NCBI GenBank assembly: GCA_002724555.1
Contig: PBOZ01000059.1
Location: forward strand, 66,414 to 130,413
Direction: 5' to 3'
Length of the DNA stretch: 64,000 bases
Source of the DNA: Rickettsiales bacterium
GTDB lineage: Bacteria; Pseudomonadota; Alphaproteobacteria; UBA8366
Position numbers and translations under genes: made by a program. This document shows, piece by piece, positions 1 to 64,000 of the stretch (within the stretch, counting starts at the first letter, position 1; the number at the start of each line of letters is the position of its first letter). A model generated the notes under the pieces. That model ran no database searches and was not told where the DNA came from. It saw only the letters and a list, made by a program, of their open reading frames with translations.

Positions 1-137
1 ATCTTAAGCATCGGAAGCTTTTCTTCGGTGAAATTATCTTCTCCAGGCGTATGACCTCCGTTACCTAAAGGTATCTGTTGATACCAATTAAACTGAGCAA
101 TCTGTTCGCTGTAGTTTTTGGGTTGAGTTTTGGTCAT
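1..137 (-). CDS. Hypothetical protein, N-terminal fragment cut by the window edge (possibly a class I methyltransferase)
   Basis: An ATG at 137 on the minus strand opens a frame running off the window. It translates MTKTQPKNYSEQIAQFNWYQQIPLGNGGHTPGEDNFTEEKLPMLK. The W-Y-x-x-I-x-L-x-x-G-x-x-T-P-G pattern resembles N-termini of DUF1698/CmoB-like methyltransferases. No clear SD. Confidence 0.35.
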   Translation of the reverse strand, partial: MTKTQPKNYSEQIAQFNWYQQIPLGNGGHTPGEDNFTEEKLPMLK

Positions 138-296
138 TCTGTAATGGTTTAAATTATTTTTGCGGCGGGGTAGAGATCATAAGGGAACGCCGCCAATTCC
201 TGCAAGCGCTGGACTTGACGGGAATAACCTTGCAACTTTAATAATCAGAGAATCCGGGCGGCTTGTGCTGTCAATTGACAGCTTGGGAGATGTGTT

Positions 297-845
297 ATGA
301 TTCGAGCGATGAACGTTCAAGAAGACCTGACCTCGGTTCAGGAAGTCCTGGAATTGACCACCCCACTATTTTCTGAAAGTAATCAGATCAGCGTAACCTG
401 CAGAACCGGAGCAAATAAGCCGTTAACCGATGCTATCGGCTGGCTACCCGAAGGAGCTTCGGAAGCGGATTACAGGGAAATTACGGAACCTTTTGTTGGA
501 ACTGCGGTCGAGCGGCTTCTGCAAAATCTTCCATTCATGTTTGGTCGAACGCGGCTTATGCGAATGAAGCCGAAAAGTTGCCTCTCGGTTCATGCTGACC
601 CTACTCGCCGTTATCATTATGCTATTACAACGAATCCTGGTTGTTACATAGTTGGCGTGAATGATGAAACTGGCACGTTTCACCACATACCTGCAGATGG
701 GCAACTATACGAAATGGATGCGCATAAGATGCATACGGCCATGAATTCGGGTAATCGTGATAGAGTGCATCTGGTAATTTGCCCGGCTGACCCCACGCGG
801 CCTTTAGACGCGGAACCTATTGGCCGAAAAACCACTATGCGTTAG
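297..845 (+). CDS. Aspartyl/asparaginyl beta-hydroxylase family protein (LpxO/OlsC-like cupin dioxygenase, short form)
   Basis: 182-aa ORF with a GGGAGA SD 6 nt upstream of the ATG. The motifs LSVHADP...YHYAI...GQLYEMDAHKMHTAMNSGNRDRVHLV match the H-x-D...H core and the 'fDd..H.a.N.s...Rv.L' tail of the Asp/Asn beta-hydroxylase family. Confidence 0.7.
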   Translation: MIRAMNVQEDLTSVQEVLELTTPLFSESNQISVTCRTGANKPLTDAIGWLPEGASEADYREITEPFVGTAVERLLQNLPFMFGRTRLMRMKPKSCLSVHADPTRRYHYAITTNPGCYIVGVNDETGTFHHIPADGQLYEMDAHKMHTAMNSGNRDRVHLVICPADPTRPLDAEPIGRKTTMR

Positions 846-1061
846 TGAAACCTTAACTTCATTAAGATAAAAACTGTTCGATAGAGTATAAAATTAATAC
901 TGATTATTGGAGCGGTTTTAGGAAAAATGGTAATGGATGTCATCTAAGTTGGTGTTTGTATGGATGAGCTGCTCATAATGCGCCTATATTTTGATAGGCA
1001 GCTATCCGAGCGTTCGGGATGACAAATATGATCCGGCGAATTCTGGACTGAGGGCGAGCCT

Positions 1062-2948
1062 TTGGCTGACTTGCTGACAGTTAAAGACCTGCGGGTAAGG
1101 TTTAAGGTCCATGGCGGAATAGTCGACGCCGTTAAAGGAGCGTCTTTGACTATTCGTCAAGGCTCAACGGTTGCATTGGTTGGTGAATCGGGTTCTGGAA
1201 AATCTGTCATTTCGCAATGCATCATGGGCATTCTGCCGGAAGTTGGCGAGATTGTTAGTGGCGAAATTTTGTTTGCCGACCCACAAAAGAATGGCGAGAT
1301 AGTTGATCTAGCAAAAACCTCGCAAAAAAGTCGGCAGATGCGCGGAATTCGAGGTGGTCGGATCTCAATCATATTCCAGGAGCCGATGACGTCGCTTTCT
1401 CAGCTGCACACTATCAGTGATCAGATTGGCGAAGCGCTTCATTTACATAGAAAGGTCAGCAAGGCTGAAGGGCTTCGGTTGGTTGAGGAAATACTGCGTC
1501 TGGTTGGATTTCCTGATCCAAACCGTGCCTTGCGGATGTATCCTTTCGAGCTTTCCGGCGGACTGCGTCAACGCGCTATGATTGCAATGGCGCTTGTATG
1601 TCGACCAGCTTTGTTGATTGCAGATGAGCCGACCACTGCCCTCGACGTATCAATACAAGCACAGATACTCAAACTCATTCGTGACCTTCAGAGTGAATTG
1701 GGCATGGCCGTGTTGATGATCACGCATGACCTTGGTGTCGTCGCAAATGTCGCTGAAGAAGTCGTCGTTATGTATCACGGTGAGATCATGGAGCGGGGCA
1801 CTGTTGACGATATTTTTGGGAATCCTCAGCATCCCTATTTAAGAGGCTTGATGCGGGCAGTACCACATTTTGATATGAAACCTGGCGAACGTCTGATGCC
1901 ATTGCGAGAGATCGAGCTTAGGTCCAGCTCTACAATGGCGCCGAAAGAGCCGTGGCCAAAAGATGTTGATGCGATTGGTCCACTTCTTGACGTACGTAAT
2001 CTCACCAAACGTTACACAACCCGTAAAGGTGGGTTCCTTAGCAAGGGTGAGGAGGTGTCTGTTGCGGCTGTAAATGATGTCAGTTTCCAAATTCAACGAG
2101 GTGAATGCTTTGGGCTCGTTGGGGAAAGTGGCAGCGGTAAGACCTCGATCAGTAAGCTTATAATGCGTGCTGTGACACCTGATGATGGCGAAGTTATTTA
2201 TAATGACCGGGGTAATGCCATCGATTTATTGGCGGTTGAAGGCGAAGAATTGATGGATTTTCGGCGCAAGATTCAAATGGTCTTCCAAGACCCATTTGGG
2301 TCGCTTAACCCGCGCATGACTGTCTTTGACGTAATCCGTGAGCCTCTAATAATCCATGAACTGGGTGATAGGGCGGCACAGCGTGAACTTGTGCTAGAGC
2401 TGATGCAGTTAGTTGGGCTCGACCCGCGTTTTTTAAGCCGTTATCCGCATAGTTTCTCCGGCGGACAACGGCAGCGTATTGGAATTGCTAGAGCGCTCGC
2501 TCTACGGCCAGACCTAATGATTTGTGACGAACCGGTTTCCGCACTCGACGTTTCGATTCAAGCACAGATATTGAACTTATTTAAGGATATGCAGTCAGAG
2601 TTGGGTCTAACTTATCTATTCATTTCGCACAATTTAGCGGTTGTTGATTACGTTGCGGATCGCATTGCCGTGATGTGCCGCGGCCAAATCGTAGAAGTTG
2701 CTCCCCGTGAGGCCCTCTTCAAGAATCCTGTTCATCATTACACGCGTTCGCTAATTAATGCTGTACCCTATCCGAATCTAGACCGTCAGTTGGATTTTGA
2801 CTCTTTCGGCATCGGTCGAATTTCTGACCCAACGGAGTGGCCGAAGCCTTTCGCCTTTGACGGTGATACACGCATACGAATGCATGACCTTGGTGATGAT
2901 CATTATGTGCTTGCGGTCGAAGACGCCTCTTTGGATGTTTATCAATGA
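1062..2948 (+). CDS. Peptide/opine-type ABC transporter, fused double ATP-binding protein (YejF/DppDF-like)
   Basis: 628 aa with two complete NBDs. Walker A is GESGSGKS twice. Signatures are LSGGLRQR and FSGGQRQR. Walker B is LLIADEPTTALD and LMICDEPVSALD. TTG start. Confidence 0.92.
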   Translation: MADLLTVKDLRVRFKVHGGIVDAVKGASLTIRQGSTVALVGESGSGKSVISQCIMGILPEVGEIVSGEILFADPQKNGEIVDLAKTSQKSRQMRGIRGGRISIIFQEPMTSLSQLHTISDQIGEALHLHRKVSKAEGLRLVEEILRLVGFPDPNRALRMYPFELSGGLRQRAMIAMALVCRPALLIADEPTTALDVSIQAQILKLIRDLQSELGMAVLMITHDLGVVANVAEEVVVMYHGEIMERGTVDDIFGNPQHPYLRGLMRAVPHFDMKPGERLMPLREIELRSSSTMAPKEPWPKDVDAIGPLLDVRNLTKRYTTRKGGFLSKGEEVSVAAVNDVSFQIQRGECFGLVGESGSGKTSISKLIMRAVTPDDGEVIYNDRGNAIDLLAVEGEELMDFRRKIQMVFQDPFGSLNPRMTVFDVIREPLIIHELGDRAAQRELVLELMQLVGLDPRFLSRYPHSFSGGQRQRIGIARALALRPDLMICDEPVSALDVSIQAQILNLFKDMQSELGLTYLFISHNLAVVDYVADRIAVMCRGQIVEVAPREALFKNPVHHYTRSLINAVPYPNLDRQLDFDSFGIGRISDPTEWPKPFAFDGDTRIRMHDLGDDHYVLAVEDASLDVYQ

Positions 2949-4885
2949 GAAGTTTCTCCATACCGTTTGCTGCAGTTTTGTTTGGCGTGACGTTAGTCAA
3001 CTTTCCGTCTGCCAGTTTTGCAGCATCGGTATCGACTTTGTTAGAAGTGCCGTATCTTAGAGCTGCGATTAAAAGGGGTGATGTCCCGCCGATCGCCAAG
3101 CGTGTTCCCGAGGAAGTCGACGTTTTTGATATGAAAGTGTGGGGCAAGGTGCCTGGCAAGTATGGTGGTCGACTAAAACTCCTGATGGGAAAGCAAAAAG
3201 ATACCAAGATGATTATGGTCTATGGCTATGCGCGGCTCATTGGCTATGATCACAAACTGAACTTTGTCCCTGACATTTTGAAAGATTTTGAAGTTAAGGA
3301 ACAACGCCAGTTCACATTTTATCTCAGGAAGGGCCATAAATGGTCGGATGGGCATCCTTTTACGGCCGAAGACTTCCGCTATTATTGGGAGGAAATGGCA
3401 AACAATGCGGATATTGCACGAAATGGCCTTCCAGCAGCACTCTTAGTCAATGGGAAGAGGCCTATTTTTGAGGTTATTGACGATACGACGGTTCGCTACA
3501 CTTGGGCTGAACCAAACCCTAACTTCATTCCGTGGATCGCACGTCCGCGGCCACTCCTGCTGTATCGTCCTGCTCACTATCTGAGACAATTCCACGGGAA
3601 TTACAGCGATGCTAACAAACTGAATGCACTAGCCCGCAAAGAGAATAAGCAAAATTGGGGGCAGTTGCACGGCGACCGTGACCGTTGGTACAGGATGGAC
3701 AATCCGGATCGCCCAACTTTGCAACCGTGGTACAATTCAGTGAAGCCGCCGTCTGAACGCTTTGTGTTCAAGCGAAACCCTTATTATCATCGGGTCGATA
3801 AGAAGGGACGCCAACTGCCCTATATTAACGAAGTTGTGATCAATCTGGGCGCCACGAGTATGGTGCCGGCTCGCACTGGATCGGGAGAGGCCGACCTGCA
3901 GGCTCGTTATTTGCGGTTCGACCATTTTACCTTCTTAAAGGAAAGTGAGAGCCGTTATAACTTTTCAGTACGGCTCTGGCGGAAGGCGCGGGGATCACAG
4001 ATTGCCCTCTTTCCAAACATGAACGCAAAAGACAAAGTCTGGCGCAAGTTGCTACAAGATGTCCGGTTTCGACGCGCATTATCGATTGGTATTAACCGTC
4101 CTGAAATAAATCAAGTGATCTACTACGGGTTGGCTAAGGAAAGTCAGAATACTGTGTTGGAAGAGAGCCCGCTTTACAAAGACGGATATCGGACTGCTTG
4201 GACAACATTCGACCTGGGGACTGCAAATAAATTACTCGATCAAGTGGGCCTGACTTCTCGAAATGATGAGGGAATTCGTCTTTTGCCTGATGGACGCCTC
4301 GCCGTTATAACGATTGAAACAGCGGGCGAAAGTACGGAACAGACAGATGTTCTGGAACTCGTTCGCGATTCATGGCGTCAGATCGGTATTCAGCTTTTAA
4401 CAAAACCTACACAGCGTGAGGTTTTTCGTCGCCGCATTTATTCTGGCGACACGATTATGTCCGTTTGGTCAGGCGTCTCCAACGGTATCCCGACATCTTT
4501 GATGAGCCCGCAGGAATTTACACCTTCCAGTAAGTTGCAGTTTCAGTGGCCGCATTGGGGACATTACAAACAGTCGGGCGGTAAGTCTGGCGCTGCGCCG
4601 ACACTTACATCTGTTCGCAAATTGATGGATTTGAATGAGGCTTGGTTTCGTGCGACCGATGCTGGAAAGAAATTAGAAATTTGGCATAAAATCCTTAAGA
4701 ATCATGCCGACAACGTGTATGTCATCGGAATAGTGAATTCGACGAAGCAACCAATCGTGATTAATAAAAATTTGCGTAATATTCCGAATGAAGGTGTCTA
4801 CAATTGGCATCCCGGTGCCTATTTTGGAATTTACCGGCCCGCAACTTTCTGGTTTGCGGCAGATAGTGCCGGCAAGAATGATTAG
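2945..4885 (+). CDS. ABC transporter substrate-binding protein, family 5 (peptide/nickel, YejA-like)
   Basis: 646 aa with an N-terminal signal peptide (MRSFSIPFAAVLFGVTLVNFPSASFA). Large SBP_bac_5-like body. ATGA overlap with the upstream ATPase stop. Confidence 0.88.
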   Translation: MRSFSIPFAAVLFGVTLVNFPSASFAASVSTLLEVPYLRAAIKRGDVPPIAKRVPEEVDVFDMKVWGKVPGKYGGRLKLLMGKQKDTKMIMVYGYARLIGYDHKLNFVPDILKDFEVKEQRQFTFYLRKGHKWSDGHPFTAEDFRYYWEEMANNADIARNGLPAALLVNGKRPIFEVIDDTTVRYTWAEPNPNFIPWIARPRPLLLYRPAHYLRQFHGNYSDANKLNALARKENKQNWGQLHGDRDRWYRMDNPDRPTLQPWYNSVKPPSERFVFKRNPYYHRVDKKGRQLPYINEVVINLGATSMVPARTGSGEADLQARYLRFDHFTFLKESESRYNFSVRLWRKARGSQIALFPNMNAKDKVWRKLLQDVRFRRALSIGINRPEINQVIYYGLAKESQNTVLEESPLYKDGYRTAWTTFDLGTANKLLDQVGLTSRNDEGIRLLPDGRLAVITIETAGESTEQTDVLELVRDSWRQIGIQLLTKPTQREVFRRRIYSGDTIMSVWSGVSNGIPTSLMSPQEFTPSSKLQFQWPHWGHYKQSGGKSGAAPTLTSVRKLMDLNEAWFRATDAGKKLEIWHKILKNHADNVYVIGIVNSTKQPIVINKNLRNIPNEGVYNWHPGAYFGIYRPATFWFAADSAGKND

Positions 4886-4908
4886 GGTCATAGGGAAAGA
4901 ATAGATCG

Positions 4909-5907
4909 ATGCTCGAATACCTCGTGCGCCGCATTCTCATCATGATCCCAACCTTGTTGGCAATCAGTCTGATTGTGTTTCTGATCATTGAGCTACCGCC
5001 GGGCGACTACCTGGAAAGCTATATTTCCGAACTGCAGGCGCAGGGAGAGGAAGTCGACCAAAAGCATATTGAATTCCTTCGCGAGCAGTATGGCTTTGAT
5101 AGGCCGGTTATGCTTCGGTATTGGGAATGGATTACTGGCATGATAGTCGGCGATTTTGGTTACTCCTTCGAGTACCGATTACCGGTCTCTGAGGTAGTCG
5201 GTGACCGATTATTCCTGACAATTTTGGTTTCTATAGTAACGATCATCTTTACCTGGATCATTGCCTTCCCAATTGGCCTCTATTCTGCCACACATCAATA
5301 CAGTTGGGGTGATTACGGGCTTACATTCATCGGGCTTCTTGGCCTCGCGACGCCCAACTTTCTGTTGGCCCTGATTATGCTTTATTTTGCCAATGTCGTA
5401 TTTGGGACCTCAATTGGCGGACTAATGGATCCTGAATATTTGGATCAGCCATGGAGCTGGGATAAGGCCGTTTCGGTACTTGAGCACCTTTGGATCCCTG
5501 TGGTTGTGATTGGCACCTCTGGGACGGCCGGCATGATCCGGCGACTCCGTGCCAATATGCTTGACGAACTGCAAAAACAATACGTCACGACGGCGCGGGC
5601 CAAGGGCCTACCACCTTTGCGTCTGTTGCTGAAATATCCACTACGTAACGCCATCAACTTTTTTATTGCCGATATCGGAAGTCTCTTGCCTAATATCATT
5701 TCCGGCGCTGAGCTTGTGGCCGTCGTTCTATCCCTGCCGACGACCGGGCCCGTATTAATTGCGGCGTTACAGAGCCAGGATATGTATCTCGCTGGCTCTT
5801 TCTTGATGTTCTTAGCATCTTTGACTGTGATTGGAGTGCTTATCTCAGACATTCTGCTCGGGTGGCTTGATCCGCGCATCCGTCTCGCAGGGGGGGCTGA
5901 GAAATGA
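4909..5907 (+). CDS. ABC transporter permease (DppB/YejB-like)
   Basis: 332 aa and multi-TM. N-terminus MLEYLVRRILIMIPTLLAISLIVFLII and the motif YVTTARAKGL are typical of BPD_transp_1 peptide permeases. Confidence 0.9.
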   Translation: MLEYLVRRILIMIPTLLAISLIVFLIIELPPGDYLESYISELQAQGEEVDQKHIEFLREQYGFDRPVMLRYWEWITGMIVGDFGYSFEYRLPVSEVVGDRLFLTILVSIVTIIFTWIIAFPIGLYSATHQYSWGDYGLTFIGLLGLATPNFLLALIMLYFANVVFGTSIGGLMDPEYLDQPWSWDKAVSVLEHLWIPVVVIGTSGTAGMIRRLRANMLDELQKQYVTTARAKGLPPLRLLLKYPLRNAINFFIADIGSLLPNIISGAELVAVVLSLPTTGPVLIAALQSQDMYLAGSFLMFLASLTVIGVLISDILLGWLDPRIRLAGGAEK

Positions 5908-7076
5908 GCGTTGTTAACGACGGTGGCCGTAAGCTCGAGCATTATGTCTCTGAGGCTTCGTTTGATCCGCATTCTGTGGAGGCCCTGACGCCGGAACAGG
6001 AACGCTATTACATGGCGTCACAATGGCAGTTAATGTGGTGGAAATTCATCCGTCATCGACTGGCATTGATATCTGGTGGCTTTCTGCTTCTGATGTATGG
6101 ATCAATTCTAATTAGTGAATTTTTAGCCCCTTATAATCTGCATACTCGGAACATCAATGCGATCTTTGCACCGCCCCAATCGGTAAATTTTTTTCATGAA
6201 GGTGAATTCAAAGGGCCGTTCGTTTATGGCACTCATTATCGGCTTAATCTCACGAATTTACGGAGGGAATATACGGAAGACACGTCTAAGGTTTTTAAGA
6301 TTAACTTCTTTTGTCGGGGTGATGAGTATAATTTTTGGGGTCTGACGACAGGTAGTTTGCATCTCTTTTGTGCCGAAAAAGGCGGTACACTTTTTCTTCT
6401 CGGTACTGACCGTCTCGGGCGCGACATTCTGTCCCGCATCATGTATGGGGCACGAATTTCGCTCACAATTGGACTGATTGGAATTGTGATGAGCTTCGTC
6501 CTTGGCATGGTAATTGGTGGTATTGCGGGTTATTACGGTGGCATTATCGACTTAGTTGTCCAACGAATGATTGAGATACTGCAATCTTTCCCCCAAATTC
6601 CGCTATGGATGGCGTTGTCCGCTGTTTTGCCCGTGACCTGGAGCCCGCTGCTGATCTATTTTGGGATCACCGTAATCTTAGCAATGCTGGATTGGACAGG
6701 TTTGGCCCGTGCCGTTCGTTCAAAACTCTTAGCGCTGCGTGAAGAGGATTATTGCCTTGCCGCACAACTAATGGGGGCCAAACCGAAGCGGATTATCGGC
6801 CGTCACTTGATGCCGGGATTTATGAGCCATCTGATAGCGTCTGCCACACTTTCAATCCCGACGATGATACTTGGAGAGACGGCTTTGTCCTTTCTTGGTC
6901 TTGGACTGCGTCCACCAATTACGAGCTGGGGAGTGTTGTTGAACGAAGCACAGAACATCAGTGTTGTAGCGCTATATCCGTGGCTTATTTTACCGGTCGT
7001 TCCGGTGGTGTTGGTAATCTTAGCGTTTAGTTTTTTAGGAGACGGTCTGCGTGATGCGGCGGATCCATATAAATAG
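5904..7076 (+). CDS. ABC transporter permease (DppC/YejE-like)
   Basis: 390 aa. ATGA overlap with the upstream permease. Carries LGTDRLGRDILSRIMYGARISL and the EAA-like segment YCLAAQLMGAKPKRIIGRHLMP. Confidence 0.9.
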   Translation: MSVVNDGGRKLEHYVSEASFDPHSVEALTPEQERYYMASQWQLMWWKFIRHRLALISGGFLLLMYGSILISEFLAPYNLHTRNINAIFAPPQSVNFFHEGEFKGPFVYGTHYRLNLTNLRREYTEDTSKVFKINFFCRGDEYNFWGLTTGSLHLFCAEKGGTLFLLGTDRLGRDILSRIMYGARISLTIGLIGIVMSFVLGMVIGGIAGYYGGIIDLVVQRMIEILQSFPQIPLWMALSAVLPVTWSPLLIYFGITVILAMLDWTGLARAVRSKLLALREEDYCLAAQLMGAKPKRIIGRHLMPGFMSHLIASATLSIPTMILGETALSFLGLGLRPPITSWGVLLNEAQNISVVALYPWLILPVVPVVLVILAFSFLGDGLRDAADPYK

Positions 7077-7787
7077 TCAGAGCGCAGAGGTATAACGCTC
7101 AAATTTCCGGGTACAGATGTCCTTCAACTGTGCTGGCATGTAGGAATAGTACCGGCCTTTCTGCGATTGCGACGTTGAAGTAAAGCATCCATTGTTTTTA
7201 AAATCACTGAGCGCGTTGATCGCTATGTCTATGGTCAATTCGGTTGCCGACCGTCGAAGATGGGATAAAGGCATACCGCGTTGAAGTGGAACTGGCCGGC
7301 GGTCGATAATACCGCCTGCATCAAGTTCCGGTTCAACTCTGTGCATCGTCATGCGCAAGGCGTTGAAGTCGCCGTGGAATAAAGGCCAGAGGTGGCAGTC
7401 GAGGCCGCGGTAAGCCTCAGGATCGCCGTTATGAAAATTGGCGCTTCCATCTGGGCATTGGTCTAAAACTGCCTTGGAAAGGCGCCCCGTCCCGTAAACC
7501 AGCAAGACATCAGGTTTCAAGCTTCGCAACACCGTAATGGCTTCTGGATCGTTTAGATTTTCGAATGATTTAACCTTTGCTATTGCATCGAATGCGGGAG
7601 CGTTTCCATCGTACCAATGATCTCGTTCATGGGCCATACGTGCCTCATCGAGTGGATGGGCTGTTGGATATGGTGGTGGTGGATCACGCGATTCGATTAG
7701 AACCTGAGCGATTTGAAACTGCTCCTGAATTTTTTCAACGAAATAGCGTCGTCGAACAGCGCCTGTTGTGAGGACAACGATCTGCAT
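7077..7787 (-). CDS. Formyltransferase-like protein (Formyl_trans_N fold only)
   Basis: 236 aa. PDVLLVYGTGRLSKAVLD...ANFHNGDPEAYRGLDCHLWPLFHG...MHRVEPELDAGGII mirrors the Fmt/PurN/ArnA N-domain pattern (N-x-H...RG...D-x-G). There is no C-terminal Fmt domain. Its stop abuts the stop of the convergent permease gene (7076/7077). Confidence 0.6.
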   Translation of the reverse strand: MQIVVLTTGAVRRRYFVEKIQEQFQIAQVLIESRDPPPPYPTAHPLDEARMAHERDHWYDGNAPAFDAIAKVKSFENLNDPEAITVLRSLKPDVLLVYGTGRLSKAVLDQCPDGSANFHNGDPEAYRGLDCHLWPLFHGDFNALRMTMHRVEPELDAGGIIDRRPVPLQRGMPLSHLRRSATELTIDIAINALSDFKNNGCFTSTSQSQKGRYYSYMPAQLKDICTRKFERYTSAL

Positions 7788-7918
7788 TAATTAAAATTAG
7801 TTTGACGGGCCATACGGAGATGTCGTGCATATTTTGTTACCGATCTTTCTATAGATATGGCATATGGTTAACAAATTCATACGGTGTGCAGAAAAATCGT
7901 ATTCTGCCACTTTGTTTT

Positions 7919-7928
7919 GGGGGGGGGG
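7919..7928. repeat. G10 homopolymeric tract in a divergent promoter region
   Basis: Ten consecutive G at 7919-7928, read directly. It lies 26 nt upstream of the ATG at 7955, between a TTGTTT (7912-7917) and a TATTTT (7934-7939) hexamer. Confidence 0.95.
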
Positions 7929-7954
7929 ACAATTATTTTTGATCCAGGTGTCAC

Positions 7955-9175
7955 ATGACTGATCGCATGGACGGCGTCAGAGTGTTGATTTATAGCCATG
8001 ATACGTTCGGGCTGGGGCATTTGCGGCGTTGCCGTACGATTGCGCATGCATTAGTGGAAAAATACAAGGGGTTATCCGTCTTAATTCTGTCGGGCTCACC
8101 AATTATCGGCAGTTTTGACTTCCGTGCCCGTGTTGACTTTGTGCGCATTCCTGGCGTGATTAAGCTTTATAATGGTGAATATACGTCGCTTGGCCTTCAT
8201 CTCGACCTGTCGCAGACGATGGCGATCCGTGCATCGATCATTCGGCACACTGCGGAAATGTTCGCGCCTGACCTATTCATCGTGGATAAGGAACCTCTAG
8301 GGCTGCGCGGCGAGCTGCAGGAAACACTATCGATAATGAAATCCCAAGGGACGGCCTTGGTCTTGGGATTGCGTGATATAATGGACGAACCGATATTGTT
8401 GCGCCGTGAATGGAAATCGAGGAACCTCCTGCCAATTTTGGAAGGCGTATACGACGAAATATGGGTATATGGTCATCACAAGTTTTGGGACCCTTTAGCA
8501 GAAATGGACGTTCCTGCTTCTGTCCGCGAGAAAATGACTTACACGGGATATCTTCGGCGCACTGTTCCGAAAGATACAAAATTGCCACCTGCAATTAATT
8601 TAGACCAACCTTATCTTTTGGTTACGGCTGGAGGCGGTGGTGACGGCGACCAGATGATGGATTGGGTCTTGCGTGCCTATGAGTTGGGGACCGAGCTCAT
8701 GCGCGCAGTGCTGGTGCTTGGCCCATTTATGCGGTCAGAAATGCAGACCGAAGTGCGCGATAGGGCGTCACAACTTAGCCGTGTCGAAGTTCTTACCTTC
8801 GAGACACATCTCGAGTTGATGATGGAGAAGGCTGCGGGTGTCGTTGCGATGGGCGGCTACAACACATTTTGTGAAATTCTATCGCTTGACAAACCGGCGT
8901 TGATTATGCCGCGGGTCGCGCCACGGAAGGAACAATTGGTGCGTGCGGAGCGGGCAGCTGAAATGGGCATCGCTCGTATGTTCGATCCATCGTCGCCGGG
9001 CAGTTCCCTCGAGGCTTTTGTCGAGGCACTCAAGAACCTACCCAAACAACCTAAACCGTCGAGAGTAATGCTCCCGGGTTTCATGGACGGTATCGAAAAA
9101 GTTGGAGAGTTAGCGGGAACACATTTCCATTCCCGTATTGATGATGGCCTGTCACTTGTTGAAACGGGTGGGTAG
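7955..9175 (+). CDS. Glycosyltransferase, GT28 C-terminal-domain / COG4671-like (MurG-fold)
   Basis: 406 aa with an AGGTG SD. N-terminus is VLIYSHDTFGLGHLRRCRTIAHAL, the glycine loop is LLVTAGGGGDGDQM, and the C-terminus is MGGYNTFCEILSLDKPALIMPR. This is the typical GT-B MurG-like layout. Confidence 0.75.
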   Translation: MTDRMDGVRVLIYSHDTFGLGHLRRCRTIAHALVEKYKGLSVLILSGSPIIGSFDFRARVDFVRIPGVIKLYNGEYTSLGLHLDLSQTMAIRASIIRHTAEMFAPDLFIVDKEPLGLRGELQETLSIMKSQGTALVLGLRDIMDEPILLRREWKSRNLLPILEGVYDEIWVYGHHKFWDPLAEMDVPASVREKMTYTGYLRRTVPKDTKLPPAINLDQPYLLVTAGGGGDGDQMMDWVLRAYELGTELMRAVLVLGPFMRSEMQTEVRDRASQLSRVEVLTFETHLELMMEKAAGVVAMGGYNTFCEILSLDKPALIMPRVAPRKEQLVRAERAAEMGIARMFDPSSPGSSLEAFVEALKNLPKQPKPSRVMLPGFMDGIEKVGELAGTHFHSRIDDGLSLVETGG

Positions 9176-9184
9176 GGTAGCCTC

Positions 9185-16158: not shown

Positions 16159-19100
16159 TCATTCCGCTGCGATATCCGATTTTGGCGACGGGTTGTAGAA
16201 TTCGGCCAAGAGTTCCATTTGTCGCGCTTTGGCAAGTGTAATATTATTTTCCTTAACATGGCCGTAGCCGCGAATTTGTTCCGGTAAAGCAGCGGTTTTT
16301 ACGGCTGTCTCGTGATTTTCACGCGTTAAATCCCGCAACAACGCCTCGATTGTCGTTTCATACTCAGAGATAAGCTGGCGTTCATGCTTGCGCTCTTTCA
16401 TATAGCCGAAGGGGTCGAAGGGTGTGCCCCGCAGGAACTTCATCTTCGCAAGCATTCGGAAAATAGGGAGTATCCATTCGCCAACTTCTATTTTCTTGGG
16501 CAGTCCGGTATCGGCGTCCCGGCGTGCTAGCAACGGTGGGGCAAGATGAAACTTTAGCTTGTAGCCTTCATCAAATTTGTCGGCAATGTCGGCTAGGAAA
16601 TCAGTTTCCGAATGGAGCCGGGCAACTTCATACTCGTCTTTGTAGGCAAGTAGTTTGAAGTAATATCTTGCAACTGTTTTTGAGAGCGCCTCTTCTCCGG
16701 GGGTACGGTGCGATTCGGAAGTCTGAACTTTTACAACCAGTTCCTTATAGCGTCGCGCTAGTTTGCGCCCTTGATATTTTGTAAGAAAGTGGACGCGCCT
16801 CTCCACCAAATTGACGAGATCCTCGGGCACAGCGACTGTTTCAGTCGGCGTATTGTTATCGGTGATTGCCAATTTGCGAACCAAAGGAAGATCATGTGCC
16901 GCCCGACGCCCCCAGGTGAATGCCTGTTTGTTTGCGTCAGCAGCTACCCCATTCAACTCTATTGCTTGGAAAATGGCTTCCATAGATATTGGGATGAGAC
17001 CCTTTTGCCAGGCACAGCCAAGCATGAACATATTACTGGCAATAGAATTGCCGAGCAGCGTTGTGGCTAACTTGGTCGCTTCTAAAAATTCCGTGCGGTC
17101 GCTTCCAACTACCTTAGTAATTGCTTGATGCAATTCCTCACCTGGGAAATCTAAGTCAGGGTTTCGTGTGAAGTCTCCAGTAATAGTTTCATGACTGTTG
17201 ATAATGGCGCGACTACTTCCGGGCGCGATCTTGGAGAGCGCATCGACACTAGCGGCCGTGACCAAATCACAGCCAAGCATCATATCTGCGCCACCTGCGG
17301 CGATACGCACGGCGTGCAAATCTTCGGGTTTACGGGCAACACGGATATGGGTTAGAACGGCGCCACCTTTTTGTGCCAATCCAACCATGTCGAGGACTGA
17401 GCATCCCTTCCCTTCGATATGAGCGGCCATGGCAATTATTGCGCCTATTGTCACGACCCCCGTACCGCCTATCCCTGTAACTAGCATGGCATAAGGCTCT
17501 TCTGTAGAAGGCAGTTCGGGTTCTGGAAGTGCTTCAAAGATATCCGGCACCGTAACTTCTTGCGCGGACGTCTTAGGTTTCTTTAAGTCTGTATGGTGAA
17601 CAGTGACAAAACTTGGGCAAAAACCGTTGACGCAAGAATAGTCTTTATTACAGGCTGATTGGTCGATAGTGCGTTTACGGCCGAATTCCGTCTCTTTCGG
17701 GACCACAGAAAGACAGTTTGATTTGACTGAACAATCTCCGCACCCCTCACAAACTAAATCGTTGATCATGACCCGCTTGTGTGGATCGGGAAAGGTTCCT
17801 CGACGACGCCTTCGGCGTTTTTCAGCGGCACAGGTTTGGTCGTAAACCAAAACGCTGACGCCGCTCTCGCCGCGCAGGTCTTTCTGGACCTTCATAAGGT
17901 CGTCGCGATGGTAAACTTTTGTACCTTCTGCGAAACCAGCGTCGCGTGGATATTTATCGGGTTCGTCAGTTACAACGACAACTCGGGAAGCGCCTTCGGC
18001 CATGACTTGTTGGGTAATGCGTGGAACCGTCAGTGGGCCGTCGTGGGGTTGACCACCGGTCATCGCAACGGCGTCATTGAAGAGAATTTTATACGTCATC
18101 TTGACGTCGGCGGCGATGGCTTGGCGAATTGCCATCAATCCCGAATGATAATAGGTCCCGTCGCCGATATTTGCGAAGACATGTTCTTCTTTTGTAAATG
18201 GAGAGATACCAACCCAAGGGACGCCTTCTGCCCCCATATGGGTGAAGGTCGCAGTATTTCTTTCCATCCATTGAGCCATAAAATGGCAACCAATGCCAGA
18301 TAATGCCCGGCTTCCCTCAGGTACTTTTGTTGAGCTGTTATGTGGGCAACCTGAACAAAAATAGGGCGTCCGCGCGAATCCTTCCGCGTTGCTGCGCAGC
18401 ATGTCTTCGCGTGATTGCAGAAACTTGATTTGGTCGTTCAGCTGGCTACTGCTATGAAACCGTTCGAGCCGTTTTGCAATGACCCGCGCAATTTGCGTAG
18501 GTGTCAATTCCCCGATTGATGGCAAAATCCATTGGCCGGTCTCGTCATATTTACCAATCACGCGTGGCCTTTTATCGGCTGTCCAATTGTAGAGCTGTTC
18601 TTTTAATTGATTTTCTATAACGGGTCTTTTTTCTTCAACAACCAGCACCTCGTCGAGGCCTTCACAAAAGTTTCGAATGCCGTCGGGCTCAAGTGGCCAT
18701 GTCATACCAACTTTGTATATCGATAAACCGATGGCGCGGGCGTAATCTTCATTGATGCCGAGTTCTTCAAGAGCCTGGCGGACGTCAAGGTAGGATTTAC
18801 CACAAGTCACGATACCAAATCGTCGGTTCGGCCCGTCGATAATGGATCTATCCAATTTGTTCGCTCTAGCGAATGCAAGAACAGCGTGGATCTTGTGACG
18901 ATGCAAGCGCTCCTCCATTTCTAGCGGTGTATCTGGATAACGAATATTAAGGCCGTCTGGTGGCATCTCAAAATCATCAGGGGTTATAATATCGACGCGA
19001 TGCGGATCCACGTAGACAGAGGCCGAGCTGTCGACTGTTTCTGCGATGAGCTTAAAGGCGGTCCAACAGCCCGAATACCTTGACAGTGCCCAACCATAGA

Positions 19101-19650
19101 GACCGAGGTCCAGGAATTCTTGAACGCCAGCCGGATTGAGAACTGGTATCATCGCATCCATAAAGGCGTATTCAGTCTGATGCGCTGTTGTTGAAGACTT
19201 ACAGGTGTGATCATCGCCAGCCAAGAGCAATACTCCACCCGTAGGAGAAGAGCCAAACAAGTTACCATGCCGAAGGATGTCGCCAGAGCGGTCAACGCCA
19301 GGTCCCTTTGCATACCACATGGAAAACACACCGTCGTAATTTGCACCGACGGACATATCCAATTGCTGGGTGCCGAGAACGGCAGTTGCCGCGAGATCTT
19401 CGTTTACGCCTGGTTGGAAACGTATGTGGTGATGCTCAAGAAATTTTTTTGCCTGCCAGAGTTGTTGGTCAAGCATGCCAAGGGGCGATCCGCGATAGCC
19501 AGTAATAAAGCACCCGGTATTTAACCCGGCTGCTTCGTCACGTCGACGTTGCATCATCGGGAGGCGCACCAGAGCTTGCGTCCCTGTTAAAAAGACGCGC
19601 CCAGATTCGAGTGCATACTTATCGTCTAGCGTAACCGACGCCAACGTCAT
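16159..19650 (-). CDS. Indolepyruvate:ferredoxin oxidoreductase family protein (fused IorA/IorB)
   Basis: About 1163 aa from ATG 19650, with a GGGGGTGA SD. N-terminus is MTLASVTLDDKYALESGRVFLTGTQALVRLPMMQ. Also carries a TPP-binding region GDGTYYHSG and a Cys-rich ferredoxin-like segment CEGCGDCSVKSNC...CNKDYSC. Confidence 0.93.
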   Translation of the reverse strand: MTLASVTLDDKYALESGRVFLTGTQALVRLPMMQRRRDEAAGLNTGCFITGYRGSPLGMLDQQLWQAKKFLEHHHIRFQPGVNEDLAATAVLGTQQLDMSVGANYDGVFSMWYAKGPGVDRSGDILRHGNLFGSSPTGGVLLLAGDDHTCKSSTTAHQTEYAFMDAMIPVLNPAGVQEFLDLGLYGWALSRYSGCWTAFKLIAETVDSSASVYVDPHRVDIITPDDFEMPPDGLNIRYPDTPLEMEERLHRHKIHAVLAFARANKLDRSIIDGPNRRFGIVTCGKSYLDVRQALEELGINEDYARAIGLSIYKVGMTWPLEPDGIRNFCEGLDEVLVVEEKRPVIENQLKEQLYNWTADKRPRVIGKYDETGQWILPSIGELTPTQIARVIAKRLERFHSSSQLNDQIKFLQSREDMLRSNAEGFARTPYFCSGCPHNSSTKVPEGSRALSGIGCHFMAQWMERNTATFTHMGAEGVPWVGISPFTKEEHVFANIGDGTYYHSGLMAIRQAIAADVKMTYKILFNDAVAMTGGQPHDGPLTVPRITQQVMAEGASRVVVVTDEPDKYPRDAGFAEGTKVYHRDDLMKVQKDLRGESGVSVLVYDQTCAAEKRRRRRRGTFPDPHKRVMINDLVCEGCGDCSVKSNCLSVVPKETEFGRKRTIDQSACNKDYSCVNGFCPSFVTVHHTDLKKPKTSAQEVTVPDIFEALPEPELPSTEEPYAMLVTGIGGTGVVTIGAIIAMAAHIEGKGCSVLDMVGLAQKGGAVLTHIRVARKPEDLHAVRIAAGGADMMLGCDLVTAASVDALSKIAPGSSRAIINSHETITGDFTRNPDLDFPGEELHQAITKVVGSDRTEFLEATKLATTLLGNSIASNMFMLGCAWQKGLIPISMEAIFQAIELNGVAADANKQAFTWGRRAAHDLPLVRKLAITDNNTPTETVAVPEDLVNLVERRVHFLTKYQGRKLARRYKELVVKVQTSESHRTPGEEALSKTVARYYFKLLAYKDEYEVARLHSETDFLADIADKFDEGYKLKFHLAPPLLARRDADTGLPKKIEVGEWILPIFRMLAKMKFLRGTPFDPFGYMKERKHERQLISEYETTIEALLRDLTRENHETAVKTAALPEQIRGYGHVKENNITLAKARQMELLAEFYNPSPKSDIAAE

Positions 19651-19752
19651 GATTTCACCCCCCAAGAAACTGCAAACTTATCATGCAAGGTACCTTGTAA
19701 CGTCGCAATTTCAAATCGAATCGGATCCCGTGAATAGAATTTGGCAAAAGAT

Positions 19753-19897
19753 GCATGCATTTTAAAAATTTCCCGAAAAGTCAAAAAATCTTGGTTGCAA
19801 ATAACCAATTCTTTAAACGAATTGTTTCATTGGGTAAGACGGTTCCGGGCCGGTTAATCTGGTTAATACGGCCGTCATATATTTTTCAAATGCATGC
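19753..19897. repeat. Imperfect 17-bp inverted repeat pair (GCATGCATTT[T/G]AAAAAT) flanking 111 bp upstream of ior
   Basis: The left arm is 19753-19769. The right arm is 19881-19897 as reverse complement. They match at 16 of 17 positions. The interior carries the tandem GGTTAAT-ct-GGTTAAT and a GACGG...CCGTC stem. Confidence 0.7.
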
Positions 19898-20107
19898 GTA
19901 ATTGAGTATTTTTTTGTATCGGGGTTACGTAGTGCCTTTTGTTTCGTGACTGGCAAAATATAAAAACTATCTCTCTCGAACATTGTCAGACGTCTGGTAT
20001 AATTTTTGACGCATAATCCGCCTGTCGATAGAATCACCTTCAAGGGGTGATTTTCATCCCTAAAAAAGGTATATGGGCGTCAGCCACGACACAAAAAAGA
20101 GAATTTC

Positions 20108-21085
20108 ATGGCCGTTCTGCTCACTGGCGCCGCTGGATTTATCGGTTATCATATGGCCGAGGCTTTGCTTCATCGAGGTGAACGTGTTGTAGGCGTGGAT
20201 ATCGTGAACGACTATTACGATGTGACGTTAAAGGAAGCACGACTAGCGCGGCTCGTTGGCCAAACCGGATTTTCATTCCATCGTATCGATATTGCGGATC
20301 AGGATGCCATGTCGACCCTCGTCGCAAATAATCCCGATATCGATGCGATCATCCACTTAGCAGCACAGGCAGGCGTTCGATATTCACTCGAAAATCCATT
20401 TGCCTATGTCCAGTCTAACCTGGTTGGCCAGATGGTGATTCTTGAGATCGCCCGACATCTAGACAGCCTTAAACATTTAATCTACGCAAGCTCCTCTTCG
20501 GTATATGGTGGCAATACAAAGCTGCCTTTTGCGCTCGAAGACCCAGTAGACGCTCCTATTTCTCTTTATGCCGCTACTAAGCGTGCCGATGAGCTGATGG
20601 GGCATTGTTACAGCCATCTTTATCGTATTCCTATGACAGGTCTCCGATTTTTTACTGTGTATGGACGCTGGGGTCGCCCTGATATGGCGGCTTACATATT
20701 TACAAAAGCCATTTTAGAAGGCCGACCAATTAACGTTTTTAATAAAGGCGAGATGAGACGTGACTTCACGCATGTCAGTGACATCGTACCAGGAGTTCTC
20801 GCTTGCCTAGAGCGACCGCCATCAAATACGTCTGCTGTTCCGCATAAGGTCTACAACCTTGGGAATAACGCACCCGAGAACTTAATGCGCTTTATCGAAG
20901 TGATTGAGCGGTCGAGTAATCGAAAGGCCAAAGTCAACTTCCAGCCTATGCAGCCTGGCGATGTGAAGGAAACATACGCTGACATTGAGGCTAGCCAGCG
21001 CGACTTTGGATTTACTCCTAAAACTAGTATCGATCAAGGTATTCCTGACTTTGTTGAATGGTATCGTGATTTTCACTGTGTGTAG
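20108..21085 (+). CDS. NAD-dependent epimerase/dehydratase (UDP-glucuronate 4-epimerase-like)
   Basis: 325 aa. Rossmann motif is VLLTGAAGFIGYH. The SDR catalytic motif is YAATKRADE. The whole length looks like the extended-SDR nucleotide-sugar epimerase type. Confidence 0.88.
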   Translation: MAVLLTGAAGFIGYHMAEALLHRGERVVGVDIVNDYYDVTLKEARLARLVGQTGFSFHRIDIADQDAMSTLVANNPDIDAIIHLAAQAGVRYSLENPFAYVQSNLVGQMVILEIARHLDSLKHLIYASSSSVYGGNTKLPFALEDPVDAPISLYAATKRADELMGHCYSHLYRIPMTGLRFFTVYGRWGRPDMAAYIFTKAILEGRPINVFNKGEMRRDFTHVSDIVPGVLACLERPPSNTSAVPHKVYNLGNNAPENLMRFIEVIERSSNRKAKVNFQPMQPGDVKETYADIEASQRDFGFTPKTSIDQGIPDFVEWYRDFHCV

Positions 21086-21159
21086 CCTTGTTTGCGGCAG
21101 ACATTCTGCTGTGACGCTCTGACAAGTTGTCGGATGAAAAACGAAACGGAGAATCTAAA

Positions 21160-22182
21160 ATGCAGTTTGGAATCATGATGCGGGGCCAGTTTCCAGCCGA
21201 CGATCGAGTGGCGGATCGATTCAAGGAAATGCTCGAACAAGCCCGGATGGCCGAATGCCTCGGCTACGATTCCATTACTAAAGGCGCCCATTACAGCACC
21301 CACCCGTTGCAAGATCTACAGCAGGTTCCATTTCTCTGTCGGGTCGCCGCTGAAGCGCCGAATTTGAGACTGAATACGGGAGTATTGCTGCTGCCACTGC
21401 ATAAACCGCTAGACGTAGCTGAGCAACTCGGAACACTCGATATTATAACTAATGGTAAAGCTATTTTTGGTTGTGGTGTTGGCTACCGAGATATTGAATT
21501 CAAGGCATTTGGAACTTTAAAGAGCCAGCGAGGTCGACGGTTTGAGGAGAATTTGTCAGCCATAAAAAAATTGTGGACCCAAGAGAAAGTTTCAATGAAA
21601 GGTTCCCATTTCGAGCTGGACGGCGCTTCTTGCTCAGCGAGGCCGGTACAAGATCCACATCCGCCAATTTGGATTGGTGCGGCTGCAGATGTTGCCATTA
21701 AGCGCGCCGCTCGGATGGGGTCCTGTTGGTACATAGGTCCGAATGACCGGCTCGATTTGATTGCAGAGCAATTAGAGACTTACAAACGTGCGCTCGATGA
21801 GGTGGATCGTCCATTTCCTGACGAATTCCCGCTTCGCCGGGAAGTTTTTGTCGCGCCGACGCGGGAAGAAGCCTATCGACTTGTAAAAGAACCAATTATG
21901 ACGAAATACAGGGCTTACCATTCTTGGGGATTAGGGCAAGCACGTGTCTCCGCAGGGGAGCGGGACGAGCTTGGACAACCTTTTGAGGAGCTTTTAAAGG
22001 ATCGTTTTTTCGTAGGCTCGCCGGATGATGTCGCCGAGCAGATAATCAAGTTCAACAGACGGCTTGGAATTAACCATATTGTGATGAGTATGCATTGGCC
22101 CGGCCTCGAAGTGGCGCGCTCCATGGAAACGATGCAGTTGTTAGCAGAAGAGGTATTCCCACGAGTGCGTCAGGCGCTATAG
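21160..22182 (+). CDS. LLM-class flavin-dependent oxidoreductase (luciferase-like)
   Basis: MQFGIMMRGQFP... start with a GGAGAA SD. Luciferase-like TIM barrel pattern (YDSITKGAHY, PIWIGAAADVAIKRAARMG). Confidence 0.8.
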   Translation: MQFGIMMRGQFPADDRVADRFKEMLEQARMAECLGYDSITKGAHYSTHPLQDLQQVPFLCRVAAEAPNLRLNTGVLLLPLHKPLDVAEQLGTLDIITNGKAIFGCGVGYRDIEFKAFGTLKSQRGRRFEENLSAIKKLWTQEKVSMKGSHFELDGASCSARPVQDPHPPIWIGAAADVAIKRAARMGSCWYIGPNDRLDLIAEQLETYKRALDEVDRPFPDEFPLRREVFVAPTREEAYRLVKEPIMTKYRAYHSWGLGQARVSAGERDELGQPFEELLKDRFFVGSPDDVAEQIIKFNRRLGINHIVMSMHWPGLEVARSMETMQLLAEEVFPRVRQAL

Positions 22183-22217
22183 GGAATTGGCCGTAAGATA
22201 AGTTGTGCGAAATAGCA

Positions 22218-23615
22218 TCAGACGGCGACGGGGTCTATTGAGTCCAAAATCCAGCGCGCGATGGCTGTTATCCTTGCATCTTCGCCTTGTTGGCCAACAA
22301 TTTGGGCGCCAACTGGCAAACCGCCAACTCCAATTAGTGGCATCGTCACGGCGGGTGCAAATAGCATAGAACTTGGATAATTGCAGATTGCGTCGCCGGT
22401 CGGTCGAGGTGCCAGTGGTTGTCCAGGCACATCATCAGGGAATAGGGGGGCTGGTCCAGGACAAGAGAGGCTAATAATGGCGTCAGCACAAGACGCAATA
22501 GCGTTATGACGTACCTGGGCGGCTGTGCGTGCAGAAAGGGCGGAACGGTAGTCTGCAGGGCTCATTGATTCAGCTATTTCCAATCTGGCTTTCGCTCGTT
22601 CGCTGACACCGTTTGGCGATTCGTTGACAAGGTTGCGCTGAGCCCAACGGTTCTCCCAACCAGTTATCGAATTACAAATTCGTCCCGCGTCCTCGACCGC
22701 GTTCTCCAGGTTTTCAAGGGCTTGTTCGTCTTGCCGACGCACAATCTCTACGCCTGCGTCCGATAGCTGTCGCAAAAGGGTTTCGAACGCAAATTTACTG
22801 GCATCGTCCACGACTTTCCAGCCGTCACCCTCCATGACCGCCAGTCGATTTGGACGGGTGGCGTTGGGCGGCAATAAAGGCCCGAGTATGCCGGGGTATC
22901 CGGGGTCGCCGCCGGCCCTCATGGCAATTTCGATTGCGACTTGCCACATGTCTTCAATGCTTCCTGCATGAACGCCATGTGTACTCATGCTGGTAGCCTG
23001 GCGTTCGCCCCGGTTGATGCCCCCCTGGCTAGGTTTAAGAGCGATATTGCCACAATAAGCGGCTGGGCGAATAATCGAACCGCCCACTTGCGTACCAATT
23101 GCGGTAGGAAGCATGTGCGCAGCTACAGCTGCAGCGGATCCTGACGACGATCCGCCGGGTGTGCGTTTAAGGTCGAACGGGTTGCGGGTCGGTCCTGGAT
23201 GTGAGCCTCCGAGCTCCGCCGTGACCGTCTTGCAGAGGATAATCGCTCCTGCTTCCCGTAGAGCCCAAACTGCGGCGTTGTCTCGTTTCGGGAAATTACC
23301 AGTGTACGCGTCGCAGCCCATCTGTGTAGGCATGTCTTTTGTTTCGAGAAGGTCTTTAATTCCTGTGGGCATACCGTCGATAGAAGAGAGGGGTCGTCCA
23401 GCCCGCCAACGTTCGGTGCTGGCGTCTGCTGCGTCACGGGCGCTCGTCTCGTTTATTGCCGGTAGTGCCATAATTGATGGATCTTTTTCGGCAATAGTTT
23501 CAAGACATCTCTCTAGGTATGCCCGAGGAGAGTCTGTCCCTTCGCTGAAAAAGGGCGTCACATCGTGAAAAGTCAGTGCTTTGAAAACATGAGGATCGTA
23601 ATTAATCGTCGTCAT
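22218..23615 (-). CDS. Amidase (amidase-signature family)
   Basis: 465 aa. Carries the AS signature GGSSSGSAAAVAA and the upstream GIKDLLETKDMPT. Confidence 0.88.
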   Translation of the reverse strand: MTTINYDPHVFKALTFHDVTPFFSEGTDSPRAYLERCLETIAEKDPSIMALPAINETSARDAADASTERWRAGRPLSSIDGMPTGIKDLLETKDMPTQMGCDAYTGNFPKRDNAAVWALREAGAIILCKTVTAELGGSHPGPTRNPFDLKRTPGGSSSGSAAAVAAHMLPTAIGTQVGGSIIRPAAYCGNIALKPSQGGINRGERQATSMSTHGVHAGSIEDMWQVAIEIAMRAGGDPGYPGILGPLLPPNATRPNRLAVMEGDGWKVVDDASKFAFETLLRQLSDAGVEIVRRQDEQALENLENAVEDAGRICNSITGWENRWAQRNLVNESPNGVSERAKARLEIAESMSPADYRSALSARTAAQVRHNAIASCADAIISLSCPGPAPLFPDDVPGQPLAPRPTGDAICNYPSSMLFAPAVTMPLIGVGGLPVGAQIVGQQGEDARITAIARWILDSIDPVAV

Positions 23616-23678
23616 CGAAAATGGCCCTCCTAAAATTCTGTCTTCGCTTTAAGATTAGAGCGAATTTCTTTTTCGTCT

Positions 23679-24605
23679 CTATACATCTTCCCAATATTGG
23701 ACCATTTTCTGTCGGGTTGCCTCATCTGGAAGATTACCGCGCGCGGACCATAGGTTTTCGATCAAATGGCCGGGGTCGGAAGTTGCAGGAATGGCGCAGG
23801 TCACTGTTGGATGAGACAATACGAATTTCAGAAAGAACTGCCCCCAAGTTTTGCAACCGGTTTCAATAGCCCATTCGGGAACGTCCTCGCCGCGAACAGA
23901 GTTAAAGAGTTGGCCGCCTTCAAAAGGCCGATTAACGATGACAGCGATACCGCGTTCTGCGGCTACCGGTAGGAGTTTGTCCTCAACTGCCCTTTCGCCA
24001 ATCGAATAAGCCATTTGAACAAAATCAACTTCTTCACTTTCCATCACATGGACTAGGCGATCGATAGCGCCGCTGGTATAGTGCGTTACACCGATATACC
24101 GAAAGATTCCTGCAGCCTTCCAAAGCTGAAGTGTCTCGAGTTGTGTCTGCCAATCCACAAGGTTATGGACCTGCATCAAGTCTATGCGATTGGTTCGAAG
24201 TCGCTGAAGTGACTCTTCCATTTGTGCGATGCCGCGGTCCTTTCCCTCCGTCCAGACTTTGGTTGCCAAAAAAGTAGTTTCGCGAGCCTTTGATTCATTC
24301 AGTAATTCACCGACAACATTTTCTGCTTTGCCATACATCGGGGATGTGTCAATGACATTCGCTCCAGCCTCAAACAGCATGCGCAATACCTCGCGATAGG
24401 TCATCCAATATGATGGTTCGTCGCGATATATATCAAATGCGCGCTGTGCTCCTAGGCCAACCATGGGTAGCATCTCACCGGTTTTGGGAATAACTCTTTT
24501 CAAGATAGGTTCTAATGGCCCGACGATACCTGTAAGGCATGCAGTGGTGATACCAGCAACGCCAAGCCGAATGAAACTTCGGCGATCTAATTTTTTCGCG
24601 ATCAT
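23679..24605 (-). CDS. Aldo/keto reductase with a twin-arginine signal peptide
   Basis: 308 aa. The N-terminus MIAKKLDRRSFIRLGVAGITTACLTG carries a Tat motif (RRSFIR). The body is AKR-like (IDTSPMYGKAENVVGE, DLMQVHN). Confidence 0.82.
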   Translation of the reverse strand: MIAKKLDRRSFIRLGVAGITTACLTGIVGPLEPILKRVIPKTGEMLPMVGLGAQRAFDIYRDEPSYWMTYREVLRMLFEAGANVIDTSPMYGKAENVVGELLNESKARETTFLATKVWTEGKDRGIAQMEESLQRLRTNRIDLMQVHNLVDWQTQLETLQLWKAAGIFRYIGVTHYTSGAIDRLVHVMESEEVDFVQMAYSIGERAVEDKLLPVAAERGIAVIVNRPFEGGQLFNSVRGEDVPEWAIETGCKTWGQFFLKFVLSHPTVTCAIPATSDPGHLIENLWSARGNLPDEATRQKMVQYWEDV

Positions 24606-24694
24606 GCTTGCTTTATTATGAGCTAGTCAGCAATTTGCGTAATTGTGGTATAGTCCAACTTACGAACCTGGCGCTGAAACCCATGCATGATGGT

Positions 24695-26494
24695 CTAAGT
24701 TCCATAAAGCGCCTCCAGGTCGTCGCCATAACATTTTTTTATTACGTGGCGGCTGATTTTCATGCTGGGGGTTAGCATCTCATTATCGATACTAAATGGT
24801 TCTGATATCAGCTTGAACCGGCGGACACGTTCGATCGAATTGAGGCGCGAATTTACGCGGTCTAAAGCCTTACGGATACTCGCCACGAAATTCTCGTTCT
24901 CTATTAGGTCTAAAAGCTCGCATTTCTCGGACCCATTAGCATTAATCCAATCAACGGTGAAATCTGCATCCGGGACAATAAGGGCGACTAAATGTGGCTG
25001 TTTGTCGCCATAGACCATGGCCTGTGCAATCTCAGGTTCGATAGTCAACATGCCTTCTACGCGCTGCGGTGCGATGTTGTCGCCACCCGAATTAACAATG
25101 ATGTCTTTTTTGCGATCAGTGATACAGATATAACCATCCTCATCGATTTCACCGATATCGCCTGTATGAAGCCAGCCGTCCTTGATCGTTTCAGCAGTCG
25201 CTTCTTCATTATTCCAGTAACCCTGCATAACGAGTTCGCCGCGAACGAGAATTTCGCCATCGCTCGCTATTTGGACTTCTACGTCTTTCATCGGTGGCCC
25301 GACCGTGTGCATTTTATTCGGATTGGGTGGATTACAGCTAATAACCGGCGCAGATTCGGTCATGCCATACCCCTGAAGGATCGTTAGACCTAGGCTATTG
25401 AAGAAGACGCCGATATCGTAATTGAGGGGGGCACCACCGGAGACGAAGGCCTTCAACCGTCCACCAAAGCGCTCTTGCACCTTGCTCCGTACGAACTTAT
25501 CCAAGAGCCTATCAAGAATTTTATTTAGAGGTCCGAGCGAAGCGGGGTCCTCGTAGCGACGTCGGCCTAAATCTATCGCTTTCGTGAACAATGTCTGCTT
25601 TAGACCGCCCGCTTGTTCTACGCCGCGCACTATGCGGCCATGCATTGCTTCGTATAGGCGTGGAACTGCCGTCAGCAACGTTGGACGAACTTCCGCGATA
25701 TTACCGGTGAGTTTGTCGATACCTTCTGCATAATAGATTTGCGCACCTATTGAAATCGGTAAGAACTGACCAGCTGTATGCTCGTAGGAATGCGAAAGGG
25801 GCAAGAATGACAGAAAAATCTCATTTCCTTCGTCAAATTCTGGTAATTGCAGCAGGAAGTCGTGGGCGCCCATGCAATTACAAATAATAGCGCCGTGGCT
25901 AAGCATAACACCCTTCGGTTTTCCTGAGGTGCCGGAGGTATAGATTAAACAACTTGTCGCATCACGTGCGATCTCCGAAGGTACTGGAAGCTTTGCATCC
26001 GCCGCGTTTGAACCGCGGTGAAGCGCCTCATTCCAGGTTATCGTTTCAAACGGAAAGGTTTTTTTGCCAAGGTCTTCGATTGAAATCACAAAAGTGACGT
26101 TGGGGCACTGCGCTGCAGCGGCGCAAATTCGCTCTCCCAAAGCTTTGCTGGAGACAATGACACCTTTGGCCTCGCTATCCGATAGAATATGTAAATGATC
26201 GTCAACCGTATTGGTGATATAGGCGGGAACAGTAATGCCGCCGGTTGCCATGATTGCGACGTCCGACATAAGCCATTCAGGACGATTCTCAGCCACGAGG
26301 AGTACTCGGTCGCCGGTCTCGATTCCCAAATCCACTAGTGCTCGGCTAAGGTTACTGACAATATTGGCTGATTCACGCCAACTTGTATTATGCCACTCTC
26401 CGTTCGTTTTGGCCCACAAAAGTGGGGCGTTACCGTAGTGTTCTACACGGTCGAAATACATTTCGACCAAGTTTGTGATTGATTGATAGTCCAT
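24695..26494 (-). CDS. Long-chain fatty-acid--CoA ligase (AMP-dependent synthetase)
   Basis: AMP-binding motif YTSGTSGKPKGVMLSH, plus GYGMTES and TGDIGEIDEDGYICITDRKKD. The likely start is MDYQSITNLVEMY at 26494. Confidence 0.9.
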   Translation of the reverse strand: MDYQSITNLVEMYFDRVEHYGNAPLLWAKTNGEWHNTSWRESANIVSNLSRALVDLGIETGDRVLLVAENRPEWLMSDVAIMATGGITVPAYITNTVDDHLHILSDSEAKGVIVSSKALGERICAAAAQCPNVTFVISIEDLGKKTFPFETITWNEALHRGSNAADAKLPVPSEIARDATSCLIYTSGTSGKPKGVMLSHGAIICNCMGAHDFLLQLPEFDEGNEIFLSFLPLSHSYEHTAGQFLPISIGAQIYYAEGIDKLTGNIAEVRPTLLTAVPRLYEAMHGRIVRGVEQAGGLKQTLFTKAIDLGRRRYEDPASLGPLNKILDRLLDKFVRSKVQERFGGRLKAFVSGGAPLNYDIGVFFNSLGLTILQGYGMTESAPVISCNPPNPNKMHTVGPPMKDVEVQIASDGEILVRGELVMQGYWNNEEATAETIKDGWLHTGDIGEIDEDGYICITDRKKDIIVNSGGDNIAPQRVEGMLTIEPEIAQAMVYGDKQPHLVALIVPDADFTVDWINANGSEKCELLDLIENENFVASIRKALDRVNSRLNSIERVRRFKLISEPFSIDNEMLTPSMKISRHVIKKCYGDDLEALYGT

Positions 26495-26661
26495 CTTTAG
26501 GCCCCATATCCCGATATTTGCTCGGATCAATTTAGGACCTTTTATATCTCGGTCTCGCGCCGAGGAAAACAGAGGTGGTATCTCAGTTGGACGATCGGTT
26601 GGATGTTTCCTTGTGATGAGACCGTTGCGGGCTTATATCGCAGGGTACAAAGAGAGGTGGT

Positions 26662-28440
26662 ATGACCAACACGGCACTACTTGGAACGCTTCCCACTTGG
26701 GATTTGAGTGATCTTTATCCGGGAAAGGATTCTCTGGAACTTAAGGCCGATTTAGTCGAAGCGAAAGCGGACGCTGAGGCGTTTGCTAATGAGTTTAGGT
26801 ATAAAGTACTAGATTTAGATGGTGCCGTGTTGGCAGGTGCTATTAACGAGTATGAGCGACAGCAGGAACGTCTTGGCCGTGCAATGAGCTATGCCCACCT
26901 GCTATACGCCGGTGATATTACTGGTCCTGATTCTGGGCGGTTCTTCCAGTCGATAAAGGAACAAGTTAACGCTATAGCAACTGTAATACTATTCTTCGAG
27001 TTGGATCTTCGACGTATCGAAGAAGCGGATCTCGAAATAAAATTGAAAACCCCTGAGTTGGCCCGCTACCTACCTTGGTTGCGTGACATGCGTGCCTATC
27101 GGCCTTTTCAGCTTTCGGAGGAAGTTGAGAGACTGTTGCATGAGAAATCCGTTGCGGGTCGAACAGCTTGGGTCCGGCTATTTGATGAGACAATCGCAGA
27201 ATTACGCTTCCCTTTTCAGGGACGTGACCTGACCGAGACCGAAATCCTCGATCGGATGAGCGGTTCTGATGGCGAGGAGCGAAAATTAGCTGCCCAGTCG
27301 CTCGGCAAAGTACTTGAAGACAATATTCGAACCTTTACGCTCATAACCAATACGCTAGCAAAGGATAAACAGATTGAAGACCGTTGGCGGGGGTTCGAGC
27401 GCCCCATTTCTAGCCGGAACCTTGCAAATTTTGTTGAGGATGATGTTGTCAATGCGCTCCTCAAATCAGTACAAGACGCTTATCCGCGCATTTCGCACCG
27501 ATATTACGGTATTAAGGCGAGGTGGTTTGGACTGGATAGGCTCGATTATTGGGACCGAAATGCACCACCACCGGATAAGGATGAACGTATAATTCCATGG
27601 GCAACGGCACGTGAAACTGTCTTAAGCGCTTACAGTGATTTTTCTAGTGAGTTGGCGGGAGTTGGCGCCGAATTCTTTGAAAAACCCTGGATCGATGCTG
27701 CCGTTCGGCCTGGAAAGGCATCGGGTGCCTTCGCGCACCCGACCGTACCGTCGGCCCATCCATATCTTTTGTTGAACTACCAAGGGAAAACAAGGGATGT
27801 CATGACCTTGGCCCATGAATTAGGCCACGGTGTTCATCAGGTCCTTTCAGCAGGCCAGGGCCAGTTGATGGCAGACACTCCACTCACTTTGGCTGAGACG
27901 GCCAGTGTTTTTGGCGAGATGCTAACCTTTCAGGCCATGTTACGTTCGACCGATGACAGAGTGGCACGCCGTACCATGTTGGCGGGAAAAATTGAGGACA
28001 TTATAAACACGGTAGTTCGCCAAACAGCCTTTTGTATCTTCGAACGCGACCTCCATGATGCTCGGCTAGAGGGTGAACTGACCGCTGAGCATATCGGCGA
28101 AATTTGGATGAACGTTCAAGAAGATAGTCTCGGACCTGTTTTTCGCTACGGTGAGGAATATCGGCATTTCTGGGCCTATATCCCGCACTTTATTCATTCG
28201 CCTTTTTATGTTTATGCATATGCGTTTGGGGATTGTTTGGTGAACGCTTTGTACTCCGTATACCAGGATGCCGACGCTAGTTTTGCTGAAAAATACTTAG
28301 ATATGCTGAGCGCTGGGGGCACATTGCGTCACCAGGAATTACTCGCTCCTTTCGGTCTCGACGCGACCGACCCAGCGTTCTGGGAGAAAGGTCTTGTCAT
28401 GGTCGAGCATTTGATCGACGAACTTGAAGCGACTTGGTAG
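26662..28440 (+). CDS. pepF: M3 family oligoendopeptidase (PepF-like)
   Basis: 592 aa. Zinc motif HELGHGVH. The length and flanking pattern fit M3B oligoendopeptidase F. Confidence 0.88.
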   Translation: MTNTALLGTLPTWDLSDLYPGKDSLELKADLVEAKADAEAFANEFRYKVLDLDGAVLAGAINEYERQQERLGRAMSYAHLLYAGDITGPDSGRFFQSIKEQVNAIATVILFFELDLRRIEEADLEIKLKTPELARYLPWLRDMRAYRPFQLSEEVERLLHEKSVAGRTAWVRLFDETIAELRFPFQGRDLTETEILDRMSGSDGEERKLAAQSLGKVLEDNIRTFTLITNTLAKDKQIEDRWRGFERPISSRNLANFVEDDVVNALLKSVQDAYPRISHRYYGIKARWFGLDRLDYWDRNAPPPDKDERIIPWATARETVLSAYSDFSSELAGVGAEFFEKPWIDAAVRPGKASGAFAHPTVPSAHPYLLLNYQGKTRDVMTLAHELGHGVHQVLSAGQGQLMADTPLTLAETASVFGEMLTFQAMLRSTDDRVARRTMLAGKIEDIINTVVRQTAFCIFERDLHDARLEGELTAEHIGEIWMNVQEDSLGPVFRYGEEYRHFWAYIPHFIHSPFYVYAYAFGDCLVNALYSVYQDADASFAEKYLDMLSAGGTLRHQELLAPFGLDATDPAFWEKGLVMVEHLIDELEATW

Positions 28441-28463
28441 CCGAGGCAATGTCTGAGGCAGAA

Positions 28464-29711
28464 ATGGGCCCAACGAAGACCGTTGCCGTAATTGGTGCCG
28501 GTATCGCCGGTGTTTCGACAGCACTTTACTTACAATTAGATGGGCATAGGGTCTCAATTTTTGATCCAAAGCGTCCGGGCTCAATGACATCCTTCGGAAA
28601 TGCTGGCTTGATTGCAACCTACGCAACGTTGCCAACTGCAACGCCAGGCATTTTGATGAAAGTGCCAAAGATGTTGATGGATCCAGCTGGTCCGCTCAGC
28701 CTGCGCTGGAGCTATCTGCCGCAGCTATCGCCATGGTTGTTTTCATTACTGCGAAACAGCGCGCCGAAACGCATTCGGCGGAACGCCTATGTAAAATCAC
28801 TCTTGTTAAACCGAGCATGGGATGATTTCCGCCCATTGATTGAAGCGACGAAAGCTGAAGACCTGGTCTATGCAGGAGGTATGCTCCGCGTCTTTCGAAC
28901 CGAACAGGCATTCGAAGTAATGAAAGCTCGAGAGCTTGAATTGATGGACTATACAAAGCGTTCATATGAGTTGCTGAATGCGGATGAAATCCGCCAGATG
29001 GAACCAGCTTTGGAGCCGGTCTTTCCGCATGCGATCTATTCGACCGACAGCCGCAATATTCGAAACCCGGGCCGGCTGACCGAAGTCTTTGCGGATCATT
29101 TTATTGCGAAAGGTGGTAGCATCATTCCAGAAGCGGTTGCGGATATAGAGCAGACGTCTGGAGGAAACTGGCGCATTCGCAGCAACGGCTCAAATAGTTC
29201 CTTTGATGCGGTGGTTGTTGCAGCGGGCTCATGGTCGCGGCGATTGGCGAAGAAACTTCGTATTCGACTATTGTTGGAGTCCGAGCGCGGTTATCACGTG
29301 ATGGTCCCAGCACCAGTGCGCGGATTGAATCGGTCTGTTCATTTCGGAGAAGAAGGCTTTATGCTGTCGCCGATGGAAACGGGGTATCGGATTTCGACTG
29401 GCGTTGAGCTGGCCGGAATTGATGCTCCGCCGGACTATCGACGTATTCGCCGCGCCGTTGGTGCTGCCGAAGGACTTGTGAAAGGCCTGAAGGTGAAAGA
29501 AGAATCAATCTGGATGGGCCGGCGACCGTCGACCCCCGATACTGTGCCGATTCTGGGCAAACTGTCCGGGATGGACGGATTGTATTTCGCGACTGGCGGA
29601 GCGCATATTGGTATGTCCCTTGGCCCGACCTTCGGTAAGATAATAGCTGATTTGGTTTCCGGCCGTGATCCTGGAATCGATCTAGATCCATATCGACCGG
29701 ATCGTTGGTAA
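28464..29711 (+). CDS. FAD-dependent oxidoreductase (D-amino-acid dehydrogenase/DadA-like), copy 1
   Basis: Dinucleotide-binding motif VAVIGAGIAGVSTAL and a DAO-family body. The ORF overlaps the pepF stop. The start could be ATG 28449 or 28464. Confidence 0.85.
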   Translation: MGPTKTVAVIGAGIAGVSTALYLQLDGHRVSIFDPKRPGSMTSFGNAGLIATYATLPTATPGILMKVPKMLMDPAGPLSLRWSYLPQLSPWLFSLLRNSAPKRIRRNAYVKSLLLNRAWDDFRPLIEATKAEDLVYAGGMLRVFRTEQAFEVMKARELELMDYTKRSYELLNADEIRQMEPALEPVFPHAIYSTDSRNIRNPGRLTEVFADHFIAKGGSIIPEAVADIEQTSGGNWRIRSNGSNSSFDAVVVAAGSWSRRLAKKLRIRLLLESERGYHVMVPAPVRGLNRSVHFGEEGFMLSPMETGYRISTGVELAGIDAPPDYRRIRRAVGAAEGLVKGLKVKEESIWMGRRPSTPDTVPILGKLSGMDGLYFATGGAHIGMSLGPTFGKIIADLVSGRDPGIDLDPYRPDRW

Positions 29712-29727
29712 GCGAGGCAAATTCGAG

Positions 29728-30972
29728 ATGAGCGACACACCAAAGTCTATTGTGGTTATTGGGGCCGGTATTGCCGGCGTTGCATCGGCCTTATTCTTGC
29801 AGCAGGACGGGCATATCGTAAAAATTCTTGACCCCCGTGGTATCGGCGAAGGTGCCTCCTTTGGCAATGCAGGTACCATCGCACTGACGTCTTGTGTCCC
29901 GACAGCGCGTCCAGATACCATGAAACGAGTACCAAAGATGTTGCTCGATCCTGCGGGGCCTTTCAATATCCGCTGGTCTTACTTACCAAAGTTGACACCG
30001 TGGTTGATTGACCTGCTCCGTAACAGTTCTCCAGATAAAATACTTGCGAACGCAAAGGCAAAGACTGCACTTCTCGAACATGCAATGCCTGCCTACAACG
30101 AGTTGATCGCTGAGGTGCAAACCGAACACATGATTGTTCGCAATGGCATCCTGCAGGTTTTTGAAACGGATCAAGGACTTAAGGGCATGGAGCGTGATCA
30201 TGCATTAATGCAGGAATGCGGGCACAAAATTGAATTTTTGCCGGTCGAGGAAATCCGTCAGATGGAGCCGGCCCTTGCACAAAAGTTCAAGCATGCCGTT
30301 TACATTGAAAATCATGCGACGATCAAAGATCCGGGGCAGCTTATTAAAAAGTTTTCTGCGCATTTCGAAGCTAAGGGTGGTGCGTTCTTCCAGGAACAAG
30401 TCATTGGCCTTAAGAGAGAAGGGACAGTTTGGTCCGTTAACACCGATAAGGGTTCTCATGTAGCCGAACGGGTCATTGTTGCGGCAGGTGCTTGGTCACG
30501 GGAAATTGCTCGCATGATTGACTGTCGGATGCTCTTGGATACGGAGCGCGGTTACCATGTGATGTTGCCGCAGCCTGAGCCCACACTCCGCCGGCCGGTT
30601 CTCCTCGGCGACCACTCTGTTTTCATTGTACCGATGGCAAACGGCCTCCGCGTGACCAGCGGCATTGAGTTTGGCGGATTAGAATTGCCGCCCGATTATC
30701 GCCGTATTCGTAATATGATTCCCTTTGCTAAAAAGGTTATGCCGCAACTCGAAGAACGCGAGTTGTCGATCTGGATGGGTTTTCGGCCGTCGACGCCGGA
30801 TACGCGCCCGGTTTTGGGAGAAATGCCCGGTGTGGAGGGAATGTACTTTGCCACAGGGGGGTCGCATATAGGTATGACCCTGGGACCAATAATGGGCAAG
30901 GTTATCGCTGACCTAGTTGCGGGCCGCGATCCTGGAATAGATATGAACCCCTACACGCCAGGACGCTGGTAG
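29728..30972 (+). CDS. FAD-dependent oxidoreductase (DadA-like), copy 2 (tandem paralogue)
   Basis: 414 aa. Colinear with copy 1, from IVVIGAGIAGVASAL to ADLVAGRDPGIDMNPYTPGRW. Confidence 0.85.
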   Translation: MSDTPKSIVVIGAGIAGVASALFLQQDGHIVKILDPRGIGEGASFGNAGTIALTSCVPTARPDTMKRVPKMLLDPAGPFNIRWSYLPKLTPWLIDLLRNSSPDKILANAKAKTALLEHAMPAYNELIAEVQTEHMIVRNGILQVFETDQGLKGMERDHALMQECGHKIEFLPVEEIRQMEPALAQKFKHAVYIENHATIKDPGQLIKKFSAHFEAKGGAFFQEQVIGLKREGTVWSVNTDKGSHVAERVIVAAGAWSREIARMIDCRMLLDTERGYHVMLPQPEPTLRRPVLLGDHSVFIVPMANGLRVTSGIEFGGLELPPDYRRIRNMIPFAKKVMPQLEERELSIWMGFRPSTPDTRPVLGEMPGVEGMYFATGGSHIGMTLGPIMGKVIADLVAGRDPGIDMNPYTPGRW

Positions 30973-30994
30973 ACTAGCGGATATCCATTGCGAC

Positions 30995-32356
30995 ATGTCT
31001 GATCCCAACGATAACACGATCGGTCGCCGGGCCAAGCGATATGCGCGTGTTGGCGGCACGGTTGGTGGTCTCGCCGCAAAATTTGTTGGCTCCCGGTATC
31101 TGGGCCTCAATCTAGACAAGGGAAAACATGCAGGTGAACTGACGGCTGCGCTCGGTGCCCTGAAAGGGCCATTAATGAAGGTGGCGCAACTGCTTGCCAC
31201 GATTCCAGATGCCCTGCCGGACGAGTATGTTAAAGAACTTAAACAGCTGCAATCGGATGCGCCTTCAATGGGTTGGCCATTCGTCCGCCGCCGCATGACG
31301 GCGGAACTTGGCCATAATTGGCGAGAGCAGTTCGACAGTTTTGATCGCGAGGCGGCGCATGCCGCTTCGCTGGGACAGGTACACCGCGCGACAGGGCTGG
31401 ATGGCATGCCCTACGCTTGTAAACTGCAATATCCCGACATGTTGGCTGCCGTTGAGGCTGATCTCAATCAGCTTGATCTGGTTTTTAAAATTTATGCGCG
31501 GGCAGACAAAGCTATTGATACGCGTAATATTCATGCGGAGATATCTGAGCGCCTTCGTGAGGAGTTGGACTACGACTTGGAAGGGCGCCACATGGACCTT
31601 TATAGGTGCATGCTAGCAGACGAGGTTAGTGTTCATGTGCCTAAACGCATCCCGGAGCTTTCAACGAGTCGTTTGCTGACCATGACTTGGCTTGGTGGCG
31701 AGCCACTGATGAACTTTGCAGCGGCGCCCCTCGAAGTCCGCAACGGTGTTGCCCGCAACATGTTCAAAGCTTGGTATATGCCCTTCTACTACTATGGTGT
31801 CATCCACGGTGATCCCCATTTTGGTAATTACAGCGTGCGTGCTGACCAGTCGATCAATTTGATGGATTTCGGCTGCATCCGAAAGTTTGATGCTTCCTTT
31901 GTACGGGGTGTAATTGATTTATACTACGCGCTCCGCGACGATGACCGTGACCGCGCCGCCTATGCATATGAGACTTGGGGGTTTTTGGAAATTACTGACG
32001 AACTTATTGATACTATGAATATCTGGGCTGAGTTCGTATATGCGCCGCTTCTCTGCGACAAGGTGCAGAAAATCCAAGAAAGCGACAGTGGTCTTTATGG
32101 CGCTAGTATTGCTAGTAAGGTCCATTCAGAACTCCGTAAACTCGGTGGAATTCAGCCGCCTCGGGAATTTGTTTTTATGGACCGGGCGGCCATTGGGCTT
32201 GGTTCTGTTTTCATGCATTTAAAAGCGGAAATCAATTGGCACCAGATGTTTCATGGGTTAATTGAGAATTTCGACGAAAAATCGCTCGCAGATCGGCAGG
32301 CTTGCGCGCTTGCAGAGAATGGTCTGCACGACACGTTGTCATCAGTTAGTCAATGA
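30995..32356 (+). CDS. ABC1/UbiB (AarF) atypical kinase family protein
   Basis: 453 aa. Carries KGPLMKVAQLLATIPDALPDEY, AASLGQVHRA and the catalytic HGDPHFGNY. Confidence 0.85.
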   Translation: MSDPNDNTIGRRAKRYARVGGTVGGLAAKFVGSRYLGLNLDKGKHAGELTAALGALKGPLMKVAQLLATIPDALPDEYVKELKQLQSDAPSMGWPFVRRRMTAELGHNWREQFDSFDREAAHAASLGQVHRATGLDGMPYACKLQYPDMLAAVEADLNQLDLVFKIYARADKAIDTRNIHAEISERLREELDYDLEGRHMDLYRCMLADEVSVHVPKRIPELSTSRLLTMTWLGGEPLMNFAAAPLEVRNGVARNMFKAWYMPFYYYGVIHGDPHFGNYSVRADQSINLMDFGCIRKFDASFVRGVIDLYYALRDDDRDRAAYAYETWGFLEITDELIDTMNIWAEFVYAPLLCDKVQKIQESDSGLYGASIASKVHSELRKLGGIQPPREFVFMDRAAIGLGSVFMHLKAEINWHQMFHGLIENFDEKSLADRQACALAENGLHDTLSSVSQ

Positions 32357-32908
32357 CGTCAACTTCACTGAATTTTTGGAAGGAAATGCCAGGCTAAAGG
32401 AAGCGGCTTTACCTAACACGTATACTTGCGCGAAGCTTATATGGGAAAATTAAATGGTTAAGATCGTACCGACGAACCCTATTGGATTTAAGTTATAAGT
32501 TCCTTGCCCAAAGAAGATGGGAATAACAGGTCTGAGGTTGCTTGGAAAAGTTGATTTTGCCAATTTCTCGTCGTCAAATTGTAATTTCGCACGCAATATT
32601 TTGCCCGCATATAATGTCTTTCTATAAGTTAGAAGCAGATAAAACTCATGCTTAAGCTGTCGACGAACATTACAAGATAGGAGTCTGCGACATATTGGAA
32701 TAAACCCAAACCGGCCGCACGTGCATTTTCGGAAAATACGCCAAGCCCGGTAACCAAAATTATGGTGAGCGCGAGATACCCTTCGGGTGTACATATTTTT
32801 CGAGTAAGCTTATTCATCAGTTACTTTCGCATGTTTTCAGCAATCCTTCAATTCTTCCGCAGTGACACCTTTATTAGGTCCTGATAGTTTTTGCCAGTAG
32901 GAGGCAGG

Positions 32909-34279
32909 ATGTCCAAAGGTCTGTTGGCGCAAGCTGAAGAACAATTCATCGCTGGCAAATTCGACGCCGTTGCTGACCTTTGCGGTGAATTGATTGGCTC
33001 TGACCCTGATTGTCATCAAGCTTATTATCTCTTAGGTCGGACCTGCCTTGCATTGGGTCGTTCAGACGAGGCTATGGAAATGATCGGCCAAGCTGTGGAA
33101 AAAAAACCATCGGCGGCCCCTTACCATGCCGAGATGGGGAATTTGCTCGCGACCACGGGAGATTTCGAACGGGCGGCAGGTTCATATTTCGAAGCAATTA
33201 GTCTCGCACCAAATTTTATTGATCCACATGTTAATTTGGGAGCGGTGCTTCAGATCTTGGGCCGGTTCGAAGAATGCGCCATCGTTTATGAAAAATCTAT
33301 TCAATTGGCGCCGGACGCTGCGACGCTGCACTACAACCTTGCAATGGTGCGCGAATTCTTGGGTGATTTGGACATTGCAATTTCTGAATATCGAATGGCA
33401 TCCGAACTTGAGCCAGGGTGGTCAGAATTGCATCGTTCGCTTGGTAATGCATTGCTGTTGGCTGAAGAAACGGAGGAGGCTGTTGAGTGCTTCCGCAAGG
33501 CAATTGCCCTTGCTTCTGATGAACCGGGCCTTTATGTCGACCTGGCTAGGGCATTATTAAATTCAGGCGATACGAAAGGTGCCTTGGCAACGTGTGACGT
33601 TTATATGACTTCGCATCCATATTATGGTCCGCTTGTTGCCGCGCACGCCCTTATCTTAAATGAAATTGGCCATGAGGAGCAGGCGCAGCGGTTGTTAGGA
33701 GTAGAGACGTTGGTGCAGACGTTCAGAAGTATACCGCCGGCGACATTTGGTGACATAGACACTTTTGATGCAGCGCTCATCAAAGAGGCGGAACCATTTT
33801 TGTCGGACGTTTCTCTCACAAAGGCGCGTCAAATTGACGAACTGCAAGACACGGATCTGTTTTTTTTTCGACCAGGACCCGCCGCCTCCGTGTTAATTCA
33901 GTGGATCGAGCGAGCTGTGAAACAATACATCGTCTGTTTGCCGGATGATCCAAGCCATCCATTGGTTGCAAATTTGCCAAAACGCTGGCGTTTAGTAGGT
34001 CGGGTCGGCCAGCTTAGCGCTCTGGTAAACCAAATGGCTTGTAGTCGCTCGGCTGGATGGCTGAGTGGTATTTATGTGGCCGGCGCACCTAAAGGGTGTT
34101 TGTCATTTGGCGCGCCTCCGCCGGATTGGAACTGTAAATCCGTTCTGGCGTCGCGGATGGTTGCCCCCAAGGTTGGCGAAATGGTTTTGTTCCCGTCCTA
34201 TCTTTATCATCGCGTTGTTCCGAGAAATGGAGATAAGGACTTTATTTATTGCGCATTCGATGTCGTAGAGCAGGAGTAA
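32909..34279 (+). CDS. TPR-repeat protein with a C-terminal 2OG-Fe(II)-oxygenase-like (2OG-FeII_Oxy_5 type) domain
   Basis: AGGAGG SD. The N-terminal ~230 aa are TPR repeats (AYYLLGRTCLALGRSDEA..., NLGAVLQILGRFEEC...). The C-terminus is GWLSGIYVAG...GEMVLFPSYLYHRVVP. Confidence 0.75.
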   Translation: MSKGLLAQAEEQFIAGKFDAVADLCGELIGSDPDCHQAYYLLGRTCLALGRSDEAMEMIGQAVEKKPSAAPYHAEMGNLLATTGDFERAAGSYFEAISLAPNFIDPHVNLGAVLQILGRFEECAIVYEKSIQLAPDAATLHYNLAMVREFLGDLDIAISEYRMASELEPGWSELHRSLGNALLLAEETEEAVECFRKAIALASDEPGLYVDLARALLNSGDTKGALATCDVYMTSHPYYGPLVAAHALILNEIGHEEQAQRLLGVETLVQTFRSIPPATFGDIDTFDAALIKEAEPFLSDVSLTKARQIDELQDTDLFFFRPGPAASVLIQWIERAVKQYIVCLPDDPSHPLVANLPKRWRLVGRVGQLSALVNQMACSRSAGWLSGIYVAGAPKGCLSFGAPPPDWNCKSVLASRMVAPKVGEMVLFPSYLYHRVVPRNGDKDFIYCAFDVVEQE

Positions 34280-34286
34280 TTAAAAA

Positions 34287-34580
34287 ATGAACGACAGGAG
34301 CCTTGCTGCTTTACCCACTGTGCAGGTTGATAATGATCGTGTGAGGGTAACAGAATGGCGATTTGCGCCGTGTGCAGCAACTGGTTGGCACCGTCATGAA
34401 TACGATTATGTCGTCGTACCAATGACGACCGGAAAGCTTCTACTGAAGGATGTCGATGGCGAACACTACGCTGAATTAACAGCCGGTGTTTCCTATAGTC
34501 GGACAGCGGGAGTTGAGCACGATGTTATAAACGCAAATGATTACGAATTTATATTTGTCGAAGTTGAAATGAAATCCTAA
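34287..34580 (+). CDS. Cupin domain protein
   Basis: 97 aa. GWHRHEYDYVVVPMTTG...GVEHDVIN is a small-cupin pattern. Confidence 0.7.
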   Translation: MNDRSLAALPTVQVDNDRVRVTEWRFAPCAATGWHRHEYDYVVVPMTTGKLLLKDVDGEHYAELTAGVSYSRTAGVEHDVINANDYEFIFVEVEMKS

Positions 34581-34743
34581 ATGATGGAATGCTAGTCTTG
34601 CGCGTATTCTCTGGCCGAAGGGTTGATTAGACGCGACGAAAACTATTACGAAATTTATCTCCGGTGTGCTTGTCAATCTCCGGCGCAACTGGCAATTTAC
34701 GCGGCGGAATTTAATCCATCAGGCACGACGAGGGTCAATTTAG

Positions 34744-35967
34744 ATGAAAATCGCCATCCTGAAGGAACGGCGTCCTCACGAAACGCGTGTCGCTGCTTCA
34801 GCTGAGACAATCAAGAAGTTTTTAGAATTAGGCGCCGAAGTTTGTGTCGAGAAAGATGCAGGCAAGGGATCGAGTATGCCGGATGCCGTCTTCAAAGAGG
34901 CTGGGGCGACGATTGCAGCCAGTGCTGCAGATGCTGTTGAAGGTGCTGAGATCATTTTGAAAGTGCAGCGCCCGATGATTTCTGGCGAGAAGCAAGATGA
35001 ACTCTCAATCCTCTCATCGGGGCAGTCCTTAGTTTGCCAAATGAATGCTCTAACGGACAACGACTTCGTGGCGGCCATGGGAGAAGCAGGTATAACAGGT
35101 TTTGCTATGGAGTTGATGCCACGAATAAGCCGTGCGCAGTCAATGGATGTACTGACATCTCAGTCAAACCTTGCTGGCTATAAGGCAGTTTTGGACGCGG
35201 CCTCCGAGTTTGGTCGAGCATTTCCCTTGATGATGACGGCAGCTGGGACCGTTCCGCCGGCTCGAGTTTTGGTTATGGGTGCGGGTGTGGCTGGATTGCA
35301 GGCGATTGCGACAGCGCGTCGGTTAGGCGCTATTGTCTCAGCCACCGATGTTCGCGCGGCAACAAAAGAGCAGGTCGAATCTTTGGGGGCTACGTTCTTG
35401 GCCGTGGAAGACGAAGAATTCGCGCAGGCACAGACCTCGGGTGGCTATGCCAAGGAAATGAGCGAGGCTTACCAAGCCAAACAATCAGCCCTAATAGCGG
35501 AATCGATCAGAAAACAGGATATTGTGATCTGCACTGCATTGATCCCTGGCCGACAGGCGCCAAAATTGGTTGACGCAAAGATGGTAGCATCTATGGCACC
35601 CGGCTCTGTCATTGTCGATCTGGCCGTCGAATCTGGGGGCAATTGCGCACTCTCTCAGGTCGATAAAGTTGTCCAGAAAAATGGTGTAAAGATCGTTGGG
35701 CATGCGAACACAGCAGGCCGTCTTGCAACTGATGCGAGTCGTTTATTTGCAAAAAATTTGCTAAATTTTCTGACGCCGCTCATCGATCAGAAAAATGGTG
35801 CGTTCAATATCGACATGGACGACGAGACTGTATCTGGCACATTAATTACCCGGGGTGGCGAAATTGTGCACCCCCTGTTGAAGAAATCAGCAGAGCCCCC
35901 TATCACCGGCCTTTCAAATGAAGTGTCGGTGGAATCGTCAGAAAAGGCGAGTGCGATAGCCGACTAA
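34744..35967 (+). CDS. pntAA: NAD(P) transhydrogenase subunit alpha part 1
   Basis: 407 aa. Starts MKIAILKERRPHETRVA. NAD-binding motif is VLVMGAGVAGLQAIATARRLGA. Followed by the alpha-2 and beta subunits. Confidence 0.93.
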   Translation: MKIAILKERRPHETRVAASAETIKKFLELGAEVCVEKDAGKGSSMPDAVFKEAGATIAASAADAVEGAEIILKVQRPMISGEKQDELSILSSGQSLVCQMNALTDNDFVAAMGEAGITGFAMELMPRISRAQSMDVLTSQSNLAGYKAVLDAASEFGRAFPLMMTAAGTVPPARVLVMGAGVAGLQAIATARRLGAIVSATDVRAATKEQVESLGATFLAVEDEEFAQAQTSGGYAKEMSEAYQAKQSALIAESIRKQDIVICTALIPGRQAPKLVDAKMVASMAPGSVIVDLAVESGGNCALSQVDKVVQKNGVKIVGHANTAGRLATDASRLFAKNLLNFLTPLIDQKNGAFNIDMDDETVSGTLITRGGEIVHPLLKKSAEPPITGLSNEVSVESSEKASAIAD

Positions 35968-35985
35968 ACTGAGGAAATTGGACGA

Positions 35986-36393
35986 ATGGAATCCGAAAAG
36001 CTGGTCGAAAGCGCAGAGGCGTTGGCTAATTCGGCGCGTGAGGTTGCACAACAGGCCGAAAGCGTGTTGAGCCAGACAACGCAAATCCTCATAAATCAAA
36101 ATGCGGGTGGAGAGAACGAATTCATTTATATGTTTACGATATTCATCCTCGCGATCTTCGTAGGTTATTACGTGGTGTGGAATGTTACTCCGGCATTACA
36201 TTCACCACTTATGAGCGTAACTAACGCGATTTCGTCGGTCATTATCGTCGGTGCGTTGATAGCTGTCGGACCAGCTGATTTCAGCATTGCCAAGGTTATG
36301 GGATTTATCGCTGTTGTCCTTGCGTCGATAAATATTTTTGGCGGTTTCATCGTTACGCAGCGAATGCTTCGCATGTATCGGAAAAAGAATTAG
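35986..36393 (+). CDS. pntAB: NAD(P) transhydrogenase subunit alpha part 2 (membrane)
   Basis: 135 aa. The TM segments include [24 protein letters not shown], which is characteristic of PntAB. Confidence 0.9.
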
Positions 36394-36403
36394 GAGTGCT
36401 GTC

Positions 36404-37792
36404 ATGACGGAAGACATTGCAGCCTTTGCTTATCTAATTTCGAGCGTTTTATTCATTATGGCGTTACGCGGTCTTTCATCGCCAGAGACGGCGCGGTTAG
36501 GCAATATCTTCGGTATCGTTGGCATGCTGATTGCTGTTGTTACGACCTTGGTTACACCAGGGGTCGTCAGCTATTGGATGATTTTTCTGGGTATATTGAT
36601 CGGCGGCGCTATAGGAACGGTCATTGCTTGGAAAATCGAGATGACCGCGTTGCCGGAACTGGTGGCGGCATTTCACAGTTTGGTCGGGTTAGCGGCAGTG
36701 TGCGTTGCCGCAGCGGCGTTTTTTGAGCCGGCTGCCTACGGCATCGGTACGCCAGGAAAAATCGGTGTAGCAAGTTTGATCGAAATGAGTATCGGCACTG
36801 CCATTGGTGCTATCACTTTTACCGGTTCAATCATTGCCTTTGCAAAACTGCAGGGGGTCATGAGTGGGGCGCCGATAGTCTTTCCGGGCCAGCATGCGCT
36901 GAATGCATTATTGGGCCTTTTGATGGTCGCTTTGGTTGCCTGGTTCTGCGATGCTCAGACGGGCCTGCTATTTTGGTCCATCGCAATTCTTGCCTTTGTC
37001 ATTGGTATTTTGATAATCATACCAATTGGCGGCGCCGATATGCCTGTCGTAATTTCAATGCTAAACAGCTATTCGGGTTGGGCGGCATGCGGTATTGGTT
37101 TCACCTTGTCGAATATCGCCTTGATCGTGACGGGTGCCCTTGTCGGTTCGTCGGGCGCCATCCTCAGCTACATTATGTGCAAGGGGATGAACCGGTCCTT
37201 CTTCAACGTGATTTTGGGCGGCTTCGGCGGGGAGGCTGCAAAGCCAAATGAGGATAGAGGTGATCAGACAGTCCGCTCGGGCAGCGCGGAAGACGCGGCT
37301 TTCATCTTAAAGAACGCTGGTAGCGTGATTATTGTGCCCGGCTACGGAATGGCGGTCGCACAGGCACAGCATGCGTTGCGGGAAATGGCTGGCCTATTGA
37401 AAAATGAGGGCATTCGCGTCCGCTACGCCATTCACCCAGTTGCCGGTCGTATGCCAGGTCACATGAATGTCCTCTTGGCTGAGGCTAACGTATCTTATGA
37501 CGAGGTCGAGGAGCTGGACGAAATAAACCGCGATTTCGCTTCGACAGATGTGTCTTTTGTAATCGGGGCCAATGATGTGACTAACCCTGCCGCTAAGACC
37601 GACCCACAAAGTGCAATTTATGGAATGCCAGTTTTGAATGTTGAAGAGGCTAGAACCGTGTTATTTGTTAAACGTTCTCTTGGTTCGGGTTATGCAGGTA
37701 TAGATAACCCCCTATTCTACCAGGATGACACGATGATGCTTTTCGCTGACGCGAAAGCGATGTGCGAAGATATTGTAAAGGCGCTTGAGTAG
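36404..37792 (+). CDS. pntB: NAD(P) transhydrogenase subunit beta
   Basis: ATG 36404 with an AGGAG SD. It has a membrane N-domain and a dIII domain (VIIVPGYGMAVAQAQH...HPVAGRMPGHMNVLLAEA). Confidence 0.93.
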   Translation: MTEDIAAFAYLISSVLFIMALRGLSSPETARLGNIFGIVGMLIAVVTTLVTPGVVSYWMIFLGILIGGAIGTVIAWKIEMTALPELVAAFHSLVGLAAVCVAAAAFFEPAAYGIGTPGKIGVASLIEMSIGTAIGAITFTGSIIAFAKLQGVMSGAPIVFPGQHALNALLGLLMVALVAWFCDAQTGLLFWSIAILAFVIGILIIIPIGGADMPVVISMLNSYSGWAACGIGFTLSNIALIVTGALVGSSGAILSYIMCKGMNRSFFNVILGGFGGEAAKPNEDRGDQTVRSGSAEDAAFILKNAGSVIIVPGYGMAVAQAQHALREMAGLLKNEGIRVRYAIHPVAGRMPGHMNVLLAEANVSYDEVEELDEINRDFASTDVSFVIGANDVTNPAAKTDPQSAIYGMPVLNVEEARTVLFVKRSLGSGYAGIDNPLFYQDDTMMLFADAKAMCEDIVKALE

Positions 37793-37793
37793 A

Positions 37794-37826
37794 ACGAAAA
37801 ACACCCGCTTGGCTGGGCCGCGGGCA
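37794..37826 (-). terminator. Candidate Rho-independent terminator of rpsU
   Basis: Minus strand reads GCCCGC-GGCCCAGCCAA-GCGGGT followed by GTTTTTCG. It begins about 30 nt after the rpsU stop and sits between convergent pntB and rpsU. Confidence 0.5.
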
Positions 37827-37854
37827 TCTTCAATCAGCGCTGTACGAGTGGTAT

Positions 37855-38085
37855 TTAGAAACCTTCGCGCTCTAACCTCTTGCGAACAAGCTTGCGATGG
37901 CGCCGGACTGCCTCGGCTTTCTCTCTTGCTTTACGTTCTGACGGTTTTTCGTAGGAGCGGCGCAACTTCATCTCACGAAATACGCCCTCGCGCTGCATTT
38001 TCTTTTTCAGCGCCTTCAGGGCCTGGTCGACATTGTTGTCGCGGACTGTAACGTGAACGATGGTACTTCTCCTGTCTATCAACAA
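37855..38085 (-). CDS. rpsU: 30S ribosomal protein S21
   Basis: [67 protein letters not shown] is a textbook S21. The 5' end is ambiguous. The only NTG in frame is TTG 38085, which has no SD. An in-frame AGGAGA sits 6 nt before ATC 38061. Confidence 0.92.
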
Positions 38086-38191
38086 CTAATTAGATTACTT
38101 AAAGTTTGCGGCTTATATCATAGGGAAATTCCCTTGTGAAGGGGTGTTTGGGCCACTTTAACAACAATGTCACTTAGATTATGTTGTGTTC

Positions 38192-38740
38192 ATGGCTATT
38201 TTAAAAATTGCTAAAATGGGTCATCCAATACTTCGGCAGTCTGCTGAGGAAGTGTTAGACCCAACGGCAGACAAAATTCGACGCCTGGTCCAGGACATGG
38301 TCGATACGATGCAAGACGCGGACGGGGCAGGTTTGGCGGCGCCGCAAGTGCATGTACCCCTTCGTGTTGTTGTCTTTCATGTCCCGGCGGAACGTGATGA
38401 GAAGAATCCGGAACCAGTGCCACTTAGTGTGCTGGTCAATCCAATTGTGGAACCGTTGACGGAAGAAAACGAAGTCGATTGGGAGGGTTGTTTGTCGGTT
38501 CCCGGTATGATGGGTGCTGTTCCGCGTTTTACTAAAGTGCGCTATCGGGCGTTAACGCTGGACGGCGAAACAATCAACCGGGTTGCAGAAGGTTTTCACG
38601 CAAGAGTTGTGCAGCACGAATGCGACCATCTGGATGGCGTTCTCTACCCGCAGCGGATGAATGATCTTTCATTATTAATGTTTAGTGATCAACTCCGGTA
38701 TCACGGTGATGTAAATTTGGATGAGGCGGCAACATCGTGA
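38192..38740 (+). CDS. def: Peptide deformylase
   Basis: All three PDF motifs are present: GAGLAAPQV, EGCLSVPG and HECDHLDG. Confidence 0.93.
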   Translation: MAILKIAKMGHPILRQSAEEVLDPTADKIRRLVQDMVDTMQDADGAGLAAPQVHVPLRVVVFHVPAERDEKNPEPVPLSVLVNPIVEPLTEENEVDWEGCLSVPGMMGAVPRFTKVRYRALTLDGETINRVAEGFHARVVQHECDHLDGVLYPQRMNDLSLLMFSDQLRYHGDVNLDEAATS

Positions 38741-39354
38741 ATGTTGAAGATCATAGGTTGGAATTAATGCGCGCATGCGTTCGTCATGTGACATTCGACG
38801 GGTGGTCTGAACGGGCGCTGAAAGCTGGCGCGAAAGACGTCGGTATGGCGGTCGAGACCGCAAAGACGTTTTTTCCAAATACCGGGCACGATCTTGTGAC
38901 GTTGCATTGCCAGAACGCTGATGCAGAGGCTTTAGATTGTCTTGGGAATCAGGACTTAACCTCGATGCGGGTCCGAGAGCGGGTTACTATGGCCATCCGT
39001 ACTAGAATCGAAATCGTCCGAGGGGATCGGGAAGCGGTACGTCAGGCGCTTTCAATGTTTACATTGCCTGGTAACGCGACGCTTGGTGCCCGGTTGTTGT
39101 TTGGCACGGTCGATAGGCTTTGGCGTGCGGCAGGGGACACGTCTACCGATTGGAACTATTATTCAAAACGCGGTTTGTTGGCGGGTGTATACGGGTCGAC
39201 AGTTTTGTATTGGTTGCAGGACAACTCCGAGGATTTTGTGGATAGCTGGCTGTTTCTCGATCGCCGGATCGCCGATGTCATGAAGGTTCCAAAGATAATT
39301 GGCTCCATCACAAAGGTATTTTCACCACTTCGGCGACGGGGTTTTCGGCAGTAG
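38737..39354 (+). CDS. COQ9-like / 'rpsU-divergently transcribed' family protein
   Basis: 205 aa. GTGA overlap with the def stop. The N-terminus LMRACVRHVTFDGWSERALKAGAKDVGM and the location next to rpsU fit the bacterial COQ9 family. Confidence 0.7.
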   Translation: MNVEDHRLELMRACVRHVTFDGWSERALKAGAKDVGMAVETAKTFFPNTGHDLVTLHCQNADAEALDCLGNQDLTSMRVRERVTMAIRTRIEIVRGDREAVRQALSMFTLPGNATLGARLLFGTVDRLWRAAGDTSTDWNYYSKRGLLAGVYGSTVLYWLQDNSEDFVDSWLFLDRRIADVMKVPKIIGSITKVFSPLRRRGFRQ

Positions 39355-39582
39355 ATCATCCGGACGCGACTGGATTGAGGCAGCGGCTGCTGGCGTGCTT
39401 GCGCATAATTCATATAATCAGTTTTGTTGGTTAACCCGGGACGATGGTTGCCGAAGAAACACAATCGTTCGATTTATTTCGTATAGTGTGACAATGTGAT
39501 TCGGGTATCTGCCTATATGATTTTCAGATACTTGGCCGAAATTGTCCTGCATGAACGCGGCAAGGCGGATGTCTTTGGTCGC

Positions 39583-39783
39583 TTAGGCAATAATATCGGG
39601 TAGCAGTTGATCCTCGAGGAATGCTATCTGATCCTTCAGAATAAGTTTCCTTTTCTTAAGTCGTTGAATCATCAGCTGATCGAAAGGTGGCTCTTCGGCT
39701 ATTCGTGAAATCGCTCGGTCGAGATCACTGTGTTCGGATTTCAGCATCTCAATTTGGTGTCTTATTTCTTGGTTCCGATCCAT
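39583..39783 (-). CDS. DUF465 (YdcH-like) family protein
   Basis: 66 aa. LKSEHSDLDRAISRI...QRLKKRKLILKDQIAFLE matches the DUF465 pattern. Confidence 0.8.
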   Translation of the reverse strand: MDRNQEIRHQIEMLKSEHSDLDRAISRIAEEPPFDQLMIQRLKKRKLILKDQIAFLEDQLLPDIIA

Positions 39784-40076
39784 TATTCAAGTTATTCAAA
39801 AATTCACTGTCGACAGTATCGATAAATTACCATCCATTTACCTTGCTGGAATTAGCATGTAAGGCCGTTTAGAGAAAGTATAGCGATGGAGCGGGTTTTT
39901 TTTAATTTTGTTGCTTGGGCGTATACCCAGCTTGGGGTGGTCGCGTTGAGATGGGCTGAGAGACCACTGCCTGCACAATATGCGTACCGTTTCGTTTGCG
40001 ACTCAGATTTTGTTAACCTAAATGGTCTTATTCTGGTAATGGCGTGTGGATTAGGCATAGCCTTGGGAGAAGCCTG

Positions 40077-40580
40077 ATGCGTGATGCGGTAGATGAATTT
40101 TGGTGTTTCTCACTCGCGCTCTACGAGCGACCGGGAATAGCCGATATTTTAAATAAAATGCAAGACGAAGATGGTGTCGACGTCAATTTGACCCTTTTTC
40201 TCTGCTGGTGCGGTGCTGCGGGCCGCACGCCTCTAGATCGGAAGCAATTGACATCAGTGATGGAAAGTATCGCTAATTGGCAGTCGGATGTGACTGTTGC
40301 ACTGAGGCAGATCCGCCGTCGGATGAAGGGGGGAATTGCTGGTGTCGCCCTCTGCGACTCAGGGCCTCTACGGGAGAAGATCAAAAGTCTAGAACTGGCA
40401 AGTGAGCGAATAGCACAGCGTGTTCTCGCCGGAAAAGCGCCGCCTGCAAGCCGCGTTGGAGGTTCAGCAGACGTGATAGTGTTATTGAAGATGTATTTTA
40501 AAATGCTTAACTTGCCAGATTCCTTGCGGGTTCGTGCGGCGATTGAGCGTTTAGCCGAGGCCTGCATTCTTGAGAACTAA
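40077..40580 (+). CDS. TIGR02444/DUF2390 family protein
   Basis: FWCFSLALYERPGIADILNKMQDEDGVDVNLTLFLCWCG is typical of DUF2390. ATG 40077 has a GGGAGA SD. Confidence 0.75.
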   Translation: MRDAVDEFWCFSLALYERPGIADILNKMQDEDGVDVNLTLFLCWCGAAGRTPLDRKQLTSVMESIANWQSDVTVALRQIRRRMKGGIAGVALCDSGPLREKIKSLELASERIAQRVLAGKAPPASRVGGSADVIVLLKMYFKMLNLPDSLRVRAAIERLAEACILEN

Positions 40581-40745
40581 AATGCAAAGTTGTTATGTAA
40601 AGTTTGTCACTTCAGGGTGACACGGGAGAGAGTTCGCGGTACAGTGAATTTACGCTGTAAAGTGTCGGTCGCCGAGTTGCGAAAGACGAAAGATCGCGCA
40701 GGCTCCCGAAGTTCGACAGTGCGCTAAGCAATAGGGAGTTTGAAT

Positions 40746-40913
40746 ATGTCAGTTACGGATCACATCACAGCCCTCGAACAAAAGCATGCTGAACTCGAGA
40801 CGGAACTTAATGCTGAAAACAGCCGTCCGTTGCCGAATATGTGGGCACTTGTTGATCTAAAACGGCAAAAGCTAGCCATAAAAGATGCGATAGCAAAACT
40901 CCACAACAGCTAA
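40746..40913 (+). CDS. DUF465 (YdcH-like) family protein (55 aa, below the ORF-track cutoff)
   Basis: Translated by hand as MSVTDHITALEQKHAELETELNAENSRPLPNMWALVDLKRQKLAIKDAIAKLHNS. An AGGGAG SD sits 7 nt upstream. Same family pattern as 39583-39783. Confidence 0.78.
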   Translation: MSVTDHITALEQKHAELETELNAENSRPLPNMWALVDLKRQKLAIKDAIAKLHNS

Positions 40914-41047
40914 TGTGATCAATCGGGCTGTCAAAGCCGGGTCGTCGTACTATCTGCAATTTTGACACCGCGTTTCAGCGTGGTGGTTACTAGTTTAAAT
41001 AAAGAGAATCCCCAACCTAACATTATAAAAATACGGAGAAGAGACGC

Positions 41048-41722
41048 ATGCTGAGCGTCGACGAAGCTATTACGAGCCGCAGGTCTGTGCGTGCATACAA
41101 GCCAGACCCGGTGCCGCAGGAAACGATATCCCATATCCTTGAAGTTGCTAGCCGGGCTCCGAGCGGTACAAATATGCAGCCCTGGCACGTTCATGTTTTT
41201 TCCGGCAATGGGTTGAAGGCGCTGACGGAATCCGTTCTCGATGCTTTCTGGAACGAACCGGAAGCGCATCAAAGCGATCGCCAGCACTATCTTGAAAATA
41301 TTCGTGACCCTTATCTCGCAAGGCGTCGCAAAGTGGGATGGGATCTATATGGCCTTCTCGGAATCGGTAAGGGTGAACGTGAAAAAACCCGCGCTTTCCA
41401 TGCTCAGAATTATATGTTTTTCAACGCTCCGGTTGGGATTATTTTTACAATTGACCGGGATATGGGATGGATGAGTTGGCTAGATTACGGCATGTTCATC
41501 CAAAATATTTGCATCGCGGCGCGTGGCCAAGGCCTTCATACATGTCCGCAGGCCGCATGGGCGACTTACCATGATGTTGTTGAAAAACACTTGGGGCTGC
41601 CGGATATACAACTAGTCCATTGTGGATTGAGTCTGGGCTATGAAGATACCGAGGCTGTTGTAAATTCTCTTGAGACTGTTCGTGAGCCAGTCAAAGAGTT
41701 TGTTACTTTCCATACGGAGTAG
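41048..41722 (+). CDS. Nitroreductase family protein
   Basis: 224 aa. Starts SRRSVRAYKPDPVPQETISHILEVASRAPSGTNMQPW. Confidence 0.88.
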   Translation: MLSVDEAITSRRSVRAYKPDPVPQETISHILEVASRAPSGTNMQPWHVHVFSGNGLKALTESVLDAFWNEPEAHQSDRQHYLENIRDPYLARRRKVGWDLYGLLGIGKGEREKTRAFHAQNYMFFNAPVGIIFTIDRDMGWMSWLDYGMFIQNICIAARGQGLHTCPQAAWATYHDVVEKHLGLPDIQLVHCGLSLGYEDTEAVVNSLETVREPVKEFVTFHTE

Positions 41723-41726
41723 ACAG

Positions 41727-42950
41727 ATGCCAGGACCTTTAGACGGTGTAAAAATCCTTGATTTGACGTCCGTTGGCTTCGGCCCATTCGCTGCACAAAT
41801 TCTTGGTGACTATGGCGCCGAGGTCATCAAGGTCGAAACTCATGAAGGCGATATTACGCGGGGCATCACACCCTTTGTAAATCAGGGAATGGGTCATTTC
41901 TTTGTCATGGCCAATCGGAACAAGCGCTGTGTCGTCTTGGACCTTAAGGCGGAGAAGGGTCGCAAGGCTTTTTTGAAGTTAGTAGAGTCGGCAGATGCGA
42001 TCATCTGTTCTGTACGTCCTGCCGCGATGGAACGCCTTGGTCTCGGCTATGAAGACTGCAAGGTAGTCAATAAAAAGATCGTATATGTCGCTTTAGTTGG
42101 CTTCGGCCAGTCGGGCCCCTATGCGAAGTTTCCGGCCTATGATGACATCATTCAGGGCGTCTCGGGAATGGCTGCTATGCAGGGTGGACGGGAAGGGCCA
42201 CCGAAATTTGTCAACGCATCGGTCTGCGATAAAATTTGTTCACAAATTGCTGCACATTCCATGATCGCAGCATTATTCAGCAGAGAGCGCACTGGTGAAG
42301 GTCAATTAGTGGAAGTGCCGATGTTCGAATCGATGGTCGGCTTCAATCTGGTGGAACATCACTCCGGTCAGGCGTTTGAGCCGCCACTGGGGCCGGCTGG
42401 TTACGAGCGTTCGATGGTTGAATATCGCAAGCCTTATGCAACGGCCGACGGTTATATTTGCGCGTTACCTTATAACACGAAACAATGGCGCTCTTTCTTC
42501 ACGCATATGGGACGTGAGGACATGATTGAGGATGCTCGTGTCAACGACCCAAAACTCCGCAGTGAGAAGATTGGTGAGCTCTATGAAATTGTTGCTGAGG
42601 TAGTTAAGGACTGGAAGACCGAAGATGCTCTGTTAACACTGGAGAAAGCCGATGTGCCACATGGCCGGGCAACTCCTCTCAGTGAGTTGCAGGATGATCC
42701 GCACATGAAGGCGGTGGAATTCTTCAAGGTCTACGATCATCCGACCGAAGGTAAGATTCGCCTTACGGACCCCCCGATCAAATTTTCGAGAACGCCTTCG
42801 GAAATTCGGATACTTCCTTCATGCTTGGGTGAACATAGTATTGAGGTCCTTCGTGAAGTTGGATTCAGCACTGCTGAAATCAGTGAAATGGTGGAGGAAG
42901 GTGTAACGATTGATGGCCGTCCCAAAGCTGATAAAGCGGCGGCGGAATAG
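41727..42950 (+). CDS. CoA-transferase family III (CaiB/BaiF)
   Basis: MPGPLDGVKILDLTSVGFGPFAAQILGDYGAEVIKVE is the hallmark N-terminus. About 408 aa. Confidence 0.9.
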   Translation: MPGPLDGVKILDLTSVGFGPFAAQILGDYGAEVIKVETHEGDITRGITPFVNQGMGHFFVMANRNKRCVVLDLKAEKGRKAFLKLVESADAIICSVRPAAMERLGLGYEDCKVVNKKIVYVALVGFGQSGPYAKFPAYDDIIQGVSGMAAMQGGREGPPKFVNASVCDKICSQIAAHSMIAALFSRERTGEGQLVEVPMFESMVGFNLVEHHSGQAFEPPLGPAGYERSMVEYRKPYATADGYICALPYNTKQWRSFFTHMGREDMIEDARVNDPKLRSEKIGELYEIVAEVVKDWKTEDALLTLEKADVPHGRATPLSELQDDPHMKAVEFFKVYDHPTEGKIRLTDPPIKFSRTPSEIRILPSCLGEHSIEVLREVGFSTAEISEMVEEGVTIDGRPKADKAAAE

Positions 42951-42957
42951 AAAAATT

Positions 42958-43770
42958 TTAGTGGTTTGCATTTGGAAAGAAGAGTTGGGTGCCGCCCGGC
43001 CGGAATTGCCGAATGGCGGCTTGGCCGCGTGGGCCAATAATCCAATCGATGAAGGCCTGTGCATCGCTGCCTTTTACTCGGAGATGTTTCGCAGGATTGA
43101 CAGCCGTGATGCCGTATTGATTGAGAAGAGCTATATCGCCTTCGATAAAGACTTTGTGATCACGCTTATTTCCAAAGCTAATCCACGTAGCGCGATCTGA
43201 TAGAATGTAAGCATTCATTTCGATGCCAATGTTGAGCGTCGCTCCCATGCCGGAGCCAGTTTCGCGATACCACTTACCGCTATCAGGTGCAGGGTTGATA
43301 TTGGCGAGCCCCCAAAGCGTTAGTTCTTTCTTGTGCGTTCCGGAGTCGTCGCCGCGAGAAGCAAAAATGGCACGGGTCTGGGCGATTTTTGTAAGGGCCG
43401 CCGCTGCAGAAGGTAGGCTGGCTATAGCTGCGGGATCGTCCGGCGGGCCAATTATGACGAAGTCGTTATACATAACGTCAAAGCGTTGCACGCCGTAGCC
43501 ATCGGCGACAAATTTTAGTTCAGCTTCTTTCGCGTGTACGAGCAAGACATCGCCATCGCCATTCTCTGCGTTTCGAATCGCTTGACCTGTGCCGACTGCA
43601 ACCACATGCACCCGAATTCCTGAATCCCTTTCAAATTTGGGCAGTATTTCTCGGTAAAGGCCAGAGTTTGCGGTTGAGGTCGTCGATTGCAGAATAATTG
43701 AACGGACCTGCGCTAAGGTATCTGAATTGCAGATAAGCACTAATACCGATGCGACAAGCAGTCTCTTCAT
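42958..43770 (-). CDS. tupA: Periplasmic oxyanion-binding protein, TupA-like (tungstate/molybdate class)
   Basis: 270 aa with a signal peptide. The motif LQSTTSTANSGL resembles the TupA anion-binding motif. ATGA overlap with the ATPase gene. Confidence 0.6.
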   Translation of the reverse strand: MKRLLVASVLVLICNSDTLAQVRSIILQSTTSTANSGLYREILPKFERDSGIRVHVVAVGTGQAIRNAENGDGDVLLVHAKEAELKFVADGYGVQRFDVMYNDFVIIGPPDDPAAIASLPSAAAALTKIAQTRAIFASRGDDSGTHKKELTLWGLANINPAPDSGKWYRETGSGMGATLNIGIEMNAYILSDRATWISFGNKRDHKVFIEGDIALLNQYGITAVNPAKHLRVKGSDAQAFIDWIIGPRGQAAIRQFRPGGTQLFFPNANH

Positions 43771-44492
43771 AGAACCAACCTGCCGGCCAAGAAATCTTTT
43801 GCTTGTTTAGATTTCGGAGCATTGAAGAATTGCGTGGCAGGCGTCTGTTCAATAATTCGCCCGCGATGCATGAAGATAATTTCATGGGCGAGACGCCTTG
43901 CCTGGCCAAGATCATGACTGACTAATACGATTTTGGTGCCGGCTTCGTGGGCTGCCTGTATGATCTTTTCGATGGCTGCGGTTGATGCGGGGTCGAGGTT
44001 AGCAGTCGGTTCATCCAAGAAGAGAATTGCCGGTTCTGTCGTCAGAGCACGGGCGAGTGCCAGCCTTTGTTGTTCTCCTCCTGAAAGAGATTTTGCTGGT
44101 TGGTCTGCCCTGTCCGCCAGATCGACCGCAGAAAGGGCCTTTTGTCGCTGATCGCGAGAAGCCACACCTCGAAGTTTTATTGCGAAATCGATATTTGCAG
44201 CTACGGACCTACGCAGCATAACAGGCCGCTGAAATACCATTGCTTGACGCTTGCGAATTGCGCCATTCATTGGGTTTTCACCCCATTTAATCGTCCCAGA
44301 TGCTGGTGAAATTAGTCCATGTAATAATCGGAGAAGCAGGCTCTTTCCAGCCCCATTGGGACCCATGATTACGCTAACGGAATTGGGTTTTAGATCCATG
44401 CTTAGGTCCGCTATGAGCGTCTGTCCCTTTTCAGAAGTAAAAGTCAGATTTTTCACGTAAGCTGGTAGCAGTGGAGACAGATGTTCAGCCAT
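43767..44492 (-). CDS. tupC: ABC transporter ATP-binding protein (TupC-like)
   Basis: Walker A GPNGAGKS, signature LSGGEQQR and Walker B ILFLDEPTANLD. It overlaps the permease stop by 8 nt. Confidence 0.85.
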   Translation of the reverse strand: MAEHLSPLLPAYVKNLTFTSEKGQTLIADLSMDLKPNSVSVIMGPNGAGKSLLLRLLHGLISPASGTIKWGENPMNGAIRKRQAMVFQRPVMLRRSVAANIDFAIKLRGVASRDQRQKALSAVDLADRADQPAKSLSGGEQQRLALARALTTEPAILFLDEPTANLDPASTAAIEKIIQAAHEAGTKIVLVSHDLGQARRLAHEIIFMHRGRIIEQTPATQFFNAPKSKQAKDFLAGRLVL

Positions 44493-45192
44493 TACTATAA
44501 TCCGCAGATGCGCCACGCAAAATAGTAACGCTGGCATTAACTGCTAGGGCTGTGACAATGAGGATCATTCCGAGTGCTAATGCGAGATCGAGATTGCCTT
44601 TTGATGTCTCGAGGGCGATTGCTGTTGTCATAACTCGGGTTAAGTGGTCAATGTTGCCTCCAACAATAATAACGGCTCCGACTTCTGCGATGGCTCGGCC
44701 AAAGCCAGCCAGTGCGACCGTTCCGAGACTGTGACGAGCGTCCCATAGCAAGGTAATTATAGCCGTTTTTAGAGGAACCGATAGCGAGCGGAATTGCTCT
44801 GCATATTCAGCATTCAAATCTTCGATGACCTGACGTGAAAGGGCAGCGACTATGGGGGCGACAAGAATTGTTTGTGCAATGATCATCGCACTCGGGGAAT
44901 AAAGGAGTTCCAGCCAACCCAACGGGCCGGTATTTGAAAGAAAGAGATATATGATCAGCCCGACAACCACAGGTGGTAACCCCATAAGCGCGCTGATGGT
45001 AACAATTAGAAAGTGGCGCCCTGGAAAATTTGTAATGGCAAGCGACGCGCCAATAGGCAAGCCAATTAAGCAAGCGATGGCGACCGCAGTTAGGCTGACC
45101 TGCATCGATAAGCCGACGATTTCAAATAAATCAGCATCAAGCGTCGTCACCAATTGGATTGCCTCCGCAACAGCGGAAATAAATTCCTGCAT
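44485..45192 (-). CDS. tupB: ABC transporter permease (TupB-like)
   Basis: 235 aa. BPD_transp_1-type membrane protein. First gene of a B-C-A operon. Confidence 0.8.
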   Translation of the reverse strand: MQEFISAVAEAIQLVTTLDADLFEIVGLSMQVSLTAVAIACLIGLPIGASLAITNFPGRHFLIVTISALMGLPPVVVGLIIYLFLSNTGPLGWLELLYSPSAMIIAQTILVAPIVAALSRQVIEDLNAEYAEQFRSLSVPLKTAIITLLWDARHSLGTVALAGFGRAIAEVGAVIIVGGNIDHLTRVMTTAIALETSKGNLDLALALGMILIVTALAVNASVTILRGASADYSNG

Positions 45193-45366
45193 TATTCAGG
45201 CTCCTAACCTGGGATACAGATCTGGAATCTGTCGCAAAAGTCTAAGGGTTTGCTATAGAAATCGTAAAAATGCAGTTAAATTCATAATTTTTCATTTCTA
45301 TATGGTTCATGTTTCGACTTTGCGCAAATGGATGATAATTCAATTCAGGCAACTAGAGGGTCTTTT

Positions 45367-45729
45367 ATGCTCGATAAATTAAAAGAACGAGTGAACGCCG
45401 ATGCGGCTTTGGTGCGGCGAGGACGGTGGGTTCGCCTAAGTTTCCTGCTTGGGATCGGCAACGACGATTATATTGTCACAATCGACGAGGGGCGCATTGC
45501 TGCCATTACGCCGCGCAAGCTTGAGACAATTTCGGGAGAATTTACTATCCGCGCGGCGCGCACAACTTGGGAAGAGCACTGGCGACCTTTGCCTAAGCGG
45601 GACTACCACGATATATGGAGCATGCTACCAAAGGGCCTGGCTAGGATTGATGGCAACCTCCTGCCACTCATGCAAAACTTACAATATTTTAAAGATGTTA
45701 TAGCGTCGCCGCGTGATCGAGAATCATAA
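45367..45729 (+). CDS. SCP2 sterol-binding-domain-like protein
   Basis: About 120 aa from ATG 45367, with a GAGGG SD. The layout is SCP2-like. The call is tentative. Confidence 0.5.
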   Translation: MLDKLKERVNADAALVRRGRWVRLSFLLGIGNDDYIVTIDEGRIAAITPRKLETISGEFTIRAARTTWEEHWRPLPKRDYHDIWSMLPKGLARIDGNLLPLMQNLQYFKDVIASPRDRES

Positions 45730-45732
45730 GAT

Positions 45733-46575
45733 ATGCCAGAATTTGAACCAATAATAGGCCGCTACTTTACGTTGGATGTAGAAGGGAAGCCTTATCGGAT
45801 TTATGTGGAGGAAGCGGGCGAGGGTATTCCGCTCGTTTGTCTTCACACTGCGGGCTCTGATGCTCGCCAATACCGACATTTGCTCTGTGATAGGGAGATT
45901 ACGGACCATTATCGTGTTATTGCCTTTGATATGCCATGGCACGGTAAATCAAACCCCCCTGCGGGATTTCGTGAAGAAGAATACAAACTGACGACCAATC
46001 TCTATAAAGAAACAGTGATGGCATTTTGCCATGCTTATGAACTTGCGGACCCTGTTGTTATGGGATGTTCAATGGGTGGGCGCGTTGTTCTGCATTTGGC
46101 TTTGGAGCAGGCCAATTTCTTCAAATGCGTCATTGCGCTCGAGGGGTCAGATAAGTTGGATCCCTACTACGACCTTGATTGGCTTCACCGTCCAGACGTC
46201 CATGGTGGTGAAATCGCCTCCGCTTTCGTATCCGCACAAGTGGCGCCGCAAAGTCCGGATGAATGCCGTTGGGAGACCCTTTGGCATTACATGCAGGGCG
46301 GTCCCGGAATTTTTAAAGGGGACCTTTTCTTCTACTGGCATGATGGCGATTTTGATGCTCGATCCTCTTTGATCGATACTGAGAAATGTCCGGTTTATTT
46401 GCTTTCTGGCGAGTACGATTCTTCTTGTACGCCGGAGCGAACCAAAGAAACTGCGGCGCGAATTAAGGGCTCGAGGGCAACAGTCATGAACGGTATTGGT
46501 CATTTTCCAATGTCCGAAAACCCTGAATTATTTCGAAAATTTCTTATGCCTATCTTGGAAGAGATTCGTGGGTAA
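45733..46575 (+). CDS. Alpha/beta hydrolase
   Basis: 280 aa. Carries PLVCLHTAGSDARQY and the nucleophile elbow GCSMGG. Confidence 0.85.
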   Translation: MPEFEPIIGRYFTLDVEGKPYRIYVEEAGEGIPLVCLHTAGSDARQYRHLLCDREITDHYRVIAFDMPWHGKSNPPAGFREEEYKLTTNLYKETVMAFCHAYELADPVVMGCSMGGRVVLHLALEQANFFKCVIALEGSDKLDPYYDLDWLHRPDVHGGEIASAFVSAQVAPQSPDECRWETLWHYMQGGPGIFKGDLFFYWHDGDFDARSSLIDTEKCPVYLLSGEYDSSCTPERTKETAARIKGSRATVMNGIGHFPMSENPELFRKFLMPILEEIRG

Positions 46576-46854
46576 TGAACTCAAAATGTTTAGTTTGTAA
46601 TGTAGCCTAACACGTTTAACCCTGTTCAAATCATTAATTAATTACCTTGGCGACGCGTTGATCATTAGCATGAGGGCGGAGAATACAGCGTGATGTGATG
46701 CCAATGCGATCCTTTAGCTATCGTTTTTATGACGTAGCTTGTCCTATTCGGGTAGGATCGGGCCATAACGTGTCAGAATAAGAAACCGGGACGTAATCGA
46801 TGCTTGCCGTTCAGTAACAACGCAGAGAAGGCTCGGGCTCGTCCTCGGTCCTGT

Positions 46855-47490
46855 TCAAGATGTGGACGGAGCGAGAACGTTCATACCCTTTTCCACGGCT
46901 GGCCGGTTACTGAGTTCATCAAACCACCGTTTGACGTTTGGGAAGTCTGCCAAGTCGACATTCTGCCAGTCATAGCGTGCAACCCATGGGTAGATTGCGA
47001 TATCCGCGATGGTATACTCATCACAACCGATGTAGGCACTCTTTTCAAGGCGACCGTCCATCACAGTATATAGCCGACGGGCCTCGTCACCGTAGCGTTT
47101 TTTACCATACGGGATGTCTTCCTTTGCGGCACGTTCGAAATGGTGCACTTGTCCAAACATCGGGCCTACGCCACCCATTTGCCACATGAGCCACACAAGG
47201 GTCTCATAGCGTTTAATCTTGGCCGTAGGATTGAATTTACCAAATTTTTCGGCGAGATAGAGCAGAATTGCCCCTGACTCAAACATTGAATAGGGAGTGC
47301 CATCTGGACCGTTACTATCAACAATAGCAGGAATTCGGTTGTTCGGACTAATTTTCAGAAAGTCTGGAGCGAACTGTTCATCCTTGCCAATATTGATTAG
47401 GTGTATGTTGTAATCGGCGCCAAGTTCCTCAAGCATGATCGATATTTTCCGGCCATTTGAGGTGTTCCAAGCGTAAAGATCGAGGGTCAT
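46855..47490 (-). CDS. Glutathione S-transferase, Nu class (YfcG/YghU-like)
   Basis: 211 aa. Starts LYAWNTSNGRKISIMLEELGADY...ISPNNRIPAIVD. Confidence 0.85.
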   Translation of the reverse strand: MTLDLYAWNTSNGRKISIMLEELGADYNIHLINIGKDEQFAPDFLKISPNNRIPAIVDSNGPDGTPYSMFESGAILLYLAEKFGKFNPTAKIKRYETLVWLMWQMGGVGPMFGQVHHFERAAKEDIPYGKKRYGDEARRLYTVMDGRLEKSAYIGCDEYTIADIAIYPWVARYDWQNVDLADFPNVKRWFDELSNRPAVEKGMNVLAPSTS

Positions 47491-47611
47491 TGTCTAACCT
47501 TTTTGTTACTACTGTTGGATTAATAATTTTTCGCGCAGACTTGCAATTCTGGCTGGGATGCTAGACTTCGTCCGGGATGTTGGCAATCCGAACTATCGGG
47601 AGCAGATTAAA

Positions 47612-47899
47612 ATGGCGGCTTATCTCATAGCTGATATAGAAGTCACCAATCCGGAGGGCTTTAAGAAATATCAAGAGGCAGTCCCGGCCACGATCGCGAA
47701 ACACGGGGGTAAGTACTTGGTACGCGGTGGCGATGTTGAACCTAAGGAAGGTGATTGGGCACCGACACGGATGGTCGTGCTGGAATTTCCGAATATGGCA
47801 ACGTTGAAGAAATGGTATAATTCCGACGACTATCAAAATATCATAGCGGACCGCACGGATAATTCTAAAGGCAATATGGTTTTTGTTGAGGGATATTGA
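47612..47899 (+). CDS. DUF1330 domain protein
   Basis: MAAYLIADIEVTNPEGFKKYQEAV...VVLEFPNMATLKKWYNSDDYQ is typical of DUF1330. Confidence 0.8.
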   Translation: MAAYLIADIEVTNPEGFKKYQEAVPATIAKHGGKYLVRGGDVEPKEGDWAPTRMVVLEFPNMATLKKWYNSDDYQNIIADRTDNSKGNMVFVEGY

Positions 47900-48741
47900 G
47901 CACGATCGATAATATTTATGAGCGACTGAAAGCCAATGCTGAACGGATTGAAACGCCGTTTGGTGACGGCAGTGGTCGTCTGATTTGGTGGTGCTGGGGC
48001 GAGGGACAGAATGTCCTTATGCTCCATGGCGACTATGGCTCTTGGACGCATTTCATCCGCAATATTGAGTTTCTTTCCAGGCGGTATAGACTAATAATTC
48101 CAGATATGCCCGGGTATGCGGCTTCGGATTTGCCGGTACTTGATGATATCATTGTAGATTCTTCCAAAATGCTCTGTGACCATTTGGACACGATCATTGG
48201 CCCTAATGAAACGTACGACATTGTCGGATTTTCTTTTGGTGGAATTTATGCGGGCCAGATGGCAGCAAATCATAAAGGCCGTGTCGGGACGGTTGTATTG
48301 ATCGGCGCGGGCGGCATGGGGGTCTGCGAAGCGCCGCGGACCCGTCGGGAAATGCAGCGGTTATCGCGTGACATGGACTACGAGACGCGGGCTAGTATTC
48401 ATCATAACAACCTCTGTGGTGTGATGTTCGCTCAGGATGAGACTGCAGATGACCTTGCTGTACTTCTCCAGGATGAAAATACTGGTCGTACTCGCATCCG
48501 TGCCCGCGGAATTCCCGAGAGCGACGTATTGTTTCGAGCCTTTCCGCATTGCACGGCTAAATTTACTGCGATTTGGGGAGAGTTAGATGCCTACGCGTTG
48601 GGCGAGGTTCCGTTACGAGAACAAATGCTTCGAAATTTTTATCCGGATATGGAATTTAAGACCGTTCTTGGTGTGGGGCATTGGGTTATGTATGAAGCAC
48701 CAGATGAGTTTAATAAGATTGTGGCGGGTATGCTTGGGTAA
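47896..48741 (+). CDS. Alpha/beta hydrolase
   Basis: 281 aa. Carries NVLMLHGDYGSW and GFSFGG. TTG start overlapping the upstream stop. Confidence 0.8.
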   Translation: MSTIDNIYERLKANAERIETPFGDGSGRLIWWCWGEGQNVLMLHGDYGSWTHFIRNIEFLSRRYRLIIPDMPGYAASDLPVLDDIIVDSSKMLCDHLDTIIGPNETYDIVGFSFGGIYAGQMAANHKGRVGTVVLIGAGGMGVCEAPRTRREMQRLSRDMDYETRASIHHNNLCGVMFAQDETADDLAVLLQDENTGRTRIRARGIPESDVLFRAFPHCTAKFTAIWGELDAYALGEVPLREQMLRNFYPDMEFKTVLGVGHWVMYEAPDEFNKIVAGMLG

Positions 48742-48760
48742 TCACAAGGTAGGGCCCTAA

Positions 48761-49588
48761 ATGCAACTAAGAGACAGAATTGGTGTTGATATTGGTAGGC
48801 GTGTTTCTCTGGAAGAGGGCGTTGACTGGGCAATTGCGAATAACGTCAAATATATCGACGCACAATTAGATATAAAGCCGAACGGCTTGATGGATTTCGA
48901 TGAGGCCCGTTGTGAGCCGATCCGCGAAAAGGCAGGGAAAAATGGAATACATCTCGGATTACACACGTTGTCTGGTGTAAATATTGCTGAATATTCACCT
49001 TTTCTGAGCGACGCAATCGACGCTTATTTGGAGGCCTATATCGACGTCGCAATTCGATTAAGGGCCGAGTGGATTGTTGTGCACCCTGGTCATCATTTCG
49101 GAGATAAAGAGGCTCGAATGGAAGCGGCGATAGGGCATATCGAAAAGGCATCGCGTTATGCGGAAGACGTTGGTGCATTGCTCTATCTAGAGAACATGAA
49201 TTGGGAACCGGATCTGGCTGAAGTTCACTACCTTGGGCATACGATTGAAGAAGCACAGGTTTATTTTGAGCGACTAACATCTCCAAATTTGAAATGGTCG
49301 TTTACAATCAATCATGCCCATCTGGTTCCCGATGGCATTGACGGATTTATTGATGGACTGGATATGAGCCGGCTAGGCGAAGTCCGCATTGCCGATTGTA
49401 CAGGGGAGTATGAAGTCCACATGAAACCCGGTGAAGGGAATATCGATTTTGGTAATATGTTCCGTCGGATAGAGAGTTCTGGTTTTTGTGGACACTATAT
49501 GAATGCGTTTGGTTCGTTGGGCGACATGAACGAAGCACGGGATTATCTCGTCGCGCGCGCAGAAGAGGCCGGTGTGACCGTCACCTGA
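48761..49588 (+). CDS. Sugar phosphate isomerase/epimerase (xylose-isomerase-like TIM barrel)
   Basis: 275 aa. Carries WIVVHPGHHF and LYLENMNWEP. Confidence 0.78.
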   Translation: MQLRDRIGVDIGRRVSLEEGVDWAIANNVKYIDAQLDIKPNGLMDFDEARCEPIREKAGKNGIHLGLHTLSGVNIAEYSPFLSDAIDAYLEAYIDVAIRLRAEWIVVHPGHHFGDKEARMEAAIGHIEKASRYAEDVGALLYLENMNWEPDLAEVHYLGHTIEEAQVYFERLTSPNLKWSFTINHAHLVPDGIDGFIDGLDMSRLGEVRIADCTGEYEVHMKPGEGNIDFGNMFRRIESSGFCGHYMNAFGSLGDMNEARDYLVARAEEAGVTVT

Positions 49589-49623
49589 TCCAGAGGTTGT
49601 AGAATATTTGGATGCGATGCTTC

Positions 49624-50541
49624 TTAACCGCAGAGCACCAGCAGAATTATTCCAATAATGACAAGCGCGATGCCGCAAAGTTCCTTGGGTGAGGATCGTT
49701 CTTTGAAGAACCAGTATGAAGCGGCTAAGGTGAAAACAAACTCGATTTGCGCTAGTGATTTTACATAGGCAGCTTGCTCCAAAGTGAATGCTGTAGCCCA
49801 GCCTATAGTGCCCGTGACGCTTGTGATGCCGACAAGAAGGCACACTTTGAAATTTCGCCAAATAATCAGATATTGCGATGGATTGGTTACAAGCACAAAA
49901 AGGCACATTGCGACGGTTTGCATCGTTAGCATAAAGATCATCGTCAATGCGGCGCGGAAAAGGAAATCCTCCATGCCTAACATGAGGCTTGCCTTGCGCA
50001 TGGTAAGGGATGCGATGGCAAAAAAGAGGCCACAGATAATACCAATCCAGGCGGACTTGTCCGCAAGAAGGGTTAATAATTGACCGCCATTGATGCCTGT
50101 CTTTGCAACCGTAATTAGAATTACCCCAGAAACGCTTATCAGTATTGCACCCCAACCGTAGATGACGATGGCTTCTCCGAATAGCAGTGCACCGACAATG
50201 GCCGTTAGGAACGCTTCGGTACGGGCATAGGTTGTTCCCACCGCGAAATTTCGCAACGAAAACAGATAGACCAGCAAAGCTGTTCCGATGATTTGACCGG
50301 CACCAGCTATCGCTGAATATGTGATAAAGTCCAATCTAATTTCAGGAAATGCTTCTGTTCGGCGCAAATTCAAAAACCAAAGGTACAAGAGTCCGAATGG
50401 CAATCCGAAAAGAAATCTCACCATCGTGACTGAAATTGTATTCAACTCAGCCGTCAGATGCTTTTGTGCAGCTGAGCGGATGTTTTGCACGAAAGCGGCA
50501 AAGATTGTGATCGGAATCCAAAGCCAAGAAAAAGCAATCAT
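49624..50541 (-). CDS. DMT superfamily transporter (EamA-like)
   Basis: 305 aa with about 10 predicted TM helices in two EamA-like halves. Confidence 0.82.
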   Translation of the reverse strand: MIAFSWLWIPITIFAAFVQNIRSAAQKHLTAELNTISVTMVRFLFGLPFGLLYLWFLNLRRTEAFPEIRLDFITYSAIAGAGQIIGTALLVYLFSLRNFAVGTTYARTEAFLTAIVGALLFGEAIVIYGWGAILISVSGVILITVAKTGINGGQLLTLLADKSAWIGIICGLFFAIASLTMRKASLMLGMEDFLFRAALTMIFMLTMQTVAMCLFVLVTNPSQYLIIWRNFKVCLLVGITSVTGTIGWATAFTLEQAAYVKSLAQIEFVFTLAASYWFFKERSSPKELCGIALVIIGIILLVLCG

Positions 50542-50740
50542 GTCGGGCTTACGTTAAAGAAGTTTAATTTCAATACCCATGTGTTGGGTAGGGAATAGAT
50601 GCAAAAAAAGTCATACAAAGGATAATCTTTAATGTCAGAATCACATAAATTCAGAAAATTAACATTCATGGCTTTTTTATATAGGGAAATGACTTTCTCC
50701 GTTTTAGGCTTTCCAGTGTGGTGGCTTAAAAAGCTTAAGC

Positions 50741-52027
50741 TTAAGGGCTCGGTCGATCGCCAGGTAGCTCCTTTGGTCTTAGGATTCGCAGTATGATGGG
50801 GCCAATCATCATGATTAGGGCGACATGTGAGAAGGCTATGCCCCAATTCATGATCGTCTCGCCGCCGAGCGCATCCAGAAGCACGCCGAGAACCAATGGC
50901 CCGATGAAACCGCCGCCGTAGCCTAGCATCGCATGTATAGCAAGCGTTGCACCGCGACGACTGGGTTCCGCGTTGCCGACGGTGCCCGCGGTAAGTGCAG
51001 CAGAATCCGCGTATATCAACGCATTGTAAGTCAAACATATTATCGCTGCGACGCCGTATCCCAAACCTGCGCTAAAGCCAATCAATACAGAGAAAATCAT
51101 GGAAGATATCATGACCATGTATATCCAGCGCCGTCTACCGATACGAATTGCAATCTCATTTCCGATTATACTCATTGTGGTGCCAATGAGTTCCATCAAC
51201 ATGGCGATCACGGTTGGGATAAAAAAGTTCGGCTGTTCTCCTTGGGCGGCTGTAAACACCAGAAAAGCGACAACCCAAGATCGTAAAGTAAACATTTCCC
51301 AAGTGTGAACGCAGTATCCGATGGCATATGCCATAGCAGATTTGTTCTTTAAGACAGTCCGGAATGCAAACGTATTAGATGTCTCCTTTTGGGATGGCGG
51401 TTTGCGGCTGGGAACGCAGATCATCATGATGACCAAGGCTATGAAACTGCCAAGTGCCGAGAACATGAAGGCGGTTTGCCAATCCAGGTGTTCCGCGGCA
51501 TATCCTGCGATAAGGAAGGACAACGCTCCGCCGGCGCCGATACTACCTGCATGGAATGCTACCGCACGGGACTGTTTTGGCCCCTCAATCAAATCAGCAA
51601 GCGCTTTCAGGCCTACCATGTAGGTACCACCCCACCCAATGCCCGCGAACATTCGAAGAACTAAACCACCCCAAAATCCTTCTGCAATAAACGCCATGCC
51701 TAAATGCGAAAGGCTCGTCAATGTCACAAAACACATGTAGACGCTTCGTGGGTCAATACGATCCGTCAAAGGCAAAATAAAGGGTACTGACATTGCATAG
51801 GCGAGAAATATTATTCCAGATAACCAGCCGGCTTCGGTGTGCGTGATCCCCCATTCGGTGAAGAAAACCGGCAATAGAGCGGAGAACGTGAAGGATCCAA
51901 TTTGCGTGAATGCTTGTGCGATACAAACCGTGCTAATGAGGAAGATGGCTGATGTACGAAGTGCTGGCATTTTTTGCGGCCCGCGCAATACTCCACCTAA
52001 CTTCGGTTTGGCAACATACTTGATCAC
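50741..52027 (-). CDS. MFS transporter
   Basis: About 410-428 aa with 12-TM-like hydrophobicity. The start is uncertain (GTG 52027 or ATG 51970). Confidence 0.8.
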   Translation of the reverse strand: MIKYVAKPKLGGVLRGPQKMPALRTSAIFLISTVCIAQAFTQIGSFTFSALLPVFFTEWGITHTEAGWLSGIIFLAYAMSVPFILPLTDRIDPRSVYMCFVTLTSLSHLGMAFIAEGFWGGLVLRMFAGIGWGGTYMVGLKALADLIEGPKQSRAVAFHAGSIGAGGALSFLIAGYAAEHLDWQTAFMFSALGSFIALVIMMICVPSRKPPSQKETSNTFAFRTVLKNKSAMAYAIGYCVHTWEMFTLRSWVVAFLVFTAAQGEQPNFFIPTVIAMLMELIGTTMSIIGNEIAIRIGRRRWIYMVMISSMIFSVLIGFSAGLGYGVAAIICLTYNALIYADSAALTAGTVGNAEPSRRGATLAIHAMLGYGGGFIGPLVLGVLLDALGGETIMNWGIAFSHVALIMMIGPIILRILRPKELPGDRPSP

Positions 52028-52180
52028 CTATTAAGCGAGCGCCAACCGTCCTTTATCATGCCCTTTGATAGGTCGCCTCGCAACAACGCACTTGTCGGTG
52101 GCGGTTAAAAAAAAGGGAAACGGTAGGCCCATCTTTGGCGTCGCATCCGATATAGATAGAGGCTTTGGAAGAGAGGTTAT

Positions 52181-53638
52181 TTAATTGTCTTGTAGTTTCT
52201 TTCTTAGCAGTTCGTTGACTACTGCTGGATTTGCTTTTCCTTGGGTCTCTTTCATCACTTGGCCCACGAACCAACCGATAATTTTTTCATTGCCTGAGCG
52301 AAACTGCTCAGCCTGTTTTTCACCTCGCGCGATAACCGTATCGACGATCGATTCTATTTCGCTTGTATTGGTAATTTGTGTCAGGTCATTTTCTTCAACA
52401 ATAGTAGCCGCGTCTTTACCTGACTCAAACATTTCTTCAAAGACATCCTTTGCGATCCGGTTAGAGATTGTACCATCCGCTAAGAGGTCGAGCAGACCGC
52501 CTAAGGCTTCGGCACTGACAGGAGTTTTGGAAACTGATAGGTCAGCCTTATTCAAATGGGCGAAAAGGTCACCGGTTATCCAGTTGGTCACTTGTTTGGC
52601 ATCGCGACCATTCGCGGCCGTTTCAAAAAAATCGGCGGTTTCCCGATCTGAGACAAGAACACCAGCGTCATACGCTGAGAGTTGATACTCACTCATGAAC
52701 CTTTGTTTTCGTTCGTCGGGCAGCTCAGGAAGAGATGCCTTCATTTCTTCAATAAACTGCTCCTTCAAATCGAGTGGTAATAAGTCCGGGTCTGGTAAAT
52801 ATCGGTAGTCGTGCGCGTCTTCCTTTGAGCGCATTGGCCTCGTCTCACTCCGGTTAGGATCAAATAGCCGCGTTTCTTGTTTGATTTTCCCACCGTCTTC
52901 GATGATTTCAATTTGCCGCCGCGCCTCGTATTCGATCGCTAGTTTTAGAAAACGGATCGAATTCACATTTTTGATTTCACACCTAGTGCCAAGCTGTTCC
53001 CCTGGATGACGAACAGATACGTTCGCATCGACCCGGAGTGATCCTTCTTCCATGTTTCCGTCGCAAGACCCAATACAGCGAAGAATTGCGCGCAGCTTTT
53101 CAACATAAGCGGTGGCTTCGTCTGCGGACCGCATATCGGGCCTAGAGACGATTTCCATTAAGGCAACGCCAGCACGATTTAGGTCGATAAATGACTTTGT
53201 GGGATGCTGATCGTGTATCGATTTTCCCGCATCCTGTTCCAGATGGAGCCTTTCAACTCCAATACATTTTGTTTCCCCATCCGAAAGATCGATTTCTATC
53301 TCACCTTCTCCAACGATTGGCTCTTCATATTGAGAAATTTGATATCCAAACGGTAGATCTGGGTAGAAATAGTTTTTGCGGGCAAATACCGAATGCTTGT
53401 TGATCTTCGCGTTAATGGCGAGGCCGGTTCGGACGGCTTGGCGAACTGCGGTTTGATTAAGAACTGGCAACATTCCTGGCATTGCGGCATCGACCAAGCT
53501 GACTTGGGTATTGGGTTCGGCACCAAATTTCGTTGGTGCTCCGGAGAATAGTTTAGCCTTGGAGGTCACTTGTGCATGCACTTCCAAGCCAACAACCATT
53601 TCCCAGTCACCCGTCGCGCCTTTCAAATGGTTAGCCAT
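52181..53638 (-). CDS. gatB: Asp-tRNA(Asn)/Glu-tRNA(Gln) amidotransferase subunit B
   Basis: 485 aa. Carries [13 protein letters not shown]...[18 protein letters not shown]. It is the last gene of gatC-gatA-gatB. Confidence 0.95.
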
Positions 53639-53641
53639 TTT

Positions 53642-55126
53642 TTAACTCCCGGCTAGAATCTTGGGCAATGCACTGAATTGAGCCGCATCCTCAAGGTGTT
53701 GTGCTACAAGAAAAACAGTCTCTTCATCGAATGGTTTGCCGATTACGTGTAAACCAAGCGGAAGACCATCCGAGGAAAGGCCTGCCGGGACCGAAATGGC
53801 CGGAAGGCCTGCCATGGAAGCCGGAACAGTTAGAACATCATTTAGATACATTGCGATTGGATCGTTCATCTTCTCACCCTGTGCAAAAGCGGCGCTAGGT
53901 GTTGTTGGCGTTAAGATAGCATCAACTTTCTCCCAAGCATTGCGGAAGTCGTCCGCAATTTTTGTGCGAACTTTTTGCGCCTTTAGGTAATAGGCGTCGT
54001 AGTAACCAGCCGACAGTACATAGGTCCCGATCATGATACGGCGTTGGACTTCATCACCAAAGCCCGCGCTTCGGGTATTTTCATACATCTCCTGAAGTGT
54101 ATCACCATCTTCTCTCAGGCCGTAACGGACACCGTCATAGCGTGCGAGGTTGGTGGATGCTTCCGCCGGTGCTACAATATAATAGGCGGGTAAGGCGTAC
54201 TTAGTATGTGGCAAGCTGATATCAATAATCTCAGCGCCTGCCGCCTTCAGCCATTTGACGCCGTCGTCCCATAGCTTCTCAATTTCAGTTGGAGTGCCAT
54301 CAATTTGATATTCTTTTGGAACACCGATACGTTTACCCTTCAGACTTCCATCCAGCGCGAGTTCGTAATTTGGGACCGGAACGTCGACGCTTGTTGAATC
54401 TTTTGGATCGTGCCCAGCCATTGCCCCAAGCATGATGGCGGCGTCACGGACAGTCCGTGAAAGCGGCCCTGCTTGGTCCAACGATGAGGCAAAAGCGACA
54501 ACACCCCAGCGCGAACATCTGCCGTAAGTGGGCTTCATGCCGACAATTCCACAAAAAGATGCAGGTTGTCGGATCGAACCACCAGTATCCGTTCCGGTTG
54601 CGGCGATCGCACCGTGGGCAGCGACAATGGAAGCCGACCCACCCGAAGAGCCGCCAGGAACGAATTTCTTGTCTTCCGTTGCAGTAGGATACCATGGGTT
54701 TTCAACGGCACCGTAGTGGCTCGTCATATTTGACGAACCCATGGCAAATTCGTCCAAGTTGGTTTTTCCAAGCATTACCGCACCGGCATTCCATAAATTC
54801 GCGCTGACGGTAGATTCATAAGTAGGTGAAAAGTTATCGAGGATATGGCTTGCAGCCGTTGTGAGAACATTTTCGGTGCAAAATAAGTCCTTCATACCTA
54901 TTGGTATGCCTTCCATTGGACCGGCGTCATCCGTTGCTAAACGAGCCTCTGAGCGCTTCGCCATTTCCATCGCTTTGTCTGGTGTCTCTGTGATGAATGC
55001 GTTCAGTGGGCGGAGCGCTTCTACCGCTTCAACATAAGATTCGGTGAGTTCTACCGCGCCAATTTCGCGTTTTCGTAATTTATCGCGCGCTTCGGCTAGG
55101 TTAAAATTCAAAAACTCACTATTCAT
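53642..55126 (-). CDS. gatA: Asp-tRNA(Asn)/Glu-tRNA(Gln) amidotransferase subunit A
   Basis: 494 aa. Amidase signature [13 protein letters not shown]. It overlaps the gatC stop. Confidence 0.95.
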
Positions 55127-55410
55127 TCGACGACTTTCGGGACGGTGTAAAAGGCGCCTGTGGCCTGTGGTGCGTTGTGAAGGACCTTATCTGGATTACC
55201 TCCTTCGGTGACGATATCCGCGCGCTGAGGCGCGACGGTTTCGATGACTGATGTCATGGGTTGGACGGCGTCTGTGTCGACCTCCGACAACTGCTCGATC
55301 CAGCCAAGGATATTGTTCAACTCGCCCGCCAATGGTTCGAGATTTTGTTTTGGCACTTTGATGCGTGCCAAGGTGGCTATTCGGCGCACGGTTTCCTCGT
55401 CCAGGGCCAT
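55123..55410 (-). CDS. gatC: Asp-tRNA(Asn)/Glu-tRNA(Gln) amidotransferase subunit C
   Basis: 95 aa. Carries [12 protein letters not shown]...[16 protein letters not shown]. Confidence 0.93.
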
Positions 55411-55481
55411 GTTTCTCTCCGAGTATTATTGGAACGCGGCGGAAGCTATCATCGGCCTTTGTAAGCGGCAAGAGACCGCTA

Positions 55482-56957
55482 TTATAAGGTATTGGCGCGC
55501 GCATAGCGATTCGCTGCGTCCGATCCTGCTTTGCGGCCAAATACGGCGCCGCGCATAACGGATGTGGCACCAGTATAAGTCTGATAATAGATGCCCATTG
55601 TCTCGCCTGCTGCATACAAACCGGGAATGACGTCACCGTCCATATTAAGAACCTGGGCCTCGGCGTTCGTCTTTAGACCACCAAAGGTAAAGCATACTGC
55701 CGAGATAATAGGCCACGCTAGATAGGGTGGTTTGTTGATCGGTCGCGCCCAATGGCTTTTCCGGGGTTCCAATCCCAACGTACCCAAACCGTCAGGTCTT
55801 TTTGCATTAAAGATCGATAAATCTTTTGGGCATGCGGCGTTAAATGTATTTAGTGTTTTAACTAGAGCGTCCCGATCAACTTCTAGTTTGCTGGCGAGTT
55901 CATTTAGCGAGGTAGCTTGAATAGGATCTTGATCGCTACGAATAGCTTTTCGCCAATTATCAATTTCTTCCATTCGGGAATCATGTACTGCATAGGCGAT
56001 CCCCTCTGTTTGCTTTAAGATTTTCCGAGTAACGGCTTCATAGGTAGCATCAACTGAATCGGGCGCCTCGTCGGTGAAACGTCTACCTTCGCGATTTAAT
56101 AAGACCCCGTATGCATAACTGAGAACGACCGGCTCCATTCCGCCAGATCTGGGGTCAATTGGCTGAGCGTGGAAATTGCTGTAATCCCCTGCGGGTGCCG
56201 CGCCAATATCAAGCGCCATCCGTATGCCTTCGCCTCGGTTGTAATATCCACCCCGCGCGATGGGACGGACCCATTGTGCGTCGGACCCCATATAATGGCT
56301 AAGCATTTCGGGGTTCCCTTCGAACCCGCCGCAAGCCAAAATAATACTTTTCGCGTTGAAGTTTATGGGTTGATTTTGCGGGCCGATCGCTTTTAGCGCC
56401 CGGACTTTGCCATTCTCATCAATCCCAATAGATTTTGCGGTCGTTCTGTAATGGATCGAAATATCGTCTGGGACCGATTCGACATACTTCGCTAGAGCTT
56501 CTACAAGGGCGCGTCCGCCGCCGATTGGTGCTATTCGTGTCGTAGATTCTGAGATGAAATAATTTGGTAAAAAGTCGAAGGAAACACCAAATTTCTTAAG
56601 CCAATTCAACGTTGGCCCAGCTGCGTCTGCGAACTCAGAAATAAGATTAGGGTCTGCAAAATTCAATGTTCGCAGGACGGATGGCCAATTTTCAAAATCA
56701 CGGACGGCATCTTTTGTTATTTCAGGGTCAAGATAATTTCCAGAATTATTGGCAAAATGAGAGATAAAGTCATCGGATACCTCGTTCTCGTTTTTCATCC
56801 GCCAAAAAGATTCTGTGTATCGGGTGTTCCCACCGCGCTGATCTTTAGGCGCACGCTCTAGCAATGCGACTTTAGCGCCCGCTTCATGTGCTGATACAGC
56901 CGCAGACAGTCCTGCAATACCAAAGCCGACAACAATAACGTCCGCCTCCATGATCAT
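55482..56957 (-). CDS. FAD-binding flavoprotein, TcuA-like (tricarballylate dehydrogenase / fumarate-reductase flavoprotein fold)
   Basis: Carries DVIVVGFGIAGLSAAVSAHEAGAKVALLERAPKDQRGGNTRYT. No TcuB partner is adjacent. Confidence 0.75.
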   Translation of the reverse strand: MIMEADVIVVGFGIAGLSAAVSAHEAGAKVALLERAPKDQRGGNTRYTESFWRMKNENEVSDDFISHFANNSGNYLDPEITKDAVRDFENWPSVLRTLNFADPNLISEFADAAGPTLNWLKKFGVSFDFLPNYFISESTTRIAPIGGGRALVEALAKYVESVPDDISIHYRTTAKSIGIDENGKVRALKAIGPQNQPINFNAKSIILACGGFEGNPEMLSHYMGSDAQWVRPIARGGYYNRGEGIRMALDIGAAPAGDYSNFHAQPIDPRSGGMEPVVLSYAYGVLLNREGRRFTDEAPDSVDATYEAVTRKILKQTEGIAYAVHDSRMEEIDNWRKAIRSDQDPIQATSLNELASKLEVDRDALVKTLNTFNAACPKDLSIFNAKRPDGLGTLGLEPRKSHWARPINKPPYLAWPIISAVCFTFGGLKTNAEAQVLNMDGDVIPGLYAAGETMGIYYQTYTGATSVMRGAVFGRKAGSDAANRYARANTL

Positions 56958-57240
56958 CTCTTTTCCCTTATCTGCTGGTTGTGATCCATCAAAGTCATCC
57001 AAAAAATTGGTTCGGCATTAATAAGCCGTTTGAAAATTTTTTTAAAACATGGCCTTCGCATAATAGGTTTTGTCTGTTGGTTTTAGGGCATTGTTTATCG
57101 GCCCGTATTTAGCCTAATTTTTAGATAAATCTCCGAGGGTTCTTAGCATCTTATTTATCGAATAAGAATTGATTTTTTGAACACTTGGGTGGCTTGCCAT
57201 GAGAGGGATAATGGCTACCTGTTTCGCAAAGGAGACGGGC

Positions 57241-58101
57241 ATGAAGTATCGGGGAATTGAAGTGCGTCCCGTGGCAGGGGCCATCGGTGCGGAGGTACTT
57301 GGCCCAGATTTGTCCGAAGAATTGTCCGAAGAGGCGGTTGCGGCGATTAGGTCTGTTCTTATTGAGCGGTGTGTTGTTTTTTTTCGCGATCAACAAATTT
57401 CAGATGAGCATTTGGTGCATTTTGGCCGGCAGTTCGGAGAATTAGCACCTCTGCCACCGCATCGACAATTTCCAGGAAAATTTCCCGAACTTTTAGTTGT
57501 CGATAAAAAACCGGAGGACAGGCTGAACTTTGGTTGGGAGTGGCACTCGGACACGAGCCATTTAGAGGTACCTTCTCTTGGTTCAATTTTAGTCGCGAAA
57601 ATCGTGCCACCGATTGGTGGTGATACGCTTTTTGCGAATCAATATCTTGCCTATGATACTCTTTCCGGAGGAATGAAAAAAATGTTGGGCCAAATGCGCG
57701 CGGTCCATTCGAATGGTCGTATTCTTAGAACTCTTGATGAAGGCAACACTCCGCCCCGTGGGTCGGAGGCGATTTCGGCAGACTGGGCTGAAATGTGGGC
57801 GACCCACCCTGTTGTCCGTACACATCCAGAAACAGAACGAAAAGCGCTTTATGTAAACGAGATGCATACTGAACGTTTTGAGGGGATGACAGTAGACGAA
57901 AGCCAACCACTTTTGCAGTTTCTCTATCAACATTCGACCCAGCCAGAATTGACTTGTCGATTTCAGTGGGAAGAAGGATCGATTGCTTTTTGGGATAACA
58001 GGTGTGTGCAGCATTTAGCATTAAATGATTACCCTGGTCACCGAAGATTGATGCACCGAGTTCAGGTCAAGGGTACGACACCTGATAATGCAGGAGATTG
58101 A
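57241..58101 (+). CDS. TauD/TfdA family Fe(II)/2OG dioxygenase
   Basis: AGGAGA SD. Carries WHSDTSHLEVPS (H-x-D), HPETERKALYVN and FWDNRCVQH. Confidence 0.88.
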   Translation: MKYRGIEVRPVAGAIGAEVLGPDLSEELSEEAVAAIRSVLIERCVVFFRDQQISDEHLVHFGRQFGELAPLPPHRQFPGKFPELLVVDKKPEDRLNFGWEWHSDTSHLEVPSLGSILVAKIVPPIGGDTLFANQYLAYDTLSGGMKKMLGQMRAVHSNGRILRTLDEGNTPPRGSEAISADWAEMWATHPVVRTHPETERKALYVNEMHTERFEGMTVDESQPLLQFLYQHSTQPELTCRFQWEEGSIAFWDNRCVQHLALNDYPGHRRLMHRVQVKGTTPDNAGD

Positions 58102-58103
58102 AC

Positions 58104-59054
58104 ATGTATAAGGCAGATGTAGATACGCAACGTATGATCGATTGGGCGGCAGCCGCAGGTTTGCCGCCACTTCACTCCTTGTCGGCAGAAGCAGCGCGAG
58201 CGCAATCTGCGGCTGGCACGGCAAAGACGGCATTGGATCTCGAACCAGTAGCGAAAATCGAAAATTTTGACATTGACGGTGGCGGCGGAGCTATACCAAT
58301 TAGGATTTATCACCCAGCGGATGCTTCAGAAGGGCCGAAGCCGATCGTATTGTATTACCATGGTGGCGGATTTGTTATTGGAAATGTGGATACACATGAC
58401 TCGATTCCGCGTGTTCTTGCCAATCGCGCAGCCGCAATAGTGGTGTCCGTCGATTATCGTCTTGCACCCGAACATCGTTATCCGGCAGGGGTTGAAGATG
58501 CGGTGACGTCCGTCTTGTGGGCCGCGGAACATGGTGCTGCGATTGATGGTGATCCACAACGCATAGCGGTTGCGGGCGATAGTGCAGGAGGAAATCTTGC
58601 TGCTGTTGCCGCTCTTCGTGTGCGAAAGACAGTTGGTAAGGCTTTGGTTGCACAAGCTTTGTTATATCCGGTAACTGATCATGGCGATTTGTCGGTCCAC
58701 CAATCAAGGACCGATCATGCGGATACGTTTCCAATTCGTAAACCACTGATGGCGTGGTTCCATAATCATTATTTCGGACATGACAAGCCGATGACTGAAC
58801 CAGACGCTTCGCCCCTCCATGAGGCGGATTTAAGCGGGGCTGCTTCCGCTTATGTAATGACTGCCGGCCTTGATCCGCTTTTGAGTGAGGGGAAGGCGTA
58901 TGCCGACGCGCTTGAAGCGGCGGGTGTTGATGTTGTTTACAGTTGCTGGGAGAGCACCATTCACGGTTTTCTGCAGATGGGACAGGTAATTCCTGCGGCA
59001 AGAGACGCACTGCACGAAGCTGCTGATTTCCTGAAGCAACAATTCAGAGGTTAA
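58104..59054 (+). CDS. Alpha/beta hydrolase, hormone-sensitive-lipase-type esterase
   Basis: Oxyanion motif HGGGF and nucleophile GDSAGGNL. Confidence 0.88.
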   Translation: MYKADVDTQRMIDWAAAAGLPPLHSLSAEAARAQSAAGTAKTALDLEPVAKIENFDIDGGGGAIPIRIYHPADASEGPKPIVLYYHGGGFVIGNVDTHDSIPRVLANRAAAIVVSVDYRLAPEHRYPAGVEDAVTSVLWAAEHGAAIDGDPQRIAVAGDSAGGNLAAVAALRVRKTVGKALVAQALLYPVTDHGDLSVHQSRTDHADTFPIRKPLMAWFHNHYFGHDKPMTEPDASPLHEADLSGAASAYVMTAGLDPLLSEGKAYADALEAAGVDVVYSCWESTIHGFLQMGQVIPAARDALHEAADFLKQQFRG

Positions 59055-59060
59055 GACGGG

Positions 59061-59822
59061 ATGCCTGTTGGCAGAGTTTCTGGCAAGACAGCTTTAGTGA
59101 CGGGAGGTGCTTCCGGTATAGGTGCGGCGATTGCATCGGTTTTGAGTGGAGAAGGCGCAAATGTTGTTATTGCGGATTTAAACAAAACGGCGGGGAAAAG
59201 ATTTGCTTCTTCTCTAACAAATGCCGTCTTTACACATCACGATGTAACTAATGAAACGGACTGGGTGGCGTGCATGGCCGAGACACGGCATCGGTTTGGC
59301 TCGCTTGAAATTCTTGTCAATAATGCAGGCGTTATGCCGGCAACGCACACTATTGAAGAGACCTCTTATGAGGAGTGGAAGCGTGTAATGTCGGTGAATA
59401 TGGATGGCGTTTTTTTGGGTGTTAAACACGGTATTAGTATGATGAAGGAGAGTGGTGGTTCAATTATTAACCTTTCTTCAATAATGGGATTGATCGGTGA
59501 GGCAATTGTTGGTGCCTATGGTGCGTCCAAAGGTGGGGTGCGTCTTTTTACAAAGTCTGCGGCAGTGGAATGTGCTAATCTTGGATATCCAATCCGTATT
59601 AATTCCATTCATCCAGGTTACATCGACGCTGGCATGTTTGCGGCTATGGCGGATGAATTGGGAGCTGATACTCTGCGTCAGCGTTTTGCTGCGCGAACAC
59701 CGATGAAGCGTCTTGGCAAAGCTGATGAAATCGCTAAGGGCGTTTTATTTCTGGCATCCGACGAGTCCAGCTTCTCCACCGGTTCTGAGCTTGTCATTGA
59801 TGGCGGCTATACCGCCCGTTAA
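59061..59822 (+). CDS. SDR family oxidoreductase
   Basis: 253 aa. Carries TGGASGIGAA, NNAG and YGASKGG. Confidence 0.9.
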   Translation: MPVGRVSGKTALVTGGASGIGAAIASVLSGEGANVVIADLNKTAGKRFASSLTNAVFTHHDVTNETDWVACMAETRHRFGSLEILVNNAGVMPATHTIEETSYEEWKRVMSVNMDGVFLGVKHGISMMKESGGSIINLSSIMGLIGEAIVGAYGASKGGVRLFTKSAAVECANLGYPIRINSIHPGYIDAGMFAAMADELGADTLRQRFAARTPMKRLGKADEIAKGVLFLASDESSFSTGSELVIDGGYTAR

Positions 59823-59835
59823 TGAGTTTTTTTTA

Positions 59836-61416
59836 ATGAATAAACCGACGAGCCGGACGGTACCAAACCTTCTCGATGAGCTCGCATATCTTCAGCCAGA
59901 ACAGCCTTTTGTCATTGATGGTGAAAATTGCCTGACCTACGGCGACTTTCGAAACTTGGTGCGCACCCATGCTAAGGGATTATTGTCTATTGGCGTCAAA
60001 AGGGGCGATCGTATCGCGATCCTGATGGGCAATCGGGCCGAATGGTTAATCGCATATTTCGCCATTATGAATGTTGGTGCAGAAGTTGTTGCACTTAATA
60101 CTATGGCGTCGCCGCGTGAACTTGCATACCAACTGACGCATGCAAAAATAACCGTAATAATTTTTGAACCGTGGTTTCGCGATCGCGACTTTTGGGAAGT
60201 TTTGGGAGAAGTAAAAAGAGAATACGGTTTGGACCCTCTGCCAACATTTCTACCTGTCGACACAGGTCCCGCGAGTGCCCTTACATTTGGCCAACTGCCA
60301 GAATTGGGCGCATTGGTCAAAGAGGATGCATTAGCGGTGTCACAAGCGAAAGTTAGCTCGGAGGATACCGCCTGTATACTCTACACGTCAGGGTCAACGG
60401 CTTTACCGAAAGGTGTGCCACTGCACCACTGGGCTATGATCGATAATGCATGGTCGATTGGTGAGCGCCAACACTTGACGCCGGATGACCGGTTGTGGCT
60501 AGCGGTCGCTTTGTTTTGGTCTTATGGGTGCGTTAACGCACTGTTTGCGTTAATGACGCATGGTGGAGCCATTGTGCTGCAGCATCATTTCGAACCAGGT
60601 GAGGCATTGCGCTTGATTGAGTGTGAGAGGTGTACGGTATTTTATGGAACCGCGGCAATGTCTCGCCCGATGTATGAACATCCGGATCGGCCAAATAGGG
60701 ATCTTTCATCGCTTCGTACAGGAACGACGATCGGAACACCGGAACAAGTACAACTGGCCGTCGACCTAGGCGCAAGCGAGATCTGCAATGTCTATGGGCT
60801 AACGGAGGCCTTTGGGAATTCCTGTGTCATTGATGCGAAAATGCCACTGGAACGCCGACTGGTTAGCTCGGGTCCGGTGCTCGATGGCGTTAAGATAAAA
60901 ATTATTGATGTTGATACCGAAGAAAATGTGGCAGCCGGTGAGATGGGAGAGATCCGTCTGCATGGACATTTAACCAATGGCTACTTGAACGACCCGGAGC
61001 GAAATGCTGAGGCGTTTGACAGTCGGGGTTACCTCAGGACGGGTGATCTGGGTACTTTGGACGAAGAGGGGTTCCTGACCTATCGAGGACGCCTCAAGGA
61101 GATGGTGAAAACCGGTGGGATCAATGTAGCACCTGCGGAAATAGAGGCTGTATATTCGCGGCATGAGGCTATTGCCGAAATTTATGTTACCGGTATTCCT
61201 GACGACCGTTTGGATGAAGCGTTAGCGGAAGTCATTGTGAGTAAGGGTGAACCACCCACAAAAACCGCGCTTGTTGAATTTGGGCGAAAGGTGCTGGCAG
61301 GCTACAAAGTGCCGCGTCATTATCGATTTGTTATGGCAAAAGACCTTCCGCTAACGACCACCGGTAAGCTTAAGCGAAATGGTCTGGCCGATCTATTTAA
61401 AGAAGATAATTTTTAG
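59836..61416 (+). CDS. Acyl-CoA synthetase (AMP-dependent synthetase/ligase)
   Basis: Carries YTSGSTALPKGV, YGLTEA and TGDLGTLDEEGFLTYRGRLKE. The start at ATG 59836 is inferred from family N-termini, and no SD was seen. Confidence 0.85.
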   Translation: MNKPTSRTVPNLLDELAYLQPEQPFVIDGENCLTYGDFRNLVRTHAKGLLSIGVKRGDRIAILMGNRAEWLIAYFAIMNVGAEVVALNTMASPRELAYQLTHAKITVIIFEPWFRDRDFWEVLGEVKREYGLDPLPTFLPVDTGPASALTFGQLPELGALVKEDALAVSQAKVSSEDTACILYTSGSTALPKGVPLHHWAMIDNAWSIGERQHLTPDDRLWLAVALFWSYGCVNALFALMTHGGAIVLQHHFEPGEALRLIECERCTVFYGTAAMSRPMYEHPDRPNRDLSSLRTGTTIGTPEQVQLAVDLGASEICNVYGLTEAFGNSCVIDAKMPLERRLVSSGPVLDGVKIKIIDVDTEENVAAGEMGEIRLHGHLTNGYLNDPERNAEAFDSRGYLRTGDLGTLDEEGFLTYRGRLKEMVKTGGINVAPAEIEAVYSRHEAIAEIYVTGIPDDRLDEALAEVIVSKGEPPTKTALVEFGRKVLAGYKVPRHYRFVMAKDLPLTTTGKLKRNGLADLFKEDNF

Positions 61417-62171
61417 TCATAATTGGGTTTTCGTTTTTCGAGGAAGGCAGCAACTCCTTCTTTAAAATGAGCACTGTGACGGACTGCATCCCCCAACTTT
61501 TGGTCAAGCGCCTCTTGTGTAAGTGCATGCTCAGCGATTTCAGTGCTGATCTTGCGTTTAACTGCTTGCACGGCGGATGGACTATTGGCGGCAATGGTCT
61601 CAGCCAAATTTAATGCCCAATCTATAAGACTATGAGTATCGATAATTTCGTTAATCAGGTCGATCCTGAGGGCCTCTTCCGCCTCCACCAATTCTGCGCC
61701 GAGTATTAGTTTCATCGCATGCACATATCCAATTTGATGAATTAATTTCACGGTCGCTCCGCCAAATGGATAAATGGAGAGACGCACCTCCGGCAACCCA
61801 AACCGGGCATGTGGCGCAGCAGCCCGTATATCTGATGCAAGCATTAACTCGACGCCTCCTGCCACGCAGTCGCCGTTGATCGCGGCAATAATTGGCTTGG
61901 GAAATATCTCGGTCTTTAAAAGCGCCTTGTTGATTTTCGCCACGGTATCCGGCGACGCGCTTAAATCTCCACTCACGTCCGCGCCAGCACAGAAACCTTT
62001 GTTACCGGTTCCAGTAATAACGATACATCGATGTTCTGAACGCGCAAGTTCATCCCAAAGGTTAGCTAAATCGAATAGCATTTGTCTTGTCATCGCGTTA
62101 CGTTTGGATTCGTTGTCTAACGTAATCAGCGCGATATGCTTTCCAAAATTCTCAACGCGAAGTTCTGCCAA
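61413..62171 (-). CDS. Enoyl-CoA hydratase/isomerase (crotonase) family
   Basis: 252 aa. Carries GNKGFCAGADV and PIIAAINGDCVAGGVELMLASD. Confidence 0.9.
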   Translation of the reverse strand: MAELRVENFGKHIALITLDNESKRNAMTRQMLFDLANLWDELARSEHRCIVITGTGNKGFCAGADVSGDLSASPDTVAKINKALLKTEIFPKPIIAAINGDCVAGGVELMLASDIRAAAPHARFGLPEVRLSIYPFGGATVKLIHQIGYVHAMKLILGAELVEAEEALRIDLINEIIDTHSLIDWALNLAETIAANSPSAVQAVKRKISTEIAEHALTQEALDQKLGDAVRHSAHFKEGVAAFLEKRKPNYD

Positions 62172-62335
62172 AACTCACCTCCTTTGGCCCGCTATTTGCT
62201 CAGCTAAGCTGCCCGCAACGTGGCGTGTTTTGTTTAACGCAAACTATGTGGTTGGCCTATTTCTCTTTCAAGTGGGTAATTCTACGGTTCAGAAATACCG
62301 GCTATGTCATCAATTCTGTGATGGTGTATTGTGTG

Positions 62336-63493
62336 TTAGAATAAGCGATCGCTCGCAATTTGAGCACCTTCTTTCATAACGCGTAGTTTTGCCCAGACTA
62401 CATCGGCCGTGACGCGGCCCATGCCGGCTGAAGTATCAAAGCCGCAATCAGTGCCCGCTTGAATGCGCGTTGGATCACCAAGCATCTCGGCGGCACGTTC
62501 CAAGCGATCGGCAACAACTTCTGGGTGCTCCACAAAGTTCGTCAGTGTATCGATGACGCCGACGATTAGTGACTGATTTGCACCAAGTGGAATGTCACGG
62601 AACAACTTTATTTCGTGTTGATGCCTTGGATTTGCAAAAGGCAGTAAAAAGGCGCCAACGTCGGCCTCTAATATGGCAGGAAGAATTTCTTCCAGCGCGA
62701 TATCTTTGTCATGTGGCGACTCATAGTTACCCCAGCAAACGTGGAGGCGGATGCGGTCTCGGGGGATGTTAGTGACAGCTCGATTGATGCTTTGAATGAC
62801 ACGTTCAACAAACTTCACAAAGTCAGAAACTGACCGATTGGCGAACGAAAGATGCCGTTCAAGCGCCAAATCAGGCGCATCAATTTGTAAAAGATAGCCA
62901 TGCCTGTGGGCGGCCTCATATTCGATCTGGAGCGCCTCGGCTAATGCCTCTAAGTAGGCATCGTCATCTGGATAGAATTCATTCTTCATCGCCGCCGCAA
63001 CAATTCCAGGGGACGGGGCGGTCATGAAGGCGTCTGAAAAGTCTGCGCCGGATTGATTTAAGGCTGCCGCAAAGGTCTCCAATTCTGCTTCATTTTCTTC
63101 TCGGTTTGCGTACGTGACGGCACCAGTAGCCATAGGTGGATTAAAATTACTAACCGATTGATCATTTGCGATTTGCCGCCGCCTCAGGTCTGCATATTCG
63201 GGATAAGCAGCAAGCTCATCGCCATGTGGGCGTTTCCATTTTCCAGAAAATCCTGTCATTCGCCTTTGTACATAGAGAAAAAAAGCCTCACGCAGTTGTT
63301 CTCCATCACTTGGGATATCGATGCCTGCGTTACGTTGTTGATCCACCACCCAAGATGTGGCCGCTTCGCCCTCCCGCACGAGTTCATGTTTATCAATAGC
63401 TTCGCCTCTAGCGCGTTTAGCATAAAGCTCAACCAGTTTGGCTGGTCGCGGAAGGCTACCGGCATGGGTCGTTAGGATTCGCTTCTTGGGCAT
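62336..63493 (-). CDS. Cobalamin-independent methionine-synthase-like protein (MetE C-terminal domain / Meth_synt_2 family)
   Basis: ATG 63493 with an AGGAAG SD. Starts MPKKRILTTHAGSLPRP. Zn-ligand-like motifs are HVCWGN and GTDCGF. Confidence 0.78.
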   Translation of the reverse strand: MPKKRILTTHAGSLPRPAKLVELYAKRARGEAIDKHELVREGEAATSWVVDQQRNAGIDIPSDGEQLREAFFLYVQRRMTGFSGKWKRPHGDELAAYPEYADLRRRQIANDQSVSNFNPPMATGAVTYANREENEAELETFAAALNQSGADFSDAFMTAPSPGIVAAAMKNEFYPDDDAYLEALAEALQIEYEAAHRHGYLLQIDAPDLALERHLSFANRSVSDFVKFVERVIQSINRAVTNIPRDRIRLHVCWGNYESPHDKDIALEEILPAILEADVGAFLLPFANPRHQHEIKLFRDIPLGANQSLIVGVIDTLTNFVEHPEVVADRLERAAEMLGDPTRIQAGTDCGFDTSAGMGRVTADVVWAKLRVMKEGAQIASDRLF

Positions 63494-63605
63494 GGTCGCT
63501 TCCTGAATTTCTACCAAATGAGGTGGACTTGCAGCCCGGGGCGGCAATGCATTCTTTCGGTCTATATGGATAGGGACTTAATGTTAACCAAAAGGAATTC
63601 TGAAA

Positions 63606-63908
63606 ATGGCTAAGAAGACACCTTACGAAGTGGTTCCACAACTCGGCAAATTGCGCGATGACGTATTATTTGGTGACGTTTGGGAGCAGCCGGAACTTTC
63701 CAAGCGCGATCGGAGTTTGGTAACGATTTCTGTTTTGACGGCGCTTTACCGTACGGACGAACTTCGCGGTCATATGAAGCGTGCACTCGATAACGGTGTT
63801 ACACAAGATGAGATCCGCGGTATGATCACCCACTTGGCCTTTTATGCCGGATGGCCAACGGCGGTAAATGCTGGCCGAATTGCTGCTGAAATTTTTGAAG
63901 ATGATTGA
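63606..63908 (+). CDS. Carboxymuconolactone decarboxylase (CMD/AhpD-like) family protein
   Basis: 100 aa. Carries VWEQPELSKRDRSLVTISVLTAL...THLAFYAGWP. Confidence 0.85.
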   Translation: MAKKTPYEVVPQLGKLRDDVLFGDVWEQPELSKRDRSLVTISVLTALYRTDELRGHMKRALDNGVTQDEIRGMITHLAFYAGWPTAVNAGRIAAEIFEDD

Positions 63909-63915
63909 TTGAACA

Positions 63916-64000
63916 ATGTCAGGTGAAAAAACACCTTATAAAGTAGTTCCACAGCTCGGCCGGCTGCGAGACGAGGTCGTTTATGACGGTGTGTGGGAGC
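63916..64000 (+). CDS. CMD family protein, second tandem copy (5' fragment truncated by the window end)
   Basis: It translates MSGEKTPYKVVPQLGRLRDEVVYDGVWE, which is colinear with the N-terminus of 63606-63908. Confidence 0.7.
   Translation, partial: MSGEKTPYKVVPQLGRLRDEVVYDGVWE

Follow-up and report, generated by a model that had tools for sequence, protein, structure and literature searches.

Does a run of ten guanines in front of a glycosyltransferase (GT) operon of an uncultured marine alphaproteobacterium work as a phase-variation switch, or is it an ordinary repeat whose length happens to drift? The question was raised by the initial annotation of the 64-kb stretch of DNA analyzed here (the window), the sequence of which is present in sequencing runs from marine and seawater metagenomes. 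We found that a length-polymorphic repeat indeed lies upstream of glycoconjugate genes, as that annotation proposed, but its placement in a promoter spacer was not borne out, and other homopolymers of this genome vary too. The tract is hence a weak candidate for phase variation. We consider it reasonably probable that the tract is a slippage-prone homopolymer of the leader or spacer, which was expanded in one strain and has at most a modest effect on expression.

The G10 Tract and Its Genomic Setting

The features of the locus are summarized in Table 1. The ten G residues (C10 on the minus strand) occupy exactly the coordinates first assigned to them, in a 167-bp divergent gap (7788–7954) between the formyltransferase-like gene on the minus strand and the GT operon on the plus strand, and 26 nt separate the end of the tract from ATG 7955. 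It is the sole G or C run of at least 8 in the window, the remaining long runs being A or T. A homopolymer scan of the 64 kb, whose base composition is 49% G+C, gave a G7 inside a permease gene (5890–5896) as the next longest G/C run and no C run of at least 7. The number of G or C runs of at least 10 expected by chance per 64-kb window is 0.09 if bases are taken as independent and 0.06 with a first-order Markov model, so that G10 is unusual locally and unremarkable across a scan of many windows.

The tract is located 17 nt upstream of the Shine–Dalgarno (SD)-like element and approximately 130 nt from the start of the minus-strand gene. An in-frame TGA (7940–7942) between the tract and the first GT gene means that the tract cannot code for this protein, and a coding role was ruled out. 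A mechanically called upstream open reading frame (ORF) starting at ATG 7864 was also rejected; it is not preceded by an SD sequence, and its ATG is replaced by CATAAG in half of the relatives. No upstream ORF in the gap is conserved among the relatives.

Table 1. Coordinates of the features at the G10 locus (positions in the window).
Feature	Position	Strand	Basis or remark
G10 homopolymer	7919–7928	+	Longest allele seen of a length-polymorphic G run
SD-like AGGTG (7946–7950) and ATG 7955 of the first GT	7946–7957	+	Sequence reading
Formyltransferase-core gene, divergent (Pfam Formyl_trans_N)	7077–7787	−	Nearest solved relatives: ArnA N-domain, sugar N-formyltransferases
Three-gene GT operon	7955–11624	+	Domain content; synteny kept in relatives
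First gene, GT28-C/MJ1255-like GT	7955–9175	+	
Second gene, GT4 GT	9185–10441	+	
Third gene, second GT28-C-like GT	10398–11624	+	
Hyper-divergent block (formyltransferase and three GT genes)	about 6700–11800		DNA 85–93% identical to L016, versus ~98% in both flanks
Conserved non-coding block TTTTGTTACyGAyCyTTCyATAGATATGkCATAwGgTTA..AAATCAC	7832–7882		10-locus alignment
Best conservation-based sigma-70-like promoter	7840–7868	+	−35 cTGACc (CCGATC in the window) at 7840–7845, 17 nt, −10 TAwGgT at 7863–7868
TTAACA-18-AAAAAT	7868–7897	+	9/12; sole plus-strand promoter-scan site in the gap; −35 overlaps the end of the conserved block
Terminator-like six-bp hairpin, then T-rich CACTTTGTTTT, directly before the tract	7888–7907	+	In the minimum-free-energy (MFE) fold
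Alternative weak promoter CTGCCA-18-GACAAT, tract in spacer	7904–7933	+	8/12; sequence reading, speculative
Initially proposed promoter TTGTTT-16-TATTTT	7912–7939	+	7/12, not conserved

The first GT, for which no solved-structure relative was found by sequence, is 77–89% identical in nine loci of a genome collection (metagenome-assembled genomes labelled Rhodospirillaceae, Rickettsiales or Alphaproteobacteria). These loci share one gene order, consisting of a peptide permease, the formyltransferase, the three GTs, a 227-aa ORF and a long ABC-like protein. This last protein is a 1033-aa ABC-exporter-like sequence (12438–15539, minus strand) that is convergent to the GT operon and carries a CRP/cNMP-binding-like region at its C-terminus; it matches the NCBIfam models for MsbA and CRP, is kept in all relatives, and is 98.6% identical in the sister strain represented by contig L016.

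A comparison between the window and L016 gave protein identities of 83–95% in the block of the formyltransferase and GT genes (FT-GT block) and 98–99% for its neighbours. A segment of approximately 5 kb with such sharp bounds points to the replacement of alleles by recombination, or to diversifying selection acting on the glycan genes, and by these identities divergence or recombination between strains is concentrated in the glycan block. Strongly strain-divergent loci are often ones at which selection favours variable expression. The divergence of the FT-GT block makes variable expression biologically plausible without demonstrating it, and the excess over the flanks counts against our preferred explanation.

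Length of the Tract in Sister Populations

Logan contigs from 21 DNA runs were placed on the locus, and related loci were read too; being assembled, these contigs are blind to minor length variants within a population. The comparison with related strains, which the initial annotation had recommended, revealed that the tract differs in length, with G10, G8, G7, G6, G5T, G5C and shorter forms at the same site. The flanks of the varying alleles in public marine metagenome contigs are often ~99% identical. The G10 allele was present in the source run X1 only, and its allele-specific words occurred in no other indexed run. G8 was detected in X5 and X10, and the X5 contig exhibited no further difference over 153 nt. 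The sister-strain contig L016 carries G7 with T3 replacing T4, while G6 is carried by the related locus L001 and by a diverged lineage in X2, a run that also has a G5 contig. The commonest form is G5T (X4, X6, X8, X12, X15, X17, X20 and X35, together with the RNA run X30), followed in our list by G5C (X3 and X9) and an allele one base shorter than G5T (X13, X14 and X16). Tracts of at least 8 were hence seen in just 3 of ~19 samples, and most samples carry G5T or G5C. X2, X7 and X12 showed either a pair of alleles or a break, as mixtures of strains could produce. The contigs of X7 are interrupted between 7923 and 7929, precisely the point at which a mixture of G5T and longer alleles is expected to split a de Bruijn graph.

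Beyond L001, more distant relatives lack the tract, and its region could be aligned among the closest relatives only. An exact-pattern scan of metagenome contigs with GATCCAGGTGTCACATGACTGA gave no matches, and a scan with the pattern of the conserved block gave 12 loci, among which four were true relatives, including the G7 strain. In the compared region of the locus, indels were confined to the tract and an A5 run. The tract site is clearly an indel hot spot.

These data are consistent with the view that G10 arose in one strain through expansion of a short G run, which is G5–G8 in sister populations. Its length would change by replication slippage, like that of other intergenic homopolymers of the organism, and 8–10 G would be long enough for hypermutability. 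The occurrence of G8 and G10 on nearly identical backgrounds suggests that this slippage was recent and fast, and fast change of this kind counts against the explanation we prefer. The tract resembles a contingency locus in that G10 is an uninterrupted poly-G/C run of at least 8 and close strains differ in its length. Classical contingency loci maintain long tracts across strains. The rarity of long tracts here, together with the short and interrupted commonest form, is unlike such loci.

An error of assembly or sequencing is hardly credible as the origin of the long allele, although all of the G10 evidence apparently comes from a single sample with a depth of just ~9.5; the true tract would then be shorter or heterogeneous. 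G10 was obtained in four assemblies (ENA metaSPAdes, Logan, NCBI CENY and JGI), which probably derive from the same (Tara-type) sample, so that the allele is robust to the assembler without having been independently re-sampled. The Logan assembly of the source run yielded a single clean contig that passes through G10 without a branch, although minor variants could be hidden in assembled contigs. Assembly in a de Bruijn graph of 31-mers does not add bases to a run of 10 nt, which argues against an artefact. The discrete G8 and G7 alleles of independent runs further make a long tract at this site plausible.

A Conserved Promoter-Like Block Upstream of the Tract

In the initial annotation, the tract filled the spacer of a promoter made of TTGTTT and TATTTT. 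The two hexamers are present at the positions given (7912–7917 and 7934–7939), and a 16-nt spacer (7918–7933) lies between them. Viewed as a promoter, they agree with the consensus at 7 of 12 positions, which is below our scan threshold of 9/12, and the pair was not returned by the scan. None of 10 related loci contains either hexamer, the substitution 7935 A>G removes the key A of the proposed −10 element in X2, X15, X20, X30, X35 and L016, and the majority G5T allele would leave a spacer of 12 nt. A conserved promoter-like block is found upstream of the tract instead. Judging from these sequences, the tract does not appear to lie between functional −35 and −10 hexamers of the kind known for porA and opc.

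This conserved block of ~50 nt, located 40–90 nt upstream of the tract, is nearly invariant in the 10 loci, the flanking proteins of which are 58–89% identical. It is the only conserved non-coding DNA of the gap, the rest of which is unalignable across these loci. The block contains the palindromes CCATA-GA-TATGG and TATG-N-CATA, with CCATAGATATGG as a palindromic stretch within it, and the two small palindromes in the spacer of the promoter-like element could serve as an operator. The block is probably a promoter/operator shared by the divergent formyltransferase gene and the GT operon. No Rfam family, riboswitches included, matched the gap even at E ≤ 5. The idea that the block is a repeated regulon motif was rejected, as no second copy exists in the window and each relative has one copy per locus.

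The promoter within the block (Table 1) was positioned by inference from the invariant alignment columns C71, G73, A74 and C76 for one set and T94, A95, G97 and T99 for the other; T, A, G and T are invariant at positions 1, 2, 4 and 6 of the −10 hexamer in the 10-locus alignment. If transcription starts from this promoter, or from the TTAACA-18-AAAAAT site at the end of the block, the tract would be situated ~15–50 nt into the transcript. The tract would thereby occupy non-conserved DNA between the promoter/operator block and the ribosome-binding site of the operon, a location that makes it most likely a part of the 5′ leader and not of the core promoter.

A true transcriptional phase variation, or a "dimmer", would require that the tract belongs to the spacer of a working promoter of the GT operon or to a combined divergent promoter region, where slippage switches or tunes the expression of a strain-variable glycan. 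The spacer would be that of TTGTTT-16-TATTTT or that of CTGCCA-18-GACAAT. The latter pair deserves attention, since a −10-like gAyAAT comes immediately after the tract in the window (GACAAT), in the G5T alleles (TACAAT), in L016 (GATAAT) and in L001 (GACAAA), and its distance from CTGCCA is 16, 17 or 18 nt for G8, G9 or G10, so that the 16–18-nt register is attained for G8–G10 only. The persistence of this element in close lineages and the register at G8–G10 make a tract-tuned secondary promoter conceivable at low probability, which counts against our preferred explanation. Other points in favour of the switch are that the tract is 8–10 long in three samples with near-identical flanks, that an RNA contig (X26) starts at 7938, that the FT-GT block is hyper-divergent between strains, and that inter-strain polymorphism of simple sequence repeats (SSRs) is the criterion by which phase-variable genes were nominated in Neisseria (PMC5084427). 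Nonetheless, both hexamer pairs are under the 9/12 threshold, and the CTGCCA-GACAAT pair with 8/12 is not statistically distinguishable from chance, because even 9/12 sites are no commoner than in shuffled sequences. TTGTTT and TATTTT are absent in the relatives and mutated in sister populations at 7935, while the majority G5T allele gives a spacer of 12–14 nt, which means that the operon must normally use another promoter. The conserved block upstream offers a promoter-like element, the RNA contigs X30 and X28 span the tract, and the source sample gave one clean G10 contig. We consequently regard a promoter switch as unlikely.

A narrower version, to which we give only a slim chance, is a nascent contingency locus, in which the expansion from G5–6 to G8–G10 in one sub-lineage gave rise either to a secondary promoter tuned by slippage or to a leader that depends on tract length. 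Such a locus would represent SSR phase variation in bacterioplankton of the open ocean. In the promoter variant, the expansion would bring CTGCCA into the 16–18-nt register with gAyAAT, and pressure from phages or grazers was perhaps the driver.

Transcription and Folding of the Probable Leader

Metatranscriptome contigs were found over the position of the tract, namely X30 (7850–8046, carrying the G5T allele at a depth of 6.3) and X28 (7864–8016), both of which are unstranded and shallow and may include carried-over DNA. Two further RNA contigs, likewise unstranded and shallow, end within the gap; X26 starts at 7938, and X25 runs from the formyltransferase gene to 7870. The contigs that cross the tract hint at a location in the 5′ leader and do not amount to a mapped start.

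A leader location raises the possibility of a post-transcriptional effect, in which the length of the G repeat sets the pairing of a C/U-rich small RNA or the local RNA structure, and thereby gives graded translation or stability of the GT mRNA, by analogy with the action of RepG on tlpB-hp0102 in Helicobacter pylori. The RNA contigs over the tract, the promoter-like block upstream and the 17-nt distance to the SD element would all suit such a mechanism, for which the H. pylori leader with its variable repeat of 6–16 G, controlling a co-transcribed lipopolysaccharide glycosyltransferase, provides a precedent (PMC8295292). The predicted folds and the SD accessibility, however, are almost equal for all alleles; the window contains no C run of at least 7; and most populations have a short or interrupted run at the site, with none in more distant relatives. 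Such regulation by a G repeat is thus very improbable. The folding models argue against a length-dependent RNA switch in particular, as the leaders with G5T, G5C, G6 and G8–G11 are predicted to keep the same architecture with an SD accessibility of 0.30–0.42.

The hairpin that directly precedes the tract (Table 1) was considered as an attenuator and rejected. Nine sites of this type were counted versus 6.0 ± 2.7 in shuffled sequences, and the stem carries a mismatch in L016; the hairpin is probably a chance, non-conserved feature.

Length Variation of Other Homopolymers

An alignment of the window with L016 over ~14 kb contains 6 indels, and 4 of these are in homopolymers: the tract itself (G10/G7), A5/A4 at 15621, A9/A7 at 15996 and C6/C8 at 19657. 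Among homopolymers, poly-G/C runs are most prone to indels, and variability climbs steeply with run length (PMC3315296). By this comparison, non-coding homopolymers in these genomes ordinarily change in length. Since the A9, A5 and C6 runs vary as well, polymorphism alone is no sign of a selected switch, and we regard the tract as a slippage-prone homopolymer of the leader or spacer for which the effect of length on expression would probably be small or graded, if there is any.

Some of these runs have features of their own. The A9 run (15989–15997) lies upstream of the ABC-like gene, in an AT-rich gap of 620 bp, and is A7 in L016 (3-nt indel). The C6 run corresponds to a G6 on the minus strand (19648–19663, as GGGGGGTGAAATCATG), 7 nt upstream of ATG 19650 of an indolepyruvate oxidoreductase gene, and is G8 in L016. 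It overlaps the likely ribosome-binding site (SD region) of this gene, for which the TTG start at 19665 in the ORF list is probably too far upstream. The G7 run of the permease region, located at the overlap of two peptide-permease genes, stays G7 in L001, L002, L003 and L008 and represents a stable control from a coding region.

Comparison with Known Repeat Systems

In Neisseria meningitidis, the poly-G of porA and the poly-C of opc lie between mapped −35 and −10 boxes, and the length of the tract sets expression (van der Ende 1995; Sarkari 1994, both as described in PMC5084427). Like them, the present tract is a G/C homopolymer that closely precedes a gene for an envelope component, varies in length between strains and is presumed to mutate by slipped-strand mispairing. 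It differs in that the hexamers on either side are weak, lack conservation and are mutated in sister populations, the spacer of the majority allele would be 12 nt, and a conserved promoter-like block exists 40–90 nt upstream. The leader repeat of H. pylori tlpB-hp0102 (6–16 G), which is targeted by the small RNA RepG (PMC8295292), resembles our case in having a strain-variable G repeat, with 5–10 G here, that probably resides in the 5′ leader of a glycosyltransferase operon. Unlike in that system, most populations here carry a short or interrupted run, and the leader location is hinted at by shallow, unstranded RNA contigs. If the tract is in the leader, tlpB-hp0102 with RepG would be its nearest mechanistic analogue.

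The TA repeats of Haemophilus influenzae hifA/hifB are placed in overlapping, mapped divergent promoters (van Ham 1993, as described in PMC5084427). Here too a simple repeat occurs in a region common to two divergent genes; in contrast to this dinucleotide, it is a homopolymer, distant from the start of the minus-strand gene and outside the conserved block. From generic non-coding SSRs of variable number (Siena et al. 2016, PMC5084427; Lin and Kussell 2012, PMC3315296), which include intergenic homopolymers of strain-variable length, the tract differs in nothing essential, and this is the best-fitting category. The host is a further difference, being a free-living marine bacterium and not one of the host-adapted pathogens of the usual SSR studies. 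Our search of the literature turned up no account of SSR phase variation in free-living marine bacterioplankton.

Implications

If the tract does tune the operon, stochastic switching of surface glycans would no longer be confined to host-adapted pathogens but would reach free-living marine plankton. It would then be linked to the strain-level hypervariability of the glycan block and could matter for escape from phages or grazers. As the evidence stands, the main value of the locus is that of a worked negative control, in which a real inter-population poly-G polymorphism coexists with conserved regulatory DNA elsewhere. Because other intergenic homopolymers vary and the conserved regulatory DNA lies apart from the tract, the polymorphism alone should not be read as a switch. 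Two by-products of the analysis, the conserved promoter/operator-like block of 50 nt and the hyper-divergent FT-GT block of 5 kb, may tell us more about this glycosyltransferase cluster, which is widespread and uncharacterised.
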